This document shows, piece by piece, positions 1 through 64,000 of a DNA stretch of 64,000 bases. The position numbers and the translations under genes were made by a program. This stretch comes from a virus, in UHGV virus genome UHGV-0060833; one strand, written 5' to 3'. Below the pieces are notes generated by a model. That model was not told where the DNA came from and made no database searches. It saw only the letters and a list, made by a program, of their open reading frames with translations. How positions within the stretch are numbered: position 1 is the stretch's first letter; every line of letters begins with the position of its first letter.

Positions 1-773
1 CCGATTGTTTTAAGCTGTTCTATCGCTTTCTTAATGATACGGTTTTGCTCGCCAACAGCTGACTGCAAAGCCAGGCGCTCACGGATTCGCGCGAACGATA
101 GCGGCAACGGGTTCTGCGGAAGGCTTTCGATGAAAGTGTAAATGGCTTGTGCAGCTTCTTTCTTCGGAAGGGCACGCAAGGCGTGGTGTTGCAACAGAAC
201 GCGATAATCAAGCTGGAACAGCTCCCAGAGCTTCGAATCGGCCTCCAGCTCTATCAGATCAAGGTCAGCATCAAAACGCCCGACCTTCAGCAGACCAGTC
301 TGATAGCCGCCTTTAGCATCTTTTCCGCGCTTAAAAGCGATACCCTTGTTACGCAAGCGTCCAAGTGATTCATGAATGGTTAAACGCAGTTTCGCATCCA
401 GACGTTTTGAGGGGAAACCACAGGCTTTAGCGAACTCCTGAAACGATAACTGGATGGTGTTTGAAGACAAGCCGTATTTGCTGAACGCGTAGATGACACC
501 GATCCACGTTTTGAAATCAGTATCCATATCGAGTCGAGGACCGGTGATTTTAATATCATCGTAACCCTCGGCTTTAGCTATCTCCAGCTGGGAAAACGCT
601 TTGGTGGCATCAATCTCTTTACTTTCTCCTTTGCTCTTTGATGGCTTCGGCACGAATACCCCCAAGCGCATCAACGCTACAGGCTGCACAGTGTTGTTTG
701 AATTAACTGTTAGTTCTTTTGCCTTACTTTCAATGTCTGCGTAAAGAATATCGGAGATAAATGATTGATTCAT
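1..773 (-). CDS. repA: Plasmid replication initiator RepA, C-terminus cut by window edge
   Basis: ATG at 773-771 on minus strand; frame open to position 1; translation MNQSFISDILYADIESKAKELTVNSNN... recognised as P1 RepA; abuts the iteron origin. Absent from ORF track because no stop in window. Confidence 0.85.
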   Translation of the reverse strand, partial: MNQSFISDILYADIESKAKELTVNSNNTVQPVALMRLGVFVPKPSKSKGESKEIDATKAFSQLEIAKAEGYDDIKITGPRLDMDTDFKTWIGVIYAFSKYGLSSNTIQLSFQEFAKACGFPSKRLDAKLRLTIHESLGRLRNKGIAFKRGKDAKGGYQTGLLKVGRFDADLDLIELEADSKLWELFQLDYRVLLQHHALRALPKKEAAQAIYTFIESLPQNPLPLSFARIRERLALQSAVGEQNRIIKKAIEQLKTI

Positions 774-786
774 ATTACTTTTTCCG

Positions 787-1052
787 AATTATGTGGATAG
801 TTTTTATAAGTGGTGATAACTACCCAGGCTTTCCCGTCAGCACACATCCTATATCCCGCCAGCACACATTAGCAACCCGTCAGCACACATTTTTATCCCT
901 CCAGCACACATCGTTTTCCCTCCAGCACACATCGCGATACACTTCTAAGCCAGACGTGGCGCGGCCTGCAACGATCAGGGATCTATATGGATCTAATTGG
1001 GATCTGTATGGACCTAATTATTGGATCTACCCAGTGGATAATGTGGATAAGT
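787..1052. other. Plasmid origin oriR: DnaA boxes, five iterons, GATC heptamer cluster
   Basis: TGTGGATAG at 792-800 and tandem TGGATAA boxes ~1034-1051; five ~19-bp repeats with CAGCACACA core (831-932); five GATC sites in AT-rich spacer 973-1027. Confidence 0.8.
831..932 (+). repeat. Five direct iterons (incC-type RepA binding sites)
   Basis: Five spaced copies of ...CCGTCAGCACACAT... read directly; the 97-aa ORF 761..1054 is an artefact of translating these repeats. Confidence 0.85.
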
Positions 1053-1059
1053 GAAAAAC

Positions 1060-1082
1060 CGGCCAACATAGCCGGTTGGAAG
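1060..1082 (-). terminator. Hairpin with T-run on minus strand, downstream of the minus-strand operon ending at 1091
   Basis: AACCGGC-CAACATA-GCCGGTT stem-loop preceded by AAAAA on plus strand (U-run for minus transcript). Confidence 0.5.
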
Positions 1083-1090
1083 GAAGGGTA

Positions 1091-1483
1091 TTATTCTACG
1101 CTTTCGATAAGAAGACCATGTTCATAACATTTAAGCTCATCGCCTTCGTACAGGAATTGGTATCCAATACCACCATTTTCATGGACATTAGGGAATAACT
1201 CATAACTCACTGAAGAGCAAATCACACCAATGCAGCGATCAACGCCTTCTCGTCCTTCAGTGCTGAAAAAATCCTCTTCGGTAAGAACATGAGTACATTG
1301 CTCATCAGCATAGGTCGGAAATACATGCTCGATGCAATCCGGGTGTTTTAAACCAAGCTGATCGGCAAGCTCGAAAGCATGACGGTATTGTTCAGATCCT
1401 GGCTTGCCAACAGTGATGTGCTCAATTTTGTAGATTGAAGTCGCTTTGTTGATAGTTTGCTTTACTGTTACTTTATCAGACAT
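1091..1483 (-). CDS. Hypothetical protein (position of P1 upfA)
   Basis: 130-aa ORF, first gene of a co-oriented minus-strand block next to oriR; no recognisable motif. Confidence 0.55.
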   Translation of the reverse strand: MSDKVTVKQTINKATSIYKIEHITVGKPGSEQYRHAFELADQLGLKHPDCIEHVFPTYADEQCTHVLTEEDFFSTEGREGVDRCIGVICSSVSYELFPNVHENGGIGYQFLYEGDELKCYEHGLLIESVE

Positions 1484-1494
1484 AAAAATCCCTT

Positions 1495-1746
1495 TTAGTT
1501 ACCTCTGATAGCGCGGTTGTAATCATTAACGTTGCGATTCTTCCTGTTAATCCCCATCAGCATCGTTTCTGTATCGAGGATATACGCTGGCAGATCATCA
1601 AAATATTCACTGCTAAACTCTGGCATCCTGCACATAAATGCACTTTTGGGGGCAGGGTGGTTAACCTTTGTCGGCGTCGGCGTTAAATTCGGTGATCGAC
1701 TGCCGGAGCAACCGCTGAGTGTCAGCAGGAATGCGCTGGCGAACAT
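1495..1746 (-). CDS. Outer-membrane spanin-like lipoprotein (Rz1-like)
   Basis: Signal peptide plus lipobox LTLSGC, proline-rich mature part (PNLTPTPTKVNHPAPK); overlaps 3' end of the upstream gene in a different frame, as Rz1 does. Start chosen at internal Met; could be 1806 or 1827. Confidence 0.55.
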   Translation of the reverse strand: MFASAFLLTLSGCSGSRSPNLTPTPTKVNHPAPKSAFMCRMPEFSSEYFDDLPAYILDTETMLMGINRKNRNVNDYNRAIRGN

Positions 1747-2083
1747 TACCCGCCGCAACCAGTTGTTTCTGAACTTCAGCTTTTCGTTCCATTTGCCTGT
1801 CAGCATATTTGGCTTGTTCTGATTCATTTTTCACTTCCTGGCTGTGAAAATGTTGCTCTGCTTTGTTCATCGTCTCAATGGTCTGGTTAAGATCCATTAT
1901 TGACTTATCACGTTCCTTAACAGCCTGATCAAGACTGCCAATTTTCTCCATGGCTTGCTTTAGCTGATGACGTTCCCATGCAAACCCAGCACCAACAAGT
2001 GTGCAAATCAGAACAAGAACACCAGTAGCAGCAAGTTTCTCCTTCAAAGACAAAGCTGTTTTTAACGTAGAAAAGAATGACAT
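1661..2083 (-). CDS. Inner-membrane spanin-like protein (Rz-like)
   Basis: AGGAGG 6 nt before ATG at 2083; N-terminal TM helix (ATGVLVLICTLVGAGFAW) followed by coiled-coil-like periplasmic part; lipoprotein gene overlaps out of frame. Confidence 0.6.
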   Translation of the reverse strand: MSFFSTLKTALSLKEKLAATGVLVLICTLVGAGFAWERHQLKQAMEKIGSLDQAVKERDKSIMDLNQTIETMNKAEQHFHSQEVKNESEQAKYADRQMERKAEVQKQLVAAGNVRQRIPADTQRLLRQSITEFNADADKG

Positions 2084-2122
2084 GTCTTCCTCCTGAAGAA
2101 AAATTATCAATGAAGTCCTTTG

Positions 2123-2968
2123 TTACTGTGCCGCTTTGTTTAATTCATCAAGAACAGAATCAGGAACCAAAGCGGCAACTGCGCTGGCTGTGCTGACCTT
2201 ATTTGCTGATGCTTCCGCAAGCGCGGTACCGATAGCATGGTTATAAGCAGTTATGGCTACGTTGGCGCTTTCATTCGCTCGTTCATACTGCTGTTGTAAC
2301 GCAGTTGTGGGCGCTGTTGTCTGGTTGAAAACAACCCCAAACTGTTCAGTTGCTACTTTCAGAGATTCAATTTGCTCTTCTGTTAGTGCTGGTGGGGGAG
2401 TGGCAGTGCCGCCGCCTGAACCAGAGCCTGACGAGCTTCCTGAGCCAGTGTTAAGGGTCTGGTTAATCTCCCCCATAGCAGCGACTAAACTTGATGTATT
2501 AAGCGCGTTAACAGCGTCCTCAAGCGATTTAGTAATATTCACATCACCAATGGCAATAGAGATCGGCAGTTCTGAAACTTCTCGCTCATTAGCACGGCAG
2601 TAAACATCCCAACCAATATCGAGTTGAAGCAGCATTGACAGATCTGCATAACCAGCCAACAGGTCCGCGTGCTTAGTTGCCAGTTCTCCAATGTTCGTTA
2701 AGCCAGTTGTGGTTGTTCTGATCGTTGAAACATAGCTGGTAATAGTGTCGGGATAGACAATTGTATCCAGAATTAATCCGGTCAATTCTTCTGCAAGCAG
2801 TTTTGCTGTGTTAGCACTGTTTCGTGCCGATGTTATGGCACCAGGTGTTTTCATCCCACCGGCGGCGGCCAATTTTTTATATGCGGATAACTGGTAGTCT
2901 TTTTCCAGCATGATATCTCCTAACTTACCTGAACCAGGCCGTCTCCGGACGCTACGGTAGATCCGCAT
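2123..2968 (-). CDS. Hypothetical Ser/Thr/Gly-rich protein
   Basis: 281-aa ORF with GSGSSSGSGSGGG linker; co-oriented with neighbours. Confidence 0.5.
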   Translation of the reverse strand: MRIYRSVRRRPGSGKLGDIMLEKDYQLSAYKKLAAAGGMKTPGAITSARNSANTAKLLAEELTGLILDTIVYPDTITSYVSTIRTTTTGLTNIGELATKHADLLAGYADLSMLLQLDIGWDVYCRANEREVSELPISIAIGDVNITKSLEDAVNALNTSSLVAAMGEINQTLNTGSGSSSGSGSGGGTATPPPALTEEQIESLKVATEQFGVVFNQTTAPTTALQQQYERANESANVAITAYNHAIGTALAEASANKVSTASAVAALVPDSVLDELNKAAQ

Positions 2969-3204
2969 GAAACAGGGTCACCAACGCATACGATCCCTTT
3001 ACCATTGACGGTAAACCATGCCCTGGTTGATATAGCTTGCCCACCGTGCGTACTGTTTCCATCGGTATGCTGTGCATATTGCTTACCATCAACTAACACT
3101 TCGACTCCGTTGACTTTAAGTAGTGGTTCACTCTCTACAGGAGGCCTGGATGGGAATCCTCCGTGCCCCGAACAAATGCTGTCTTTTGTTGCAATACTTG
3201 CCAC
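2920..3204 (-). CDS. PAAR-like small protein (putative spike-tip cap)
   Basis: 94 aa; VGDPVSCG and ICSGHGG motifs resemble PAAR-repeat Zn-binding proteins. True start may be internal. Confidence 0.5.
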   Translation of the reverse strand: MASIATKDSICSGHGGFPSRPPVESEPLLKVNGVEVLVDGKQYAQHTDGNSTHGGQAISTRAWFTVNGKGIVCVGDPVSCGSTVASGDGLVQVS

Positions 3205-3284
3205 GTCATCACCAATTATTTGCTCTGGTTTTCGTTATTTTAACTTAGGTTACTTGTGGTCTACATGGTGTTAACTATTAAATA

Positions 3285-3301
3285 ATTGCTCTAATAAATA
3301 T
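3285..3301 (+). promoter_or_regulatory. C1 repressor operator-like site
   Basis: ATTGCTCTAATAAATAT, 15/17 to ATTGCTCTAATAAATTT; sits ~70 bp upstream of the uhr-hrdC-dmt block. Confidence 0.7.
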
Positions 3302-3372
3302 TGTTTTTTATGTCGTGTTTTCGGTACCATTCAGCCATCGCCCTTCAATGGGTATTTGTTTGGAGTCGTCAG

Positions 3373-3657
3373 ATGCAGATGGAGCTAATAAGCCGCAAAG
3401 AGTTCGATAGCCGTGTAACCAGCGGTGAACTCGACAACTTGCAGGCTATCAAGGTGAAAGAAGGCTTTTGCCTCATTGGGAATCAGAGCGGAACAAATCG
3501 CGTTTTTATGCTTCGCCGTACGGATTTGAAGCCATTTGTCTGGAAGAACGAAATTGGTCCCAGCTCATACGCTCAAACTAGGGGGTGCCTCAACCTGGCC
3601 TTTTTCTACAAAAACGAGCTTTCTGTGGTTGATATTCAAGGGTTACAACATGTTTAA
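3373..3657 (+). CDS. Small protein upstream of the rdgC homolog (P1 uhr position)
   Basis: GGAG 7 nt before ATG at 3373; overlaps hrdC start by 8 nt. Confidence 0.45.
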
Positions 3658-4555
3658 GCACTGGAAAAACATTACTATTTTTAAACTTTCTCGTGAGGCG
3701 GATCTGACCGACTTGGAAGATAAAAAGAAAATGATCCTTTTCACGCCATGCGGTAGTCAGGATATGGCCAAGTTCGGTTTTGTATCTCCATTTGGTGATA
3801 ATTCCGAAGTTATCGCTATGCATGGAAATGGTTTTATCCTTGTTGAAGCAAAGCGCGAAACAAAAATTCTTCCCCCGCCGGTTATCCAGCGAGCTATTCA
3901 AGAAAAAATTGAAAAACTCGAGCAAGAACAAGCGCGTAAACTGAAGAAAACAGAGAAGGACTCCCTGAAAGACGAAGTTCTGCATTCTCTTCTGCCACGG
4001 GCTTTTTCAAAGTTCTCTGTTATCCAGGCGATCTACGACGGTTCAACTAAACGTATCTATATCAATGCCAGCGCGCGGCAGGCAGAGGATATGCTCGCGC
4101 TTATGCGTAAATCTCTGGGTTCTCTTCCTGTTGTTCCCCTAAGTGTTGAAAATCCCATTGAATTAACGCTGACCGACTGGGTACGTGATGGTAGTGCTCC
4201 ACAGGGATTTCAAATGGGGGATGCGGCAGAACTTAAGGCAGTGCTTGAGGATGGCGGTATTGCCCGAGTGAAAAAGCAGGACTTGGGAAGTGATGAAATA
4301 TCCACACACCTGGAAGCTGGCAAGCTCGTCACTAAGTTGGCACTCGACTGGCAGAACCGCATTAAATTTACACTGGACCATAACTTCAGCCTTACCAGCG
4401 TCAAATTTGCGGATGAATTGCTTGAGCAGAACGCTGATATTGATAGTGAAGATGTTGCGCAGCGACTGGACGCAGATTTCTTCCTGTTGACCAGTGAAAT
4501 TTCGTGCCTGGTTGATGCTCTGGTAAATGCCCTTGGTGGAGAGGCTAAGCAGTGA
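3650..4555 (+). CDS. hrdC: RdgC-like recombination-associated protein
   Basis: [14 protein letters not shown]..., [48 protein letters not shown] and later blocks match E. coli RdgC along the whole length. Confidence 0.9.
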
Positions 4556-6816
4556 AAGAGCTGTGCTATGGATCTGTTTGCAGTGGAATTGAAGCCGCGA
4601 GTATTGCCTGGGAACCGTTGGGTATGCGTCCGGCGTGGTTTGCTGAAATCGAGCCTTTTCCATCTGCCGTTCTTGCGCACCGCTGGCCCCATGTCGCCAA
4701 CCTTGGCGACATGACAAAACTTGCCAAAAAAGTCCTGGCTGGGGAAATCGAATCCCCTGATGTGCTCGTCGGGGGAACACCTTGTCAGGCATTCAGTATC
4801 GCTGGATTACGTGGTGGGCTTGATGATGAGCGTGGCGCGCTAACTTTAAAGTATGTGGAGCTTGCAAATGCAATTGACGACAAACGGGCTGAGTCATTTC
4901 TCAAACCAGCCGTTATCGTCTGGGAAAATGTCCCAGGAGTCTTGTCATCGGCAGATAACGCCTTCGGATGTTTCCTTGCCGGATTGGCTGGAGAAGATGC
5001 GCCATTTGAACCAGGTGATCGACCTGAATCAGGAAAAAGTAACGCGTTCTGGCGGTGGGATGGCAAAACCGGTTGCCATGCTCCAAAGTGGCCGCAGTGT
5101 GGTTGTATTTATGGACCGCAGCGAAAGGTGGCCTGGAGAATCCTTGATGCCCAATACTTCGGAGTGGCACAACGACGCCGACGCGTGTTTGTTGTCGCAA
5201 GTGCTCGAACAGACCTCGATCCCGCAACGGTACTTTTTGAGTTCGAAGGCGTGCGCCGGGATATTGCGCCGAGCCGAAAAAAGAAGGAAATCGCTTCCGC
5301 CATTATTGCAAATGGCGCTGCAATCAGTGGCGAAAGCCTAAATCCATGCCTACATGCTGACATGCCACCCGGTATGAAATCGACGAAAGCCGTAAACGCT
5401 TTCAGGATGGCAGCATTTGGGGAATATATTGACGATGAAACCGCATCGACAGTAAAGGCAAGAGATTTTAAAGATGCCACTGACCTTGCCGTTTTTAGCA
5501 GCACAGGAGCAGCTTTTTGGTCAGAAGGGCATGGTACATTGCGGGCACGTGAGCAAGAAAGCCATGAGCATCTTGTTACATTGGCTTTTCCTGAGCGTAT
5601 GAGCGGTACACAACATGCTGCAACTAAGAATACTTCACCATCTCTAATGGCTAAAAATCCAACAGCTGTTTGCTATGAAGTAAGAAACGCAGAAGTAGCT
5701 GTCCGCCGTCTTACCCCTGTCGAATGTGAAAGGCTGCAAGGTTTTCCTGATGGGCATACGTTGATCCCGACGGAAAAGCGTAAAAAAGTTAGTTCAGATG
5801 AACTGGCATATCTTCGCAATCACTATCCAGATTTAAGCGAAGAAGAGGCCGTGATGCTTGCAGCTGACGGACCGCGTTACAAAGCGATCGGCAATAGTAT
5901 GGCAATACCAGTAATGCGCTGGATTGGCGATCGGATTACTAAGGCCGTATGTCGGCAGAAAGAAGGAAGTGAAACAAAAGAGCGAAAAGTTAAACCAGCG
6001 GCAGAATTCGAACGGTCCATATTCAAATGGGCTGGTGGAAAATTTGGTGTTCTGGAACAAATCTTTCGCTATTTGCCAGAAGGGAAGCGCCTGATTGAAC
6101 CTTTCGTTGGTGGCGGAGCTGTCTTCATGAATGCCGGATACCAGGAAAATCTGCTAAATGATGTGAATGCTGACCTGATTAACTTTTACAAGACTCTGCA
6201 ACGCGAGGCGCATTCACTTATCACTCTGGCACATCGTTTTTTCCTGGACTACAACACCCAGGAGGGATACTTGGCAGTACGGAATGCGTTTAACAAACAA
6301 GTCTATGATGATTTACATCGCGCAGCGGCGTTTTTGTTCCTGAACCGACATTGTTTTAACGGATTGACGCGTTACAACCAGGCCGGTGAGTTCAATGTCG
6401 GTTATGGGAAGTATAAAACTCCGTATTTCCCATTACAGGAGATGGAAGCCTTCCTCGGTGCGGAAGGGCGGTCTGAGTTTGTATGCGGTGATTTTGCAGC
6501 GGTGATTGAAGCTGCCGGAGAAGGAGATGTCATCTTTTGCGATCCGCCGTATGAACCGCTCCCCAATACAGAGGGGTTCACGAACTATTCCGGTCATGAC
6601 TTTAAGTTTGAAGAGCAAAAACGCCTGGTGTCTCTGTTGACGGATGCTCATCGTCGAGGTGCAAAGGTTCTCATTACTAACAGTGGCGCGCCAAACATCA
6701 GAGAGCTTTATCATGACAGTGGCTTCAGAGTGGAACCTCTTTTTGCCAGACGTTCTGTGTCTTGTAAGGGGGACACTCGAGGTGTAGCTCATGACGTTTT
6801 GGGTATATTGCTCTAA
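4552..6816 (+). CDS. dmt: Bifunctional DNA methyltransferase: N-terminal C5-cytosine MTase fused to C-terminal Dam-like N6-adenine MTase
   Basis: N-terminal GGTPCQAFS (PCQ), VIVWENVPG (ENV), [10 protein letters not shown]; C-terminal [10 protein letters not shown] and CDPPYEP (DPPY). 754 aa; start overlaps hrdC stop. Confidence 0.8.
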
Positions 6817-6823
6817 TAAATTA
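6807..6823 (+). promoter_or_regulatory. C1 operator-like site overlapping dmt stop
   Basis: ATTGCTCTAATAAATTA, 16/17 to consensus. Confidence 0.7.
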
Positions 6824-6998
6824 ATTAGTGTAATATCGCCTCAATGAATCGTGATTTATAGAGCGATTTAGCTGTTAGCCGCGACAGGCGCGGCGGTAAG
6901 CATGGCTGGGCCTAGTCCTCCCAGACAAACCACCGAGTTGCCAGGTTGACCATGCGCCTAAGTGGCAACGCCGAAGTGCGTTACGAGCTTCCAGTTTG

Positions 6999-7024
6999 CC
7001 CATCTTCGGGTGGGCGTTTTTTTC
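6999..7024 (+). terminator. Rho-independent terminator
   Basis: GCCCATC-TTCG-GGTGGGC hairpin followed by GTTTTTTT. Confidence 0.6.
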
Positions 7025-7489
7025 AGGGTTTTCGTCATGGTTAGCGACTTTGCGGCGGTTTAGAAACTGACCATTAAAGTAAATGCAAACGATGATCTGA
7101 TGATGGTAGCGGCCTAAGAAACCAGATGCCACGGGGTATGAGTCGTCCCCCGTCAAAAAAATCGACCGCAGAGTGTCCCCGTCTGTGTATTAGGGAACGG
7201 GGAGGCACAACAGGTAAGGGCGCTGGTGTGATTAACCAGATGAACGAGAAGGGGCCATCTGTTGGTCAGCGTCCTTTCCTGTTGCGTTTTCTTTTCAGCG
7301 TAACAGCGGTGCTTAACAGCACTTTGGGTACAGTTCCACGAATTTACGGGTATATCCCGTCATGCTGAAGGCGCTAATCACGCTGGAAGCCAGGGTTGTG
7401 CATCCCCTGTTACCGAATTGCAGCCAGGGCGCGGTGCGCCGAAAAGCATACGGAGGTGGAAGCCCTCGCCGGAGACGTACCCGGCAAGT

Positions 7490-7565
7490 GATGGTGTAGC
7501 TCAGCGTTTAGAGCGGTTGACTATTAATCAACGGGTCGATGGTTCAAATCCATCCACCATCGCCA
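7490..7565 (+). tRNA. tRNA with anticodon loop CUAUUAA (anticodon AUU, nominally Asn)
   Basis: Folded by eye: acceptor GATGGTG/CACCATC, T-loop TTCAAAT, 5-bp anticodon stem GTTGA/TCAAC, encoded CCA. A at position 34 is atypical. Confidence 0.8.
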
Positions 7566-7567
7566 AT

Positions 7568-7643
7568 GCCGGTTTAGCTCAGTTGGTAGAGCGCCTGCCT
7601 TGTAAGCAGGATGTCAGCGGTTCGAGTCCGTTAATCGGCACCA
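7568..7643 (+). tRNA. tRNA-Thr (anticodon UGU)
   Basis: Acceptor GCCGGTT/AATCGGC with one G-U, D-loop AGTTGGTAG, anticodon loop CTTGTAA, T-loop TTCGAGT, encoded CCA; 2 nt after the preceding tRNA. Confidence 0.9.
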
Positions 7644-7651
7644 GCACAACA

Positions 7652-7725
7652 GGTAAGGGTATTTTGCGACGCCGGAGATCGCCGAGCTTGGCAGAGGGTT
7701 CGAATCCCTACGAAGTACCCTTACC
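7652..7725 (+). ncRNA. tRNA-like element: 10-bp acceptor-like stem, D-arm-like hairpin, canonical T-arm, no anticodon arm
   Basis: GGTAAGGGTA pairs TACCCTTACC; AGGG-TTCGAAT-CCCT T-arm; GCGA-CGCCGGAGA-TCGC D-like arm; only ~11 nt where the anticodon arm should be. Confidence 0.3.
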
Positions 7726-7894
7726 GTTGTGATGAAGTGCAGCTCTTTGAAGCAACCAGAAGATAAGCATCTGGCTTCACAACATAAACCGCAGGAACGA
7801 CCAATAAACGGTAGTCCGTATGGAGAACACCCCGTTGAGGAAGAGGCCTGGCCGGAACCGTAACCGGCACTACAACGTTGAGAACACTGGCGTA

Positions 7895-7976
7895 ACGGGG
7901 TCATATCCCAATCTACGAATAAATGTTGCGTTGCAGCGTGACAACCAGTGTTCTCAACATTGTGGTGAATGCACAG
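7895..7976 (+). repeat. Copy 1 of a repeated non-coding element
   Basis: Shares GTAACGGG-T-CATATCCCAATCTAC ... GTTGCG ... GTGAATGC with 8172-8234; embedded in a long inverted repeat (7872-7890 vs 7945-7963). Confidence 0.4.
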
Positions 7977-8171
7977 GCTGATGTGCCGCAACTACAGTAG
8001 TGCGCGCTTTGCGGGGCTTGCTACAACCCTGTGTCGGAGTTCAGCACCGACCATCACAGTTTGATTCTCTGGCATGAGCATAACGCTGAAATAAGTCCAG
8101 TCTGGTGCGGCCCGATCACCCGCCGTTAGCTCCACGAAACGGAGCACGTAACAGGTAAGAGCATTCTCCTG

Positions 8172-8234
8172 TAACGGGTTCATATCCCAATCTACAGGTC
8201 CACCAAGAATGCTCTTTCCGTTGCGGTGAATGCG
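8172..8234 (+). repeat. Copy 2 of the repeated non-coding element
   Basis: AACGGGTTCATATCCCAATCTAC ... GTTGCGGTGAATGCG; no credible ORF across it. Confidence 0.4.
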
Positions 8235-8374
8235 GCTAAGCGCACGCGGGGAAATGGTTATATCTGTCCATTATTTCTCCTTGTTTCCACGTCCACGGTG
8301 GATAACCAGCCAAAGGACACCGGGAGGCACCCGGCACCGCAACCTTATTTCCCAACCAGTAATGAGGTTAATAA

Positions 8375-8800
8375 ATGCTCGGCATTCTCAAAAAGAAATT
8401 CCGCAAAGCGGCTGGCGGAGTCAAGAAGATGGAAAACCGTGATGCGGTGGAAGCGACTGTCTGGGGCGCATATTCCATTGCATACTCTGACGGCACCTGC
8501 GATGCGAAAGAAATTGCAGTATTGGAAAAAACCATTGCAGCACTTCCTGCCTTTGCGCCGTTCTCCGGTGAAATTGCCCAGATGAGCGCCAATATTCGCG
8601 CTCAATATGAAGCCTCGCCGCGCCGAGCGAATGCCCAGGCTTTACGTGAACTGGCTGACGTGTCTGGAACTAATGATGCGGTAGATGTTCTGTGCCTATG
8701 CATTGATATTGCTGACCAGGATGGCATTGGGGCAGAAGATCAGGAGCAATTGAAGAAAATTGCCCAGGCTCTTCAATTGCCACTGGAACAGTATATCTGA
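8375..8800 (+). CDS. TerB-like domain protein (P1 tciA position)
   Basis: 141 aa with TerB-like pattern (AYSIAYSDGTCDAKEIAVLEKTIAAL ... LCLCIDIADQDGIGAEDQEQLKKIA). Confidence 0.6.
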   Translation: MLGILKKKFRKAAGGVKKMENRDAVEATVWGAYSIAYSDGTCDAKEIAVLEKTIAALPAFAPFSGEIAQMSANIRAQYEASPRRANAQALRELADVSGTNDAVDVLCLCIDIADQDGIGAEDQEQLKKIAQALQLPLEQYI

Positions 8801-8964
8801 TGGTTATAAAAGCACGTCTAATTCTGGCTTTGGTTTTTCTCGTGCTATCTGTGCTGGTGGATTTCACCAGCACAATCCTGTCGGTTTTATCCGACGGGGC
8901 GTTGGTAGCAGTAGCTGTAACATTGGTATGGCCGATATTTAAACCAGCCTCGAAGGATCAGTGA
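8800..8964 (+). CDS. Small hydrophobic membrane peptide (54 aa)
   Basis: ATG overlaps upstream stop (TGATG); MVIKARLILALVFLVLSVLVDFTSTILSVLSDGALVAVAVTLVWPIF...; below ORF-track size cutoff. Confidence 0.4.
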   Translation: MVIKARLILALVFLVLSVLVDFTSTILSVLSDGALVAVAVTLVWPIFKPASKDQ

Positions 8965-21929: not shown

Positions 21930-22436
21930 TTGAGTATTTTCAATAAACACGCACACCAGGAACGTCCGTATATCGTCATAGTCGATATTGATGGAACAAT
22001 ATCAGAGGCAACTGAAGACAGACTGCATTTGCTTCCGCCACCAGGTAAAGGTGCATTAACAAAGGACTGGAACGAGTTTAATCTCGCCTGTGACACCGAT
22101 ACTCCCATCACTCCAGTTATTGATATGGTGCGCCAGTTATTTAACGTTTACACGGTCTGGTTTGTAACCGGGCGCTGTGAGATCGCAAGGGATAAAACAC
22201 GAGCTTGGCTGCGGAAATACGTAACAAACGGGGCTGAGCCTTTGCTATCTATGCGTCCTGCCACCGATGACAGAAATGACGGCCCAGCAAAGATTGATCT
22301 CCTTAAGAAAATTGGTCTAAGTAAAATCGCGTTCGCGCTGGAAGATAAGATTGAAGTGGCGCGTGTTTTCAGGAGTCACGGCGTACTTACGTTAATGGTC
22401 AGGGAGTATGAAAACGCGCTTCTCCATCAACAATAA
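21930..22436 (+). CDS. HAD-superfamily phosphatase-like protein
   Basis: IVIVDIDGTI HAD motif I (DxDGT). Confidence 0.55.
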   Translation: MSIFNKHAHQERPYIVIVDIDGTISEATEDRLHLLPPPGKGALTKDWNEFNLACDTDTPITPVIDMVRQLFNVYTVWFVTGRCEIARDKTRAWLRKYVTNGAEPLLSMRPATDDRNDGPAKIDLLKKIGLSKIAFALEDKIEVARVFRSHGVLTLMVREYENALLHQQ

Positions 22437-22452
22437 TTGCTCTAATAAATCT
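22436..22452 (+). promoter_or_regulatory. C1 operator-like site
   Basis: ATTGCTCTAATAAATCT overlapping the stop of the HAD-like gene. Confidence 0.7.
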
Positions 22453-22700
22453 TGATTTTTAAAACAGAGAAAGTGAAAATAAAAACATGCCGCAAGGCGC
22501 GGCATGTATCCAATCAATCACTGGAGCTGAAAATATGAACACGGCATTCAAAATCATTATGGCCACGATCTATTTCTGGCTGTTCTCTATCACTTTTGGC
22601 GGCATCGTCGCGCATGGGTAAGGGGAGTATATTAGCCATTTGGAACCCCACGATCTCTTGCGGGTTTAATAAAGAACCCGCAAGAAAAACACGAATTGGG

Positions 22701-25700
22701 CTATATTTTTCCGCCTACCCCTTTAAACTTCTCAATAAACGAGACGATTTTCTGGAAAACTGCCTGTTTTTTCGTTTTATATTGCGGATTCAACGGACTA
22801 AGTTTTGGTAATGTTTCGTTTAATTCTGTGCCATTTTCGGTGGCGTATTCGCGTTTTAAAGACGTGCGAATATAGCGTTTTGCTGCTTCTTCATTGAGAT
22901 TTTCTTCTTTTATCAATGCTTCTGCCTCACGTTGCTGTTCGCGTTGAGCAAACGTAAAGAATGCGTCAATGATGCTGGCTTTGTCCGGTAAGTCATCCAG
23001 GTTCGTTTGCTGAATAAAGTCGATCACCAGGCCCTCTTTAGCACGGTTCCCCAGGCTTGAACGAATTAAGCGTTTGACCTCTTCGATCATTTCGCCTTTG
23101 CCTTTATTTTGTCTGTTGTGTTCGAAAATCAGTCCAAGGATATAATCCAGGTTTATTTCCTGAGACTTCAACAAATCGACCTCAAAAACTACGTCATCCC
23201 AGTCAGTGGTTGATTTATCTTTTTTCTCAGCTTCTTTCTCACGGCGCTGCCAGTCACGAATATCGTTATAGGCAGAACGATAATCCTGAATCTTGCGTTC
23301 AGCAGGGAGACGAATCATTTGCAATTCAGCGAACTTTTCATCATCCACATAATGTTCTGCTTTGAATTTTTCTACCGCAACAGGATCGCTAAGATCGATT
23401 TGTTGCAGGGCTTTCAGCGTGGCAAATTCATCATAGTTTTGCAGGATGTTCTCGGCACGCAGGTATTCACCAAACAGTTTAACGAAGTCTTTCTTCTCTT
23501 TTTCACTTTCAATACTGGCAGGGTCAGGGAACCGTTGTTCCAGTTCTGAAACTATTGCCATAAAGCCGCGCTTAGCTTCACCAGTGGCAGCATCAGTAAA
23601 GCCTTCCATATACTCTGCATAACTCTTTTCTAACACCACATTTTTGGTATTTTTATCACCAAACAGCGTTATGGCATCAATGGTTGAGCGTTCCAGATCC
23701 CGGAAAGTGACGATGTTACCGAAGGTTTTAGTAGCGTCATAAATGCGGTTTGTGCGGGAGAATGCCTGCATCAGGCCGTGAAAACGCAAGTTTTTATCGA
23801 CGAATAGCGTGTTCAATGTTGGAGCGTCGAAGCCGGTTAAAAACATCCCAACGACAATTAACAGATCGATATCCTGATTTTTAACCCGTTGGGCTAAATC
23901 ACGATAGTAGTTCTGAAAACCGTTACTGTCGGTGCTGAAGTTAGTTTTAAAATAGCTGTTATACTCACGAATTGCAGCGTCAAGAAACTCTTTAGCACTG
24001 CTGTCCATTGCGCTGGTATCAAAAGTTTCATCGGAAATTTCACCAATGGCATTTTGTTCTTCATTGGCGGCAAAGGAGAAGATTGTTGCAACACGCAGCG
24101 GTTTATAGGTAGCCGATTTATTAGCTGCTTCCTCTTGTAACCGTTTAAACGTCGCGTAATAGGCTTTCGCGGCATCCACGCTACTCACTGCCAGCATGGC
24201 ATTAAAGCCTTTGGAACCTGGGAAAGTACGGTGGGTCTTCTGGCGGAAGTTATTCAGAATATATTGCGTAATTTCCTGTATACGCATGGGATGAAGAAAC
24301 GCCTGCTGATTTTCAGCCGCACTCAGTTTTTTCTCGTCAGTTTCTGTCTCTAAAGACTTAAACTGTGGCCGCACATCGTTGTAGTCCACCTTGAATTTGA
24401 GCACTTTTTCGTCACGAATCGCATCGGTAATTACATACGAATGCAATTCACGACCAAATACGCTGGCGGTTGTTTCTGAGCCTAAGGCGTTTTCCGGGAA
24501 AATAGGGGTGCCGGTAAAACCAAACTGATAATAGCGTTTGAATTTCTTCTTCAGGTTTTTCTGCGCTTCTCCAAACTGGCTGCGGTGGCATTCATCAAAT
24601 ATAAACACCACTTGCTGATTATATACAGGCAGGTCGCTTTCTGCTTTCATCAGGTTATTGAGTTTCTGAATAGTAGTGACGATAATTTTGTTATCGTCCT
24701 TATCCAGATTTCGTTTAAGGCCTGCGGTATTTTCCGAGCCGTTGACGCTGTCTGGCGAAAAACGCTGATATTCCTTCATGGTCTGGTAATCGAGGTCTTT
24801 CCTGTCGACCACGAAGAAGACTTTATCAATAAAGTCCAGCTCTGTTGCCAGACGCGCGGCTTTAAAGCTGGTCAGGGTTTTACCGGAACCCGTGGTGTGC
24901 CAGATATACCCACCGCTTTCCGGTTTTGACCAGTTCTTCGCTGTAAAGGAGCTCTTAATTTTCCACAGAATGCGCTCGGTGGCAGCAATCTGGTACGGTC
25001 GCATCACCAGTAGCGTCTGACTACTGTCAAAAACGCTGTAGTTCACCAGAACATTCAGCAGAGTATGTTTCTGGAAAAAGGTGGCGGTAAAGTCTTTGAG
25101 GTCTTTAATCAGCGTGTTGTCTGATTTCGCCCAATTCATGGTGAAGTCAAAACTGTTTTTATCGCGCTTTGTGGTGTTGGCAAAGTAACGGGTATCGGTG
25201 CCGTTAGAAATGACAAACAGTTGCAGATACTTAAACAGGGAATTTTCGCTGTTAAAACTCTCTTTGCTGTAACGATGTATCTGGTTGAAGGCCTCACGAA
25301 TCGCTACACCGCGTTTTTTCAATTCAATTTGTACCAGCGGCAGGCCATTGACCAGAATGGTGACATCGTAGCGATTGGCGTGAGAGCCTGCCTGTTCAAA
25401 CTGCTGGATAATCTGCACTTTATTGCGCATGAGATTCTTTTTATCTATCAAATAGATGTTCTCAAGACGCCCGTCATCAAAAATAAAGTCGCAAATATAA
25501 TCGATATGGATTTTACGGGTCTTATCCAGAATACCATCACTCGGGTTGTCCAGATACTGCTCCGTGAAACGCCGCCACTCGCTGTCATTAAACACCACAC
25601 CATTGAGGTTCTGAAGCTGTTCCCGAACATTGGCCAGCATCGCTGACTGTGATTTTACGGATATAAATTCATAGCCCTGATTTCGCAGGTCCTGAATCAG

Positions 25701-25817
25701 TTCCCGTTCCAGGTCCGATTCGCTCTGATAGCTGTCGCCTGTTTGCTCAGCTTTGATGTACTTATCAAGAACGATAAAGTTATTGGATTCAGCAATGGTG
25801 TGTGTTTGATGAGTCAT
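22701..25817 (-). CDS. hsdR: Type I restriction enzyme R subunit
   Basis: 1038 aa; SF2 helicase motifs TTGSGKTLT and [10 protein letters not shown]. Confidence 0.9.
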
Positions 25818-25938
25818 AGCGCATCCTTTGTGCCGTCTGGCAAGGGCCGGAAGGGCGTTAATGGTGACTTCCAGCGTGTAAAAAATAGTCTATATACTGA
25901 CCGGGTGTTAAGGTGGCCCGGTCGGTAGCAATGGTCAA

Positions 25939-27143
<1,205 letters not shown>

Positions 27144-27147
<4 letters not shown>

Positions 27148-28706
27148 TTCTGCACCTCGCAGCCTTCAATTTCAGCCACAATCGCATCAATATCTTTGCG
27201 CAATTGGTCGATTTTGCTGACGGTGGTTTTCAGTTCGGCATTCAGTTCAGTGATATCTACAACTTCGCGGGTATCTTTGGCTTCCACATAGCTGCTTACC
27301 GACAGGTTATAGTCATTCGCGACAACAGTCTCAAACGCAACAGATTTCGCCAGATGAGCAACATCTTCCTTGCTGGCAAATACCTGCATAATTTTTTCTA
27401 TATGGGCATCGGTCAGGATATTGTTGTTAGTCTCTTTTTTGAACAGTTCGCTGGCGTCAATAAACTGAACGTTGGTATCCGTTTTATGTTTAGACAGAAC
27501 CAGAATGTTTACGGCAATGGTGGTGCCAAAGAACAGGTTCGGTGCCAGTGAAATCACGGTTTCGACATAGTTATTGTCGACCAGATACTGACGGATTTTC
27601 TGCTCCGCGCCGCCACGGTAAAAAATGCCCGGGAAGCAGACAATCGCAGCACGACCTTTGGCAGAAAGATAGTTCAGCGCATGTAATACAAACGCAAAGT
27701 CAGCTTTGGATTTGGGGGCCAGAACGCCAGCCGGGGCAAAACGTTCATCGTTAATCAGCGTCGGGTCATCGCTGCCAATCCATTTCACCGAATACGGCGG
27801 GTTAGAAACGATGGCATCAAACGGTTTTTCATCTCTGAAGTGCGGCTCAGTCAGCGTATTGCCCAGCTTGATATCAAACTTGTCGTAGTTGATGTTGTGC
27901 AAAAACATGTTCATACGCGCCAGGTTATAGGTCGTATGGTTGATTTCCTGACCAAAAAAACCTTCTTCGATGATATGGTTATCAAACTGTTTTTTCGCCT
28001 GCAACAACAGCGAACCGGAACCTGCTGCCGGGTCGTAGATTTTGTTAACGTGGGCCTGGCCGTGCATTGCCAGTTGTGCAATCAGCTTAGAGACGTGCTG
28101 CGGTGTAAAGAACTCGCCGCCTGACTTACCGGCATTCGCGGCATAGTTAGAAATCAGGAACTCATAGGCATCGCCGAACAGGTCAATCTGATGTTCGTTA
28201 AAGTCGCCAAGCTTTAACCCTTCAACCCCTTTCAGAACCGCGGCCAGGCGGGCATTTTTATCCTTAACGGTGTTACCCAGGCGGTTACTGGTGGTATCGA
28301 AATCAGCAAACAAACCTTTGATGTCAGCTTCTGAAGGGTAACCGTAAGCAGAACTTTCGATAGCAACGAAGATGCTGTTTAAATCCGCATTCAGTCTGTC
28401 ATTGGTATTTGCTTTCGCAGCTACGTTGCAGAAAAGCTGACTGGGGTAGATGAAGTAGCCTTTAGTTTTGATGGCATCGTCTTTAATGTCATCAGTAATT
28501 ACGCTGTCATCCAGTTTCGCATAACAGATACTGTCATCACCGGCTTCCATATGGCTGGAAAAATTTTCGCTGATAAAACGGTAGAAAAGTGCGCCCAGAA
28601 CGTATTGCTTAAAATCCCATCCATCGACCGAACCCCTGACATCGTTAGCAATTTGCCAGATTTGACGATGAAGCTCTGCACGTTGTTGAATACTTGTCAT
28701 TTTCAT
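27144..28706 (-). CDS. hsdM: Type I restriction-modification N6-adenine methyltransferase subunit
   Basis: 520 aa; [11 protein letters not shown] (motif I) and [11 protein letters not shown] (NPPY). Confidence 0.9.
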
Positions 28707-28852
28707 CCACTTATTTCAGGCTTATGTAATTGGCGGTGATTCTACAGCAACTTGGATGCTTTAGCAGTTCGGACATTAGGCTACGAATGATCTGCCTAGA
28801 GGTTTGTTAAGCCGCAAAGTGCTGGTGCTTTATGCCTGTGAAGTTTATAATT

Positions 28853-28873
28853 GTGTACACATAACGAGTACAC
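28853..28873 (+). promoter_or_regulatory. phd-doc operator (two GTGTACAC / GTACAC half-palindromes)
   Basis: TTGTGTACACATAACGAGTACACGAG immediately upstream of phd. Confidence 0.65.
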
Positions 28874-28882
28874 GAGGTGTTT

Positions 28883-29104
28883 ATGCAATCCATTAACTTC
28901 CGTACCGCGCGCGGCAACCTTTCTGAAGTGCTCAACAATGTTGAAGCCGGGGAAGAGGTTGAAATCACCCGCAGAGGCCGTGAGCCAGCAGTAATTGTCA
29001 GCAAGGCTACTTTCGAAGCCTACAAAAAAGCGGCGCTGGATGCTGAATTTGCATCCCTGTTTGACACCCTGGACTCCACCAACAAGGAACTGGTTAACCG
29101 ATAA
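28883..29104 (+). CDS. phd: Antitoxin Phd
   Basis: [73 protein letters not shown], recognised as P1 Phd; ORF track starts at upstream GTG. Confidence 0.9.
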
Positions 29105-29484
29105 TGAGGCATATATCACCGGAAGAACTTATTGCGCTTCATGATGCGAATATAAGCCGCTACGGCGGCCTGCCGGGAATGTCAGATCCGGGTAGGGCAG
29201 AGGCCATTATCGGGAGAGTTCAGGCCAGAGTTGCCTACGAAGAGATCACCGACCTTTTCGAAGTCTCCGCCACCTACCTGGTGGCTACAGCGAGAGGGCA
29301 TATATTCAATGATGCCAATAAGCGTACTGCGCTAAACAGTGCGCTGCTATTTCTACGCCGTAACGGGGTGCAGGTATTTGATTCACCTGAACTGGCAGAC
29401 CTTACTGTAGGCGCTGCAACTGGCGAGATATCTGTATCTTCTGTCGCCGACACGTTACGTAGATTGTATGGTTCTGCGGAGTAG
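29104..29484 (+). CDS. doc: Toxin Doc (Fic-fold kinase)
   Basis: 126 aa; start overlaps phd stop (TAATG); [10 protein letters not shown] Fic/Doc motif. Confidence 0.9.
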
Positions 29485-29488
29485 ATTA

Positions 29489-29668
29489 ATGGCACGCAAA
29501 TACAACAAATTGTCCCGTGAAGCGTTAAAGATGCTTCTTGATGGCGTGAGTCGCCGCAAGGTAAAGCAATACCTGGTTGGTAAGCAAATTGGTGCCAGGA
29601 CCGCTATTGCTGTGTTATGCCGTCAGGAAATGGTTGTGCTTAAACAGAGAATGCCGGGCAGCAGATAA
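29489..29668 (+). CDS. Small basic protein downstream of doc
   Basis: MARKYNKLSREALKMLLDG...; start inferred at ATG inside ORF 29468..29668. Confidence 0.35.
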   Translation: MARKYNKLSREALKMLLDGVSRRKVKQYLVGKQIGARTAIAVLCRQEMVVLKQRMPGSR

Positions 29669-29695
29669 AGCCCAATCAGTGATGAAAGGTGTGAT

Positions 29696-30739
29696 GTGAA
29701 AGCCGTAATTACTCCCTTTGTACAAAAAGAGCTTGGCGTCGCCACATTCAAAGTGGATCAGGAAGTCAGAAAGCTGGTGGAGGCTGGCCGTAAATTTATT
29801 ATGGAGCCGGTGCCGCGTGAGTTAATCGAGCACATGGACGACGGCCTCGTTGTTTCCGAGCAAACTATGGCAACAAATGAGGCGTTGCAGCCGTTTTTTA
29901 ACAGCGATGAACTGTTTCGCCGTATTGGTGGAATTGACGCGCTGGTGGCGTGGTTGCGCAGGAAAGAGGGGCAATGCCAGGCCGCAGATCGTAGCTGGTG
30001 TGACAACCATATTGTCCACGCAGAACGAGACAATAGCGCGGTGTTGTTGTGCTGGCATCACGATAACCATTACCGGATGCGTGGTTTTAATGAGCTGAAA
30101 GTAACGCTGCATAATAATCGCGTTAACTGGATACTGGATGTCGCCCGTCAGGAAATGGGGCTTTCAGATGGCCATGATTTAAGTATTCAGGAACTGTGCT
30201 GGTGGGCTTTCATGCGCAACATGATGCACCTGATGCCGGAAGAAGTTTGCCGTATATCAATAAATAAGATGAAAGCCGCAACGCAGGATAGCGGGCCTCT
30301 GAAAGAGGCGGATATTCGCCCGTATGACGATCGCGCTACAGCATATGTTCAGATGATGGAAGAACGCGCCGCGCCGATGCGAGCAAAAGTATGCCCTGTG
30401 GATGTTGACTCCGACCCTGGCATGGCGCATTTCAAAATACCAAAACTGCAATCGCTAAAATTACCTGAGTACATGGACTTTGTTGCTTCCCGTCCATGCT
30501 GTGGGTGTGGAGCTGCGGGAGCTGGCGCTCACATTACGCCTTATATCGTTCGTCATAGTCGATTATGCGCGCATGACATTTATGCGATTCCTCTGTGTCA
30601 GTCATGCCAGCGTGATATTGAGCGTGACCGCGATAATTGGGAGAAAACACACGGCAGGCTGGCGATGCATCAACGATTGTTCTTTGATTACGCGCTTGGA
30701 GTCGGCGCTATCACAAGTCATTCGTCGAGCGTTAGATAA
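29696..30739 (+). CDS. Hypothetical Cys/His-rich protein (P1 pdcB position)
   Basis: 347 aa; [13 protein letters not shown] and C-terminal [37 protein letters not shown] cluster. Confidence 0.55.
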
Positions 30740-30740
30740 A

Positions 30741-30757
30741 ATTGCTCTAATGTGTTG
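30741..30757 (+). promoter_or_regulatory. C1 operator-like site upstream of lpa
   Basis: ATTGCTCTAATGTGTTG, first 11 positions match consensus. Confidence 0.5.
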
Positions 30758-30827
30758 CTATTTCTTTAATCGAGGGTATTATATTCCACGTTGATTAGTT
30801 GACATGGGCTAATCAGTAGGTGACAGG

Positions 30828-31280
30828 ATGTTACTTAACTGGCAGGGACGCCACTTCATGGAAATAAACCACTCACGAATAACATCGTATGAGATTGCGG
30901 ATTACATGATCCGCACTAAATCTCTTCTATCAGCGAAAGAACTCGCAGCAATTCTTGAAAAGGAATACCCGCATCTGGATGTCGATAAGCGCGATGTTTA
31001 TCTGCGCTTAAAGGCTATCGCTGTGTCTAAGTATTCGTCTGTTTTGATTGATGACAGTACACGCCCACGTAGATTTCAGATCCACTCTCTGAATCCTGAA
31101 TTCTTTCGCCGCAGCCGCGCTCCGCGCCGGTTTGATGAAAAACTCCAGAATGAACTCTATATGACGCAGGACGAAAAGGAACGCCGGGAGCACCAGCCTT
31201 GGGTAATGGCGCGTCAACTTTTCAATAAGGTGGCCCGTCAGCACCGTCATTACGGTAATGCCACATCCGCACGTATCTGA
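30828..31280 (+). CDS. lpa: Late promoter activator-like protein
   Basis: 150-aa ORF immediately upstream of pacA, preceded by an operator-like site; name by position. Confidence 0.55.
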   Translation: MLLNWQGRHFMEINHSRITSYEIADYMIRTKSLLSAKELAAILEKEYPHLDVDKRDVYLRLKAIAVSKYSSVLIDDSTRPRRFQIHSLNPEFFRRSRAPRRFDEKLQNELYMTQDEKERREHQPWVMARQLFNKVARQHRHYGNATSARI

Positions 31281-31365
31281 TTGATTGCTTGCCCGTTCCG
31301 GGCCTTTTGACATGTGACTTTCGTTACCCTCGCGTCAAAAAGAGTTTTTACGAAAGGAAGCATAA

Positions 31366-32559
31366 GTGACCTGGGACGATCACAAGAAGAATTTTGCTCG
31401 CCTGGCGCGAGATGGTGGTTACACCATCGCACAGTATGCCGCCGAGTTTAATCTTAACCCTAATACCGCACGTCGTTATCTCCGTGCCTTCAAAGAAGAC
31501 ACCAGGACTGCGGACAGCCGCAAGCCAAATAAGCCAGTCAGGAAGCCACTAAAAAGCATGATCATTGATCACTCTAATGATCAACATGCAGGTGATCATA
31601 TTGCGGCTGAAATAGCGGAAAAACAAAGAGTTAATGCTGTTGTCAGTGCCGCAGTCGAGAACGCTAAGCGCCAAAATAAGCGCATAAATGATCGTTCAGA
31701 TGATCATGACGTGATCACCCGTGCCCACCGGACCTTACGTGATCGCCTGGAACGCGACACCCTGGATGATGATGGTGAACGCTTTGAATTCGAAGCTGGC
31801 GATTACCTGATAGATAACGTTGAAGCGCGGAAGGCCGCGCGCGCTATGTTGCGTCGTTCCGGAGCTGATGTTCTGGAAACCACTCTTCTGGAAAAGTCTC
31901 TTTCTCATCTCCTTATGCTGGAGAACGCCCGGGATACGTGTATTCGCCTGGTGCAGGAAATGCGCGATCAGCAAAAAGACGATGATGAAGGTACTCCGCC
32001 TGAATACCGTATCGCGAGCATGCTAAACAGCTGTTCCGCGCAGATAAGCAGCCTGATCAACACCATTTACAGCATCCGGAATAACTATCGAAAAGAAAGC
32101 CGGGAGGCGGAAAAGCACGCTTTGTCTATGGGGCAAGCTGGCATTGTTAAGCTGGCATACGAACGAAAGCGTGAAAATAACTGGTCAGTGCTGGAAGCGG
32201 CTGAATTCATCGAGGCGCATGGAGGGAAAGTGCCGCCCCTGATGCTGGAGCAAATCAAAGCCGATCTGCGTGCTCCTAAGACAAATGCCGATGATGAGGA
32301 AAGGCAAACTGCCGTCGGTGGCCCTTCTCTTGAAGATCTGGACAAAGTTGCGCGAGAACGGGCCGCCAGCCGCCGCGCTGATGCCGCATTGTGGATTGAG
32401 CATCGTAGAGAAGAAATTGCCGATATCGTCGATACAGGTGGTTATGGTGATGTCGATGCGGAAGGCATATCAAACGAAGCATGGCTTGAACAGGAGCTGG
32501 ACGAAGACGAGGAGGAAGACGAAGAAGTTACCCGCAAACTGTACGGGGATGATGATTAA
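31366..32559 (+). CDS. pacA: Terminase small subunit PacA
   Basis: GTG start with AAGGAAG RBS; [39 protein letters not shown]...; contains the pac site; acidic C-terminus. Confidence 0.85.
31560..31716 (+). other. pac packaging site: 4 + 3 GATC-containing hexanucleotide elements flanking the cleavage region
   Basis: GATC at 31560, 31567, 31579, 31593 (left) and 31690, 31702, 31713 (right), each within TGATCA-like hexamers, inside pacA. Confidence 0.8.
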
Positions 32560-34043
32560 TGGCCAGAAGTTGCGTAACGGACCCACGTTGGCGCGAGCTG
32601 GTGGCGCTATATCGTTATGACTGGATTGCGGCCGCTGATGTGTTGTTTGGGAAGACACCAACCTGGCAGCAGGATGAGATCATTGAGTCCACGCAGCAGG
32701 ACGGCAGTTGGACAAGTGTGACCTCCGGCCATGGTACTGGTAAATCGGATATGACGAGTATCATTGCAATACTCTTCATCATGTTTTTCCCCGGCGCTCG
32801 CGTCATTCTGGTCGCTAACAAAAGACAGCAAGTCCTTGATGGTATTTTCAAATACATAAAGAGCAATTGGGCTACTGCTGTTAGCAGATTCCCGTGGTTG
32901 TCGAAGTATTTCATTCTTACAGAAACGTCTTTTTTTGAGGTGACTGGCAAGGGTGTTTGGACAATATTGATAAAGTCCTGTCGCCCCGGAAATGAGGAGG
33001 CGTTGGCTGGTGAACACGCCGATCATCTCTTGTATATCATCGACGAAGCGTCGGGTGTGAGTGATAAAGCATTCAGTGTGATAACAGGTGCGCTGACCGG
33101 TAAGGATAACCGTATTCTGCTTCTTTCCCAGCCTACGCGACCTTCAGGCTATTTCTACGATTCACACCACAGACTAGCTATTCGCCCGGGAAATCCTGAT
33201 GGATTGTTTACTGCGATAATACTGAATAGTGAAGAATCTCCGCTTGTAGATGCAAAATTTATACGAGCAAAACTTGCGGAGTATGGCGGTCGTGATAACC
33301 CCATGTACATGATCAAAGTACGTGGTGAATTTCCCAAATCTCAAGATGGCTTTCTTCTTGGTCGTGATGAGGTTGAGCGGGCGACGCGGCGAAAGGTCAA
33401 GATTGCCAAAGGATGGGGCTGGGTTGCATGTGTTGACGTTGCTGGTGGCACAGGACGAGATAAGTCCGTTATTAATATCATGATGGTGTCCGGCCAGCGA
33501 AATAAACGCCGTGTAATCAACTATCGTATGCTGGAATACACAGACGTTACAGAAACGCAGTTAGCCGCCAAGATTTTCGCAGAATGTAACCCAGAACGGT
33601 TCCCGAACATAACCATAGCTATTGATGGCGATGGCTTGGGGAAATCGACGGCTGATCTAATGTACGAACGCTATGGCATTACCGTCCAGCGTATCCGCTG
33701 GGGTAAAAAGATGCACAGCCGTGAAGATAAAAGCCTTTATTTCGATATGCGCGCTTTCGCGAATATTCAGGCGGCAGAAGCTGTAAAATCAGGGCGTATG
33801 CGGCTTGATAAGGGGGCTGCGACTATAGAGGAAGCATCAAAGATACCGGTAGGGATAAATTCCGCAGGTCAATGGAAGGTGATGTCAAAGGAAGATATGA
33901 AGAAAAAACTCAACCTGCACTCACCGGACCATTGGGATACATATTGTTTCGCTATGTTGGCGAACTATGTTCCCCAAGATGAAGTGCTTAGCGTCGAAGA
34001 CGAAGCGCAGGTTGATGAAGCTCTGGCATGGCTTAATGAATAA
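32559..34043 (+). CDS. pacB: Terminase large subunit PacB
   Basis: 494 aa; start overlaps pacA stop; position and size as P1 PacB. Confidence 0.8.
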
Positions 34044-34068
34044 CAATTTGACCATGCCGGATGGAAAA

Positions 34069-34920
34069 CTATTGCGCGCTTTCGGGGTTGCTGTTTACTG
34101 GCTGCCCCTTCTTAGTTTTACGGCTGCGCGTAACTGATGCGGCTGATTTGACCTTTTTCTCTTCGCGAGTGATGGCAATTTGTTTTTTTACATTTTCAAT
34201 ATCTGCCAGGCGATATATTTTTGCCTGCGGCCAGCGGTCGCAGATGATCGGTTCTATAGAGTCATAAAGGCTAAATTTTGCTTTCTCGAATTCACCGTTG
34301 ATGATGATTCCATCACGGAGAGTTTCATCGCAGATAAACACACCACACAGCGGCACATGGTAACTAACTGATTTACCATCATTGTAGTTAGGGCTACTGG
34401 AAATGTAATGGACGCGCAACATTGTTTCGCTAAAGCCGTGTACACGCATACGGAATTTTTCATCCTCCGGGTACTGCTTCATTAGCTCTTTTGTTGCTTC
34501 CAGGTTCTCTATGTATTTCGCACTGTGCTCATTGATCCCCGCGCTTTTCTGGATGCGAATGTCCTTATCAATCAGATGAATAATGCGGCCAGCGGTCATG
34601 TTGACGCTGTTCACAGCTTCTGTCTGATAAGTAGTAACCTTACGCACACCGCGAAGGATGTTAGGCACTGGATATAAAATAGTCTTTGGGATATTGAGGT
34701 CTGGGTACTGTTCCAGTTCCCGCGCCATTAAAGTCCATTTATCAATTTCAGCCTGAATGCTGTCCGTTTCTTTGAACGGCAGAACGACAACCGGGCGAAC
34801 AGGACGACCGTCGCTGGCGGCATCAACGTGTTGGGCGCGTGCAACAGCTTTTTTTAGAAAGAGATCCCTGAAGCTGACGAACTCCTGGTACAGTTGTTCG
34901 CCGTAGACATAATTTATCAT
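34069..34920 (-). CDS. c1: C1 repressor of lysis
   Basis: 283 aa; MINYVYGEQLYQEFVSFRDLFLKKAVARAQHVDAASDGRPVRPVV... recognised as P1 C1. Confidence 0.9.
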   Translation of the reverse strand: MINYVYGEQLYQEFVSFRDLFLKKAVARAQHVDAASDGRPVRPVVVLPFKETDSIQAEIDKWTLMARELEQYPDLNIPKTILYPVPNILRGVRKVTTYQTEAVNSVNMTAGRIIHLIDKDIRIQKSAGINEHSAKYIENLEATKELMKQYPEDEKFRMRVHGFSETMLRVHYISSSPNYNDGKSVSYHVPLCGVFICDETLRDGIIINGEFEKAKFSLYDSIEPIICDRWPQAKIYRLADIENVKKQIAITREEKKVKSAASVTRSRKTKKGQPVNSNPESAQ

Positions 34921-35013
34921 TGATCCTCCTCCAGAATTGACATGGCCAACAACTCACAGCGGATTACACTGGGAGTTGTTGACCACCATTATAGAAGGAT
35001 CCAACGAAAATAA

Positions 35014-35030
35014 TAGATTTATTAGTGCAT
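35014..35030 (-). promoter_or_regulatory. C1 operator-like site between coi and c1
   Basis: Reverse complement ATGCACTAATAAATCTA, 14/17. Confidence 0.55.
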
Positions 35031-35240
35031 TTATTGTGAGTCTGGCTGGTTAGTGGCCATGAGATATTCGATTGTGTCAGTGAGATCATCCAGGTCGTCT
35101 TGGGTGATGCGGTACTCCTGATTGGATATCTTTGAGTAGTGTTCAGCAATGGCGCGGGCAGCGTCGGTTTCGGCGGGGTCTACAGATAAAGCGTTAGAGC
35201 AATGTCTAACGTCGTCGATGGTTGGTGGAATGAAAGCCAT
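35031..35240 (-). CDS. coi: C1 inactivator Coi
   Basis: 69 aa, MAFIPPTIDDVRHCSNALSVDPAETDAARAIAEHYSKISNQEYRITQDDLDDLTDTIEYLMATNQPDSQ; immediately upstream of c1. Confidence 0.8.
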   Translation of the reverse strand: MAFIPPTIDDVRHCSNALSVDPAETDAARAIAEHYSKISNQEYRITQDDLDDLTDTIEYLMATNQPDSQ

Positions 35241-35477
35241 AATTATGCCTCACTGTATTGACAACACAGAGCCTGAAGCTCTGACCTACTGTTTCACCCA
35301 TGATCCATGCTGGGGTAATCTAACAACATTGCGCTGTGTGTAAGATGAGCAATGCATAGCTGTAATGCCGTTGTATAAGGTTTCCCTGTTTGCTCATTTC
35401 CTTCTGAGCCGCTCTACAACGCTGAAGACACATTAAATAGTGAATCCAAAGTCGTATTACGAAACGGCGGCAAAACT

Positions 35478-35494
35478 ATAATTTATTAGAGCAA
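35478..35494 (-). promoter_or_regulatory. C1 operator (immC control region)
   Basis: Reverse complement ATTGCTCTAATAAATTA, 16/17. Confidence 0.75.
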
Positions 35495-35561
35495 TTGTCA
35501 AACAACTATGAAAAACAATCCAGTTTTTGGCTGGTGGAGTGGGATTTTTCTCTCAAAATTT

Positions 35562-35578
35562 ATTGCTCTAATAATTCT
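35562..35578 (+). promoter_or_regulatory. C1 operator (immC control region)
   Basis: ATTGCTCTAATAATTCT. Confidence 0.7.
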
Positions 35579-35621
35579 TGATTTTTATGCGCAGCTGGAC
35601 GTAAACTCCTCTTCAGACCTA

Positions 35622-35655
35622 ATAACTTCGTATAGCATACATTATACGAAGTTAT
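35622..35655. other. loxP site-specific recombination site
   Basis: Exact ATAACTTCGTATA-GCATACAT-TATACGAAGTTAT. Confidence 0.98.
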
Positions 35656-35843
35656 CTTAAGGGTTATTGAACATGATCAATTTACCTGTAAATCCATACA
35701 GTTCAATACATTACAGGTCAAATAGTGATCACTTGATCATTTGATCAAGGTTGCGCTACGTAAAATCTGCGAAATGTTGGCAGTGTTAGTGCTCCAGATT
35801 TCGCGTAGCGCACTTAGCACCACCAATCAATCAGAGGTGAAAA

Positions 35844-36065
35844 ATGGGATATTCAGCTGCTAAAGTGTCCACTCATATTGAGCTTGAGAAAAACCGTGGT
35901 TACTGGCGGGCAAAAGGGTTTGATCGTGATAGTTGTCAACTGTCATTATCGCGCGGTGAAGAGAAAATAGAACGCACGCGCGGTCGCTGGCGTTTCTATG
36001 ACGAGAACCATAAACAGGTAAAGGCAGAGCCGATCCTGTACACTTTACTTAAAACCATTATCTGA
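35844..36065 (+). CDS. Small basic protein encoded between loxP and cre
   Basis: GAGGTG RBS 6 nt before ATG; 73 aa; stop 8 nt before cre ATG. Confidence 0.4.
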   Translation: MGYSAAKVSTHIELEKNRGYWRAKGFDRDSCQLSLSRGEEKIERTRGRWRFYDENHKQVKAEPILYTLLKTII

Positions 36066-36072
36066 GTGTTAA

Positions 36073-37104
36073 ATGTCCAATTTACTGACCGTACACCAAA
36101 ATTTGCCTGCATTACCGGTCGATGCAACGAGTGATGAGGTTCGCAAGAACCTGATGGACATGTTCAGGGATCGCCAGGCGTTTTCTGAGCATACCTGGAA
36201 AATGCTTCTGTCCGTTTGCCGGTCGTGGGCGGCATGGTGCAAGTTGAATAACCGGAAATGGTTTCCCGCAGAACCTGAAGATGTTCGCGATTATCTTCTA
36301 TATCTTCAGGCGCGCGGTCTGGCAGTAAAAACTATCCAGCAACATTTGGGCCAGCTAAACATGCTTCATCGTCGGTCCGGGCTGCCACGACCAAGTGACA
36401 GCAATGCTGTTTCACTGGTCATGCGGCGGATCCGAAAAGAAAACGTTGATGCCGGTGAACGTGCAAAACAGGCACTGGCGTTCGAACGCACTGATTTCGA
36501 CCAGGTTCGTTCACTCATAGAAAATAGCGATCGCTGCCAGGATATACGTAATCTGGCATTTCTGGGGATTGCTTATAACACCCTGTTACGTATAGCCGAA
36601 ATTGCCAGGATCAGGGTCAAAGATATCTCACGTACTGACGGTGGGAGAATGTTAATCCATATTGGCAGAACGAAAACGCTGGTTAGCACCGCAGGTGTAG
36701 AGAAGGCACTTAGCCTGGGGGTAACTAAACTGGTCGAGCGATGGATTTCTGTCTCTGGTGTAGCTGAGGATCCGAATAACTACCTGTTTTGCCGCGTCAG
36801 AAAAAATGGTGTTGCCTCGCCATCATCCACCAGCCAGCTATCAACTCGCGCCCTGGAAGGGATTTTTGAAGCAACTCACCGATTGATTTACGGAGCTAAG
36901 GATGACTCTGGCCAGAGGTACCTGGCCTGGTCTGGACACAGTGCCCGTGTCGGAGCCGCGCGAGATATGGCCCGCGCCGGAGTTTCAATACCGGAGATCA
37001 TGCAAGCTGGTGGCTGGACCAACGTAAATATTGTCATGAACTATATCCGTAACCTGGATAGTGAAACAGGGGCAATGGTGCGCCTGCTGGAAGATGGCGA
37101 TTAG
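36073..37104 (+). CDS. cre: Cre tyrosine recombinase
   Basis: 343 aa, MSNLLTVHQNLPALPVDATSDEVRKNLMDMFRDRQAFSEHTWKMLLSVCRSWAAWCKLNNRKWFPAEPEDVRDYLLYLQARGLAVKTIQQHL..., recognised as Cre. Confidence 0.97.
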   Translation: MSNLLTVHQNLPALPVDATSDEVRKNLMDMFRDRQAFSEHTWKMLLSVCRSWAAWCKLNNRKWFPAEPEDVRDYLLYLQARGLAVKTIQQHLGQLNMLHRRSGLPRPSDSNAVSLVMRRIRKENVDAGERAKQALAFERTDFDQVRSLIENSDRCQDIRNLAFLGIAYNTLLRIAEIARIRVKDISRTDGGRMLIHIGRTKTLVSTAGVEKALSLGVTKLVERWISVSGVAEDPNNYLFCRVRKNGVASPSSTSQLSTRALEGIFEATHRLIYGAKDDSGQRYLAWSGHSARVGAARDMARAGVSIPEIMQAGGWTNVNIVMNYIRNLDSETGAMVRLLEDGD

Positions 37105-37121
37105 CCATTAACGCGTAAATG

Positions 37122-37138
37122 ATTGCTCTAATTCTTTG
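37122..37138 (+). promoter_or_regulatory. C1 operator-like site between cre and cra
   Basis: ATTGCTCTAATTCTTTG. Confidence 0.55.
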
Positions 37139-37154
37139 ATATTTATGGCGACAT

Positions 37155-37466
37155 ATGAGAAAGAATTTCAACATCGACGGAAAATATGTAGTGCTGTCAG
37201 TGAGCACTAATATTCAGTCGCCAGCCGTCATTGTCACTGTAAAGCTGAGCGATAGAATGCCTGATATTGACTCAATATCCGTTGCGTTCCCTGTCAGAAG
37301 TATGCGTAGTGCTGAACATTTCGTGATGAATGCCACCGAGGAAGAAGCACGGCGCGGTTTTGCTAAAGTGATGTCTGAGTTTGGCGAATTTTTGGGGCAC
37401 GTTGACAAAGCCCTCTCAATCAGTTCAGCAAGGTCCAAAGCATTAACAGCTTCCATGATGAAATAA
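37155..37466 (+). CDS. Hypothetical protein downstream of cre (P1 cra position)
   Basis: 103-aa ORF; name by position only. Confidence 0.5.
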   Translation: MRKNFNIDGKYVVLSVSTNIQSPAVIVTVKLSDRMPDIDSISVAFPVRSMRSAEHFVMNATEEEARRGFAKVMSEFGEFLGHVDKALSISSARSKALTASMMK

Positions 37467-37470
37467 AAAA

Positions 37471-37491
37471 AGCCTGGCAAGGAGCCAGGCT
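37471..37491 (-). terminator. Hairpin with U-run only in minus orientation
   Basis: AGCCTGGC-AAGGA-GCCAGGCT preceded on plus strand by AAAAAAA. Confidence 0.4.
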
Positions 37492-37597
37492 GCACAAAAG
37501 AGCGGGTTTGTATTCCGCATCCAATCAATCAAGAAGGAGTATAGCACACAGGTACTGAAGTGAAAAAATGTGATTCGCGATAAACAAAATATCTACC

Positions 37598-37627
37598 ATT
37601 GCTCTAATTGATTGCTATAATTGAGCC
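37598..37627 (+). promoter_or_regulatory. Two overlapping C1 operator-like sites upstream of ref
   Basis: ATTGCTCTAATTGATTG (37598-37614) overlapping ATTGCTATAATTGAGCC (37611-37627). Confidence 0.7.
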
Positions 37628-37712
37628 GCAGTTTTTGTCAACTACGAAGACGTTGCCATTACTTAACTCCTTGACATCATTGGCGTCCATCAGGCCGCCT
37701 TTTTTTTGCCAT

Positions 37713-38273
37713 ATGAAAACAATCGAACAAAAAATTGAACAGCACCGTAAGTGGCAGAAGGCAGCCAGAGAACGAGCGATCGCTCGGCAACGGGAGAAGT
37801 TGGCTGATCCGGCCTGGCGAGAATCTCAATATCAGAAAATGCGGAATACTATCGACCGCCGTATCGCTAAACAGAAAGAGCGCCCACCAGCCAGCAAAAC
37901 GTGGAAAAGCGCGGTAAAAATAAAATCTCGTGGCTTGAAGGGACGAACACCGACGGCGGAGGAGCGGCGCATAGCCAATGCTCTTGGCGCTCTCCCCTGC
38001 ATTGCCTGCTATATGCATGGAGTAATATCTGAAGAGGTGTCTCTGCACCATATCTCCGGTCGTACCGCGCCTGGTTGTCACAAAAAGCAATTGCCACTTT
38101 GTAGATGGCACCACCAGCATGCAGCACCGGCTGAAGTAAGAGAAAAATACCCCTGGCTGGTCCCTGTTCATGCCGATGGTGTGGTTGGAGGCAAGAAAGA
38201 ATTCACCTTGCTGAACAAGTCAGAGATGGAGTTGCTGGCTGACGCCTATGAGATGGCAAACATCATGCACTAA
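37713..38273 (+). CDS. ref: Ref recombination enhancement function (HNH-type endonuclease)
   Basis: 186 aa from MKTIEQKIEQHRKWQKAARERAIARQREKLADP...; Cys/His cluster LPCIACYMHGV...LHHISGRTAPGCHKKQLPLCRWHHQHAAP. Confidence 0.85.
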   Translation: MKTIEQKIEQHRKWQKAARERAIARQREKLADPAWRESQYQKMRNTIDRRIAKQKERPPASKTWKSAVKIKSRGLKGRTPTAEERRIANALGALPCIACYMHGVISEEVSLHHISGRTAPGCHKKQLPLCRWHHQHAAPAEVREKYPWLVPVHADGVVGGKKEFTLLNKSEMELLADAYEMANIMH

Positions 38274-38462
38274 TAAATATATTATTTTTAATCTGAAATA
38301 ATTGACAACTGACAAGTGACTTCAGTCAGAATCATCACATGCCCGGTACGGATGGATCCCTTTTCAAATATTCCATGGACGGCACAGTCTGAGTACCGGG
38401 CGCTACCTTCAGTTGTATTGCTAAGCCGCCGCTGGTGGCTTTTCTTTTTTATAAGGGGCGCT

Positions 38463-39104
38463 ATGGATAAGAAAATATGCGTTGTTTCGATGAGCGTCGG
38501 CAAACCGGCGTCAATGACTGCCGCATGGATCAACAATGAGCTGATAATGGCTGAGCGGACCAGCTACCCTGAACGCCGCCGCGATATGGAACTCCAGCTG
38601 CTGCGCGAATTGCGAGAAAAAGAGGAAAAGGGTTTTATCGTGCTGGTGGAAGAGGAAAACAGCTTTATTACGGGTCGAGTTGGCCAGCGTGTAAGGTTGC
38701 GCGATCCCTTCATGAACGGCAGGCCGGTACTAATTGAAGCAATGCAGATTTACAAGGAGCTGGAACGCCAGAAAGCGATCAAGTTACCGCGCAAAGAATC
38801 CGGCAAATACATCCTCCACCAAAGCATCTTCGATTCCGAACACGACAAAAAAGGCGATGAATTTTTCAACATCAACTGGAGCGAAATAACGACAGAGCAC
38901 GTTCTGTCGTTGTTATGCTGCTTCGCAACGGAATATAACAACGTTGCAAGCGCCGACTACATCAGGGCAATGGCTGGAGAAGTTGAGGCTCGCCAGGAAC
39001 CATCGTTACTAAGCCCTCTGATTAACATAATTCGCGGAACCCAATGTCTAGCCGACAAGCGAGTTCCTCAAGGCTTACTTACCGGCAAAGAAAACTATTT
39101 ATAA
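38463..39104 (+). CDS. Hypothetical protein (P1 mat position)
   Basis: AAGGGG RBS before ATG at 38463; 213 aa; the upstream part of ORF 38316..39104 is probably not translated. Confidence 0.5.
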   Translation: MDKKICVVSMSVGKPASMTAAWINNELIMAERTSYPERRRDMELQLLRELREKEEKGFIVLVEEENSFITGRVGQRVRLRDPFMNGRPVLIEAMQIYKELERQKAIKLPRKESGKYILHQSIFDSEHDKKGDEFFNINWSEITTEHVLSLLCCFATEYNNVASADYIRAMAGEVEARQEPSLLSPLINIIRGTQCLADKRVPQGLLTGKENYL

Positions 39105-39194
39105 TTAATTACGTCAGTAGCCAATAGAGATTTTTGTTGTGGAACAAAAATATATATTTTACAATCTAGTAACTTTGGGTGGGGGATTATTACA

Positions 39195-40235
39195 ATGATG
39201 AATATTAAGCCGCTGAAAATTAGGAACAAGGTCATGAAGCCTCATAAAGCATTATTAAACCCTGACCTAACCGCAAGGAATGTACTTACATACAGTCATT
39301 GGGATTTTGTCGAACTCTGGTTAAAGCGAAACGAAAAAGATGAGGCTCTTTTTTATTGGGAGCAAGCAAAAGTATTTAATCAGGCGGCCAATGGTTTACC
39401 CAACCAATCAGCCCCACTTTTGCACTATTATTCATTCATGAATGCAGTAAAGGCGTTACTTTCATCTCGCAATATAAACTTCAAACAGCATCATGGTGTT
39501 GCTAGGGGTGAAAATGCAGCCCAAATTGATAACTTATCTGATATAAAAGTAAAAATAAAAAATGAGGGTATACTTCCGTCTTTTTCAAAATATATTGACG
39601 GCACCTCTCATGAGGGGGTGTACAATATAAAAAACCTTTTTTCTGGATTGCCATATATTCATCGTACATATTGCCTTACTTATGATGTAACTGATGATAT
39701 ATTTATTCCACTGATCGATGCTGAGTTCGTTTTGAATGAGTCAGACAATAGCCTGTTTTTCACTGCGATTTTATCCAAGGATTTTCGGTTCGACACAGTT
39801 TTCGACATTCTACCGCCAGCGTTCGAATTGTTTGAAAGAGAAAAGTACAAAATAAAATCAGTAGAATCATTACTTGATTATAATGAAAATCAATCGTCCA
39901 ACATGCCGCAATTAACTGAATTTCATAAAAAAATAAGAAGAAATCTTTACTATATCAATGGCGCAGAGACTCTTTGGTATCTCAAACGTAAAAACAATCA
40001 ATCTGAGCATACTTCTGTTTCAATATCGCCATTGGTTATAACCCTAGCAGCTATGCATCGATTAAGTGAGCTATGTCGGTATGACCCACTTAAGCTAAGA
40101 CAGTTACTAAATGAAAAAGAAAACTGGATTATTGCTGAATTTATTCAACAATCTCCGTCACAGTTTATAGATGCAATTTCATCTGAAATTACTGGACACC
40201 AATTTCTTATCCCAAACGTAAGGTCTGCTTCTTAA
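39195..40235 (+). CDS. Cassette gene A: uncharacterised 346-aa protein, lower GC, weak HEPN-like Rx6H motif
   Basis: GGGTGGGGGA RBS; by-eye GC ~37-38% vs backbone mid-40s; no motif confidently recognised (LLHYYSFMNAVKALLSSRNINFKQHHG is HEPN-like at best); occupies the P1 res/mod position. Confidence 0.7.
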   Translation: MMNIKPLKIRNKVMKPHKALLNPDLTARNVLTYSHWDFVELWLKRNEKDEALFYWEQAKVFNQAANGLPNQSAPLLHYYSFMNAVKALLSSRNINFKQHHGVARGENAAQIDNLSDIKVKIKNEGILPSFSKYIDGTSHEGVYNIKNLFSGLPYIHRTYCLTYDVTDDIFIPLIDAEFVLNESDNSLFFTAILSKDFRFDTVFDILPPAFELFEREKYKIKSVESLLDYNENQSSNMPQLTEFHKKIRRNLYYINGAETLWYLKRKNNQSEHTSVSISPLVITLAAMHRLSELCRYDPLKLRQLLNEKENWIIAEFIQQSPSQFIDAISSEITGHQFLIPNVRSAS

Positions 40236-40744
40236 TGAATATATATATCGCATGCGCTTTAACTCATGTTCCAAGGGAAATTTTCCATGAGTACAGTAAT
40301 TGGATTCACAGCCTTGCAAAAGGTCTATCTCAAAATAACAACGTAAAATATGCTTTGATAAATAGTGACCCAGAATTATCAAAGCGCCCTGAAAGTAACA
40401 AATCTAGACTTTGTTACATTTGGGACAGAGATATGGTTGAGAAATCTGATGTAATAATTGCAGAATGTAGTTTTCCATCAACAGGGCTAGGAATAGAGTT
40501 GCAGATTGCTGAACAGAAGAACATTCCTGTAATCATCTGTTATAAAGATTATGGGATAAATAAAACTAAAACCATTGAATACGTGAATCCAGATGAGACT
40601 ACCCATAATCTACAAGTTGGCGAGGGTTTCATTTCTCATATGGTATTAGGACTACCAAACATCCTTGATGTCATATTATGTAAAGATATTGATAACACAT
40701 GCAGGAAGCTAAAAATACTGTTAGATATGATTAACCATAATTAA
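40235..40744 (+). CDS. Cassette gene B: nucleoside 2-deoxyribosyltransferase / DNPH1-like (NDT-fold) protein
   Basis: 169 aa; N-terminal IYIACAL and SDVIIAECSFPSTGLGIELQIAEQKNIPVI match the NDT/Rcl catalytic-Glu block (G-x-G-x-E-L-G-Y-A); ATG overlaps gene A stop (TAATG). Confidence 0.6.
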   Translation: MNIYIACALTHVPREIFHEYSNWIHSLAKGLSQNNNVKYALINSDPELSKRPESNKSRLCYIWDRDMVEKSDVIIAECSFPSTGLGIELQIAEQKNIPVIICYKDYGINKTKTIEYVNPDETTHNLQVGEGFISHMVLGLPNILDVILCKDIDNTCRKLKILLDMINHN

Positions 40745-40802
40745 AAATTAACACCCACTTAAGATGTCTAAACCAGCCCGGTATTAACCGGGCTAGACAA
40801 AC

Positions 40803-41051
40803 TTAATCAGCATTCAGGAGCAATGCATTATCTATGATGATTTGCTCCCATTCTTCGAATGCCCGGTCGCGGACGCCCTGGGGAACGCTGTTAGTTTTGA
40901 AATCGACGACCGTACGCCATTTCCCGTCCGGACGGTACATGCGCAGAGCTTTACTTCCCCCCTCCCTGCGCACCTCAACGTTATGCTTATCAGCAAACTC
41001 TTGTAATGCTCGTAGCGTCCCATGCTTTACTGTGTAGTATCGCTTTTTCAA
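40803..41051 (-). CDS. lxc: Small protein (P1 lxc position)
   Basis: 82-aa ORF, last gene of the darB operon orientation; name by position and size. Confidence 0.5.
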   Translation of the reverse strand: MKKRYYTVKHGTLRALQEFADKHNVEVRREGGSKALRMYRPDGKWRTVVDFKTNSVPQGVRDRAFEEWEQIIIDNALLLNAD

Positions 41052-41488
41052 GTTTTCTCTCCAGCCTGTGCTAAGGCTTCAACTTCCAAATCGTAAGACT
41101 CAAACTCATAGTCCTGGTCGTCAACCTCTTCAGGCACTGGCAGTAAATGCCAGGCTGAGTATATCTGACCATTATCAAAACGCTCCTGGCTGTAGAGCGT
41201 CGCGGCTATGAGCGTCAGCGCCGGGCGGTCATAACGGTAAATTTTGCGAACGTCACGGTCAACGAGACGACCGAAATTACCATAACCGCGCTCCAGTAAT
41301 AATTTTTTAATTTCCGGCCAGTATGGACCATAGCTGCGGTACAGACGGGGATTTTTCAGTAATCGCCCGCGTAGCCCTGACAGGAAGAAATCAACGTATT
41401 CGTCTTCTGTCTTTCCTAACAACGCTGTACGGAGTACCGCCTCAAGATATGTTTTATTCGGTTTTATTGTATCAGATAGTGTGGCCAT
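41048..41488 (-). CDS. ulx: Protein downstream of darB (P1 ulx position)
   Basis: 146-aa ORF overlapping lxc start by 4 nt; name by position. Confidence 0.5.
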   Translation of the reverse strand: MATLSDTIKPNKTYLEAVLRTALLGKTEDEYVDFFLSGLRGRLLKNPRLYRSYGPYWPEIKKLLLERGYGNFGRLVDRDVRKIYRYDRPALTLIAATLYSQERFDNGQIYSAWHLLPVPEEVDDQDYEFESYDLEVEALAQAGEKT

Positions 41489-41521
41489 ATTATGCGACGC
41501 CCGGCGAACCGGGCGCTCCTG

Positions 41522-44500
41522 TTATGCGTATTGTTGGATGACGGCCAGAACGTCCGCCACGTTGTGTTTTGTCTCGATAATCCACCAGTTACCCGGGAAA
41601 TCGCTGTTCTTCGCCTTCGCTGGCAGCCAGCGAGCGCCGAATTTCGCCTTGATTGCGTCTTTCGCACGGAAAAGAACGCCTTTCATGCCTGAGGCTTCCT
41701 GAAGCCCAAATACCTCGCCAGCGGCGAATTTTGGTGCGTACATCATCTTCAGGTCGGCGGTGGATACGTGATAATTCAGACCAAGAGACTGAGCTATGCT
41801 GGTGGCATCACCCTGTATTGATGATAACTCTTCTTGTTTCTCGTTTCTGGCGGCAATTTCTTCCTCCGTGATGTTGCCAAGGGCCAGGTTTATCCGATCA
41901 GCGTCGGCCTGTTTCTCTTCATCGGTGCGCCCGGCAAGAACCGTGTTAATTCTCTGCAATATCTCCACATGATTCTTGCGCATGCTGAGCAATTCCGGCG
42001 TAACCTCGTTAAGATCCACCAGCCCAAGGATGGCAAGGTCGGAAAACATTGATACCAGGTTGTAGGTCATGCGATAGCTGAGTTGGCCATAGGCTGATGG
42101 CAACTGCACCGCATCCATTTGATAGGCATCCATAAATTTAGAGCCGTCGTTTACGACATCCGCAATTGCAGGTGTGATTTTCCCTGTGGTGGCGGCCTCC
42201 CTGATTGCTGTTACCCACGATTGAGTCAGTGCGGCGACTGCATGATTCAGATTGGCTTCCCGTTCTGCTGCGATGCGCGCGTTTGCTGCGTCCATTGCCT
42301 GCTTGATCTCGTCTTTATTGCTGTAAATGCCAATGGTGCCAAACTGTGCTGTGGTGATCTCATAATCTGACGCCCGGAACTCATTGGTACCGAAAATGGC
42401 ATTGGTGACTTCAAGTTCAGAATCCCCGTTACGAGTAGACCCCTGGCTTGTTTTTTCCGGCATTCTGGCGATCGCATCCGCTATTTTCTCCTGAATTGCT
42501 TCAGGGGATAGCGTATCTCCGTATGACGCGATTACATCGCCATAATTGGAGCCAAACAATTCAACCAGGAATGTTTCTGCCGAACGGATCTGGCGGTTAT
42601 TCCCTTCCGACATCATACCAAGCACCCATTTTGCAATTGACGACTTCAGCGCGCCGTCACGGCGATCCGGGTAAACCGCATGCTTCAGTGGGTCCGTATA
42701 GGTACCAACAAAATCAATGCTATAGCCTGACTCTGTAGTCTGAACGCCGTACGAGTCAGTGATTTTGATCATGCCGCGCTGCTGGAAACGGTAGAAATCG
42801 TCACAGGAAATGATGTCGTTAATCCCGGCGATGGAGACGCCACCACTGATTTTCTGCATAACAGCATCTTCATCGGGAGTTACATCCACCTGTTTATCCA
42901 GCGTCTTCACATCCCAGTTACCCGATTTGGTGCCTCTTAAGGTAAAGATGCTCTCCACGTCTGCGCGCTGGCTGTCGAAGTCCAGCGACTTAATGCGAAC
43001 GATATCACCGGCACAATCGTAGTATTGGCCTACACGCCATGAGCGATCGCCGATAACAAGGAACTCATTCGCATGGTTAACCAGATCAGGATCAACATCC
43101 AGAATGCCTTTATTTATTGCATCCTCCACCAGCGGGCGCAGGCGTTTGATATCCGTCGCGGCCTTCTGAGTACGGTTCAATAATTTCTCATAGCGGGAGA
43201 TGGCCTGAGAGATATTAGCCTTGCGCTGAATGGCGCTTTTCAACGACGCGCGATACTGTGCTAACAACATACGGTCTGTGTGATGGACACTCCCCCAGCG
43301 GGCCTTCCAGTCTGCGTTATCCGCTGCCTTGGCCATTGCCGCCTGTTTGAATTTAGCTACCTCGGCGGTGGTCTTTTCAAGTTCCGCTTTGCTTCGCTCT
43401 AATTCAGCGGTAAGTACCTCCACATCCTCGCCAGCTGCGTGCTGCGCCTTGATGTAGTTCTGAAGGTCGATAGTAGCCTGTTCTTTCTGGCGAGCGCGTT
43501 TCGCAGCTTTCGCCTTATCCATTTGAACCTGCATCATTGCCAGACGTTCGCCGTCATCCTTCGCGGTATACATCTGCATTTCGATCATGTCATTGGCGTC
43601 GGCGTTCTCCATTTCTGACTTATCTGAACGGAGGATATCGGAGATCCAGCCTGCTTTACGCTTCAGCGTCTTCAGTCGGTATTCATCGAAAGACCCCTTG
43701 CCGCAGTAGTAGTGAACGCGAACGCTTGCACGGTTGGAACCAACTCGGGCACCGCGACCGTTACGCTGTGCGATACTGGCTGGTGTCCACGGCAACGTCA
43801 GGTGGTGGATATCCGTCGTTCCTCGATGCAGGTTGATACCCACCTCTGCCTTTTTGTTGCAGATGATGATCGGAGTCCGGCCCTCCTGGAAGTCGGCTGC
43901 AATCTTTTCCAGACCGCCCAACGACATTTCATTTTGCTGCGCGATATAGGCGTCATACAGAGCCATTTGCTCGTTGTATTTCGCTATCTGTGCATCTGTT
44001 GGTTCATCCGGTAGCTCTTTCGGCGGTTTAACCGCTTTCAGTTTCTTACCGGTTTTACCTGCCTCGGCAACCGTCTGAGCATTCAGGATCCCCACCTTTG
44101 AAGGTTCAAGGTTTAGAGCATTGCAGATAATGCGCTTGAGCTTCTGGTGCTGCGTTTTTTCATCGGTGAAGATGATTTGCTTACCTTCCGGGAAAAACTC
44201 CTTCAGCGTGGCGATCAGCTTCGCGTATTTGGGCGTAACGGGGTGAGTTACGGTCTGTTCGTCAATGCCAAACCTGGCCAGGCGCTTATTCACTTCCTGC
44301 TCGAACGCTTCCGGAACCTGCAACTGAATAAACTCGCCCTTATCTATCAGGGAGTATTGCGATTGCTGCGTGATTGAATCATCACTGTCGTCGTCTTCGC
44401 TGGTGGCTTGTTTAGGCAAACTGTCCGCCAGCTGCTGCACCGCATCGGCGTACTCCGGCAGGAAACGATAGGTGATCCGGCGATAGTACAGGTCCATGTC

Positions 44501-47500
44501 AGTACATACGCGGTCCATATCCCTGATTATTGAGAAGATCGGACGGGCTTTCTCGTGCTCAATCACGCCGTCTTCATTGACCGAGGTCGTTACGCCATTG
44601 TTGGCTTTGGCCGCCGCTTCCGCCTGCTGACGCAATTCTTCATACGCCGCCAGTTGTTCTTCAGTAAGTGGTGCATCCTGCTGGTGTTCGTCCAGCTCCG
44701 GGATCTCCACGGTATCCTTAACGTCTTCCGCCGTTTTAAGCGTTACCCAGCGATGGAATATACCGCGCAGCGCATCAAGGTTTTCAAAGCCCACCAGCGC
44801 CATTTTTTCTTCAACTTCACCGCTAATTTTCTGTACCGTTTCCAGCCTGGTCTTGCCGAAGAATTTAACGAAGTCATCAGGACCGTAGATCCCCATGTTC
44901 TGCCAGTATTCCTTCGGCAGAACATGAGAAAGCATGTTGTATGCATCGATCGGGGTGTTAACGACTGGCGTTGCAGTCAGGAGAACCGGCCCGCGCCCGC
45001 CATTCTTTTTCATCAGGTACGCGTTTTTAATTGCCATATCTCGCGCCGATTGCGCCACCGCGCTGGTGGGCAGATAGGCCAGCTGTGACGCTTCGCGACC
45101 ATTTTTATAGCTATTGCGGTAGTTGTGGCCTTCGTCAGCAATCACGCTGTCGAAGCCCATATCCTCAAAGTACGGATACTTCTCTGCTTTTTCGGTACCG
45201 GTATCTGAATACTCCGACAATACCCGGCGACGCGCGGCCTCTTTGCGGTGGGAGTCGGAATCCATTGCGCTGGCTACGCGCCCGGCGGCAACGAAGTCAT
45301 AAAGCATATCCTGTGCATGCTCATCTACGGTGTCATCACGTAGCGGAATGCGGGCGTATTGTTCTTTGGTAAACACGACTGCACGGTAATTTGAGTGCGG
45401 GATCGCGTTCATCCGCGCCGTGATAGTGGCTTCATCTGCCAGCTTAAGAGCATCGCGCATAACTGGAGTGCCATCAGTACCAAGAACAGGTTTACCGTTC
45501 TCATCGAGCACCGGCACCTGGCGAATCTGATCGCCATCCATCAGCACATCAAGACCGACGAACAGGTAGTTACTGAATGCCTCTTCACTCAGGAATTCTT
45601 TTGCTTCGTAATACCAGTTTTCCAGCACTGATTTAGGCACTACATACGCAGTACGGGTGGAGCGACCGTTCTCATAGTTGAACGCCTCAAGCGCCAGCGC
45701 GGTCGTGGTTTTACCCAGCCCGGTGCCGAAGCCCAGGATGCCGCGCCCATCTTCGGACAGTCGGCGCACCTCGCTATTCTGGTAATCAAATGGCTGGCGC
45801 TTACCGCTTAATCCCTTCAACCCAAGCGGATCGCCAGAGTGTTCATACGGGATATTGCTATTGAACACATCGTTATATTTGGCAACCAGCTCATCGTAGC
45901 GATCGTGCGTCTTGATCCACTTATTGAACTGGTCCTCAAGCAGTGCCATCTGCTCGCGGTAGCCGTTCGCCGTCGCGCTATCTTTGCCACCGATACGCGC
46001 ACCATTGAGATACTTTTCCAGCTGTGCCGGGAACCCGGTCGCGTTTTCACCTGATTTACGGTCCCACTCGTAGCGGATCTCGCCTGTTTCTTTATCCTTG
46101 CGCTGGACGACACCGTATCGGTGCCCGACGAACAGACCATCACCACCGTGATAGGTGTCAGAAACCATTTCGTCGCCTTCCAGCTGCACTGACTGCACAT
46201 AGCGCAGATCCGGATAGCCGTTTTCCTGCAAAAACTCCAGAATGACGGAGCGGTCGAACCAACGGCTATTGAGCTTAAAGCGGATATTCTCTGCTGGCGT
46301 CTTGATGCGCTTCTCTTCAATCGCTGCCAGCTGATTAAGGACGTTGTTTTTTACTGGACCGTCGGGGAGTGTGGCAAGGAATTCCTGTTTTGGAGCCACT
46401 ATCTCGTTAATGTCGCCGCTGGTGGCGCGGGCAAACGGAACAATCCCGCCATACGGTGAAACCGCAATGCCAGGGGTGCTGGCCAATAAATTAAGCAACT
46501 CGTCATCACTGGCTGGCAGTTCGCCGGTAAACGCAAGGCGGAAATCATCGAGCTGGATTGGATCGCGAGTGAGATCACTGTAGAGATAACGCAGGGTGTC
46601 CTGATAGCTGGTGGAGTCATAACTGGCGCTGGAATCATGCGTAACCAGTTTTCCTGTCAGCTCGTCAGAAATAGTGCCATCCAGCTTAATTGCACCACGG
46701 AAAGCAAACCAGGCGCGCGCACCGCTCCCCGATAATTTCGCTATCGGACCGCGGCCGGGGTTACCAAAACGGTCAATCTCTGCCTGCAAACGGGATACCA
46801 GAGAAAGGCGCTGCTGTTCGATTTGTTCAGCACTATGCCCGGCGGCCTTCATGTCCTGATATTCAATTAACATCCGGCCAATCATCGCCCCGCGATACAA
46901 GCGTTCACGGTATTTTTCAGGCTGGCTGTTAATCCAGTCCACCAGCTGCACCATATCGTCGCTGATTGATGTGGTGTACTTATCGCGGACATTTGCCATC
47001 TGGGTAAATGTCATACCGAGACGGCCTTCTGTTGTAGTCAGGTTACGCTGAAGAGCCTCCCAGCTATCCGCGCCATAACTGGCAACATCAATCTTCAGCT
47101 CCTTCCCGGCATCAGCTTCAATCCAGCGACCACCAGCATATTTTTGCCATACGCCATTAATCAGGCGCATTTCCCCTTCATCAACAACATCTGCGGTCGG
47201 TGACGGTTCAGCCATATCGAGCAAAGACCAGTCGATACGACTTTCGAAACGATGAATCAGCTTCGCTTTAAGAGCCTGGTTATCAATCTGCCCGTCGGCA
47301 CGAACCTCAATACGCCCCTGGAATCCCTTCTCCTGAGTGCCATGAACAAACCGGCGGCCGTCCTTTTCAAACCACTTGCCAGAAATAAACGTTGGCCAAA
47401 GCACATTTGCCGATTCAAGAGTGCCTTCATCCACCAGGGGGATTTTCTCAGCCATCTCCGCCGGATGTTTGCGCATCAGCACCACGTCAACGACCGTACT

Positions 47501-48289
47501 GGTCCCGTTTGCGTCAAAAGTACCGGTAGGCAAGCGGTGGGCACCAAGAAATTCAGCTTTCCGTGATAGGCGCAGGCGTAACCGCTTCATGTTTGAACCT
47601 GAAACAATGGACGGCGGCACAATCACGCACATGAATCCGCCTGGCTTTATCTTGTCCAGCATGCGGAGCATGAAGTAAGAACCCATGTCCGTTTCTTCTG
47701 CGTAAGGCTTATCGATGTTGCGTGTGTTATCACGACCACCGAACGGAACGTTACCCACAACATGGTCGAATGAATCGTTAGGCGTGCTTACAGCCAGTTG
47801 TTCGAACGGGGAAATCTGTACGCTGTCTTCCGGATGTAACAGCTGGTTTATACGACCGGAAACACTGCTGATCTCAGTCGCGGTCATCACCGTGCCAACC
47901 GGTTTTGTCTCATTAAAAACGCCGGTGCCCGCCGATGGTTCCAGAGTGTTACCTACGTCCGCGCCGTAGAGCTTCATGATCTCCCAGACACCTTCAGCTA
48001 TCGGCTTTGGTGTGTAATATTCGGAGACGGACCCGCCAATGCCGCCTTCACCAGTGTACCCAGCCAGGATCTGGCGCTGTTCATCTGTCAGTGTCGCGCC
48101 GTCCACCAGCGAATTAAGCAAATCTATCGCCTTCTGATTCGCCTCACGGCGCAGTCGGTCATAGCTTTTGCCTTCCACCTTTTCCACGCCGTATTTAATC
48201 GGCGCTCGGTGAGATGTTATTGCCCTAATGTATTTCAATATTTCGCTGACACTTGAACAGCGAAACACCCCCATAGATAGCTTGTTCAT
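41522..48289 (-). CDS. darB: DarB antirestriction protein: N6-adenine methyltransferase domain fused to SF2 helicase
   Basis: 2255 aa; N-terminal EPSAGTGVF and GNVPFGG MTase motifs; central helicase motifs GFGTGLGKTTTAL and ADEGHNYRN. Confidence 0.85.
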   Translation of the reverse strand: MNKLSMGVFRCSSVSEILKYIRAITSHRAPIKYGVEKVEGKSYDRLRREANQKAIDLLNSLVDGATLTDEQRQILAGYTGEGGIGGSVSEYYTPKPIAEGVWEIMKLYGADVGNTLEPSAGTGVFNETKPVGTVMTATEISSVSGRINQLLHPEDSVQISPFEQLAVSTPNDSFDHVVGNVPFGGRDNTRNIDKPYAEETDMGSYFMLRMLDKIKPGGFMCVIVPPSIVSGSNMKRLRLRLSRKAEFLGAHRLPTGTFDANGTSTVVDVVLMRKHPAEMAEKIPLVDEGTLESANVLWPTFISGKWFEKDGRRFVHGTQEKGFQGRIEVRADGQIDNQALKAKLIHRFESRIDWSLLDMAEPSPTADVVDEGEMRLINGVWQKYAGGRWIEADAGKELKIDVASYGADSWEALQRNLTTTEGRLGMTFTQMANVRDKYTTSISDDMVQLVDWINSQPEKYRERLYRGAMIGRMLIEYQDMKAAGHSAEQIEQQRLSLVSRLQAEIDRFGNPGRGPIAKLSGSGARAWFAFRGAIKLDGTISDELTGKLVTHDSSASYDSTSYQDTLRYLYSDLTRDPIQLDDFRLAFTGELPASDDELLNLLASTPGIAVSPYGGIVPFARATSGDINEIVAPKQEFLATLPDGPVKNNVLNQLAAIEEKRIKTPAENIRFKLNSRWFDRSVILEFLQENGYPDLRYVQSVQLEGDEMVSDTYHGGDGLFVGHRYGVVQRKDKETGEIRYEWDRKSGENATGFPAQLEKYLNGARIGGKDSATANGYREQMALLEDQFNKWIKTHDRYDELVAKYNDVFNSNIPYEHSGDPLGLKGLSGKRQPFDYQNSEVRRLSEDGRGILGFGTGLGKTTTALALEAFNYENGRSTRTAYVVPKSVLENWYYEAKEFLSEEAFSNYLFVGLDVLMDGDQIRQVPVLDENGKPVLGTDGTPVMRDALKLADEATITARMNAIPHSNYRAVVFTKEQYARIPLRDDTVDEHAQDMLYDFVAAGRVASAMDSDSHRKEAARRRVLSEYSDTGTEKAEKYPYFEDMGFDSVIADEGHNYRNSYKNGREASQLAYLPTSAVAQSARDMAIKNAYLMKKNGGRGPVLLTATPVVNTPIDAYNMLSHVLPKEYWQNMGIYGPDDFVKFFGKTRLETVQKISGEVEEKMALVGFENLDALRGIFHRWVTLKTAEDVKDTVEIPELDEHQQDAPLTEEQLAAYEELRQQAEAAAKANNGVTTSVNEDGVIEHEKARPIFSIIRDMDRVCTDMDLYYRRITYRFLPEYADAVQQLADSLPKQATSEDDDSDDSITQQSQYSLIDKGEFIQLQVPEAFEQEVNKRLARFGIDEQTVTHPVTPKYAKLIATLKEFFPEGKQIIFTDEKTQHQKLKRIICNALNLEPSKVGILNAQTVAEAGKTGKKLKAVKPPKELPDEPTDAQIAKYNEQMALYDAYIAQQNEMSLGGLEKIAADFQEGRTPIIICNKKAEVGINLHRGTTDIHHLTLPWTPASIAQRNGRGARVGSNRASVRVHYYCGKGSFDEYRLKTLKRKAGWISDILRSDKSEMENADANDMIEMQMYTAKDDGERLAMMQVQMDKAKAAKRARQKEQATIDLQNYIKAQHAAGEDVEVLTAELERSKAELEKTTAEVAKFKQAAMAKAADNADWKARWGSVHHTDRMLLAQYRASLKSAIQRKANISQAISRYEKLLNRTQKAATDIKRLRPLVEDAINKGILDVDPDLVNHANEFLVIGDRSWRVGQYYDCAGDIVRIKSLDFDSQRADVESIFTLRGTKSGNWDVKTLDKQVDVTPDEDAVMQKISGGVSIAGINDIISCDDFYRFQQRGMIKITDSYGVQTTESGYSIDFVGTYTDPLKHAVYPDRRDGALKSSIAKWVLGMMSEGNNRQIRSAETFLVELFGSNYGDVIASYGDTLSPEAIQEKIADAIARMPEKTSQGSTRNGDSELEVTNAIFGTNEFRASDYEITTAQFGTIGIYSNKDEIKQAMDAANARIAAEREANLNHAVAALTQSWVTAIREAATTGKITPAIADVVNDGSKFMDAYQMDAVQLPSAYGQLSYRMTYNLVSMFSDLAILGLVDLNEVTPELLSMRKNHVEILQRINTVLAGRTDEEKQADADRINLALGNITEEEIAARNEKQEELSSIQGDATSIAQSLGLNYHVSTADLKMMYAPKFAAGEVFGLQEASGMKGVLFRAKDAIKAKFGARWLPAKAKNSDFPGNWWIIETKHNVADVLAVIQQYA

Positions 48290-48356
48290 TGGTAATCCTT
48301 AACAAGTGACTAGTGTTAAATTTCCGTTCAAACACGATGCGAATTATTCTAATTAA

Positions 48357-51087
<2,731 letters not shown>

Positions 51088-51098
51088 CCACCAAAAAT

Positions 51099-51120
51099 AA
51101 CCCCGGCGGCTGCCGGGGTT
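51099..51120. terminator. Bidirectional terminator between pro and the lyz operon
   Basis: AACCCCGGC-GGCT-GCCGGGGTT hairpin with A/T runs on both sides. Confidence 0.6.
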
Positions 51121-51131
51121 ATCGTTAACTA

Positions 51132-51386
51132 TTATCGCTTTCGCCTGCGTGCCATATATTTGCGCACCGCGCGGCGTGGACAATCTGAAGCGGTTTCTTT
51201 CTGCTGCATCAATCTCGCAGCCATGCTCAAAAATGTCAGGCACAGCCGAAGCCCGGCATACAATAGCGGTTCCAGTGGCCACGTTTCATTAAGCACATAT
51301 ACCGCCATGAAAATCGAGTCGAAAACTATCGCTGCCAGCGATAACTTCATTGTCGAAAGTCTGCGGAGCTGCCGGAGTTTATTCAT
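51132..51386 (-). CDS. Small two-TM membrane protein downstream of lyz (holin/antiholin-like topology)
   Basis: 84 aa; two hydrophobic segments (LSLAAIVFDSIFMAVYVL, LLYAGLRLCLTFLSMAA) and strongly basic C-terminus; start overlaps lyz stop. Confidence 0.45.
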   Translation of the reverse strand: MNKLRQLRRLSTMKLSLAAIVFDSIFMAVYVLNETWPLEPLLYAGLRLCLTFLSMAARLMQQKETASDCPRRAVRKYMARRRKR

Positions 51387-51936
51387 TGACCAGTCCCGTC
51401 AGGCAAAGCTGGCGTTCTTTTTCACGGCGAATCTTTAAACCTCGCAGGGGCACGCCGTTACTGTTCACAAAATCAGGGAGATGGTTACACATATTCACCC
51501 ATTCCCCTTTCTGCGCCCACTTGTGGATGGACGTTTCGACTCGCATGCCTCGCGCTTTGCTGTAGTAGGTCCGTAAGCTATTGCATCCCATATTGAATGC
51601 CGCGCTTGTCATTGCACTAAAGGCATTATCGGGCATGTCTTTGCCCCGGAAGTGCTGATTAATACAGCGTTCAGCGATCAGGATATTCTTTTCCCAATCA
51701 GCGGCGATTTGCTGGTCGGTTTTTCGCACACCCGGCGTTACCCCGTGTGTATTACCGATCCCGTCAGTCCATACCCCCGCCGGGCACATGTATGGATCAC
51801 GTCGGCAACCTTCAGCGTTACCAATCAGCTCAAGCCCCGCCTGGTTGGTTCGCACATTGCCATTACCCATTACGATGGTAATCATCACCGCGATAGCGCA
51901 AATTGCACCGCCTCCTGCGGCTGTTTTTCCCTTCAT
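51379..51936 (-). CDS. lyz: SAR endolysin (T4-lysozyme-like muramidase with N-terminal signal-anchor-release domain)
   Basis: 185 aa; SAR segment AAGGGAICAIAVMITIVMGNG; catalytic block IGNAEGCRRDPYMCPAGVWTDGIGNTHG. Confidence 0.85.
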   Translation of the reverse strand: MKGKTAAGGGAICAIAVMITIVMGNGNVRTNQAGLELIGNAEGCRRDPYMCPAGVWTDGIGNTHGVTPGVRKTDQQIAADWEKNILIAERCINQHFRGKDMPDNAFSAMTSAAFNMGCNSLRTYYSKARGMRVETSIHKWAQKGEWVNMCNHLPDFVNSNGVPLRGLKIRREKERQLCLTGLVNE

Positions 51937-52068
51937 AAAGACCTCATAAGCGAATTTTTACGCTCCAGGACAAACACCCATTCACAGCCAATACCGACTG
52001 ACTCGATCCCTTTAGAAGGCACAGGATAATGCAAATCACTTGTTAGCTACGTTTCAAAGATATACATT

Positions 52069-52085
52069 ATTGCTCTAATCATTTT
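52069..52085 (+). promoter_or_regulatory. C1 operator-like site upstream of ssb
   Basis: ATTGCTCTAATCATTTT, 20 bp before ssb start. Confidence 0.65.
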
Positions 52086-52104
52086 ATTTTATTAGGTAAG
52101 ATAA

Positions 52105-52593
52105 GTGGCACAACGCGGTGTAAACAAAGTCATCCTGATTGGTACCCTGGGGCAAGACCCGGAGATCAGGTATATACCAAATGGCGGAGCGGTCGGAAGA
52201 CTAAGCATCGCAACAAATGAATCATGGCGCGACAAGCAAACGGGCCAACAGAAAGAGCAGACAGAATGGCATAGAGTCGTTTTGTTCGGGAAACTTGCTG
52301 AAATTGCGAGTGAGTATTTACGAAAAGGTTCTCAGGTCTACATCGAAGGGAAACTTAAAACCCGTAAGTGGACAGATGACGCCGGTGTAGAACGTTACAC
52401 GACGGAAATTATCGTCAGCCAGGGCGGCACCATGCAAATGATCGGCGCTCGCCGTGACGATTCACAGTCCTCAAATGGCTGGGGGCAATCGAACCAACCT
52501 CAAAACCACCAGCAATACAGTGGTGGCGGTAAACCTCAGAGCAACGCCAATAACGAACCTCCAATGGACTTTGACGACGATATTCCGTTTTAG
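52105..52593 (+). CDS. ssb: Single-stranded DNA-binding protein
   Basis: 162 aa; OB-fold N-terminus ([43 protein letters not shown]), Gly/Gln-rich linker, C-terminal DFDDDIPF. Confidence 0.95.
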
Positions 52594-52795
52594 AGTTTAT
52601 GAGTAAAAAACGACTGAAAGAAAAGCGGTGGTCAAGACGCCGACAAAAGCACGAACTCGCAAAAAAACGCCAAAGTTGGCAATGGCACGCGCTTTTCACG
52701 AAAAGAACACCCCGAGATATTGCTTTCGCTGGTGGGAAAACATTCCTGACCCACCTGAAGGCGCAATACATCAGTTTTTAAGCAGAGAAAAGACT

Positions 52796-53590
52796 ATGAC
52801 AGCACAAAATACTAAAACAATTCAATACCGCCTGCGTAATGGCCAGAGTGTCGAAGTGACCATCAATAATGATGGTGTACCTGGCGAAAAGGTTTCGATC
52901 TCTGATCTGGCTATCGAAAAAACCATCATGTGCCACCTTGGCTTTACTGAAGAAGTGAGCAAAAAGCATGGTGTAGCTATCTGGCGCACAATGGATACTG
53001 GCATGCGCAGATTCATTACTGCTCGTACCCCTGGTATGACCATGATGGACCTCATACAGATTGCGCCGCTGTTTGAGTGTGAACCTTTGGATGTATTCAG
53101 CAATCCAGCTATCTGCCAGCAGTTATATGGTGAGATGAAACTCGCGGTTACCCCCATTGTGCTGCATGAAGGATCGCTTGCTGGCGTATGGAAAGTAGAG
53201 CGAATTTCAAGCTACATGCCATTCCACATCCATGTCAACGGCGTAATCGCAGGTGAAAATCAACCTGTTTCAGTTACAAAGTCAGACCTCAATCGCGCAA
53301 TTCTTGAAGCAAGTTGTCGAGTTATCGGCCTGGGCAAACAGTCTTATGTTTCCTTCCCGGCTGGTCCTGAAGGCCCGGCAGAAATTCTGATTATGGATGC
53401 TGATCTGCTCTGGCAAATACAGTTTCTGATTGGCAAAAGCATCATCCGCGCTGAAGAACTCGATCAGTACATTACCTGCACGATGACGGATGAAGTCAAA
53501 AGTGTGGCTATAGCCAATGCCCGGAACCTGTGTCGTGCTGCATTAACAGAACCGCAAGAAAACATTCCAGAAGAAACAGAAAGTGACTAA
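52796..53590 (+). CDS. Hypothetical protein downstream of ssb
   Basis: 264 aa from MTAQNTKTIQYRL; an upstream GTG/ATG start inside ORF 52628..53590 is possible. Confidence 0.5.
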   Translation: MTAQNTKTIQYRLRNGQSVEVTINNDGVPGEKVSISDLAIEKTIMCHLGFTEEVSKKHGVAIWRTMDTGMRRFITARTPGMTMMDLIQIAPLFECEPLDVFSNPAICQQLYGEMKLAVTPIVLHEGSLAGVWKVERISSYMPFHIHVNGVIAGENQPVSVTKSDLNRAILEASCRVIGLGKQSYVSFPAGPEGPAEILIMDADLLWQIQFLIGKSIIRAEELDQYITCTMTDEVKSVAIANARNLCRAALTEPQENIPEETESD

Positions 53591-53596
53591 TAAAAA

Positions 53597-53614
53597 CCCC
53601 GTCAGTTGGCGGGG
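53597..53614 (-). terminator. Minus-oriented terminator immediately upstream of the HipA-like gene
   Basis: CCCCGTC-AGTT-GGCGGGG hairpin preceded on plus strand by TAATAAAAA. Confidence 0.5.
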
Positions 53615-53787
53615 AACTCCACGTCAAATGGCCAATTGTTATGTCAGCTAGCAGTTAAAGCGCCTAGTCATCATCTTTTAAAGAAGTCTTTTTAACTTAC
53701 CTAAATTAGTGACACCTCCCGTTTTGCTTGCTATTGTACGCATTCATGAATCTATTCATTAATCTATTCACAATAGTAATTAAAACT

Positions 53788-55092
53788 ATGGCTATACATG
53801 CAACAACAATCCGTAATTTGCTCAATCAAGGTCCTATGACACCAAGACAATTGGTTGAAAGACTAAGTGTTAGCCAACCAACGATATCTAGAGCATTAAG
53901 AGATCTTGGTGATGAAATCGTTAGGATCGGAAATGGAAGATCTATTCAATATGCTTTACGAGACTCTTTTAGAGGATTCGAATCAGTCCCCATTTATCGT
54001 ATAACTGAAGAGGGGTGTATTTGCGTTCTTGGTACTCTCATTCCGGTGAGGCCAGAAGGCTATGTTATGGTTGAGGAAGGGAAAAATAACAGGCATAGCG
54101 ATGGGTTACCTTGGTGGTTATTTGATATGCGTCCACAAGGCTTCCTTGGAAGAGCATATGCATCAGCATATGCTCTTGAACTTAACCTTCCCTCAAATCC
54201 AGAGCAATGGTCAGATACTGACGTGATCAAAGCCTTACTTAAGCATGGGCATGATGTTGTTGGTAATTTGTTAATTGGAGAGCAAGCACGCACGCATTTT
54301 TTAGAGATGCAGCCTCCTGTTCCTGTTAATCGTGAAAGTGAATATCCTGTATTAGCTTTAGCTGCTGGTGAAGGTGATGTGCCCGGTTCATCTGCTGGAG
54401 GTGAACAACCCAAATTTTGTACTTTCACAGAGCGTGGACATGTATTAGTGAAATTCTCTGCGCCTAACGACACCCCTATAAGTGAGCGTTGGAGAGATCT
54501 CTTGTTTGCTGAACATCTCGCATTAAAAGTTCTGGGGGTAGAAACAGAAGTTTTTGATTATAACGGTCAGAGATTCTTGGAAATTCCCCGATTTGATCGT
54601 GTTGGTCAACTAGGTCGGGTAGGTGTATTCTCACTTCGTGCACTTGATGCAGAATTTGTTGGGAATGCAAGAGCAACATGGCCCTTGCTGGTTAAAGAGT
54701 TGGTAAAAAATAAGTGCGTCCATCCTGATGCGATTATTATAGCAACAAGGCTATGGTCTTTTGGTTTGCTAATAGGCAATACCGATATGCATAATGGTAA
54801 CCTATCGTTTATTAGTAGCCACGGACGCCCATATCATATTGCTCCAGCCTATGACATGTTACCTATGGGTTTTGCTCCACGCTCTGGGGGAGCAATATCT
54901 AATGAGCTTAGAAAAACAGCACTACCAGACTTTGTAAGTCGAAAAATATGGGATGAATCTCTTGAATTGGCTGAAAAATTTTATGCATTGGCCTGTGAGT
55001 CCGACAAATTCTCAGCTAACTTTACTCCATGTTTAGAAGCGCTACGCATCCACCTAGATGATTGTAAGATACGCATAGCCCGCCTGGCATAA
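53788..55092 (+). CDS. HipA-like Ser/Thr kinase with N-terminal winged-HTH (YjjJ/HipH-like)
   Basis: HTH MTPRQLVERLSVSQPTISRALRDL; HipA-like GDVPGSSAGGEQPKF and catalytic-loop-like IGNTDMHNGNLSF; by-eye GC lower than flanks. Start may be 53746 or 53728. Confidence 0.75.
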   Translation: MAIHATTIRNLLNQGPMTPRQLVERLSVSQPTISRALRDLGDEIVRIGNGRSIQYALRDSFRGFESVPIYRITEEGCICVLGTLIPVRPEGYVMVEEGKNNRHSDGLPWWLFDMRPQGFLGRAYASAYALELNLPSNPEQWSDTDVIKALLKHGHDVVGNLLIGEQARTHFLEMQPPVPVNRESEYPVLALAAGEGDVPGSSAGGEQPKFCTFTERGHVLVKFSAPNDTPISERWRDLLFAEHLALKVLGVETEVFDYNGQRFLEIPRFDRVGQLGRVGVFSLRALDAEFVGNARATWPLLVKELVKNKCVHPDAIIIATRLWSFGLLIGNTDMHNGNLSFISSHGRPYHIAPAYDMLPMGFAPRSGGAISNELRKTALPDFVSRKIWDESLELAEKFYALACESDKFSANFTPCLEALRIHLDDCKIRIARLA

Positions 55093-55098
55093 ACAACA

Positions 55099-55120
55099 AA
55101 TCCCGCCGATTGGCGGGATT
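55099..55120. terminator. Bidirectional terminator between HipA-like gene and the end of the darA operon
   Basis: AATCCCGCC-GATT-GGCGGGATT perfect 9-bp stem with T-rich flanks on both strands. Confidence 0.7.
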
Positions 55121-55123
55121 TCT

Positions 55124-55432
55124 TCAATATACGATCTGGTCTGCATGATCACCAAAATCATCGTCGTCGTCCTCATCGCCACCATCTACTGCTGGCCAAT
55201 CAACAAACCAGCCAGCGTAAAGATGCAGCGTTCGGAGAACATCACTTGCGGGAGCATCAAGGGTGTTAACGAATCCCATATAGCTATTGGGATTTGCCCC
55301 AGCTATGGCTTCAGCGATCATGTCCTCGGTAATGTCACCGGAGATAATGCTTAAACGCCCGGAAACTTCTTCATTATCATCAAATTCGATAATGGCATCT
55401 CCGCCTAATGGCGCTGCGATTTTAATCTGCAT
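55124..55432 (-). CDS. Small acidic protein, last gene of the darA operon
   Basis: 102 aa with poly-Asp tail; start overlaps ddrB stop. Confidence 0.5.
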   Translation of the reverse strand: MQIKIAAPLGGDAIIEFDDNEEVSGRLSIISGDITEDMIAEAIAGANPNSYMGFVNTLDAPASDVLRTLHLYAGWFVDWPAVDGGDEDDDDDFGDHADQIVY

Positions 55433-58409
55433 TATTTAGCTCCTTTGCCACACCTAATAACAGTTCCAGCAATCCGTCACCATTCATCAGTGATGCGGCA
55501 GCGGCCTCTTTGTCATGATACAACTGAAGAGCCATAGAGAATACTTCCGTTGCTGACGTTTTGGAAATAGTCGGTGATTTCTGCCGAATTTTCCCGGTGT
55601 TACTTACTGAGGCTGGCGGGTATACCTTCGCCATATAAATATTACTCAATCGAGATCTGAAGCACCATTCAGGCTTGCCACGCCCACCGATATTAACGAA
55701 AGATGGCTTATCCCCTTCAACATTGGCCTTCAGGAATGACCGGGCTTTCTCTAACAAACCAGGGTTACTGTACTCAAGATGATGACCCAGCTCGTGCCAC
55801 AGTGCACTTGCATTTTCATCGTTCAAATTGACAGCAACAACACCATTAAGATTTGCATATGCCCTTCCCTGGTGGTGAACCACCTTTGATAAGGTCGATA
55901 TTTTCCCGCCGGTCAGGCGATAAATATCAGCAAGTTCCTTGCGCAGGTCTATCCCACCACTCTGTCCAGCGCGGGCTTCTTCCACTTCTTCCGTGATAAA
56001 AGAGTCGGCCCACTCAAGAGCTTTTTCTTCAGATACGGATGAGTTGGCTATCGCACTATTCATGGCAGATAACACTTTCTCGTGGACCGAACCCATACTT
56101 CGCTGATTCATTTGCCAGCGTGTCTGCGGGTTATATGAGAATCGCTTAAGTAGTTGGTCAAGATGCTCAAGTTCTTCTTCGCTGACATACTTTTTAGCCT
56201 CACCAATAATGTCGGGGAGAATATTGCCGTTAGGATTAAACGCTCGCGAAAGGAAGAGTTTCAGCGCCCCCATGCCCTCCGATGCTTCAATATCACCAAT
56301 AACACGGTTAACAATGGCCGCACTCTTCGGATTAGCATCCGCCAACGCTCTGGCTACGATTTGCAGGGACGATACGACCTCACGCTGCATATCCGTCCTG
56401 ATCTCATCAATAAACTCTGGCGTTATGCCGTGCTCTTTAAGGATATCCCTGCCTTCCGCCGTTACCCCATCGATATCACCGACATGTTTATTAACCTGAC
56501 TTTGCAATGCCTTAAATGCCTTCAGAATTCCACGGGCATCATCAGCTTTACTAACGGCCTTCCTGAATGCTGGCAAGAAGTCAGAGTTAACCTCATTTTG
56601 TTGATCGGCCCACTGAATGGAGGCTTCTTTCATCTCGTCCAGAGTCAGATCACCCAACGCGGTATGGTCTGTGAATATGAGCGACAACCTCTGAACCATT
56701 TCTGCCAATGGTGATGCCGAATGCGCCGCGCTAAGGAATGCTTTCACCCTGGTTGGGCGAATGGAAAACCAGTCAATAGCTGGTGGCATATCTCCGTTTT
56801 TTATCGCCTGCGCTATCTCGTCAAAGCCATCGCGCCCAAGGGAGGATGCGTGATTTAACAAGCCGCGAAGTAACGAATTGCTGATACCGAATAATCGGCA
56901 CCATTTTTTCACGTCGGCAACAGGCATTCGAACAAAATGCGCAAGCACTTGTACAAGCTGTTCATCCTGGGGATCTGTGCGGGAAAGCAGCCTGATCAGA
57001 TGAATAATGTCTTTGATGCCGGATGCCCGATGTAATAGCAAACTGGTATACGGAGCAACACCGTTGTAACTACCGCCGGAAACGGACTCGAAAAGACCGC
57101 CGGATATCCCTTGCATGCCTTCGTTTTCCAGTTCCTGAGACACCTGGCGAAGGATATCCTGTAACGACACATCACCACCGCCAAACATATCCCCCAGCGC
57201 CTGGCCCTGGTGCTGTAACTCATCATTGATACGTTGAGCCATCAATTTAAAGGCGGTGGCCATACGCTTTGCGCTACGGTTATTCGCGACGATGAACAAC
57301 GCGAGCGCTTTCACTTCCGGGGCTGTTTCGCTGAACATATCCCCCTGAGCAATAACATCGATAATATGTTGGCCTGACTCCTTCGATTGCCTTACCAGGT
57401 CTACCGCATCTTTCAATGCCGCCAGCGCCTTTTTATCGAGACTATCCGCTGTCTCAATACCATCAACAATAGTTGTCACAGCCTGCTTGTGCGCTTCTCC
57501 TGATAAAGCCTGCATCTGGACAAAATCATTGGCTGCCGCATTAAGCGCCGTCAGAACATTACGCATATCCGGATCAGGTTCTTCTGCAACCATCCTTACC
57601 AGGCGCGCATCCTTATATGCCTTGGCAAAGATCGCGTTTTGTATACGGTCTACAAGTTGCCGTGTTGGTCGCCCATCTTCCGTTACAAGGCCAGCAGCCT
57701 GTGTGGCACCAACTTGCGTCATGAATCCGCGAATAAACGCGTCATTACTGCGGCTAAGCAGATCTCCGCTTTCTGATGGGTTAAACAGCGCCATCATCGC
57801 CGGAGTTATGCTGTCAGCATCAACAAAAGCCTTTTCACTGGCTGCCATTTCCTGAAGATCAGAAATATTTGAGTCCTTGGCAAACTGAACGCGGTCAACC
57901 TTAGTTAACCGGCGGCGCACCAGTACCGGAGCCGCCATTGATTCAACCTTTTCAGGTCGTATGCCGAATTCGGTCGCATGATCAATCAGGTACTCACGAT
58001 ACCGATCCGCATTGCCGTCCTGATAGGCTTTGATGATCCCCATGGTCCGTCCATTACCTGACTCAACGGCATTGTCCTCACCAATTATCGGCGCGCCATG
58101 GCTGGATAAACCGGAATCGGTAAGCTGGGCAGGACGCAAATCCTTGGATATCTGGTTGACCTGAAGAAGACTGGATGCGCGGGTCCGGTCGCGCGGCTGA
58201 AGTTCCTGGGGATAGTCAGGGTTAATTTTCCCGTCCAGAGTATTGGATACCAAAAGAGCTGAGGCATCGACGATATCAAACGCTGTTTTTACCTCGTCTC
58301 CCTTCGCTGTCACCACATACGAAACCCGCCCGTAATTGGGCAGGTTTTTTAGCAGCTCGATCAGCGTTTCTATGCTGGTGGCCATTACCACCTGATCGCT
58401 TAAGCTCAT
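55422..58409 (-). CDS. ddrB: Large darA-operon protein (P1 ddrB position)
   Basis: 995-aa ORF following ddrA/darA on the minus strand; name by operon position. Confidence 0.6.
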   Translation of the reverse strand: MSLSDQVVMATSIETLIELLKNLPNYGRVSYVVTAKGDEVKTAFDIVDASALLVSNTLDGKINPDYPQELQPRDRTRASSLLQVNQISKDLRPAQLTDSGLSSHGAPIIGEDNAVESGNGRTMGIIKAYQDGNADRYREYLIDHATEFGIRPEKVESMAAPVLVRRRLTKVDRVQFAKDSNISDLQEMAASEKAFVDADSITPAMMALFNPSESGDLLSRSNDAFIRGFMTQVGATQAAGLVTEDGRPTRQLVDRIQNAIFAKAYKDARLVRMVAEEPDPDMRNVLTALNAAANDFVQMQALSGEAHKQAVTTIVDGIETADSLDKKALAALKDAVDLVRQSKESGQHIIDVIAQGDMFSETAPEVKALALFIVANNRSAKRMATAFKLMAQRINDELQHQGQALGDMFGGGDVSLQDILRQVSQELENEGMQGISGGLFESVSGGSYNGVAPYTSLLLHRASGIKDIIHLIRLLSRTDPQDEQLVQVLAHFVRMPVADVKKWCRLFGISNSLLRGLLNHASSLGRDGFDEIAQAIKNGDMPPAIDWFSIRPTRVKAFLSAAHSASPLAEMVQRLSLIFTDHTALGDLTLDEMKEASIQWADQQNEVNSDFLPAFRKAVSKADDARGILKAFKALQSQVNKHVGDIDGVTAEGRDILKEHGITPEFIDEIRTDMQREVVSSLQIVARALADANPKSAAIVNRVIGDIEASEGMGALKLFLSRAFNPNGNILPDIIGEAKKYVSEEELEHLDQLLKRFSYNPQTRWQMNQRSMGSVHEKVLSAMNSAIANSSVSEEKALEWADSFITEEVEEARAGQSGGIDLRKELADIYRLTGGKISTLSKVVHHQGRAYANLNGVVAVNLNDENASALWHELGHHLEYSNPGLLEKARSFLKANVEGDKPSFVNIGGRGKPEWCFRSRLSNIYMAKVYPPASVSNTGKIRQKSPTISKTSATEVFSMALQLYHDKEAAAASLMNGDGLLELLLGVAKELNNAD

Positions 58410-58421
58410 CCCTGTTACGCC

Positions 58422-58787
58422 TTACTCTGCCTCTTTAATGTTGGCGGCTATCCATGCCGCCGTGTGCTGTTTAACCTGGTCCAGATCGATGTATGTGCCA
58501 ACATATTGACTCAAGTCCTGCAACGTACCGATAAATGCATCGGTGCTCTGATCGACGAATTTATCAGCCAGGAAATCAGCAACCAGTTTTGGCACACCAT
58601 CATGTACCGAAGGTTGTTTTTCCTCGCCACTACTGCCGCCGGACACACCGTACCCCATCTGTTGCATGATCTGGTCAATTTCATCGCTGATATCCAGCAA
58701 CTCCATGCCACTCGCGGTAGCCGCTTTGGACATCAGAGCATCCAACTTATCGCTGAGATCCATTAACTCAATAGCTGATAGTGTCAT
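58422..58787 (-). CDS. ddrA: Small acidic darA-operon protein (P1 ddrA position)
   Basis: 121-aa ORF overlapping darA stop. Confidence 0.55.
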   Translation of the reverse strand: MTLSAIELMDLSDKLDALMSKAATASGMELLDISDEIDQIMQQMGYGVSGGSSGEEKQPSVHDGVPKLVADFLADKFVDQSTDAFIGTLQDLSQYVGTYIDLDQVKQHTAAWIAANIKEAE

Positions 58788-60703
58788 GCCGCTACCCCCG
58801 CTTTCTGGATTGCTACCAACAGATCAGCCAGGTGGCGAGCTGCGCCGTTAACCAGCTCTTCGTTTTCCTCAAAACGTCCGGCAGCCTGAAGGGCTGCAAT
58901 CGCTTCCCGGACATTGCCCCGGGCGTTACGGATCTCCGCCATGTCAGTGCTTTGTATATCCATCACGTTATTGAGATATTCAATGGCTTTATTAGCCTCT
59001 GCATCTGCTTCGCTAACCGTTTCATCAGGCTGTGCCGGGGCCGGTTCTGGCTGAGTAATCTCACCGACTTCGGCCTGCAATGCATTGATCATGCTCTGCA
59101 CCATTTTCTCGGTGCCAGCGCCCCCAGGAAACGCAATATTGGGGAAAGTTTTTTGAAACTGAGTTTTCAGCATTACGCGGAACTCGTCTGGTGAGCTGGT
59201 GGCCAGCTCCAGAGCTTTTTGTGCATATTTGCCAAACGGACCATTAGTAAGTGTCTTCGCCAGGAAGTCGAAAGAATCCTCGCGAGGCAATAACTTCAGG
59301 TCGTACTCACTCATTTGCTGATCAGAAAGCGGGGTATCGTAAGTAGCAATGCCGTAGCGTGCATATTCATAATACGGGTCACCTTCATCAGGGCGCGGCA
59401 GAATTGCTTTGTTACCTTCAGGTATTGCGCCAGGGGCCGCCGGACGCATTTGCAGGGCATATCGATATGCACCTACAGAGACTTCTGGTTCAGGCGAAGA
59501 GCTACCGGTATCCTCCGCTGGTTCAGGTTCGACGTTTTCCGGTTTATGTTCTTCTGGTTGGACCAGGTATTCCGATACATTACCCGCTTTATAGGCTTTA
59601 AACAGCTTGCCGATCGCATCTGCCATGTCCACACCCTGTATGGATTTAGCCTTGATCATGTATACGCTGCCATCCGGATCGGTTAACTGGATATACCCTT
59701 CGCCGCCCCCAATGAATTGCTTCATTGATGCTCCATTACTGAGCGTCACTTCCCCGTTCATATGCATACGATTTTTGATACTGGCAAGGCGATCCGTCAG
59801 CGCGCGCGAGTGCCCACCAGTCATCCCCGCTGGATCAATGGTATCGCGCCCACCTGTGCGATTGAGCTGATCAATCTCCGTCTGCAAACGCTCATTCTCT
59901 TCATAAAGAGAATCCGCTTCCGATGCAACAGCGTTAATTTTCTGCTCCAGATCTACCTTCTGCCCTTCTACCGCTGCCACCTGATCCGCGAGGTCGCTCA
60001 TGGCATCCTCTTTCTGGTCACTGTCAGCCTGTAGTTGGGTTATTTCATCAACCAGGGCTTTTTTCTTCTTCTGCGCACGCTGGAATTTTGCCGAGTTTTT
60101 CTCTGCAAGGTTGGCAAGTTTCATGGTGACCTGCGCCAGCGTCATATCACGTCCACTCATCGGAGCAACGGTGTGAGTAACGTCTTTTTTATTCAGTAAG
60201 AACTGGAAAGCAACCAGCGTATCGCTATTGGTGATCCGGTTTTCCGCTGTCGGGCTATGAAACAGAATGCTGATAGTCTGACCATCACTGAGCGGAATAA
60301 TGGCTGGCAGGACCGGCAGCCCGTTAACGTTACGTGCCCGGCCAATTTCAGCACCGCCGATCGCGCGCGCGCCGCTCTGGGCCACCTCCCCCGTTTTATC
60401 ACTCCCCGCAGAGATTCCGGTACCATTCAGCTTCTGGTTCAATGCCCGGACAAATGCCTGCATGGTCCGGTGTAACTGCAAACGAGTAGAACTAATCGCC
60501 TCCAGTAAATCCGTAGCACACCAGTGGATCGGCGTGTCATAGAAGAACGTAGCCTCGATTTCCTCCAGGGTGTTGGATTCCGTCATCAGATAGCGGTCCT
60601 CACCGGCCATTAATGCGCGATATTCATCATCAGTCACTGGCGGGGGAAGCACGTCAAGCCCAGGCTTGATCGTCACCCCTTTATTGATATTTAACTGTTC
60701 CAT
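58784..60703 (-). CDS. darA: DarA antirestriction / capsid-internal protein precursor
   Basis: 639 aa, matching recalled DarA size; shares a lysine-rich block with the upstream hdf-like gene; embedded in the lydA-lydB operon. Confidence 0.7.
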   Translation of the reverse strand: MEQLNINKGVTIKPGLDVLPPPVTDDEYRALMAGEDRYLMTESNTLEEIEATFFYDTPIHWCATDLLEAISSTRLQLHRTMQAFVRALNQKLNGTGISAGSDKTGEVAQSGARAIGGAEIGRARNVNGLPVLPAIIPLSDGQTISILFHSPTAENRITNSDTLVAFQFLLNKKDVTHTVAPMSGRDMTLAQVTMKLANLAEKNSAKFQRAQKKKKALVDEITQLQADSDQKEDAMSDLADQVAAVEGQKVDLEQKINAVASEADSLYEENERLQTEIDQLNRTGGRDTIDPAGMTGGHSRALTDRLASIKNRMHMNGEVTLSNGASMKQFIGGGEGYIQLTDPDGSVYMIKAKSIQGVDMADAIGKLFKAYKAGNVSEYLVQPEEHKPENVEPEPAEDTGSSSPEPEVSVGAYRYALQMRPAAPGAIPEGNKAILPRPDEGDPYYEYARYGIATYDTPLSDQQMSEYDLKLLPREDSFDFLAKTLTNGPFGKYAQKALELATSSPDEFRVMLKTQFQKTFPNIAFPGGAGTEKMVQSMINALQAEVGEITQPEPAPAQPDETVSEADAEANKAIEYLNNVMDIQSTDMAEIRNARGNVREAIAALQAAGRFEENEELVNGAARHLADLLVAIQKAGVAA

Positions 60704-60704
60704 G

Positions 60705-61316
60705 TTAATTTCCTGCTTTCAGTTGCTTAAGACGACGTTTGAGTTCGCCATTCCGTGCCTTTTCGTTATTGAGTCGGCCCGTCTCCTTATCCAGCTTCGC
60801 CCGCAAATCAGTGATCTGCTGTTGATTGAAAGACACCGAATTCTGCGCGGACTTATAAGCGGCAACCACCTGAGCATTCCGCTGTTTTGCTTCTTGCAGG
60901 CGCTGAAAGTTGGATTTAACTGCCGGTTTCTTGTCTACCGGATTGGCAACACGCTTCGCTTTGGCGATCAGTGATTTCTGGAATTTTGCGGAGTTTTTGC
61001 GGGCCGCCTGTCCCATGACGGTACCAAGCGTCTTGATATCCGGCGACTGAGCGTTAGGAATAGCTTTTCCATTCAGTTTCACAGACGATATATCGCCAGT
61101 ATCGTTTACCTGTATGGCAAGAATTTGTCCGTCGTTAAGAACCAGCTTTGCGGTTTTAACTTTAACGCCATCTTTCGTTGTTGCGCGGTTGCTGGAGTCA
61201 ACCTCAATTACCGTAACACCGGTTTTATTGATCGCCGCGATAAGGGATTTCAGCCCCTTTTCATTAACCTGGTCAAAATCGACCGTTGCATACTTATTTT
61301 TCGTCATCTGACACAT
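60705..61316 (-). CDS. hdf: Homolog of DarA fragment
   Basis: 203 aa; ARKNSAKFQKSLIAKAKR resembles DarA AEKNSAKFQRAQKKKKAL; directly upstream of darA. Confidence 0.6.
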   Translation of the reverse strand: MCQMTKNKYATVDFDQVNEKGLKSLIAAINKTGVTVIEVDSSNRATTKDGVKVKTAKLVLNDGQILAIQVNDTGDISSVKLNGKAIPNAQSPDIKTLGTVMGQAARKNSAKFQKSLIAKAKRVANPVDKKPAVKSNFQRLQEAKQRNAQVVAAYKSAQNSVSFNQQQITDLRAKLDKETGRLNNEKARNGELKRRLKQLKAGN

Positions 61317-61737
61317 CCTGTGCGAGATTTATTACGTAACTTCTGCGGATTTGCTGAGTAACAGGGAAAATCCGATACAACGGGTTAATGAACGAGTCGC
61401 CATGCGTAACCATGATGTTGAAATGCCACAGTCGCTCTCCTTTACCCATATATTCAGTGGGTATGTACAACCATTCACTGTTTTCGCCCTGTTCAGCCGA
61501 CGTCAGACAACGTTGTTCACCTTCAATCACTGTCGTCGGCTTCTGAACATCGCGGATCCAATATCTGACCGTTGCGCCGCGCAAAAACGGGAATTTAGAC
61601 CGGTACTTGAACGGCACCCGGATGAAACCCGGTTTAATTTCCACATCACCAAGTTCTAAATGCGTGATGTCCTTGCGTTTTAGCAAATAGCGATCGGCTA
61701 AGGCTAACGCAAGAACGCATACACCCCAGCCAATCAT
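61294..61737 (-). CDS. lydB: Putative antiholin (P1 lydB position)
   Basis: 147-aa ORF overlapping the holin-like gene stop by 4 nt. Confidence 0.55.
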   Translation of the reverse strand: MIGWGVCVLALALADRYLLKRKDITHLELGDVEIKPGFIRVPFKYRSKFPFLRGATVRYWIRDVQKPTTVIEGEQRCLTSAEQGENSEWLYIPTEYMGKGERLWHFNIMVTHGDSFINPLYRIFPVTQQIRRSYVINLAQDVSDDEK

Positions 61738-62063
61738 TTCCCGCCTCCCTTTTTCACCAAACTTGTAAGAACATTCAGAATGCTATCGATATTCACTCGT
61801 TTCATCCCTGAAATCACCTCATGACCGTTATTGCTGGCTATCGTTACCATTAAGTACGTAATTGATAACTCCCAGCCCTCGTGTTGCCCCAATAGGTACG
61901 CCACCGCGCCAGCTGTCACTGCAACAAAGATCTCCGTAACCAATCCCAACAAATTGCCAGACTGGCGACCGTCTCGGACATCCATCAGGAACGTGCCTAT
62001 CCCACCAATTACTGAAAGCAGGAGCGCAATAGCAACTGGAGCTAATTCCTGTGTGTCAAGCAC
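61734..62063 (-). CDS. lydA: Holin-like membrane protein
   Basis: 109 aa; hydrophobic segments VAIALLLSVIGGIGTFLM and IFVAVTAGAVAYLLG; first gene of the operon. Confidence 0.6.
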   Translation of the reverse strand: MLDTQELAPVAIALLLSVIGGIGTFLMDVRDGRQSGNLLGLVTEIFVAVTAGAVAYLLGQHEGWELSITYLMVTIASNNGHEVISGMKRVNIDSILNVLTSLVKKGGGK

Positions 62064-62130
62064 AAGTTCCCTCCTACGTTGTCAGGAGGTAATGGTATGC
62101 AAAGTAACTTCTCAACCGGTCATTTGTTGC

Positions 62131-62412
62131 TTAAGAGGCATTTCTATTGAGGTACGAATCGATAATCCTTTGTAACTTTTCAAGAATGAGCCTGTTATTG
62201 ATGCTGCAAATAATAGTCACGCAATTCTGAAGACTTTCATCCATACCCTTATATTCCGCGAAATACATGCCTATAAAGCCTGCAAGTACGGCAGCAATAC
62301 ACTCGGCCATCAATTGCCTGCATGACGCTTCGTAACGTTTTTCACGAACCCCATTCAGAAACGAATGCACCCCGCCAAGGATGGAGAGGAGCATTATTGT
62401 GAAATCACACAT
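62131..62412 (-). CDS. Small holin-like membrane protein
   Basis: 93 aa; hydrophobic segments TIMLLSILGGVHSF and AAVLAGFIGMYF. Confidence 0.45.
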   Translation of the reverse strand: MCDFTIMLLSILGGVHSFLNGVREKRYEASCRQLMAECIAAVLAGFIGMYFAEYKGMDESLQNCVTIICSINNRLILEKLQRIIDSYLNRNAS

Positions 62413-62539
62413 AACTATTTCCTTAATAGTGAATTAAATATCATTGGGAAACGGTATGTACTTTGTGATTTCCACACATACTGGTTTTTGTTAATTAAAA
62501 TCCGCAGCTTGCTATAAATAACGATAGTGAGCAGAAAAT

Positions 62540-62850
62540 ATGCTAATAGGCTATGTACGCGTATCAACAAATGAACAAAACACTGCTTTACAACGAAACG
62601 CTCTTGAAAGCGCAGGATGTGAGCTAATTTTTGAGGACAAGGCGAGTGGAAAAAAGGCTGAACGACCAGAGTGAAAAAGGCTTTTGATAGGTAAACTCTG
62701 GTCGTATGAAAGTTAAATTTGCGTGGGTGCAGCATGCGCTCACTCTTGAGGCATGAACGGTAATCATCTGATAACTTGTAGCTCGATTATCCGGACGCAC
62801 TGGAACCAGTCGATGCTTCCAGCGATCCAGATATTTCATTAAATGGACTA
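62540..62850 (+). pseudogene. cin: Decayed cin-type serine DNA invertase
   Basis: [44 protein letters not shown] then TGA; shifted frames still read TLVV.KLNLRGCSMRSLL (cf. TLVVWKLDRLGRSMKHLISL); 3' part missing, U gene ends at 62848. Confidence 0.8.
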
Positions 62851-63282
62851 CGCCTCCGGGAACGCTGGCCAATTGACATCTGGTGCAGTGCTGGTATCCG
62901 TTGCGGTCACCGCATCGATATAATCCAGCACAGCGTTAAGACGGGTGGTTTCAGCCTGCGTAAGATTCCGCCCGGCCTGTAATTTCAGTTGAATAAGACT
63001 AATGGAAGCCATTGCGGTATCAATCAGCGACTGTTTTTTCTGTTCAGCGTCAGCTACCAGTTCATCATGAGAACGTTCCGGAGTGGGTGGCGCAGTAAAT
63101 CCCCCGTCTGAATACCCCCAGCCGATTCCGGGCTGCTCACTGATATCAGAAATATTAATGAGCTGCTGATTATCCGGCACTGTGAATTCAGCCTCGCCAT
63201 CCCAGACAATGACATTCACAACCATCCCATTTTCAATAACTGCATATGACGTATTCATTATGCAAACTCCTCGATAATACAA
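62848..63282 (-). CDS. Tail fibre assembly chaperone (U/Tfa-like)
   Basis: 144 aa; overlaps the 3' end of the fibre gene, as in Mu/P1 S-U pairs. Confidence 0.7.
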   Translation of the reverse strand: MYYRGVCIMNTSYAVIENGMVVNVIVWDGEAEFTVPDNQQLINISDISEQPGIGWGYSDGGFTAPPTPERSHDELVADAEQKKQSLIDTAMASISLIQLKLQAGRNLTQAETTRLNAVLDYIDAVTATDTSTAPDVNWPAFPEA

Positions 63283-64000
63283 ATCCCTGAAGCGCCTTTC
63301 CCGCCCGTCATACTGGTTCCGCTATAACCGGCATCGTATGCGCCACCTCCGCCTGAACCATATGCTTTACCGATAACACCACCGCCAGCGCCTGCACGTC
63401 CACCGCCGCCCCAGTACGATGTTCCGCCTTCACCGCTGACGCCGATATTTCCGGACTGACCGTCGCCTCCATGTCCACCAGTGATGCGGATATCGCCAGT
63501 ACTCGGCACACCGCCGTTACCACCGTTTGTGTTTGTGACTCCTGACTTTCCGCCGCCTGAGCCACCAGGAGCAATTAACGATGCGAATACACTATTCCCG
63601 CCACTGGTGCCGTTCGTCGCACTAACACCACCGGCCCCACCTGCGCCGATAGTGACTGGATAACTATTCTGTGTCGGGGTCATTATTGAAATTATTGTCC
63701 CACCGGCCCCACCGCCAGCACCGAAAAACGTCTCGCTGCTCGAGTATGCCTTGCAGCCGCCCCCTCCGCCACCGCCGCCCGTTATTGTGACCCTGATCCG
63801 TTTTGTTCCTGGGGTTGGGGTATACGTACCTGATGAAGTGAAAACCTGGGTATTCACCAAACGCCCAACATATCCGCTTGAATCGCTCAGGCCAAGGTTA
63901 GCAGCAGTTAAAGTAATATTTGCAGAACCATCAAACTTAACACCGTTGATAGTGCGTGCAGTCTGTAGTTTCGTTGCGGTTGCGGCATTACCGGTAGTGC
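63258..64000 (-). CDS. Tail fibre protein, C-terminal variable part (5' end beyond window)
   Basis: Frame open to the window edge (…ATKLQTARTINGVKFDGSANITLTAANLGLSDSSGYVGRLVNTQVF…) followed by Gly-rich repeats; ORF-track start at 63860 is an internal TTG. Confidence 0.75.
   Translation of the reverse strand, partial: TTGNAATATKLQTARTINGVKFDGSANITLTAANLGLSDSSGYVGRLVNTQVFTSSGTYTPTPGTKRIRVTITGGGGGGGGCKAYSSSETFFGAGGGAGGTIISIMTPTQNSYPVTIGAGGAGGVSATNGTSGGNSVFASLIAPGGSGGGKSGVTNTNGGNGGVPSTGDIRITGGHGGDGQSGNIGVSGEGGTSYWGGGGRAGAGGGVIGKAYGSGGGGAYDAGYSGTSMTGGKGASGICIIEEFA

Follow-up and report, generated by a model that had tools for sequence, protein, structure and literature searches.

The window that we analyzed, a 64,000-nucleotide (64-kb) stretch of the virus genome UHGV-0060833, is a P1-like phage-plasmid that carries a two-gene cassette, whose open reading frames we call genes A and B, preceded by cre, c8, ref, and mat and followed by lxc, ulx, and darB. 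The locus comprises the following features.

38352 to 39104, plus strand: mat, P1 backbone, whose stop codon is the left edge of the cargo slot; 96.4% identity to P1 363-3468.
39105 to 39194, plus strand: cargo-specific spacer, with a promoter-like TTGTGG-17 nt-TACAAT at 39137-39165; the ATG is preceded by a G-rich Shine-Dalgarno sequence.
39195 to 40235, plus strand: gene A, YaaC family, 346 aa; a noncanonical HEPN four-helix bundle split by an alpha/beta insert.
40235 to 40744, plus strand: gene B, DNPH1/nucleoside 2-deoxyribosyltransferase (NDT) fold, 169 aa; predicted nucleotide N-glycosidase or transglycosidase.
40775 to 40794, no strand assigned: perfect 8-bp hairpin AGCCCGGT-ATTA-ACCGGGCT, between the convergent gene B and lxc.
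40803 to 41051, minus strand: lxc, P1 backbone, where P1 homology resumes at the stop codon; 98.2% identity to P1 from 9750 onward.

The initial annotation described A and B as two coupled genes of lower GC content occupying the position at which P1 carries res and mod, and both elements of this description proved accurate. The reading frames have one base in common in a TAATG junction, an arrangement of translational coupling. Their GC content of 0.34-0.37, compared with ~0.50 in the flanks, makes them the two lowest-GC kilobases in the window and marks the cassette as foreign in origin. By BLAST, homology to P1 (NC_005856) runs up to the stop codon of mat (window 39104, P1 3468) and restarts at that of lxc (window 40803, P1 9750), so that 1,698 bp stand in place of the 6,281 bp that hold res/mod and an IS5 in P1. 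Since P1 3469-9749, which encodes the EcoP1I res/mod pair, has no counterpart in the window, the cassette is neither a res/mod remnant nor a type III restriction-modification (R-M) system. The spacer between mat and gene A is common to P1, SJ46, and RCS47 for only ~15 nt past the mat stop codon. The sequence at 39137-39165, picked out by eye, is a weak candidate for the promoter of A and B; a consensus scan of the spacer for promoters and terminators called nothing, because the -35 hexamer matches at 3 of 6 positions. At the other end, the GCCCGG/CCGGGC stem of the hairpin also fills the empty mat-lxc site of RCS47, and the element is probably a resident bidirectional terminator of the backbone that forms the right edge of the insertion point.

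Comparison of related elements demonstrates that the mat-lxc interval is a genuine cargo hotspot and bears out the suggestion that immunity genes are exchanged there. The slot is occupied by type III R-M systems in P1 (EcoP1I) and P7 (EcoP7I), by CapRel-SJ46 in SJ46 (identical to PDB 7ZTB), and by SIR2-family, PIN, and DUF2971 proteins, another RelA/SpoT protein, or an IS-disrupted CapRel in sampled Escherichia coli plasmids; in RCS47 it is empty. CapRel-SJ46 is a validated anti-phage system (PMC9712102). Every cargo has its own spacer after mat, and all end at the backbone hairpin. We surveyed 5,426 complete E. coli genomes, of which 699 contain the lxc-ulx backbone of P1-like elements; 109 of these 699 carry the A+B pair, corresponding to ~2% of the genomes and ~16% of the P1-like elements in them. 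This makes the pair commoner in E. coli than either P1's own restriction system or CapRel-SJ46, as EcoP1-type res was found at 57 plasmid places and CapRel-SJ46 in 14 genomes of the same set.

Gene B had been proposed to encode a DNPH1/NDT enzyme with a catalytic glutamate, and profile, structural, and conservation analyses all agree with this assignment. The single sequence scores 22.1 bits (E 1.8e-4) against Pfam PF05014 (Nuc_deoxyrib_tr), under the curated cutoff of 28.8, and many homologues have a precomputed match to the same family. When a profile built from 45 homologues was compared with the PDB, it matched Rcl/DNPH1 chains (E 4e-5), and in this alignment D64, S82, and E88 correspond to the Asp, the PSLG-motif Ser, and the nucleophile Glu of Rcl. 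D64 and E88 are invariant in the family and S82 is nearly so. The motif containing S82 and E88 lies within residues 81-100 (PSTGLGIELQIAEQKNIPVI). Y4, in strand 1 (IYIA), is also invariant and may correspond to the Tyr that Rcl and the NDTs have in that strand. The AF2 model (pLDDT 96.2) adopts the flavodoxin-like NDT fold, and Foldseek assigned a probability of 1.00 to its matches with DNPH1, BcmB, and several NDTs (best E 5.6e-6). We therefore regard gene B as a DNPH1/NDT-type enzyme that retains the catalytic Asp and Glu, with a predicted N-glycosidase or transferase activity. The Ser of the PS(T/L)G motif presumably contacts the 5'-phosphate of the substrate, as it does in Rcl structures. 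As gene B has Ser at a position where nucleoside-specific NDTs have Asp, this analogy suggests a 5'-phosphorylated substrate. The candidate substrates of B are dNMPs, NMPs, and NAD+. The family is compact, comprising 34 representatives at 50% clustering (E <= 1e-30), and second-tier relatives of 250-565 aa, when inspected for fusions, contained a helical basic tail but no YaaC or dCTP-deaminase (DCD) domain.

Gene A, which the initial annotation could match to nothing, turned out to be a full-length member of the Pfam YaaC-like family (PF14175; 156.4 bits against a cutoff of 27, E 1.5e-45), with residues 34-332 aligned to profile positions 18-307 of 307. At least 758 homologues were found. The earlier suggestion that the protein is HEPN-like holds at the level of fold, and the Rx6H motif on which it was based does not support it. 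The helices at about 35-65, 73-91, 279-296, and 310-333 form a four-helix up-and-down bundle, and an alpha/beta insert of ~180 residues (about 100-278) separates helices 2 and 3, where inserts in HEPN domains usually sit according to the 2013 HEPN census. On these grounds of fold, gene A is a noncanonical, split HEPN protein; by sequence, it matched no Pfam HEPN-clan family and no PDB chain, even with the insert spliced out, and the census has no entry for YaaC. The cited Rx6H (R92 to H99) is present in this copy. It is not conserved, since either K or R occurs at position 92 and the residue at 99 is variable, whereas the adjacent H100 is invariant; moreover, it falls just after helix 2, and the canonical catalytic site is at the end of helix 3. 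There, the sequence M287-H288-R289-LSELC-R295-Y296 offers Arg with no His 4-6 residues on. Because the His of the canonical Rx4-6H is absent, any RNase activity of gene A is uncertain. In the insert, H100 and H156-R157 are invariant. The census describes AF0298 as the prototype of HEPN-T proteins, in which the motif His is missing and the insert carries a conserved His, and by analogy H100 and H156 of gene A may represent a similar alternative-His arrangement. In Foldseek searches against the PDB, the full-length model retrieved nothing significant, and the insert resembled no solved structure and no ligand-binding fold. A marginal match to Usb1/2H-phosphoesterases (Foldseek probability 0.07) was discarded: H156 is located in a helix, and the protein has a single HxT motif.

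The two genes constitute a conserved operon and are almost never found apart. Scans centered on gene B added 121 loci (35 in species-representative genomes, 6 on viral contigs, and 80 in metagenomes), giving 132 in all, not de-replicated, of which 124 are informative after setting aside 8 at contig edges. YaaC lies directly upstream of B on the same strand in 119 of these 124 loci, mostly with a gap of -20 to +15 bp. The same arrangement was seen for all seven distant B homologues that were looked up, and in the reverse direction B was found downstream of the gene A homologue in 3/3 cases. The pair spans at least seven phyla, with hosts among the Alpha-, Beta-, and Gammaproteobacteria, Bacteroidota, Myxococcota, Desulfobacterota, Campylobacterota, Armatimonadota, and Planctomycetota, and most copies are chromosomal. 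Mean column identity across phyla is 55-58% for both proteins. Phage genomes almost lack the pair: IMG/VR yielded 6 loci only, 4 of them the very element of this window, and INPHARED contained no record.

In four loci, the place of YaaC is taken by a dCTP-deaminase-like protein (PF22769, E 1e-26) that is coupled to B by the same 4-bp overlap and had no match among the PADLOC dCTP-deaminase models. This protein has a hydrophobic C-terminal tail, which may tentatively be read as transmembrane, a call that we downgraded because the soluble gene B has a similar hydropathy maximum. At one locus an IS fragment stands instead of a partner, and that orphan B has lost Glu88.

The immediate neighbors of the pair include GajA/GajB (Gabija), type I R-M, MADS, PDC-M19, and PDC-S31 components. 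At single loci it is located beside PycTM or next to BrxL and a PLD nuclease, and at another it is flanked by BrxR with an integrase on one side and a Dpd cluster on the other. Next to the pair 318-360 PADLOC families were matched, and in the control 135, an enrichment that is qualitative only because control ORFs 5-10 kb away still match PADLOC models, among them components of BREX, Wadjet, Mokosh, and R-M systems. Some loci have surroundings of a housekeeping kind: deaminases occur among nucleotide-metabolism genes at one (L011), and a 5'-nucleotidase lies directly upstream of the pair at another (L010).

That A and B together correspond to no nameable defense system, as the initial annotation had remarked, agrees with our database searches. 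Neither protein matched a family in PADLOC-DB 2.0.0 at E <= 1, nor in NCBIfam 20.0 (June 2026) or PHROGs, and the RefSeq names of September 2026 are 'YaaC family protein' for A and 'hypothetical protein' for B. The searchable literature contained nothing on the pair. The pair thus matches no catalogued system among PADLOC 2.0, NCBIfam, and PHROGs, and may have been named recently, in the newest DefenseFinder models or in screens of 2024-2026. The domains themselves are well precedented, since both NDT/DrHyd and HEPN are established components of biological conflict systems (PMC3710099, PMC7736814, PMC9503650).

Comparison with better-known systems places the cassette more precisely. Gene B shares its fold with DNPH1/Rcl, BcmB, and MilB (target-normalized TM up to 0.79 at the Foldseek E given above), and its PS(T/L)G-x-G-x-E block aligns with that of DNPH1/Rcl, including the Glu that acts as nucleophile, the Asp upstream of it, and the Ser of the phosphate site. 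It differs from these enzymes in its low identity (~15%), in ~30 extra C-terminal residues, in falling below the Pfam cutoff, and in having a HEPN-fold partner and moving among defense islands. Compared with AF0298-like HEPN-T proteins, gene A carries the 180-residue alpha/beta insert instead of a short loop. The HEPN-MNT toxin-antitoxin class is excluded as an identity, as the sole partner of gene A is encoded downstream and has the NDT/DNPH1 fold, not that of an MNT nucleotidyltransferase. Type II-A retrons (Retron-Eco1/Ec86 and Retron-Sen2) use an NDT/DrHyd-fold toxic anti-phage effector that is held in check by a partner (PMC7736814). [quoted passage not shown] With CapRel-SJ46 the cassette shares insertion point, orientation, size class, possession of its own spacer, and an end at the backbone hairpin, although CapRel-SJ46 is an unrelated protein, a toxSAS toxin-antitoxin fused into one chain, which pyrophosphorylates tRNA. 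Finally, the dCTP deaminase and dGTPase depletion defenses and Thoeris have in common with the pair that they target or use nucleotides; a DCD-fold protein substitutes for YaaC in the loci described above. The Thoeris TIR domain belongs to a sister superfamily of DrHyd/NDT (PMC9503650), and the A+B pair has no TIR, SIR2, or SLOG component.

Taking the breaks in P1 homology, the slot cargos, foreign GC content, linkage, neighbors, enzyme fold, partner swap, decayed orphan B, conflict-system precedents, and prevalence among P1-like elements together, all of which we counted in its favor, we propose at about even confidence that the cassette is a self-contained, mobile, two-gene, nucleotide-targeting anti-phage module, carried as lysogenic-conversion cargo in the defense slot of P1-like elements. 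The defense role is inferred from context, and it could take the form of superinfection exclusion or abortive infection. Against the proposal we counted the qualitative nature of the island signal and the housekeeping surroundings of some loci, the missing canonical His and the fold-level basis of the HEPN assignment in gene A, the sub-cutoff Pfam score of gene B, and the weak promoter candidate. In such a scheme, A and B would form a complex, and on infection B would act through a covalent Glu88 intermediate to cleave the N-glycosidic bond in a substrate of the (deoxy)nucleoside 5'-phosphate type. DNA precursors, possibly including the modified dNMPs of phages, would thereby be destroyed irreversibly. 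The 180-residue insert might enable gene A to act as sensor or regulator, and an alternative HEPN RNase site of the AF0298 kind might also make it a second effector. The exchange of A for a dCTP-deaminase-fold protein in rare loci points to deoxynucleotide catabolism as a common logic.

The same exchange can be read in a different way. In a signal-and-effector system resembling Thoeris, infection would activate B to generate a signal: as an NDT-type transglycosidase, it would make a base-exchanged or otherwise altered nucleotide, and the effectors that bind this product would be YaaC (a ligand-binding insert joined to a HEPN RNase) or, in a few loci, a DCD-fold domain with a possibly membrane-disrupting tail. 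We consider this unlikely on balance. Systems in which one signal generator serves variable effectors typically show the pattern seen here, a constant B with a swapped partner, HEPN and membrane-tail proteins belong to the classic types of effector, and NDT enzymes are natural transferases with a covalent Glu intermediate; DrHyd is in addition a sister superfamily of TIR and SLOG and has been proposed to generate signals (PMC9503650). The cross-phylum identity of 55-58% would also fit recognition of a small molecule, as opposed to fast-evolving phage proteins. However, B has only 169 aa and no additional domain for sensing, the canonical HEPN His is missing from gene A, no ligand-binding fold is recognized in its insert, and the DCD variant amounts to four loci with a tentative transmembrane call. 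A more specific version, which we judge quite unlikely, would make the pair a new form of nucleotide-signaling immunity, in which a DNPH1/NDT transglycosidase, not a TIR, cyclase, or CD-NTase, produces a base-modified signal; the ligand might then activate a noncanonical HEPN nuclease by binding the YaaC insert or, in a minority of loci, be sensed by the DCD-fold protein with its membrane-active tail.

Stabilization of a low-copy P1-like plasmid by a plain toxin-antitoxin or addiction module, with no anti-phage role, is improbable in our estimation. Either a HEPN-type toxin would be neutralized by B, or B would be the toxin and A its antidote. This idea draws on the two-gene, translationally coupled organization of the operon on a plasmid, on the decay of the orphan B after partner loss, and on the fact that AF0298-like HEPN proteins are typically the toxins of HEPN-MNT pairs. 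It is weakened by the predominance of chromosomal copies in diverse phyla, by a partner that is not an MNT nucleotidyltransferase, by the defense systems that make up the other mat-lxc cargos, and by the Phd/Doc system that already serves P1 for addiction. Toxin-antitoxin and defense roles are, for their part, compatible with each other.

A housekeeping function in nucleotide-pool sanitation, comparable to that of DNPH1 with hydroxymethyl-dUMP and with YaaC as an accessory on a metabolic cargo, has only a slim chance of being correct. DNPH1 and the BcmB/MilB relatives are metabolic enzymes, and the deaminases at L011 and the 5'-nucleotidase at L010 are suggestive company; against this, the pair is sporadic, horizontally transferred, low in GC, and restricted to ~2% of E. 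coli genomes, it resides in a phage defense slot and in defense islands, and metabolism offers no reason for its obligate coupling with a HEPN-fold protein. The slimmest chance attaches to counter-defense, in which the pair, like its neighbors, the anti-restriction genes ulx and darB, would act against the host by destroying immune signaling nucleotides or NAD-derived signals: DrHyd- and SLOG-type enzymes can process ADPr-derived signals (PMC9503650), but the absence of PHROG matches and INPHARED records, the handful of IMG/VR loci, and the mainly chromosomal occurrence in bacteria beside defense genes all run counter to it.

If the anti-phage reading that we favor is correct, the cassette would represent a two-gene defense system built on a DNPH1-type nucleotide N-glycosidase, a class of enzyme known from human nucleotide sanitation and antibiotic biosynthesis and not as a stand-alone, partnered immune component, and it would provide the first function for the uncharacterized YaaC family. 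The rare replacement of YaaC by a dCTP-deaminase-like protein offers a natural experiment on mechanism. The mat-lxc slot, which has already yielded CapRel and also holds uncharacterized SIR2, PIN, and DUF2971 cargos, is a compact and easily mined hotspot. Given the prevalence of the pair in E. coli, a defense role, if true, would probably mean that it shapes the outcomes of superinfection and phage therapy in clinical and livestock E. coli.

Among 699 E. coli genomes with P1-like elements, the majority carry cargo other than the YaaC-B pair, EcoP1-type res or CapRel-SJ46, the slot cargo of phage SJ46, between the mat and lxc stop codons. On four such E. coli plasmids the mat-lxc slot is filled by a single uncharacterised gene:

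L144, 3155-4459, SIR2-family protein
L145, 3487-4437, PIN-domain protein
L146, 3408-4418, DUF2971 protein
L147, 3335-4462, RelA/SpoT protein

The last of these was missed by megablast with the CapRel-SJ46 gene as query. A GC-rich hairpin with a GCCCGG/CCGGGC stem precedes lxc both in the window and in RCS47 (L059), where the slot is empty:

window 40775-40794, hairpin before lxc
L059 about 2713-2733, hairpin before lxc

Because this stem is common to the occupied and the empty site, cargo seems to insert after the stop codon of mat and ahead of a resident, putative terminator.

A second segment foreign to P1, at 53592-55125 of the window, stands where P1 has IS1 and the isaB region, and it contains this ORF:

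53728-55092, + strand, MarR/ArsR-HipA_C ORF, 454 aa

In its product an N-terminal HTH of MarR/ArsR type is fused to a HipA_C kinase domain (Pfam E 3e-15), and the gene resembles a YjjJ-like toxin kinase carried as single-gene cargo; none of the PADLOC defence-system models matched this protein convincingly. The last 1.26 kb of the window (62745-64000) also departs from P1, the counterpart there being cin and the invertible tail-fibre C-segment. These comparisons with P1 concern the window downstream of its initial 35.6 kb (1-35638), the stretch that would pair with P1 56-94.8 kb.

Gene B, the DNPH1/NDT-type member of the pair, also occurs with a different partner. In four loci it is translationally coupled to a dCTP-deaminase-like protein, and YaaC is absent as partner:

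L021, 9009-10004, dCTP-deaminase-like gene
L030, 8946-10004, dCTP-deaminase-like gene
L074, 1304-2299, dCTP-deaminase-like gene
L102, 3-326, dCTP-deaminase-like gene

This partner (331-352 aa) ends in a hydrophobic C-terminal tail, keeps the motifs RSSYxRxG, INPGWxGHVPLE and SKYMNDDGGPSYWWRD, and had no matches among PADLOC models. An orphan gene B homologue (L106, 827-1351), with an IS transposase fragment in the place of the upstream partner, has lost both the catalytic Glu that is invariant elsewhere (GLGVALQ) and the Arg of WDR. In a sister family (P0293-P0366; for example P0298 and P0315) the B-like domain retains Asp and Glu (CYxxDQ ... PSTGTGQELERA) and is followed by a long, basic, helical C-terminal extension; two members, P0330 and P0364, have tandem B-like domains.

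At L010 the YaaC-B pair is directly preceded, with 22 bp between, by a further gene:

L010, 5410-6882, same strand as the YaaC-B pair, 5'-nucleotidase (PF06189), 490 aa

This enzyme may be a third, nucleotide-related component of the YaaC-B system in the L010 lineage. The name 'YaaC' occurs twice in PMC4909258, which deals with integron gene cassettes of the human oral metagenome, a hint that YaaC-family genes are mobile as integron cassettes too.

Follow-up and report, generated by a model that had tools for sequence, protein, structure and literature searches.

The minus-strand open reading frame (ORF) at positions 51132..51386 of the virus genome UHGV-0060833 (the whole 64,000-nucleotide stretch analyzed is hereafter the window) is, judged by its sequence, lydD of a P1-like phage-plasmid, and its product is very probably a pinholin that cooperates with the SAR endolysin Lyz. 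A preliminary description had singled out this ORF as an 84-aa, two-transmembrane gene with a basic tail that overlaps lyz, and the ORF listing, the 8-nt overlap, the Kyte-Doolittle profile and the Lys/Arg counts all agree with that reading. None of this is new: lydD itself, the holin-like character of its product and its role as a pinholin with Lyz are already published and in GenBank. As P1-like elements go, the window is ordinary; lydD matters little as a discovery, and the outcomes are mainly curatorial. What novelty is left lies in a modest link between LydD and the Pfam family DUF7940 and in the evidence against lydE as a gene.

Identity of the ORF with lydD of P1 and P7

Across 1.1 kb around lydD, the window shares 98.5% identity with phage P1 and 97.7% with P7. 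The ORF begins with ATG and encodes 84 amino acids followed by a stop. Its product, MNKLRQLRRLSTMKLSLAAIVFDSIFMAVYVLNETWPLEPLLYAGLRLCLTFLSMAARLMQQKETASDCPRRAVRKYMARRRKR, matches P1 LydD (AAQ13988) at 83 of 84 residues, the sole change being K83R in the tail; the gene is thus conserved in P1. Seven nucleotides differ between the two genes, six of them silently, and the Lyz protein of the window is identical to P1 Lyz. LydD also matches PHROG 21930 (“holin”) over its full length (residues 1–84, E = 2.3e-58), and shares with the orthologue group of P1 LydD both this full-length match and the position downstream of, and overlapping, lyz.

The annotation status in P1 proves equally clear, with lydD labeled “putative holin” in the GenBank records of both P1 (AAQ13988) and P7 (AAQ07492). 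In the P1 record, lydD follows lyz, converges with pro and has lydE embedded out of frame; the P7 record annotates lydD and omits lydE. The 8-nt lyz/lydD overlap, the flanking pro and ssb genes, the late promoter and the terminator are all arranged in P1 and P7 as in the window. Among further records (OP279344, MH160767, ON470615, ON470617, OR339795 and MH422554), the region is unannotated or carries the names LydE, “putative antiholin” or “hypothetical protein,” and in some records RefSeq calls the neighboring pro “tail fiber protein.” These inconsistencies for lydD and pro are worth correcting.

Organization of the lyz-lydD operon

The first gene of the operon is lyz (51379..51936, minus strand), which encodes a 185-aa SAR endolysin matching Pfam Phage_lysozyme (E = 2e-22). 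The Lyz N terminus carries a Gly/Ala-rich hydrophobic stretch of the SAR type at residues 6–24 (KD19 2.07), and P1 Lyz is the prototypical SAR endolysin (PMC9025707). The lyz stop codon and the lydD ATG overlap by 8 nt (ATGAATAA), such that lyz ends GTC AAT GAA TAA and lydD starts ATG AAT AAA. The late promoter LPlyz (52023..52041, minus strand), whose position was mapped from the P1 annotation (20969–20987, plus an offset of 31054), comprises the −22 box AAGTGATTT and the −10 element TATCCT. The upstream box, AACAAG(T/C)GATT, is kept in six of six aligned sequences, including three divergent P1-like elements. The core of the C1 operator Ossb (ATTAGAGCAATAA), in the lyz-ssb region at 52041..52075, is also conserved in P1-like elements, and the intergenic sequence around these two motifs has otherwise largely diverged.

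At the other end of the operon, a GC-rich hairpin followed by UUAUUUUU spans 51093..51123 (minus strand), 9 nt past the lydD stop and also directly after the convergent pro gene. It is absent from the output of the promoter/terminator scanner and was seen instead by RNA folding, with a folding energy of −25.2 kcal/mol (z −3.2) that none of 200 shuffled sequences equaled. We infer that this hairpin is the intrinsic terminator of the lyz-lydD operon. In P1 and the window, it is all that lies between lydD and pro. In 10 divergent relatives (L083–L092), the lyz-lydD synteny is as in P1 and P7 and the downstream genes are different: lydD and pro are separated by a gene with a ProQ/FinO domain and by a RepL-like gene (∼3233–4785 in each locus), the ProQ-like gene being convergent with lydD and overlapping its 3′ end by ∼23 nt.

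Met1 of lydD is preceded by a weak Shine-Dalgarno sequence (GGGA), with a duplex energy of −4.3 kcal/mol as compared with −6.3 kcal/mol for lyz. A stop/start overlap of 4–8 nt between the two genes is conserved, together with the late-promoter box, in P1-like elements that are 75–83% identical. Considered together, the weak Shine-Dalgarno sequence and the conserved overlap suggest that translation of lydD is probably coupled to that of lyz.

lydD is the coding frame in a region of overlapping ORFs

The region is crowded with many overlapping ORFs of similar length, which raises the question of whether lydD is a chance open frame, or whether the active product comes from one of the frames that overlap it. 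One of these is lydE (51067..51282, minus strand), a 71-aa ORF with a GTG start that lies out of frame inside lydD and carries the label “putative antiholin” in P1. The other is an antisense ORF of 92 aa on the plus strand (51160..51438), which was tested separately because it has third codon positions in common with lydD.

The sample of the locus comprised 92 related sequences (P1, P7, 80 contigs from IMG/VR and another 10 from P1-like elements that are more divergent) and yielded 49 distinct lydD nucleotide haplotypes, the majority with the same protein. Variable sites fall 30, 15 and 65 times on the first, second and third codon positions of lydD, respectively (7, 1 and 25 times among close haplotypes alone), and pN/pS in this frame, relative to the relatives that are 75–83% identical, is 0.16–0.21. 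These values indicate purifying selection on the lydD frame. On the codon positions of lydE, the substitutions are distributed 40/20/8, mostly at the first position. Premature stops interrupt the lydE frame in P7 and in several of the close relatives, and no divergent relative is free of them. The frame ends at a stop codon (51067..51069) past the terminator hairpin, so that lydE runs through the hairpin, which is a further reason to doubt it. Experimentally, lydE has no lysis phenotype, and lysis by a lyz-lydD plasmid is unchanged with or without it (PMC9025707). The lydE annotation is very likely spurious, and lydE is probably not a real gene. Its product as an embedded antiholin or an Rz1-like lipoprotein was rejected, given that it has no hydrophobic segment and, on reading the sequence, no proper lipobox, that the frame is broken in relatives and that there is no phenotype.

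The antisense ORF was likewise rejected. Its start codon is lost in many relatives, divergent relatives have internal stops, and its pN/pS exceeds the value for the sense frame. The lydD frame alone is open with low pN/pS, and the phenotype arises from expression in the sense orientation. An origin in a chance or overlapping frame is thereby already refuted, with a probability close to nil; lydD alone behaves as a coding frame and is a real gene rather than a chance ORF.

Predicted topology of LydD

LydD has two hydrophobic stretches, at residues 15–33 and 41–59, with 19-residue Kyte-Doolittle maxima of 1.89 and 1.42, respectively. Five Lys/Arg residues lie within residues 1–14, N-terminal to the first stretch, and the last 22 residues (63–84), which form a poly-Arg/Lys tail, include 10 Lys/Arg as against 2 acidic residues. 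The loop between the helices, NETWPLEP, is acidic. By the positive-inside rule, LydD would be an N-in/C-in hairpin with this loop in the periplasm. An AlphaFold2 model, made from a shallow alignment and of low confidence (pLDDT 65.7), consists of two long helices (residues 3–35 and 40–83). LydD thus has one feature of the pinholin class, that of a small membrane protein with at least one transmembrane domain (TMD) that is encoded together with a SAR endolysin. It matches no holin family in Pfam at E up to 1.

Genetic evidence for a pinholin working with Lyz

The genetics of P1 lysis has been published (Bednarek et al., 2022, PMC9025707). Plasmids carrying lyz together with lydD (and lydE) give faster and more complete lysis than lyz alone, and lydD mutants lyse late, so that both deletion and co-expression bear out the effect on lysis timing by which the preliminary description had proposed to judge the gene. 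A lydA lydC mutant forms plaques, and a lydA lydD double mutant forms none. When the canonical endolysin R of lambda takes the place of lyz, LydD makes no contribution, and cells supplied with R and LydD from two plasmids are not lysed. Expressed alone, LydD lowers CFU and arrests growth. Wild-type P1 lysis proceeds by shortening and rounding of the cells, the morphology of the pinholin/SAR-endolysin type, and switches to the polar blowout of canonical holin lysis in a lydC lydD double mutant; this evidence comes from the double mutant and not from a lydD single mutant. In liquid culture of E. coli, LydA acts as the main holin, with LydD accessory, and a lydA mutant does not lyse despite an intact lydD. 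[quoted passage not shown] In later work from that laboratory, lydD is listed as “pinholin” (PMC10067587), and a CRISPRi screen found both lydD and lydE to be non-essential (PMC10695390), which for lydD fits an accessory role.

The pinholin mechanism of LydD is therefore well supported by genetics, with nanometer-scale holes and depolarization read from the phenotypes. The proposal that the ORF encodes a class-II holin or pinholin working with a SAR endolysin gains support from these experiments and from the “putative holin” label in P1 and P7. The stronger suggestion, that it is the actual partner of Lyz, stands only in part: LydD does cooperate with Lyz as a pinholin, but since a lydA mutant fails to lyse in liquid and lydD is non-essential, it is one of three partners, accessory to LydA in liquid culture, and not “the” partner.

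The other two partners are encoded where the preliminary description had placed the canonical holin and antiholin genes, about 10–11 kb from lydD and adjoining darA (58784..60703). All three genes of this group (61294..62412) are on the minus strand: lydB (61294..61737; Pfam PF16084, LydB, E = 2e-103), the antiholin of LydA; lydA (61734..62063; Pfam PF16083, “LydA holin”), the canonical holin of the dar operon; and lydC (62131..62412; also PF16083), a second holin of the LydA family.

We propose the following sequence of events. Lying second in the late lyz operon, lydD would be transcribed from LPlyz and probably translated by coupling to lyz across the ATGAATAA overlap. In the inner membrane, LydD would form a hairpin of two helices, its basic termini both facing the cytoplasm. 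At a critical level, it would make small lesions that depolarize the membrane; depolarization would in turn release and activate the membrane-tethered Lyz. The lesions would be too small for a soluble endolysin to pass. The canonical holins LydA and LydC, whose genes are unlinked to lydD, would act in parallel with LydD, the weight of each being set by host and growth conditions. Two features count against a pinholin: the second TMD is weakly hydrophobic (KD 1.42), and it contains an invariant arginine, Arg47.

Alternatives to a pinholin

The only rival worth keeping is a releasin-like mechanism, in which LydD would extract the SAR domain of Lyz by direct contact and without depolarization, as gp25 of phage Mu does for the endolysin gp22. 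Such a mechanism exists for SAR endolysins, and in Mu it depends on two lysines in the short cytoplasmic N terminus of the endolysin (PMC9239132); P1 Lyz, which starts MKGKT, has two lysines in the corresponding segment. The tight coupling of lydD to lyz, recurring with SAR lysozymes in three other lineages, is compatible with direct contact, the invariant charged residues D23 and R47 within the helices are a possible interaction surface, and failure to support a canonical endolysin would be expected of a releasin as well. However, the loss of CFU and the growth arrest caused by LydD alone are what a membrane-damaging pinholin would be expected to produce, whereas Mu is presented as holin-less and gp25 as a releasin rather than a hole-former (PMC9239132). 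The proteins also differ in build. Both are small membrane proteins that promote release of a SAR endolysin, but Mu gp25 is described as a membrane-tethered cytoplasmic protein of family DUF2730 with a single N-terminal TMD (PMC9239132), whereas in LydD two helices forming a TMD hairpin extend across nearly the whole protein, and LydD has no DUF2730 match in Pfam. LydD thus has neither of the features that define the releasin, and we consider this mechanism improbable.

Less likely still is a mainly regulatory role, with LydD serving as an antiholin or timer of LydA and LydC rather than as an effector itself. Its basic N terminus does resemble that of an engineered antiholin: S21 68, the pinholin of phage 21, becomes a pinholin antagonist once two positive charges are added at its N terminus, and in LydD four precede the first TMD (PMC9025707). 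Some records (MH422554) use the label “putative antiholin.” Loss of lydD, however, delays lysis and does not advance it, and this delay largely refutes the regulator. Moreover, LydD and Lyz are enough for lysis from plasmids and for plaques of the lydA lydC mutant, and heteromers with LydA or LydC are not suggested by any similarity in sequence. A dual-start holin/antiholin pair from Met1 and Met13 is also unsupported: Met13-Lys14 is invariant, yet no Shine-Dalgarno sequence precedes Met13 (duplex energy 0). The pinholin remains our preferred reading of LydD.

Comparison with other small lysis proteins

The closest functional counterpart is S21 68 of phage 21, which works with the SAR endolysin R21 and is, like LydD, a small protein with two TMDs and a basic C terminus (PMC9025707). 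For both, the gene sits in the operon of a SAR endolysin, the protein is lethal, and a canonical endolysin is not released (PMC9025707). Nevertheless, LydD and S21 68 have no detectable sequence similarity (hhalign probability 0.2%, with an S21 query 100% identical to phage 21), and lydD is downstream of its endolysin gene whereas the S21 gene is upstream. The four to five positive charges at the LydD N terminus would block the externalization of the first TMD that S21 68 needs, and the second TMD has no glycine zipper, unlike that of S21 68 (PMC9025707). LydD also has no supported dual-start motif of the S21 68/71 kind. In sum, the features that mark the S21 68/71 family, namely homology, a weakly charged N terminus and a dual-start antiholin, are lacking in LydD. 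Because there is no detectable similarity and the N terminus is strongly basic, LydD cannot work exactly like S21 68; it works like S21 68 in kind but is outside the S21 family.

LydA and LydC of P1 are, like LydD, small two-TMD lysis proteins that cooperate with Lyz. No BLASTP alignment links LydD to either at E up to 100, and LydD has no match to PF16083 (holin superfamily III), whereas LydA and LydC both match it. The functional difference runs in parallel, with a canonical endolysin being supported by LydA and LydC but not by LydD (PMC9025707).

LydD appears to be a divergent branch of DUF7940

LydD scores 22.8 bits (E = 1.4e-4) against DUF7940 (PF25612), under the gathering cut-off of 27 bits. 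A profile built from P1-like LydD proteins only, searched against 1.84 billion representative proteins, retrieved a dozen distant relatives of 54–82 aa (E = 8e-18 to 4e-4). Of 14 aligned family members, 13 match PF25612, with a best E of 5e-13, and one member (P0014) finds P1 lydD in return by tblastn (E = 4e-7). At profile level, homology of LydD to bona fide DUF7940 members is significant, and LydD appears to be a divergent branch of this family. The alignment has an invariant core of A19, D23, E34, Y43, R47, T51, A57 and R58, in which the Asp (D23) is inside helix 1 and the Arg (R47) inside helix 2. In contrast, the 20-residue basic tail is found in the P1 clade only and is absent from the other members. 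The family profile has no sequence match in the PDB at E up to 10, and our literature search found no paper mentioning DUF7940.

The genomic settings of the family vary. Two metagenomic contigs (L095 and L096), which also carry Baseplate_J and wedge genes, encode, in this order, a SAR-type lysozyme with an Ala/Gly-rich N terminus, a DUF7940 protein and an Rz-like i-spanin, in whose gene a lipobox ORF is embedded; the same arrangement occurs in L099, on a contig that also carries a tail-spike gene. In Aeromonas phage 56, the gp04 lysozyme is followed by gp03 (DUF7940) and then by the Rz-like spanins gp02 and gp01. In four N4-like contigs, DUF7940 is instead the first gene of the early region (L093, 3563–3772; L094, 3005–3214; L097, 4001–4207; L098, 2367–2573), and no called neighbor of it matches a lysozyme family. 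This gene lies directly before homologs of N4 Gp1 and Gp2 and is divergent from a block with a terminase homolog and Sequestin/Acb2-type anti-defense genes. Proximity of DUF7940 to a SAR endolysin is therefore recurrent but not universal, and the early-region copies suggest a non-lysis use of the two-helix fold. Given these copies away from a lysozyme and the absence of the tail in the wider family, the function of the family may exceed lysis.

In two unrelated DUF7940 cassettes, a protein of 148–192 aa is encoded directly upstream of the SAR lysozyme (L095, 2866–3444; L100, 832–1278, gp05 of Aeromonas phage 56). The two proteins are homologous, with a single C-terminal TMD (…VLYGAI(V/L)VALFW…), and could be a further lysis factor, e.g., a holin or a regulator.

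A fuller reading of these relationships, which we hold tentatively and rate somewhat below an even chance, is that LydD is the first experimentally characterized member of DUF7940, as a sequence-distinct pinholin family triggered in a manner unlike S21 68. If so, DUF7940 would recur in the order SAR endolysin, DUF7940, spanins across unrelated phages (P1-like elements, the group of Aeromonas phage 56 and two or more metagenomic lineages), as a pinholin family built around an invariant intramembrane Asp in the first TMD and an invariant Arg in the second. The different triggering would follow from the basic N terminus, which should hold the first TMD in the membrane. The N4-like early copies would then be a second use of the fold, e.g., depolarization for superinfection exclusion. 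LydD thus offers a provisional functional lead for a family listed in Pfam as of unknown function, with the caveat that some members are outside lysis cassettes.

A possible ancestral ORF after the isaA homolog

Elsewhere in the window, a plus-strand ORF of 454 aa (53728..55092) follows the isaA homolog (52628..53590). It combines an N-terminal winged-helix HTH (HTH_5/MarR) with a HipA_C kinase-like domain. In the gene table of P1, isaA and ddrB are separated by IS1 (insB, insA), isaB and hxr. The 454-aa ORF may be the uninterrupted ancestral gene, encoding a HipA-like toxin fused to its own DNA-binding domain.

Follow-up and report, generated by a model that had tools for sequence, protein, structure and literature searches.

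The 64,000-nucleotide window analysed here, which is the whole stretch of DNA under study (from UHGV virus genome UHGV-0060833), probably contains a complete, acquired HipH cassette, with its own promoter, operator, gene and terminator copy, located in the ssb-hxr hotspot of a P1-like phage-plasmid. The features of the locus and its flanks are collected in Table 1. By sequence, the encoded protein is a clear member of the HipH (YjjJ) family. It adds a further protein to a family whose name is already in place, since the RefSeq/PGAP entry for the identical protein (WP_024187835.1) is called YjjJ.

Table 1. Features of the hipH locus and its flanks, with positions in the window.
Feature	Position	Strand	Remarks
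isaA	52628..53590	+	P1 backbone gene; last ~35 nt (from ~53556) belong to the diverged imported block
Upstream hairpin CCCCGTCAGTTGGCGGGG	53597..53614	-	Diverged copy of the isaA/hxr terminator; T-run on the minus strand only
Extended -10 sigma-70-type promoter (predicted)	53709..53737	+	-35 GTGACA, 17-nt spacer, TGcTATTGT; promoter scan
Four tandem 12-bp HipH boxes	53738..53782	+	ACGCATTCA at 53738; ATCTATTCA at 53750; ATCTATTCA at 53762; degenerate TAGTAATTA at 53774
hipH/yjjJ-like gene	53788..55092	+	434 aa; winged HTH fused to HipA-family Ser/Thr kinase core
N-terminal ArsR/MarR-like winged HTH	53800..53976	+	Residues ~5-63; recognition helix SQPTISRAL
Gly-rich loop GSSAGGEQPK	54385..54414	+	Residues 200-209; aligned to HipA and K-12 HipH
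ATP-binding K222	54451-54453	+	Alignment
Catalytic loop D333-M-H335-N-G-N338	54784..54801	+	Equivalent to HipA D309/H311/N314; invariant columns; aligned to HipT(Lp)
Mg-binding D356	54853-54855	+	Alignment
Bidirectional terminator hairpin AAATCCCGCCGATTGGCGGGATTT	55098..55121	.	Shared; backbone copy
hxr	55124..55432	-	Backbone gene converging on hipH; first gene on the darA/ddrB side; 98.3% identical to P1 hxr

The protein matches the NCBIfam YjjJ/HipH equivalog NF007297 along profile positions 3-446 of 446 with 531.7 bits (E = 1.3e-159), where the curated cut-off is 401 bits. Pfam recognises HipA_C (3.2e-15), HTH_5 (3.5e-6) and MarR_2 (1.2e-5), with the HTH covering residues 24-63 as numbered in the 454-aa form; beyond HipA_C and the HTH families it gives no match at E <= 0.1, and so neither Couple_hipA nor HipA_N. 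Profile matches of the HipH-like protein in the PDB are HipT(Lp), HipA and ArsR/NmtR, the last corresponding to the winged HTH, and a Foldseek search with the N-terminal domain returned FeoC, CzrA and SmtB at an rmsd of ~2 Å. For the whole AF2 model, built with 41 homologues, the best Foldseek matches are HipA, CtkA and HipT, at TM scores of only 0.34-0.44 on a low-confidence model (pLDDT 65.5, with the active-site region below 50); we use these whole-model matches as weak corroboration only and draw no conclusions on domain packing. In agreement, a sequence-only reading of this DNA had described a HipA-like kinase with a fused HTH, similar to YjjJ/HipH, and had proposed checking for a HipA/CtkA fold. 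Pairwise identities of the window protein are 67-72% to YjjJ-named proteins, 35% to K-12 HipH and 24% to HipA; the protein belongs to a separate 434-aa subclade, apart from K-12 HipH.

The longest open reading frame at the locus begins with TTG (53728..55092, 454 aa). The true start is almost certainly the ATG at 53788, because PGAP uses it in identical plasmids, the close homologues are all 434 aa long from an ATG, and the TTG sits inside the -10 region. The 20 additional residues of the discarded longer form would be encoded by the boxes listed in Table 1. No Shine-Dalgarno sequence is visible ahead of ATG 53788.

Analysing the kinase core, we found that all catalytic residues of HipA are retained in the alignment. 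The segment GSSAGGEQPKF aligns with the Gly-rich loop of HipA and NTDMHNGN with its catalytic loop D309-N314, such that the two motifs picked out from the sequence earlier (SAGGEQPK and DMHNGN) both fall on HipA loops. More precisely, S201, K222, D333, H335, N338 and D356 align with HipA S150, K181, D309, H311, N314 and D332, and S201/A203/G204, K222, D333/H335/N338 and D356 are common to HipA, K-12 HipH and the window protein. S201 and S202 correspond to the autophosphorylation sites S200 and S201 of K-12 HipH, both of which are phosphorylated in vivo (PMC9948734).

Serine/threonine kinase activity and toxicity have been described in the family for K-12 HipH (PMC9948734; see also PMC8262856), but the mechanism of toxicity is disputed, with one study attributing it to the kinase (PMC9948734) and another to a DNase (PMC11452175). 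According to the latter, toxicity depends on the HTH and is countered by c-di-GMP, which would make the phage copy a genotoxin tied to c-di-GMP signalling. In this study, K-12/UPEC HipH remained toxic upon deletion of its catalytic motif and became non-toxic upon deletions in the HTH; the protein localised to the nucleoid and cut DNA in vitro, and c-di-GMP regulated the hipH promoter (PMC11452175). We consider this explanation improbable for the window protein. Residues for catalysis and Mg binding do not vary within the family (48-72% identity) or in K-12 HipH and HipA, which argues for selection on kinase chemistry, and Pfam detects no nuclease motif in the window protein; moreover, the DNase model comes from a single study on a protein of 35% identity and conflicts with PMC9948734.

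Upstream of the gene, the predicted promoter has an imperfect -10 hexamer (TATTGT), and the same GTGAC...TGnTAnnnT layout is found upstream of enterobacterial homologues. The four tandem boxes lie between the -10 element and the ATG, ending 5 nt before it. Comparison of homologue loci indicates that this box arrangement is conserved across the HipH family, K-12 hipH included: at least two ATTCA motifs occur within 76 nt upstream at 79 of 80 loci, a box pair exactly 12 nt apart is present at 71 of the 80 but in none of 1540 control windows, and 147 of 168 box spacings measure exactly 12 nt. K-12 hipH carries three perfect ATCTATTCA boxes directly upstream of its start codon, identical to those of the window. 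In the recognition helix, S29, Q30, P31, T32, S34 and R35 are invariant across 41 homologues, and at the three loci where the helix reads SQPTxTR, the box is changed as well, to TAT(G/A)ATTCA.

The tandem boxes are thus most likely the operator of the fused HTH, which would give autorepression. Conservation and position suggest that the HTH binds them, although a host factor or a role at the RNA level might explain these features as well. Because the ATCTATTCA boxes are identical, cross-regulation between the window HipH and K-12 hipH is physically plausible. In our literature search, the box sequence was not mentioned in any HipH-related context. Control by the phage repressor or a late activator was also considered and rejected: the closest of 14 C1-operator sites in the window is Ossb at 52069, the Lpa search was empty upstream, and neither a C1 operator nor an Lpa box occurs in 53590-53790.

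hipH is monocistronic, without the upstream hipB gene of the canonical HipBA module. The flanking spacers (197 nt upstream, 31 nt downstream) contain no partner or antitoxin ORF of >=50 aa, and a hidden antitoxin was rejected, as the spacer ORFs measure only 21-39 aa and are all without support. PGAP annotates no partner gene in identical plasmids, and no neighbour gene recurs among 150 ORFs around 32 homologues. A rival explanation is plasmid addiction, in which post-segregational killing would stabilise the low-copy P1 prophage and the HTH would serve as a cis antitoxin. RefSeq labels WP_024187835.1 a 'type II toxin-antitoxin system HipA family toxin', and Gerdes et al. suggested the HTH extension as a possible cis antitoxin (PMC8262856). 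Against this, plasmid loss offers no obvious activation route, because a one-chain protein includes no antitoxin that could decay on its own, and given the poor AF2 model, cis-inhibition by the HTH gains no structural support. In addition, hipH occurs in only ~6% of P1-like plasmids, most family members are chromosomal, and P1 already has phd-doc. We therefore regard addiction as very unlikely.

The surroundings of the gene point to an imported block. The interval 53597-55120, marked out in the sequence-only reading as a moron bracketed by two terminators, runs accurately from hairpin to hairpin, and hipH (plus strand) indeed converges on hxr-ddrB (minus strand), opposite to the darA operon. 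The upstream hairpin (fold dG -13.3 kcal/mol on the plus and -10.3 kcal/mol on the minus strand) had been read as a terminator for the minus orientation only, and this holds; since its T-run lies on the minus strand, it is not expected to stop plus-strand transcripts arriving from ssb-isaA. The downstream hairpin, placed between the hipH stop at 55092 and the hxr stop at 55124, has a dG of -17 to -19 kcal/mol and is flanked by T-rich tracts left and right. The same hairpin, unchanged or nearly so, is present in more than 150 P1-like plasmids without hipH and in the relatives L004/L005. Simpler relatives have nothing at the site except one bidirectional terminator. Both window hairpins align to the one single isaA/hxr terminator of L004/L005, so the upstream copy is a diverged second one brought in by the block.

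Consistently, divergence begins before the upstream hairpin. isaA is 96.5% identical to P1 isaA up to 53564; relative to plasmid p91, identity is ~99% to ~53555 and is followed by 14 mismatches in 53556-53605, and homology to non-carrier plasmids ends at 53613. By these comparisons, the imported block spans ~53556-55097 and is flanked by two diverged copies of a single bidirectional isaA/hxr terminator. The proposal of a moron insertion is thereby borne out and refined, in that the upstream hairpin is a second copy and the block starts ~35 nt inside the 3' end of isaA. Between the hairpin copies, 5 of the 23 core positions have diverged, among them a compensatory exchange of C-G for T-A. This, together with the onset of divergence within isaA, led us to reject a recent transposon target-site duplication; homologous recombination with a diverged donor carrying isaA fits better.

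Base composition and distribution mark hipH as foreign, horizontally acquired cargo that is present in a subset of P1-like phage-plasmids. The gene has a GC content of 42.5% and a GC3 of 0.287, lower than its flanks, as had been noted before: the whole window has 48.1% GC, and the GC3 of isaA, hxr, ddrB, ssb and lyz ranges from 0.41 to 0.56. hipH is missing from P1, P7 and SJ46 and from 20 P1-like phage records, and no HipH-like protein was detected by tblastn in 50,697 phage records; at the corresponding site, P1 carries IS1 and isaB. Far from being present in all P1-like genomes, it was found in 30 of 483 P1-like plasmids (~6%; the denominator comprises the PLSDB plasmids carrying hxr), always between isaA and hxr. 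The carriers are E. coli plasmids of clinical and livestock origin. The index of the assembly collection lists 1264 blocks with the exact protein, and all ten places inspected showed a P1 context. Identity within the phage-plasmid cluster is >=97.5% and the nearest relative stands at 72%, so the donor is unsampled. The locus thus combines several moron features, namely patchy presence between conserved genes, atypical composition, flanking hairpins and an own promoter, the latter by consensus match only.

Sequence comparison of the copies also shows that purifying selection acts on hipH within the phage-plasmid lineage. The two phage-plasmid alleles differ at 24 nt with a dN/dS of 0.175, both are intact and keep the promoter, boxes and terminator, and each of the 30 copies on plasmids carries the annotation of an intact gene. 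A gene that is a neutral passenger or in decay, and of no present use to the phage-plasmid, would be in line with its presence in a minority of P1-like elements and with a hotspot that gathers miscellaneous cargo, but the dN/dS, the preserved gene and control elements, and the many assembly-collection blocks with the exact protein make this reading highly improbable.

In relatives, the ssb-hxr interval holds an anti-phage dGTPase, porins (NmpC/OmpC in P7), mcr-1, an autotransporter or IS1; like hipH, the dGTPase, the P7 porin, the IS1/isaB of P1 and mcr-1 occupy the same interval in a subset of elements in a moron-like manner, although neither the proteins nor their functions are related. In the variant with the dGTPase, this gene stands in place of isaA; in the one with hipH, isaA is retained. 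As the sequence-only reading had proposed, HipH might be a dedicated anti-phage module, inactive in the lysogen and triggered by a competing phage, whose phosphorylation of host or phage proteins aborts the infection or excludes the superinfector. The dGTPase, annotated as anti-phage, lies in this interval in 53 P1-like plasmids, and a dGTPase, CapRel, type III RM and PrrC have been reported on P1-like phage-plasmids (bioRxiv 10.1101/2025.09.12.675607). Some homologues adjoin a type I RM system, or AbiTii at the end of a P2-like prophage. Furthermore, HipAD (DS-6/PDC-M66), which consists of a HipA-family kinase and DUF3037, is a validated defence system that needs the catalytic residue of its kinase (PMC13092281, PMC12548924), and shows that the HipA-family fold can act in phage defence.

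Other observations weigh against such a module. HipAD is a two-gene system in which DUF3037 is the neutraliser, and the window locus has no such partner and no evident sensor. PADLOC 2.0 gave no significant match, the best being WYL (7e-4, HTH region only) and PDC-M03A (1e-3, over 33 catalytic-loop residues). The 150 ORFs around 32 homologues are spread over 135 different Pfam families, among which efflux, SDR, LysR and AraC types prevail, such that the neighbours are mostly housekeeping or regulatory; a PADLOC scan of these ORFs returned scattered single defence matches, for which there is no baseline to compare. The hotspot also holds the non-defence cargo listed above. A dedicated anti-phage module therefore remains a tentative proposal, and a role of hipH in defence, abortive infection or exclusion is plausible but unproven, its location being suggestive. 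Our literature search returned no paper joining P1-like elements and yjjJ, and none joining phage-plasmids and a relevant HipA.

Alternatively, HipH may act as a lysogenic-conversion regulator, with low amounts of the kinase phosphorylating host regulators or cross-repressing chromosomal hipH, and thereby altering growth, carbon storage, dormancy or antibiotic tolerance. CsrA and RpmE are substrates of K-12 HipH, which also affects division, glycogen and the assembly of ribosomes (PMC9948734). The perfect boxes of K-12 hipH, the ordinary non-defence neighbourhoods of chromosomal homologues, and the clinical and livestock E. coli plasmids among the carriers are all consistent with this view. 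Conversely, the identity to the characterised K-12 HipH is just 35%, so the substrates of the window protein may differ from those of K-12, and one study found that overproduction of YjjJ does not raise antibiotic tolerance. We hold this regulator role, too, to be possible rather than probable.

Taken together, the following course of events can be proposed for the acquired cassette. In the lysogen, hipH would be transcribed from its own extended -10 sigma-70 promoter, and the N-terminal HTH would bind three to four ATCTATTCA boxes, repressing its own synthesis and keeping the level low. Once accumulated or activated, the kinase would phosphorylate host proteins and cause growth arrest; RpmE and CsrA have been reported as targets of the K-12 enzyme (PMC9948734). 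Like HipA and HipT, the kinase would be kept in check by autophosphorylation, here at S201/S202 of the Gly-rich loop. After prophage induction, C1-controlled transcription from Pssb through isaA could read into hipH, a possibility that arises because a plus-strand U-tract is missing at the upstream hairpin. The payoff for the phage-plasmid is the weakest step. We rank first, with some hesitation, conditional growth arrest or abortive infection directed against competing phages, and second, also tentatively, the modulation of host physiology or dormancy.

Among known systems, the closest characterised counterpart is K-12 HipH/YjjJ (b4385; clade X in Gerdes et al. 2021, PMC8262856), which likewise joins an N-terminal HTH to a HipA-type core. 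The two share the Gly-loop serines, the catalytic and Mg motifs, the monocistronic arrangement without an antitoxin gene and the ATCTATTCA boxes. K-12 HipH is, however, 443 aa long as compared with 434 aa, the window protein lacking a small insertion that bears the K-12 phosphosite S217, and its gene resides at the chromosomal deoD-lplA locus rather than on a phage-plasmid. The chromosomal YjjJ proteins of Pantoea, Serratia, Gibbsiella, Enterobacter, Scandinavium and Proteus are nearer in sequence (67-72% full-length identity, 434 aa) and have the same promoter and boxes; the Proteus cibi homologue even features a degenerate fourth box (AATTA), as in the window. Their genes have a different neighbourhood in each genus, and the GC3 of the phage-plasmid copy (0.29) is much lower. 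HipA (hipBA of E. coli K-12) and HipT (hipBST) have in common with the window protein the kinase fold, the catalytic residues and autophosphorylatable Gly-loop serines, but the window locus has no HipB or HipS partner, and the DNA-binding function is instead fused to the kinase.

A more speculative reading has, we think, a modest chance of being correct: in HipH, P1-like phage-plasmids would have a growth-arrest kinase that works as a single protein, represses itself and serves as interchangeable anti-phage cargo of the ssb-hxr hotspot, next to the dGTPase of sister elements, and its HTH would read a family-wide operator. As the 12-bp operator is also present on the host's own hipH, the prophage copy would connect to the chromosomal HipH circuit or overrule it. 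If true, this would be the first biological role for the HipH family, and HipH would be the first Hip kinase with a demonstrated action from within a phage genome.

Toxin kinases of the HipH/YjjJ type are widespread 'orphans' with a disputed mode of toxicity, and the locus described here offers a natural test system, since the whole unit has moved into a hotspot where other elements have a proven anti-phage gene, and since natural lysogens include both carriers and non-carriers of hipH. The conserved 12-bp boxes provide a defined candidate operator for the fused HTH that can be put to the test. Because the boxes are common to the host's own hipH, cross-talk between prophage and chromosome can be tested as well. 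If HipH is not protective, it is an ordinary accessory toxin gene, already annotated correctly by automated pipelines. If lysogens are protected, HipH would join the defence repertoire missed by PADLOC on P1-like elements, which are frequent among E. coli of clinical and livestock origin.

The window belongs to a P1-like phage-plasmid, and the genes flanking the studied locus are 96-98% identical to those of phage P1. A search with the C1-operator consensus of P1 returned 14 matches window-wide (at most 3 mismatches), compared with 0.33 expected by chance, a number that fits an intact immunity network of the P1 type. Between isaA and hxr lies hipH, a cassette of the HipH/YjjJ toxin-kinase family that has its own promoter and a probable operator. 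The credible start of the gene is the ATG at 53788, because PGAP uses this codon in plasmids with 100% identity and close homologues are all 434 aa long; the alternative TTG, which would give 454 aa, was ruled out as it is located in the -10 region.

Features of the hipH locus and its P1-like surroundings (window coordinates)
Feature	Position	Strand	Remarks
lyz	51379-51936	-	P1 backbone
ssb	52105-52593	+	P1 backbone; C1 operator at 52069
isaA	52628-53590	+	P1 backbone
Upstream hairpin	53597-53614		T-run on minus strand only; terminator scan
-35, GTGACA	53709	+	Promoter scan; 17-nt spacer follows
Extended -10, TGcTATTGT	53729-53737	+	Promoter scan
Box 1, ACGCATTCA	53738	+	12-nt period
Box 2, ATCTATTCA	53750	+	12-nt period
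Box 3, ATCTATTCA	53762	+	12-nt period
Box 4, TAGTAATTA	53774	+	Degenerate; 12-nt period; 5 nt before ATG
hipH/yjjJ-like ORF	53728 (TTG) or 53788 (ATG) to 55092	+	ORF listing
Downstream hairpin, strong	55098-55121		Between converging stops of hipH and hxr; terminator scan
hxr	55124-55432	-	P1 backbone
ddrB	55422-58409	-	P1 backbone
C1-operator matches, examples	3285, 6807, 22436, 35479, 52069		Consensus search

The sequence-only reading had described the product as a HipA-like kinase with a fused HTH, resembling YjjJ/HipH, and database comparison bears this out. Pfam detects HipA_C (3e-15) and, within roughly the first 60 residues, HTH matches of the ArsR/MarR type, and the protein scores 531.7 bits, end to end, against the NCBIfam YjjJ equivalog NF007297 (cut-off 401 bits). 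RefSeq has already named the gene: WP_024187835.1, an identical protein, is a 'type II toxin-antitoxin system HipA family toxin YjjJ'. The corresponding PHROGs entry, phrog_30447, is labelled function unknown, and PADLOC gave no significant match to the protein. The SAGGEQPK and DMHNGN motifs picked out in the same reading are present and align with the Gly-rich and catalytic loops of HipA. When the protein is aligned with E. coli HipA and K-12 HipH, S201, K222, D333/H335/N338, and D356 correspond to HipA S150, K181, D309/H311/N314, and D332, respectively, while S201/S202 align with S200/S201 of K-12 HipH, its in vivo autophosphorylation sites (PMC9948734). Searching the PDB with the family profile retrieved HipT(Lp) (1.7e-6) and HipA (2e-4), with ArsR/NmtR matching the N-terminus, and no HipH structure. 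Foldseek with a poor AlphaFold2 model (pLDDT 65.5) matched HipA, CtkA, and HipT, and an ArsR-type wHTH for the N-domain; these model-based matches agree with the sequence evidence and carry little independent weight. Identity to K-12 HipH is only 35%; with the 434-aa 'YjjJ' proteins of Pantoea, Serratia, Gibbsiella, Enterobacter, and Proteus it reaches 67-72%, and the protein therefore falls in a distinct HipH subclade.

Five chromosomal homologues and K-12 hipH are preceded by the same promoter–box layout; in K-12 hipH, three perfect ATCTATTCA boxes (5700-5769 of the K-12 locus) are identical to those of the phage-plasmid (53750-53770). We surveyed homologues at 80 loci in Gamma- and Betaproteobacteria (48-72% identity): at least two ATTCA motifs occur within 76 nt upstream in 79 of them, and 71 have a pair exactly 12 nt apart, a spacing present in 0 of 1,540 control windows from the same loci. 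Successive boxes are spaced by 12 nt in 147 of 168 cases, and at 57 of the 80 loci 5 nt separate the last box from the start codon. Such constancy suggests a coupling between the operator and either translation initiation or a very short leader. The phage-plasmid gene keeps the 5-nt distance by means of its degenerate fourth box, and no Shine-Dalgarno sequence is visible at 53783-53790 or at the homologue loci.

Within the close HipH family, the recognition helix SQPTxSR does not vary; in three loci it reads SQPTxTR, and the boxes there are TAT(G/A)ATTCA, which hints at co-variation of helix and box, although one evolutionary event may account for all three. In the simplest reading, the fused wHTH likely uses the boxes as its operator for autorepression; the boxes would span the transcription start together with the short leader. 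We found no prior description of these boxes in the searchable literature. Given their identity, prophage and chromosomal hipH copies could possibly cross-regulate each other despite 35% protein identity. A further exact ATCTATTCA lies within the coding region (53940-53948, plus strand), about 150 nt past the start codon, and may be a chance occurrence or an auxiliary site; the 64-kb window holds three exact copies, compared with 0.63 expected. Searches of the window revealed neither a C1 operator nor a late-promoter box upstream of hipH, and the cassette therefore appears to stand outside the phage's own regulatory scheme. A possible exception is that C1-controlled ssb-isaA transcripts may run into hipH after induction, because the upstream hairpin lacks a plus-strand U-tract.

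The analysis upheld the proposed insertion between isaA and hxr, together with the two bracketing terminators, the lower GC content, and an orientation opposite to the darA side. At the position of hipH, P1 carries IS1 and isaB, and P7 carries the nmpC porin (3144-4259 of the P7 locus). Between an isaA-like gene and hxr, SJ46 and plasmid p91 have only one bidirectional terminator, AAAAAAATCCCGCCGATTGGCGGGATTTCTTC. Both 53588-53613 and 55090-55115 of the window align to this single hairpin, which means that the insert lies between two diverged copies of one terminator. Between these copies (53588-53613 and 55090-55121), 5 of the 23 core positions are changed, among them a compensatory pair in the stem (C-G vs T-A), and the upstream copy has lost its right-hand T-run. 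The hipH stop lies as far from its hairpin as the isaA-like stop does in insert-free backbones. Relative to p91, isaA matches at about 99% as far as ~53555 and then shows 14 mismatches over the next 50 nt; over the final 114 nt, 297 non-carrier plasmids reach only 83-89% identity, and homology ends at 53613. The imported block thus spans about 53556-55097, and its most likely route of entry was homologous recombination with a more distant element in which hipH already lay downstream of an isaA-like gene.

The gene has 42.5% GC and a GC3 of 0.287, compared with 0.41-0.56 in five neighbouring genes. In its degenerate fourth box (AATTA) and its low GC3 (0.29), the phage-plasmid gene resembles the Proteus homologue (upstream region of Proteus cibi; Proteus mirabilis record NZ_OL790811.1, 69.5% nucleotide identity). 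The resemblance hints at a low-GC, Morganellaceae-like donor, but the closest sampled protein is only 72% identical.

The content of the ssb-hxr interval differs among P1-like plasmids in a spread sample, and the interval is a cargo hotspot of these phage-plasmids. It consists of ssb-isaA-hxr alone or with DUF2829 or an isaB-like gene added, or it holds an OmpC/NmpC porin, a porin (ompC) with mcr-1/ISApl1 conferring colistin resistance (L108), an IS1-flanked autotransporter (L110), or an annotated anti-phage dGTPase oriented as hipH (L106 7738-9093, L107, and L109). The dGTPase occurs in 53 plasmids. A recent survey counts dGTPase, CapRel, type III RM, and PrrC among the defences of P1-like phage-plasmids, with HipH unmentioned (bioRxiv 10.1101/2025.09.12.675607).

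A minority lineage of P1-like phage-plasmids imported the cassette into its ssb-hxr accessory hotspot, where selection has maintained it. The gene is present in 30 of 483 hxr-carrying plasmids (PLSDB) and 26 of 5,426 complete E. coli genomes, in none of 20 P1-like phage records, and tblastn found no HipH-like protein in 50,697 phage records. The exact protein is indexed in 1,264 blocks of an assembly collection, and all 10 places inspected showed the same P1-like context. The 30 plasmid copies represent two alleles (99.8-100% and about 97.5%) differing at 24 nt and 9 aa; given a dN/dS of 0.175 and the retention of hairpin, promoter, and boxes in both, hipH is therefore under purifying selection in the phage-plasmid lineage. 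Among E. coli matches, 8 of 215 are on chromosomes. In one carrier, a 575-kb contig (GCA_958333505.1, 10782-13305), ssb-isaA-hipH-hxr-ddrB is joined to an IS605-family OrfB/TnpB gene, after which come OapA, FKBP and similar genes of chromosomal type; either a P1-like element that has integrated or been truncated, or a join made in assembly, could explain the arrangement.

Chromosomal homologues are solitary, and their context differs in each genus: they adjoin a type I RM system, lie between flagellar operons near prophage remnants, follow cusCFBA, neighbour AraC and LysR regulators, or sit at a P2-like prophage end with AbiTii and hok. The 150 ORFs flanking 32 loci contain 135 different Pfam families, none in more than three ORFs, and only scattered single proteins matching PADLOC models, with neither a conserved partner gene nor a clear defence-island signal.

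K-12 HipH is monocistronic, and its N-terminal HTH was proposed as a possible cis antitoxin (PMC8262856). Its overproduction is toxic, and it autophosphorylates and has RpmE and CsrA as substrates (PMC9948734); a conflicting report describes a kinase-independent, HTH-dependent DNase activity countered by c-di-GMP (PMC11452175). HipA-like kinases with DUF3037 are validated anti-phage systems (PMC13092281, PMC12548924); HipH itself is not. In the mechanism we favour, HipH would repress its own synthesis through the boxes, a prediction with strong comparative evidence, and its Ser/Thr phosphorylation would, by family analogy, cause growth arrest. A defence or abortive-infection role may be proposed from its location and the precedent of the wider Hip family, but not from PADLOC or chromosomal neighbourhoods. 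The value of the locus is that it makes HipH biology tractable to study.

Follow-up and report, generated by a model that had tools for sequence, protein, structure and literature searches.

The cin locus beside the tail-fibre genes of this P1-like phage-plasmid is very probably a non-functional scar left by deletion of the Cin/C-segment inversion switch. The anatomy of the scar and its lesions were observed directly, as was the absence of the other parts of the switch from a near-identical complete plasmid. A 5′ stub of the invertase gene survives next to one intact set of fibre genes and a single crossover site. The original prediction held that cin had decayed to a pseudogene and that host-range switching by C-segment inversion had probably been lost. 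We find that the invertase, cixL, Sv′ and a functional U′ are all absent, so that every part required for switching is gone save one cix site.

Source of the DNA and its near-identical plasmid

The window is the whole stretch of DNA that was analysed, 64,000 nucleotides of virus genome UHGV-0060833, and it derives from a P1-like IncY phage-plasmid. Outside two IS-containing stretches that are present only in the plasmid, it is 99.997–100% identical to the Escherichia coli plasmid p2017-03-3CC_3 (NZ_AP027786.1, IncY, 95.8 kb), which we refer to as the twin plasmid. One plasmid-only stretch, of ~1.7 kb, is an IS91-family region and the other, of ~1.3 kb, an ISVsa5 copy; they correspond to window junctions 1124/1120 and 31662–31671. 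Since both are missing from the window, its source was a distinct isolate, closely related to p2017-03-3CC_3. The ~29 kb of the window's own element that lie beyond the window were judged from the twin plasmid, which served as the view past position 64000; a position in the corresponding locus (L001) equals the window position minus 49,999.

The final 10 kb of the window are collinear with P1, running through ddrB, ddrA, darA, hdf, lydB, lydA and lydC (minus strand) to the cin position and the tail-fibre genes, and over the stretch that includes lydC, as far as window position 62744, identity to P1 is 97%. Two further gene sets were noted on this backbone. A HipA-family toxin gene, annotated yjjJ (window 53788–55092, plus strand, from L001 3789–5093), adjoins hxr and ddrB and sits where P1 has IS1/isaB, a site that is one known variable region of P1-like plasmids. 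A type I restriction-modification system (hsdM, hsdS and hsdR) adjoins phd-doc at window ~22700–28700, a placement offset-mapped from positions 66169–72168 of the twin; P1 has the type III EcoP1 res-mod genes instead.

The preserved 5′ end of cin

The features of the locus, in window coordinates, are as follows.

62131–62412, minus strand: lydC, holin gene and left-hand P1 backbone neighbour of cin (93-aa ORF; lydC in P1, holin family protein in the twin plasmid)
62418–62501, plus strand: putative cin promoters P2cin (62418–62444) and P1cin (62469–62501), placed from the P1 annotation with 0 mismatches
62529–62531: cin ribosome-binding site, identical to P1
62540–62674, plus strand: truncated cin ORF, 44 codons and a TGA stop, with the catalytic-serine motif YVRVSTNEQ (ORF, Pfam and P1 Cin match)
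62558–62629, no strand assigned: predicted orphan recombinational enhancer of Cin inversion, inside the 5′ coding region of cin (72/72 against the enhancer of P1, NC_005856)
62675–62744, plus strand: decayed cin, equivalent to P1 cin nt 136–217, codons ~46–73 (pairwise alignment)
62745–62770, no strand assigned: 26-nt junction, outside both the cin and the tfa alignments
62771–62876, plus strand: relic of the 3′ end (codons ~114–147) of a convergent tail-fibre-assembly gene of tfa′/U′ type (blastn, tblastn and DNA alignment)
62848–63258, minus strand: U, intact 136-aa tail-fibre assembly protein (ORF), its start codon overlapping the S stop (TAATG)
63258–64000, minus strand: 3′ end of S, the variable part with a glycine-rich C-terminal domain (ORF); the gene leaves the window

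The stub had been read as the N-terminus of a Cin/Gin/Hin invertase that runs for 44 codons into a stop, and this reading is borne out by profile and protein comparison. The ORF at 62540–62674 matches the Pfam Resolvase family (PF00239) over profile positions 2–51 of 145 (E=3e-11) and residues 1–49 of P1 Cin (E=3e-28), and the catalytic serine is present in its N-terminal YxRVSTxxQ motif, in a segment identical to P1 Cin. Pairwise DNA alignment places window 62540–62744 (plus strand) against nt 1–217 of P1 cin. The first 107 nt of the stub are identical to P1, and nt 1–121 agree at 119/121 positions. Identity to P1 extends upstream, where the 127 nt 5′ of the stub hold P2cin, P1cin and the ribosome-binding site in P1-identical form; by the same measure of sequence identity, the Fis-dependent recombinational enhancer is present in the 5′ coding region of cin. 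A scan of 62380–62900 for sigma-70 promoters and terminators returned nothing exceeding the shuffled background.

Lesions and loss of the 3′ part

Downstream of this preserved segment the gene is broken. Compared with P1 cin, the stub has 36 differences over 217 nt, among them five disabling lesions: a TTA to TGA change at L45 (62672–62674), which creates the stop; a 12-nt deletion after 62677; a 1-nt deletion near 62692; a TGG to TGA change at W61 (62707–62709); and a 1-nt insertion at 62739. Identity to P1 falls to 71% from nt 122 on. The decayed segment itself (62675–62744) is 71% identical to P1 cin, 73.5% identical to D6 cin and 87% identical to the scar of the D6-like plasmid p1_035148, while window 62600–62744 aligns, at about 78%, with intact recombinase genes from other plasmids. 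It had been proposed that shifted frames downstream of the stop still read Cin residues and that small indels were responsible. The string TLVV*KLNLRGCSMRSLL is found as described, and it is genuine cin rather than chance because 62540–62744 aligns, with indels, to P1 cin nt 1–217 and because intact recombinase genes align there too. The 25–30% divergence of the decayed segment from P1 and D6 cin may be due to decay or to a divergent ancestral allele. When 5,426 E. coli genomes were searched for an allele nearer to the decayed stretch (62650–62775) that still encodes a functional invertase, only further scar copies were found.

No uninterrupted invertase ORF of ~180–200 aa is present, the stop following codon 44, and the PF00239 catalytic domain is incomplete, DNA homology ending at cin nt 217. 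Searches by tblastn with Cin and with the invertases of pro483 and SKA5 gave no match past residue ~74 in either the window or the entire twin plasmid, and the C-terminal helix-turn-helix DNA-binding domain was likewise absent from both by tblastn. The original prediction that the 3′ two-thirds of cin are missing therefore stands, as does the end of U at 62848, but part of the sequence that had been taken as decayed cin is something else, 62771–62876 being the relic of a tfa gene. Altogether, the element lacks cin codons ~74–186, cixL and the entire Sv′/U′ cassette, where the parts beyond the window were judged on the twin.

The stop and frameshifts could in principle be sequencing or assembly errors, or be recoded, so that cin is really intact. 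One lesion does adjoin a run of A residues (62674–62678), a context prone to indels. Such errors would nevertheless have to account for five independent lesions, each of them disabling, for 36 differences across 217 nt, and for a scar (62600–62900) that recurs at 99.7–100% identity in 14 independently sequenced complete genomes and as a variant in 59 more. Coding sequence for the C-terminal two-thirds of the protein (the 3′ 340 nt of cin, with the DNA-binding domain) is absent, which already refutes this explanation, and we give it practically no credence. A cin gene that is truly broken is the reading followed below.

The junction and the tfa′ relic

The short junction that follows the cin homology has a weak MAFFT placement against an internal tfa′ stretch of the Shigella flexneri STLIN_12 plasmid. 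Beyond it, distant blastn matches to P2-like and Mu-like phages begin at 62771, 78 nt before the U stop, and the matching phage region is a second tfa gene, convergent to and overlapping the U homologue. The relic of this second gene is interrupted by stops and by a 5-nt insertion, and from 62848 on it coincides with the 3′ end of U. In translated comparison by tblastn, 62746–62835 matches residues 107–136 of the pro483 Tfa protein at 60% identity (E=8e-7), the window reading LRHER*SSDNL*LDYPDALEPVDASSDPDI and pro483 Tfa LKGEELAQYNLWLDYLDALELVDTSSAPDI.

We considered whether the relic marks the direct right-hand end-point of the deletion, as a cin′-′U′ fusion. This is weakened by plasmid pSBF45b, in which the switch is intact and 54 nt of the relic are nonetheless present 3′ of U; on this comparison the relic may instead be carried along with the U cassette.

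A fusion of another kind is found in the STLIN_12 plasmid (CP058777.1, L007 5939–6406), in which cin, to about codon 43–58, is joined to a pro483-type tfa. The product is a continuous 155-aa chimeric ORF made up of the Cin N-terminus, a frameshifted linker and the C-terminal ~90 Tfa codons. As this fusion is independent of and different from the one in the window, deletions between cin and a neighbouring tfa′ have occurred more than once.

A single set of fibre genes

U is an intact ORF that matches the Caudo_TAP family (PF02413) over profile positions 25–131 of 131 (E=4e-22) and is 69% identical, end to end, to the 138-aa Tfa of lytic phage Goslar. RefSeq PGAP calls U/tfa (window 62848–63198; L010 5749–6099) a partial pseudogene with a ‘missing N-terminus’, which is probably an artefact of longer reference Tfa proteins. 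The same label recurs in many plasmids, pSBF45b among them.

In the twin plasmid S is one continuous gene of 1,474 aa, annotated as an intact tail fiber protein and followed by U, with Pfam matches to Gly_rich_2 (PF21722) and Gp34_trimer. It exceeds P1 S by about 490 aa. From window 63796–64000 to L001 ~15930, S contains seven repeat copies with a 120-nt periodicity, arranged in three clusters and encoding ‘GNAATATKLQTARTIGGVSFDGSANI’ motifs; the amount of repeat appears to vary among related plasmids. An apparent second fibre place in the twin record proved to be these internal repeats of S and not a second cassette.

The remaining parts of the switch

The one crossover site that remains is cixR, a perfect (26/26) copy of the P1 site located inside S at the Sc/Sv junction (L001 16310–16335, equivalent to window ~66309–66334 and thus past the window end). 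Searches with core and relaxed patterns found no further cix-like site in the window or the twin plasmid, and a relaxed palindromic quasi-cix pattern also found only cixR, with ~1 chance match expected at the searched length. No inverted repeats of at least 25 nt lie between R and lydC in the twin plasmid, and no second U, Sv or serine recombinase was found in its 95.8 kb. P1 homology in the twin ends at cin nt 217 and restarts about 75 bp inside cixR. In place of two inverted cix sites there is thus one cixR, present in the twin just past the window end, and in place of two opposed Sv-U cassettes with inverted-repeat ends there is a single S ORF and a single U. The statement that only one U and one fibre C-terminus exist, with no inverted duplicate, had been made from a window that stops inside S; it holds on the twin plasmid as well. 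An intact invertase accompanied by inverted cassettes and cix sites was not found in NZ_AP027786.1.

P1 and D6, in which cixL and cixR are annotated, and pSBF45b served as positive controls for an intact switch. The same tests detected the full switch in P1 and pSBF45b, which makes the negative results for the window's element informative. Inversion requires two sites in inverted orientation, and it is impossible here, where the invertase is missing and there is a single crossover site and a single cassette.

A switch operating in trans would circumvent the first of these deficits, if DNA between cixR and a second, outside site were inverted by an enzyme from another source, be it a gene in the unseen part of the element or a host prophage supplying a Pin/Gin-type invertase. 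Din-family invertases are interchangeable and Pin/Gin-type enzymes can substitute for Cin; moreover, both cixR and the enhancer survive in perfect form and part of the element lies beyond the window. The demand for two inverted sites applies equally to an enzyme supplied in trans, however, and the twin plasmid has neither a second cix-like site nor inverted repeats of at least 25 nt around the fibre genes, nor does it contain another Sv/U cassette or serine recombinase. We therefore consider a switch in trans highly improbable and retain the interpretation of a deleted, non-functional switch.

Distribution and origin of the scar

Among PLSDB plasmids, 44 carry the scar junction, which also occurs in 73 of 5,426 complete E. 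coli genomes. Of these 73, 14 have the form seen in the window (at least 99% identity) and 59 a variant at about 87%. The variant is found on D6-like backbones, for example p1_035148. On this evidence the decayed part is an old scar common to many plasmids and not recent private decay. Three scar copies were on records labelled as chromosomes (~5.2 Mb), including NZ_CM148631.1 at 4446491 and NZ_CP097001.1 at 499089, which suggests integrated P1/D6-like elements or assembly joins.

A four-way alignment divides the stub into two parts. Over the first 121 nt each stub resembles the functional allele of its own backbone, the window matching P1 at 119/121 positions and p1_035148 matching D6 at 117/121. 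Over nt 122–217, the stubs of the window and p1_035148 are 71–78% identical to either functional allele and 87% identical to each other, whereas the functional P1 and D6 alleles are 92% identical to one another. Both stubs have an 11–12-nt deletion, the W61 stop and the junction. A further combination occurs in pSvP1, whose stub consists of a P1-type 5′ end and the variant 3′ scar. Because the decayed half is held in common with most of its lesions and the 5′ 121 nt are backbone-specific, the decayed part appears to have had a single origin and to have spread, or undergone gene conversion, by homologous recombination with a crossover inside the 5′ end of cin. On the right-hand side, the window type and the D6-like variant remain similar as far as a boundary in Sc, about 600 nt past cixR. 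The whole locked cassette (stub, tfa′ relic, U, glycine-rich Sv and cixR) could accordingly be a module of single origin that moved among P1-like IncY, D6-like and pSvP1-type elements by homologous recombination, with crossovers in the first ~120 nt of cin and in Sc. We put this forward tentatively, as a possibility that we are slightly more inclined to doubt than to accept. If it were true, loss of host-range switching would itself be horizontally transmissible, and might be favoured in lineages that live mainly as plasmids.

This pattern also bears on whether the stub has been kept for a role of its own, such as encoding a 44-aa peptide, driving transcription into the fibre region or providing a homology arm for cassette swaps. 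Conservation of the promoters, the ribosome-binding site and the first 107 nt in P1-identical form is what such a role would predict, and the occurrence on three backbones of a 5′ 121 nt that equals the local functional allele, joined to a common decayed 3′ part, shows that the stub has recombined repeatedly. The identity to P1 is explained equally well by recent exchange with intact alleles, however, and use of the stub for crossovers follows from its homology, with no evidence of selection. The length of the ORF also varies between variants, at 44 versus about 51 codons, and we know of no activity of a 44-residue piece of the catalytic domain. A retained function is consequently unlikely, and we continue to regard the stub as a remnant of the deleted switch.

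A possible sequence of events starts from an ancestor with the P1 layout, in which cin, cixL, Sv′ and U′ would have been followed by the convergent series U, Sv, cixR and Sc. A deletion would then have removed cin from about codon 74 on, together with cixL and the second fibre cassette, and the cin stub left behind may have decayed afterwards or may have decayed already. The remnant comprises the putative cin promoters, ribosome-binding site and enhancer, 44 readable codons, ~70 nt of broken cin, a ~100-nt tfa relic, and intact U and S. Fibre genes fixed in one orientation would leave the phage with a single fibre type bearing a glycine-rich tip. This phage-plasmid, and the ~1% of complete E. 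coli genomes that carry the scar, would thus have one fixed tail-fibre type with no alternation, which should narrow host range relative to P1. The scar may be viewed as a minor illustration of cassette replacement and deletion shaping the hypervariable lydC-cin-S region of P1-like elements, and it is of little importance past annotation.

Comparison with known systems

Defective inversion regions have precedents among P1-like elements. Truncated or altered cin and incomplete C segments were reported in three P1-like plasmids by Venturini et al. (2019, Sci Rep; PMC6906374), including a ‘partial invertase orf’ in pSvP1, and the tail switch was judged probably impaired or lost. A survey of 77 P1-like phage-plasmids lists lydC-cin-Sv′-U′-U-S as hypervariable (PMC9603915), and in D6-like plasmids the tail-fibre inversion region is the most divergent region (PMC6799933).

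In P1 itself (NC_005856) the order is cin, cixL, Sv′ and U′ on the plus strand, convergent with U and Sv on the minus strand, followed by cixR, Sc and R. The window's element occupies the same site, between lydC and the R-S tail-fibre operon, with cin and U convergent; no difference from P1 is seen in the cin promoters, the ribosome-binding site, the enhancer or the first 107 nt of cin, and cixR at the Sc/Sv junction matches at 26/26 positions. It differs in that cin is decayed after codon 44 and that the cixL, Sv′, U′ and 0.6-kb inverted repeats of P1 are missing, while in place of P1 Sv and U it has a glycine-rich fibre tip unrelated to that of P1 and a Tfa resembling that of Goslar.

The closest counterpart among the described plasmids with a damaged switch, pSvP1 (NZ_MN510446.1), has the same scar (deletion, W61 stop and tfa′ relic) and a related glycine-rich fibre cassette. 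Its scar is the variant form, with an extra 18-nt deletion and without the codon-45 stop, and its backbone is heavily IS-rearranged. The unlocked state is represented by pSBF45b (NZ_CP067234.1), whose U and fibre tip are 87% identical to those of the window and which has the same backbone neighbours and 54 nt of the tfa′ relic; in contrast to the window's element, it retains a cin of 186 aa, a pair of cix sites in inverted orientation, inverted repeats of 201 nt and a second U′-Sv′ cassette. More distantly, the P2-like and Mu-like prophages pro483 and SKA5 have modules in which stf-tfa is convergent with tfa′-stf′ and accompanied by a DNA invertase. The 3′ half of the window's U together with the relic is 81–84% identical to their overlapping convergent tfa/tfa′ pair, but both tfa genes and the invertase are intact there, whereas in the window the second tfa is reduced to its final ~35 codons, with stops.

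Set against these systems, a dead cin and a locked fibre are ordinary and already known biology, and the stub is already a pseudogene in RefSeq, where PGAP marks 62540–62668 in the twin plasmid as an incomplete recombinase. Our analysis contributes only a precise map of the scar, the recognition of the tfa′ relic and of cixR and the enhancer as orphans, and a mosaic pattern that speaks for recombination inside the stub.
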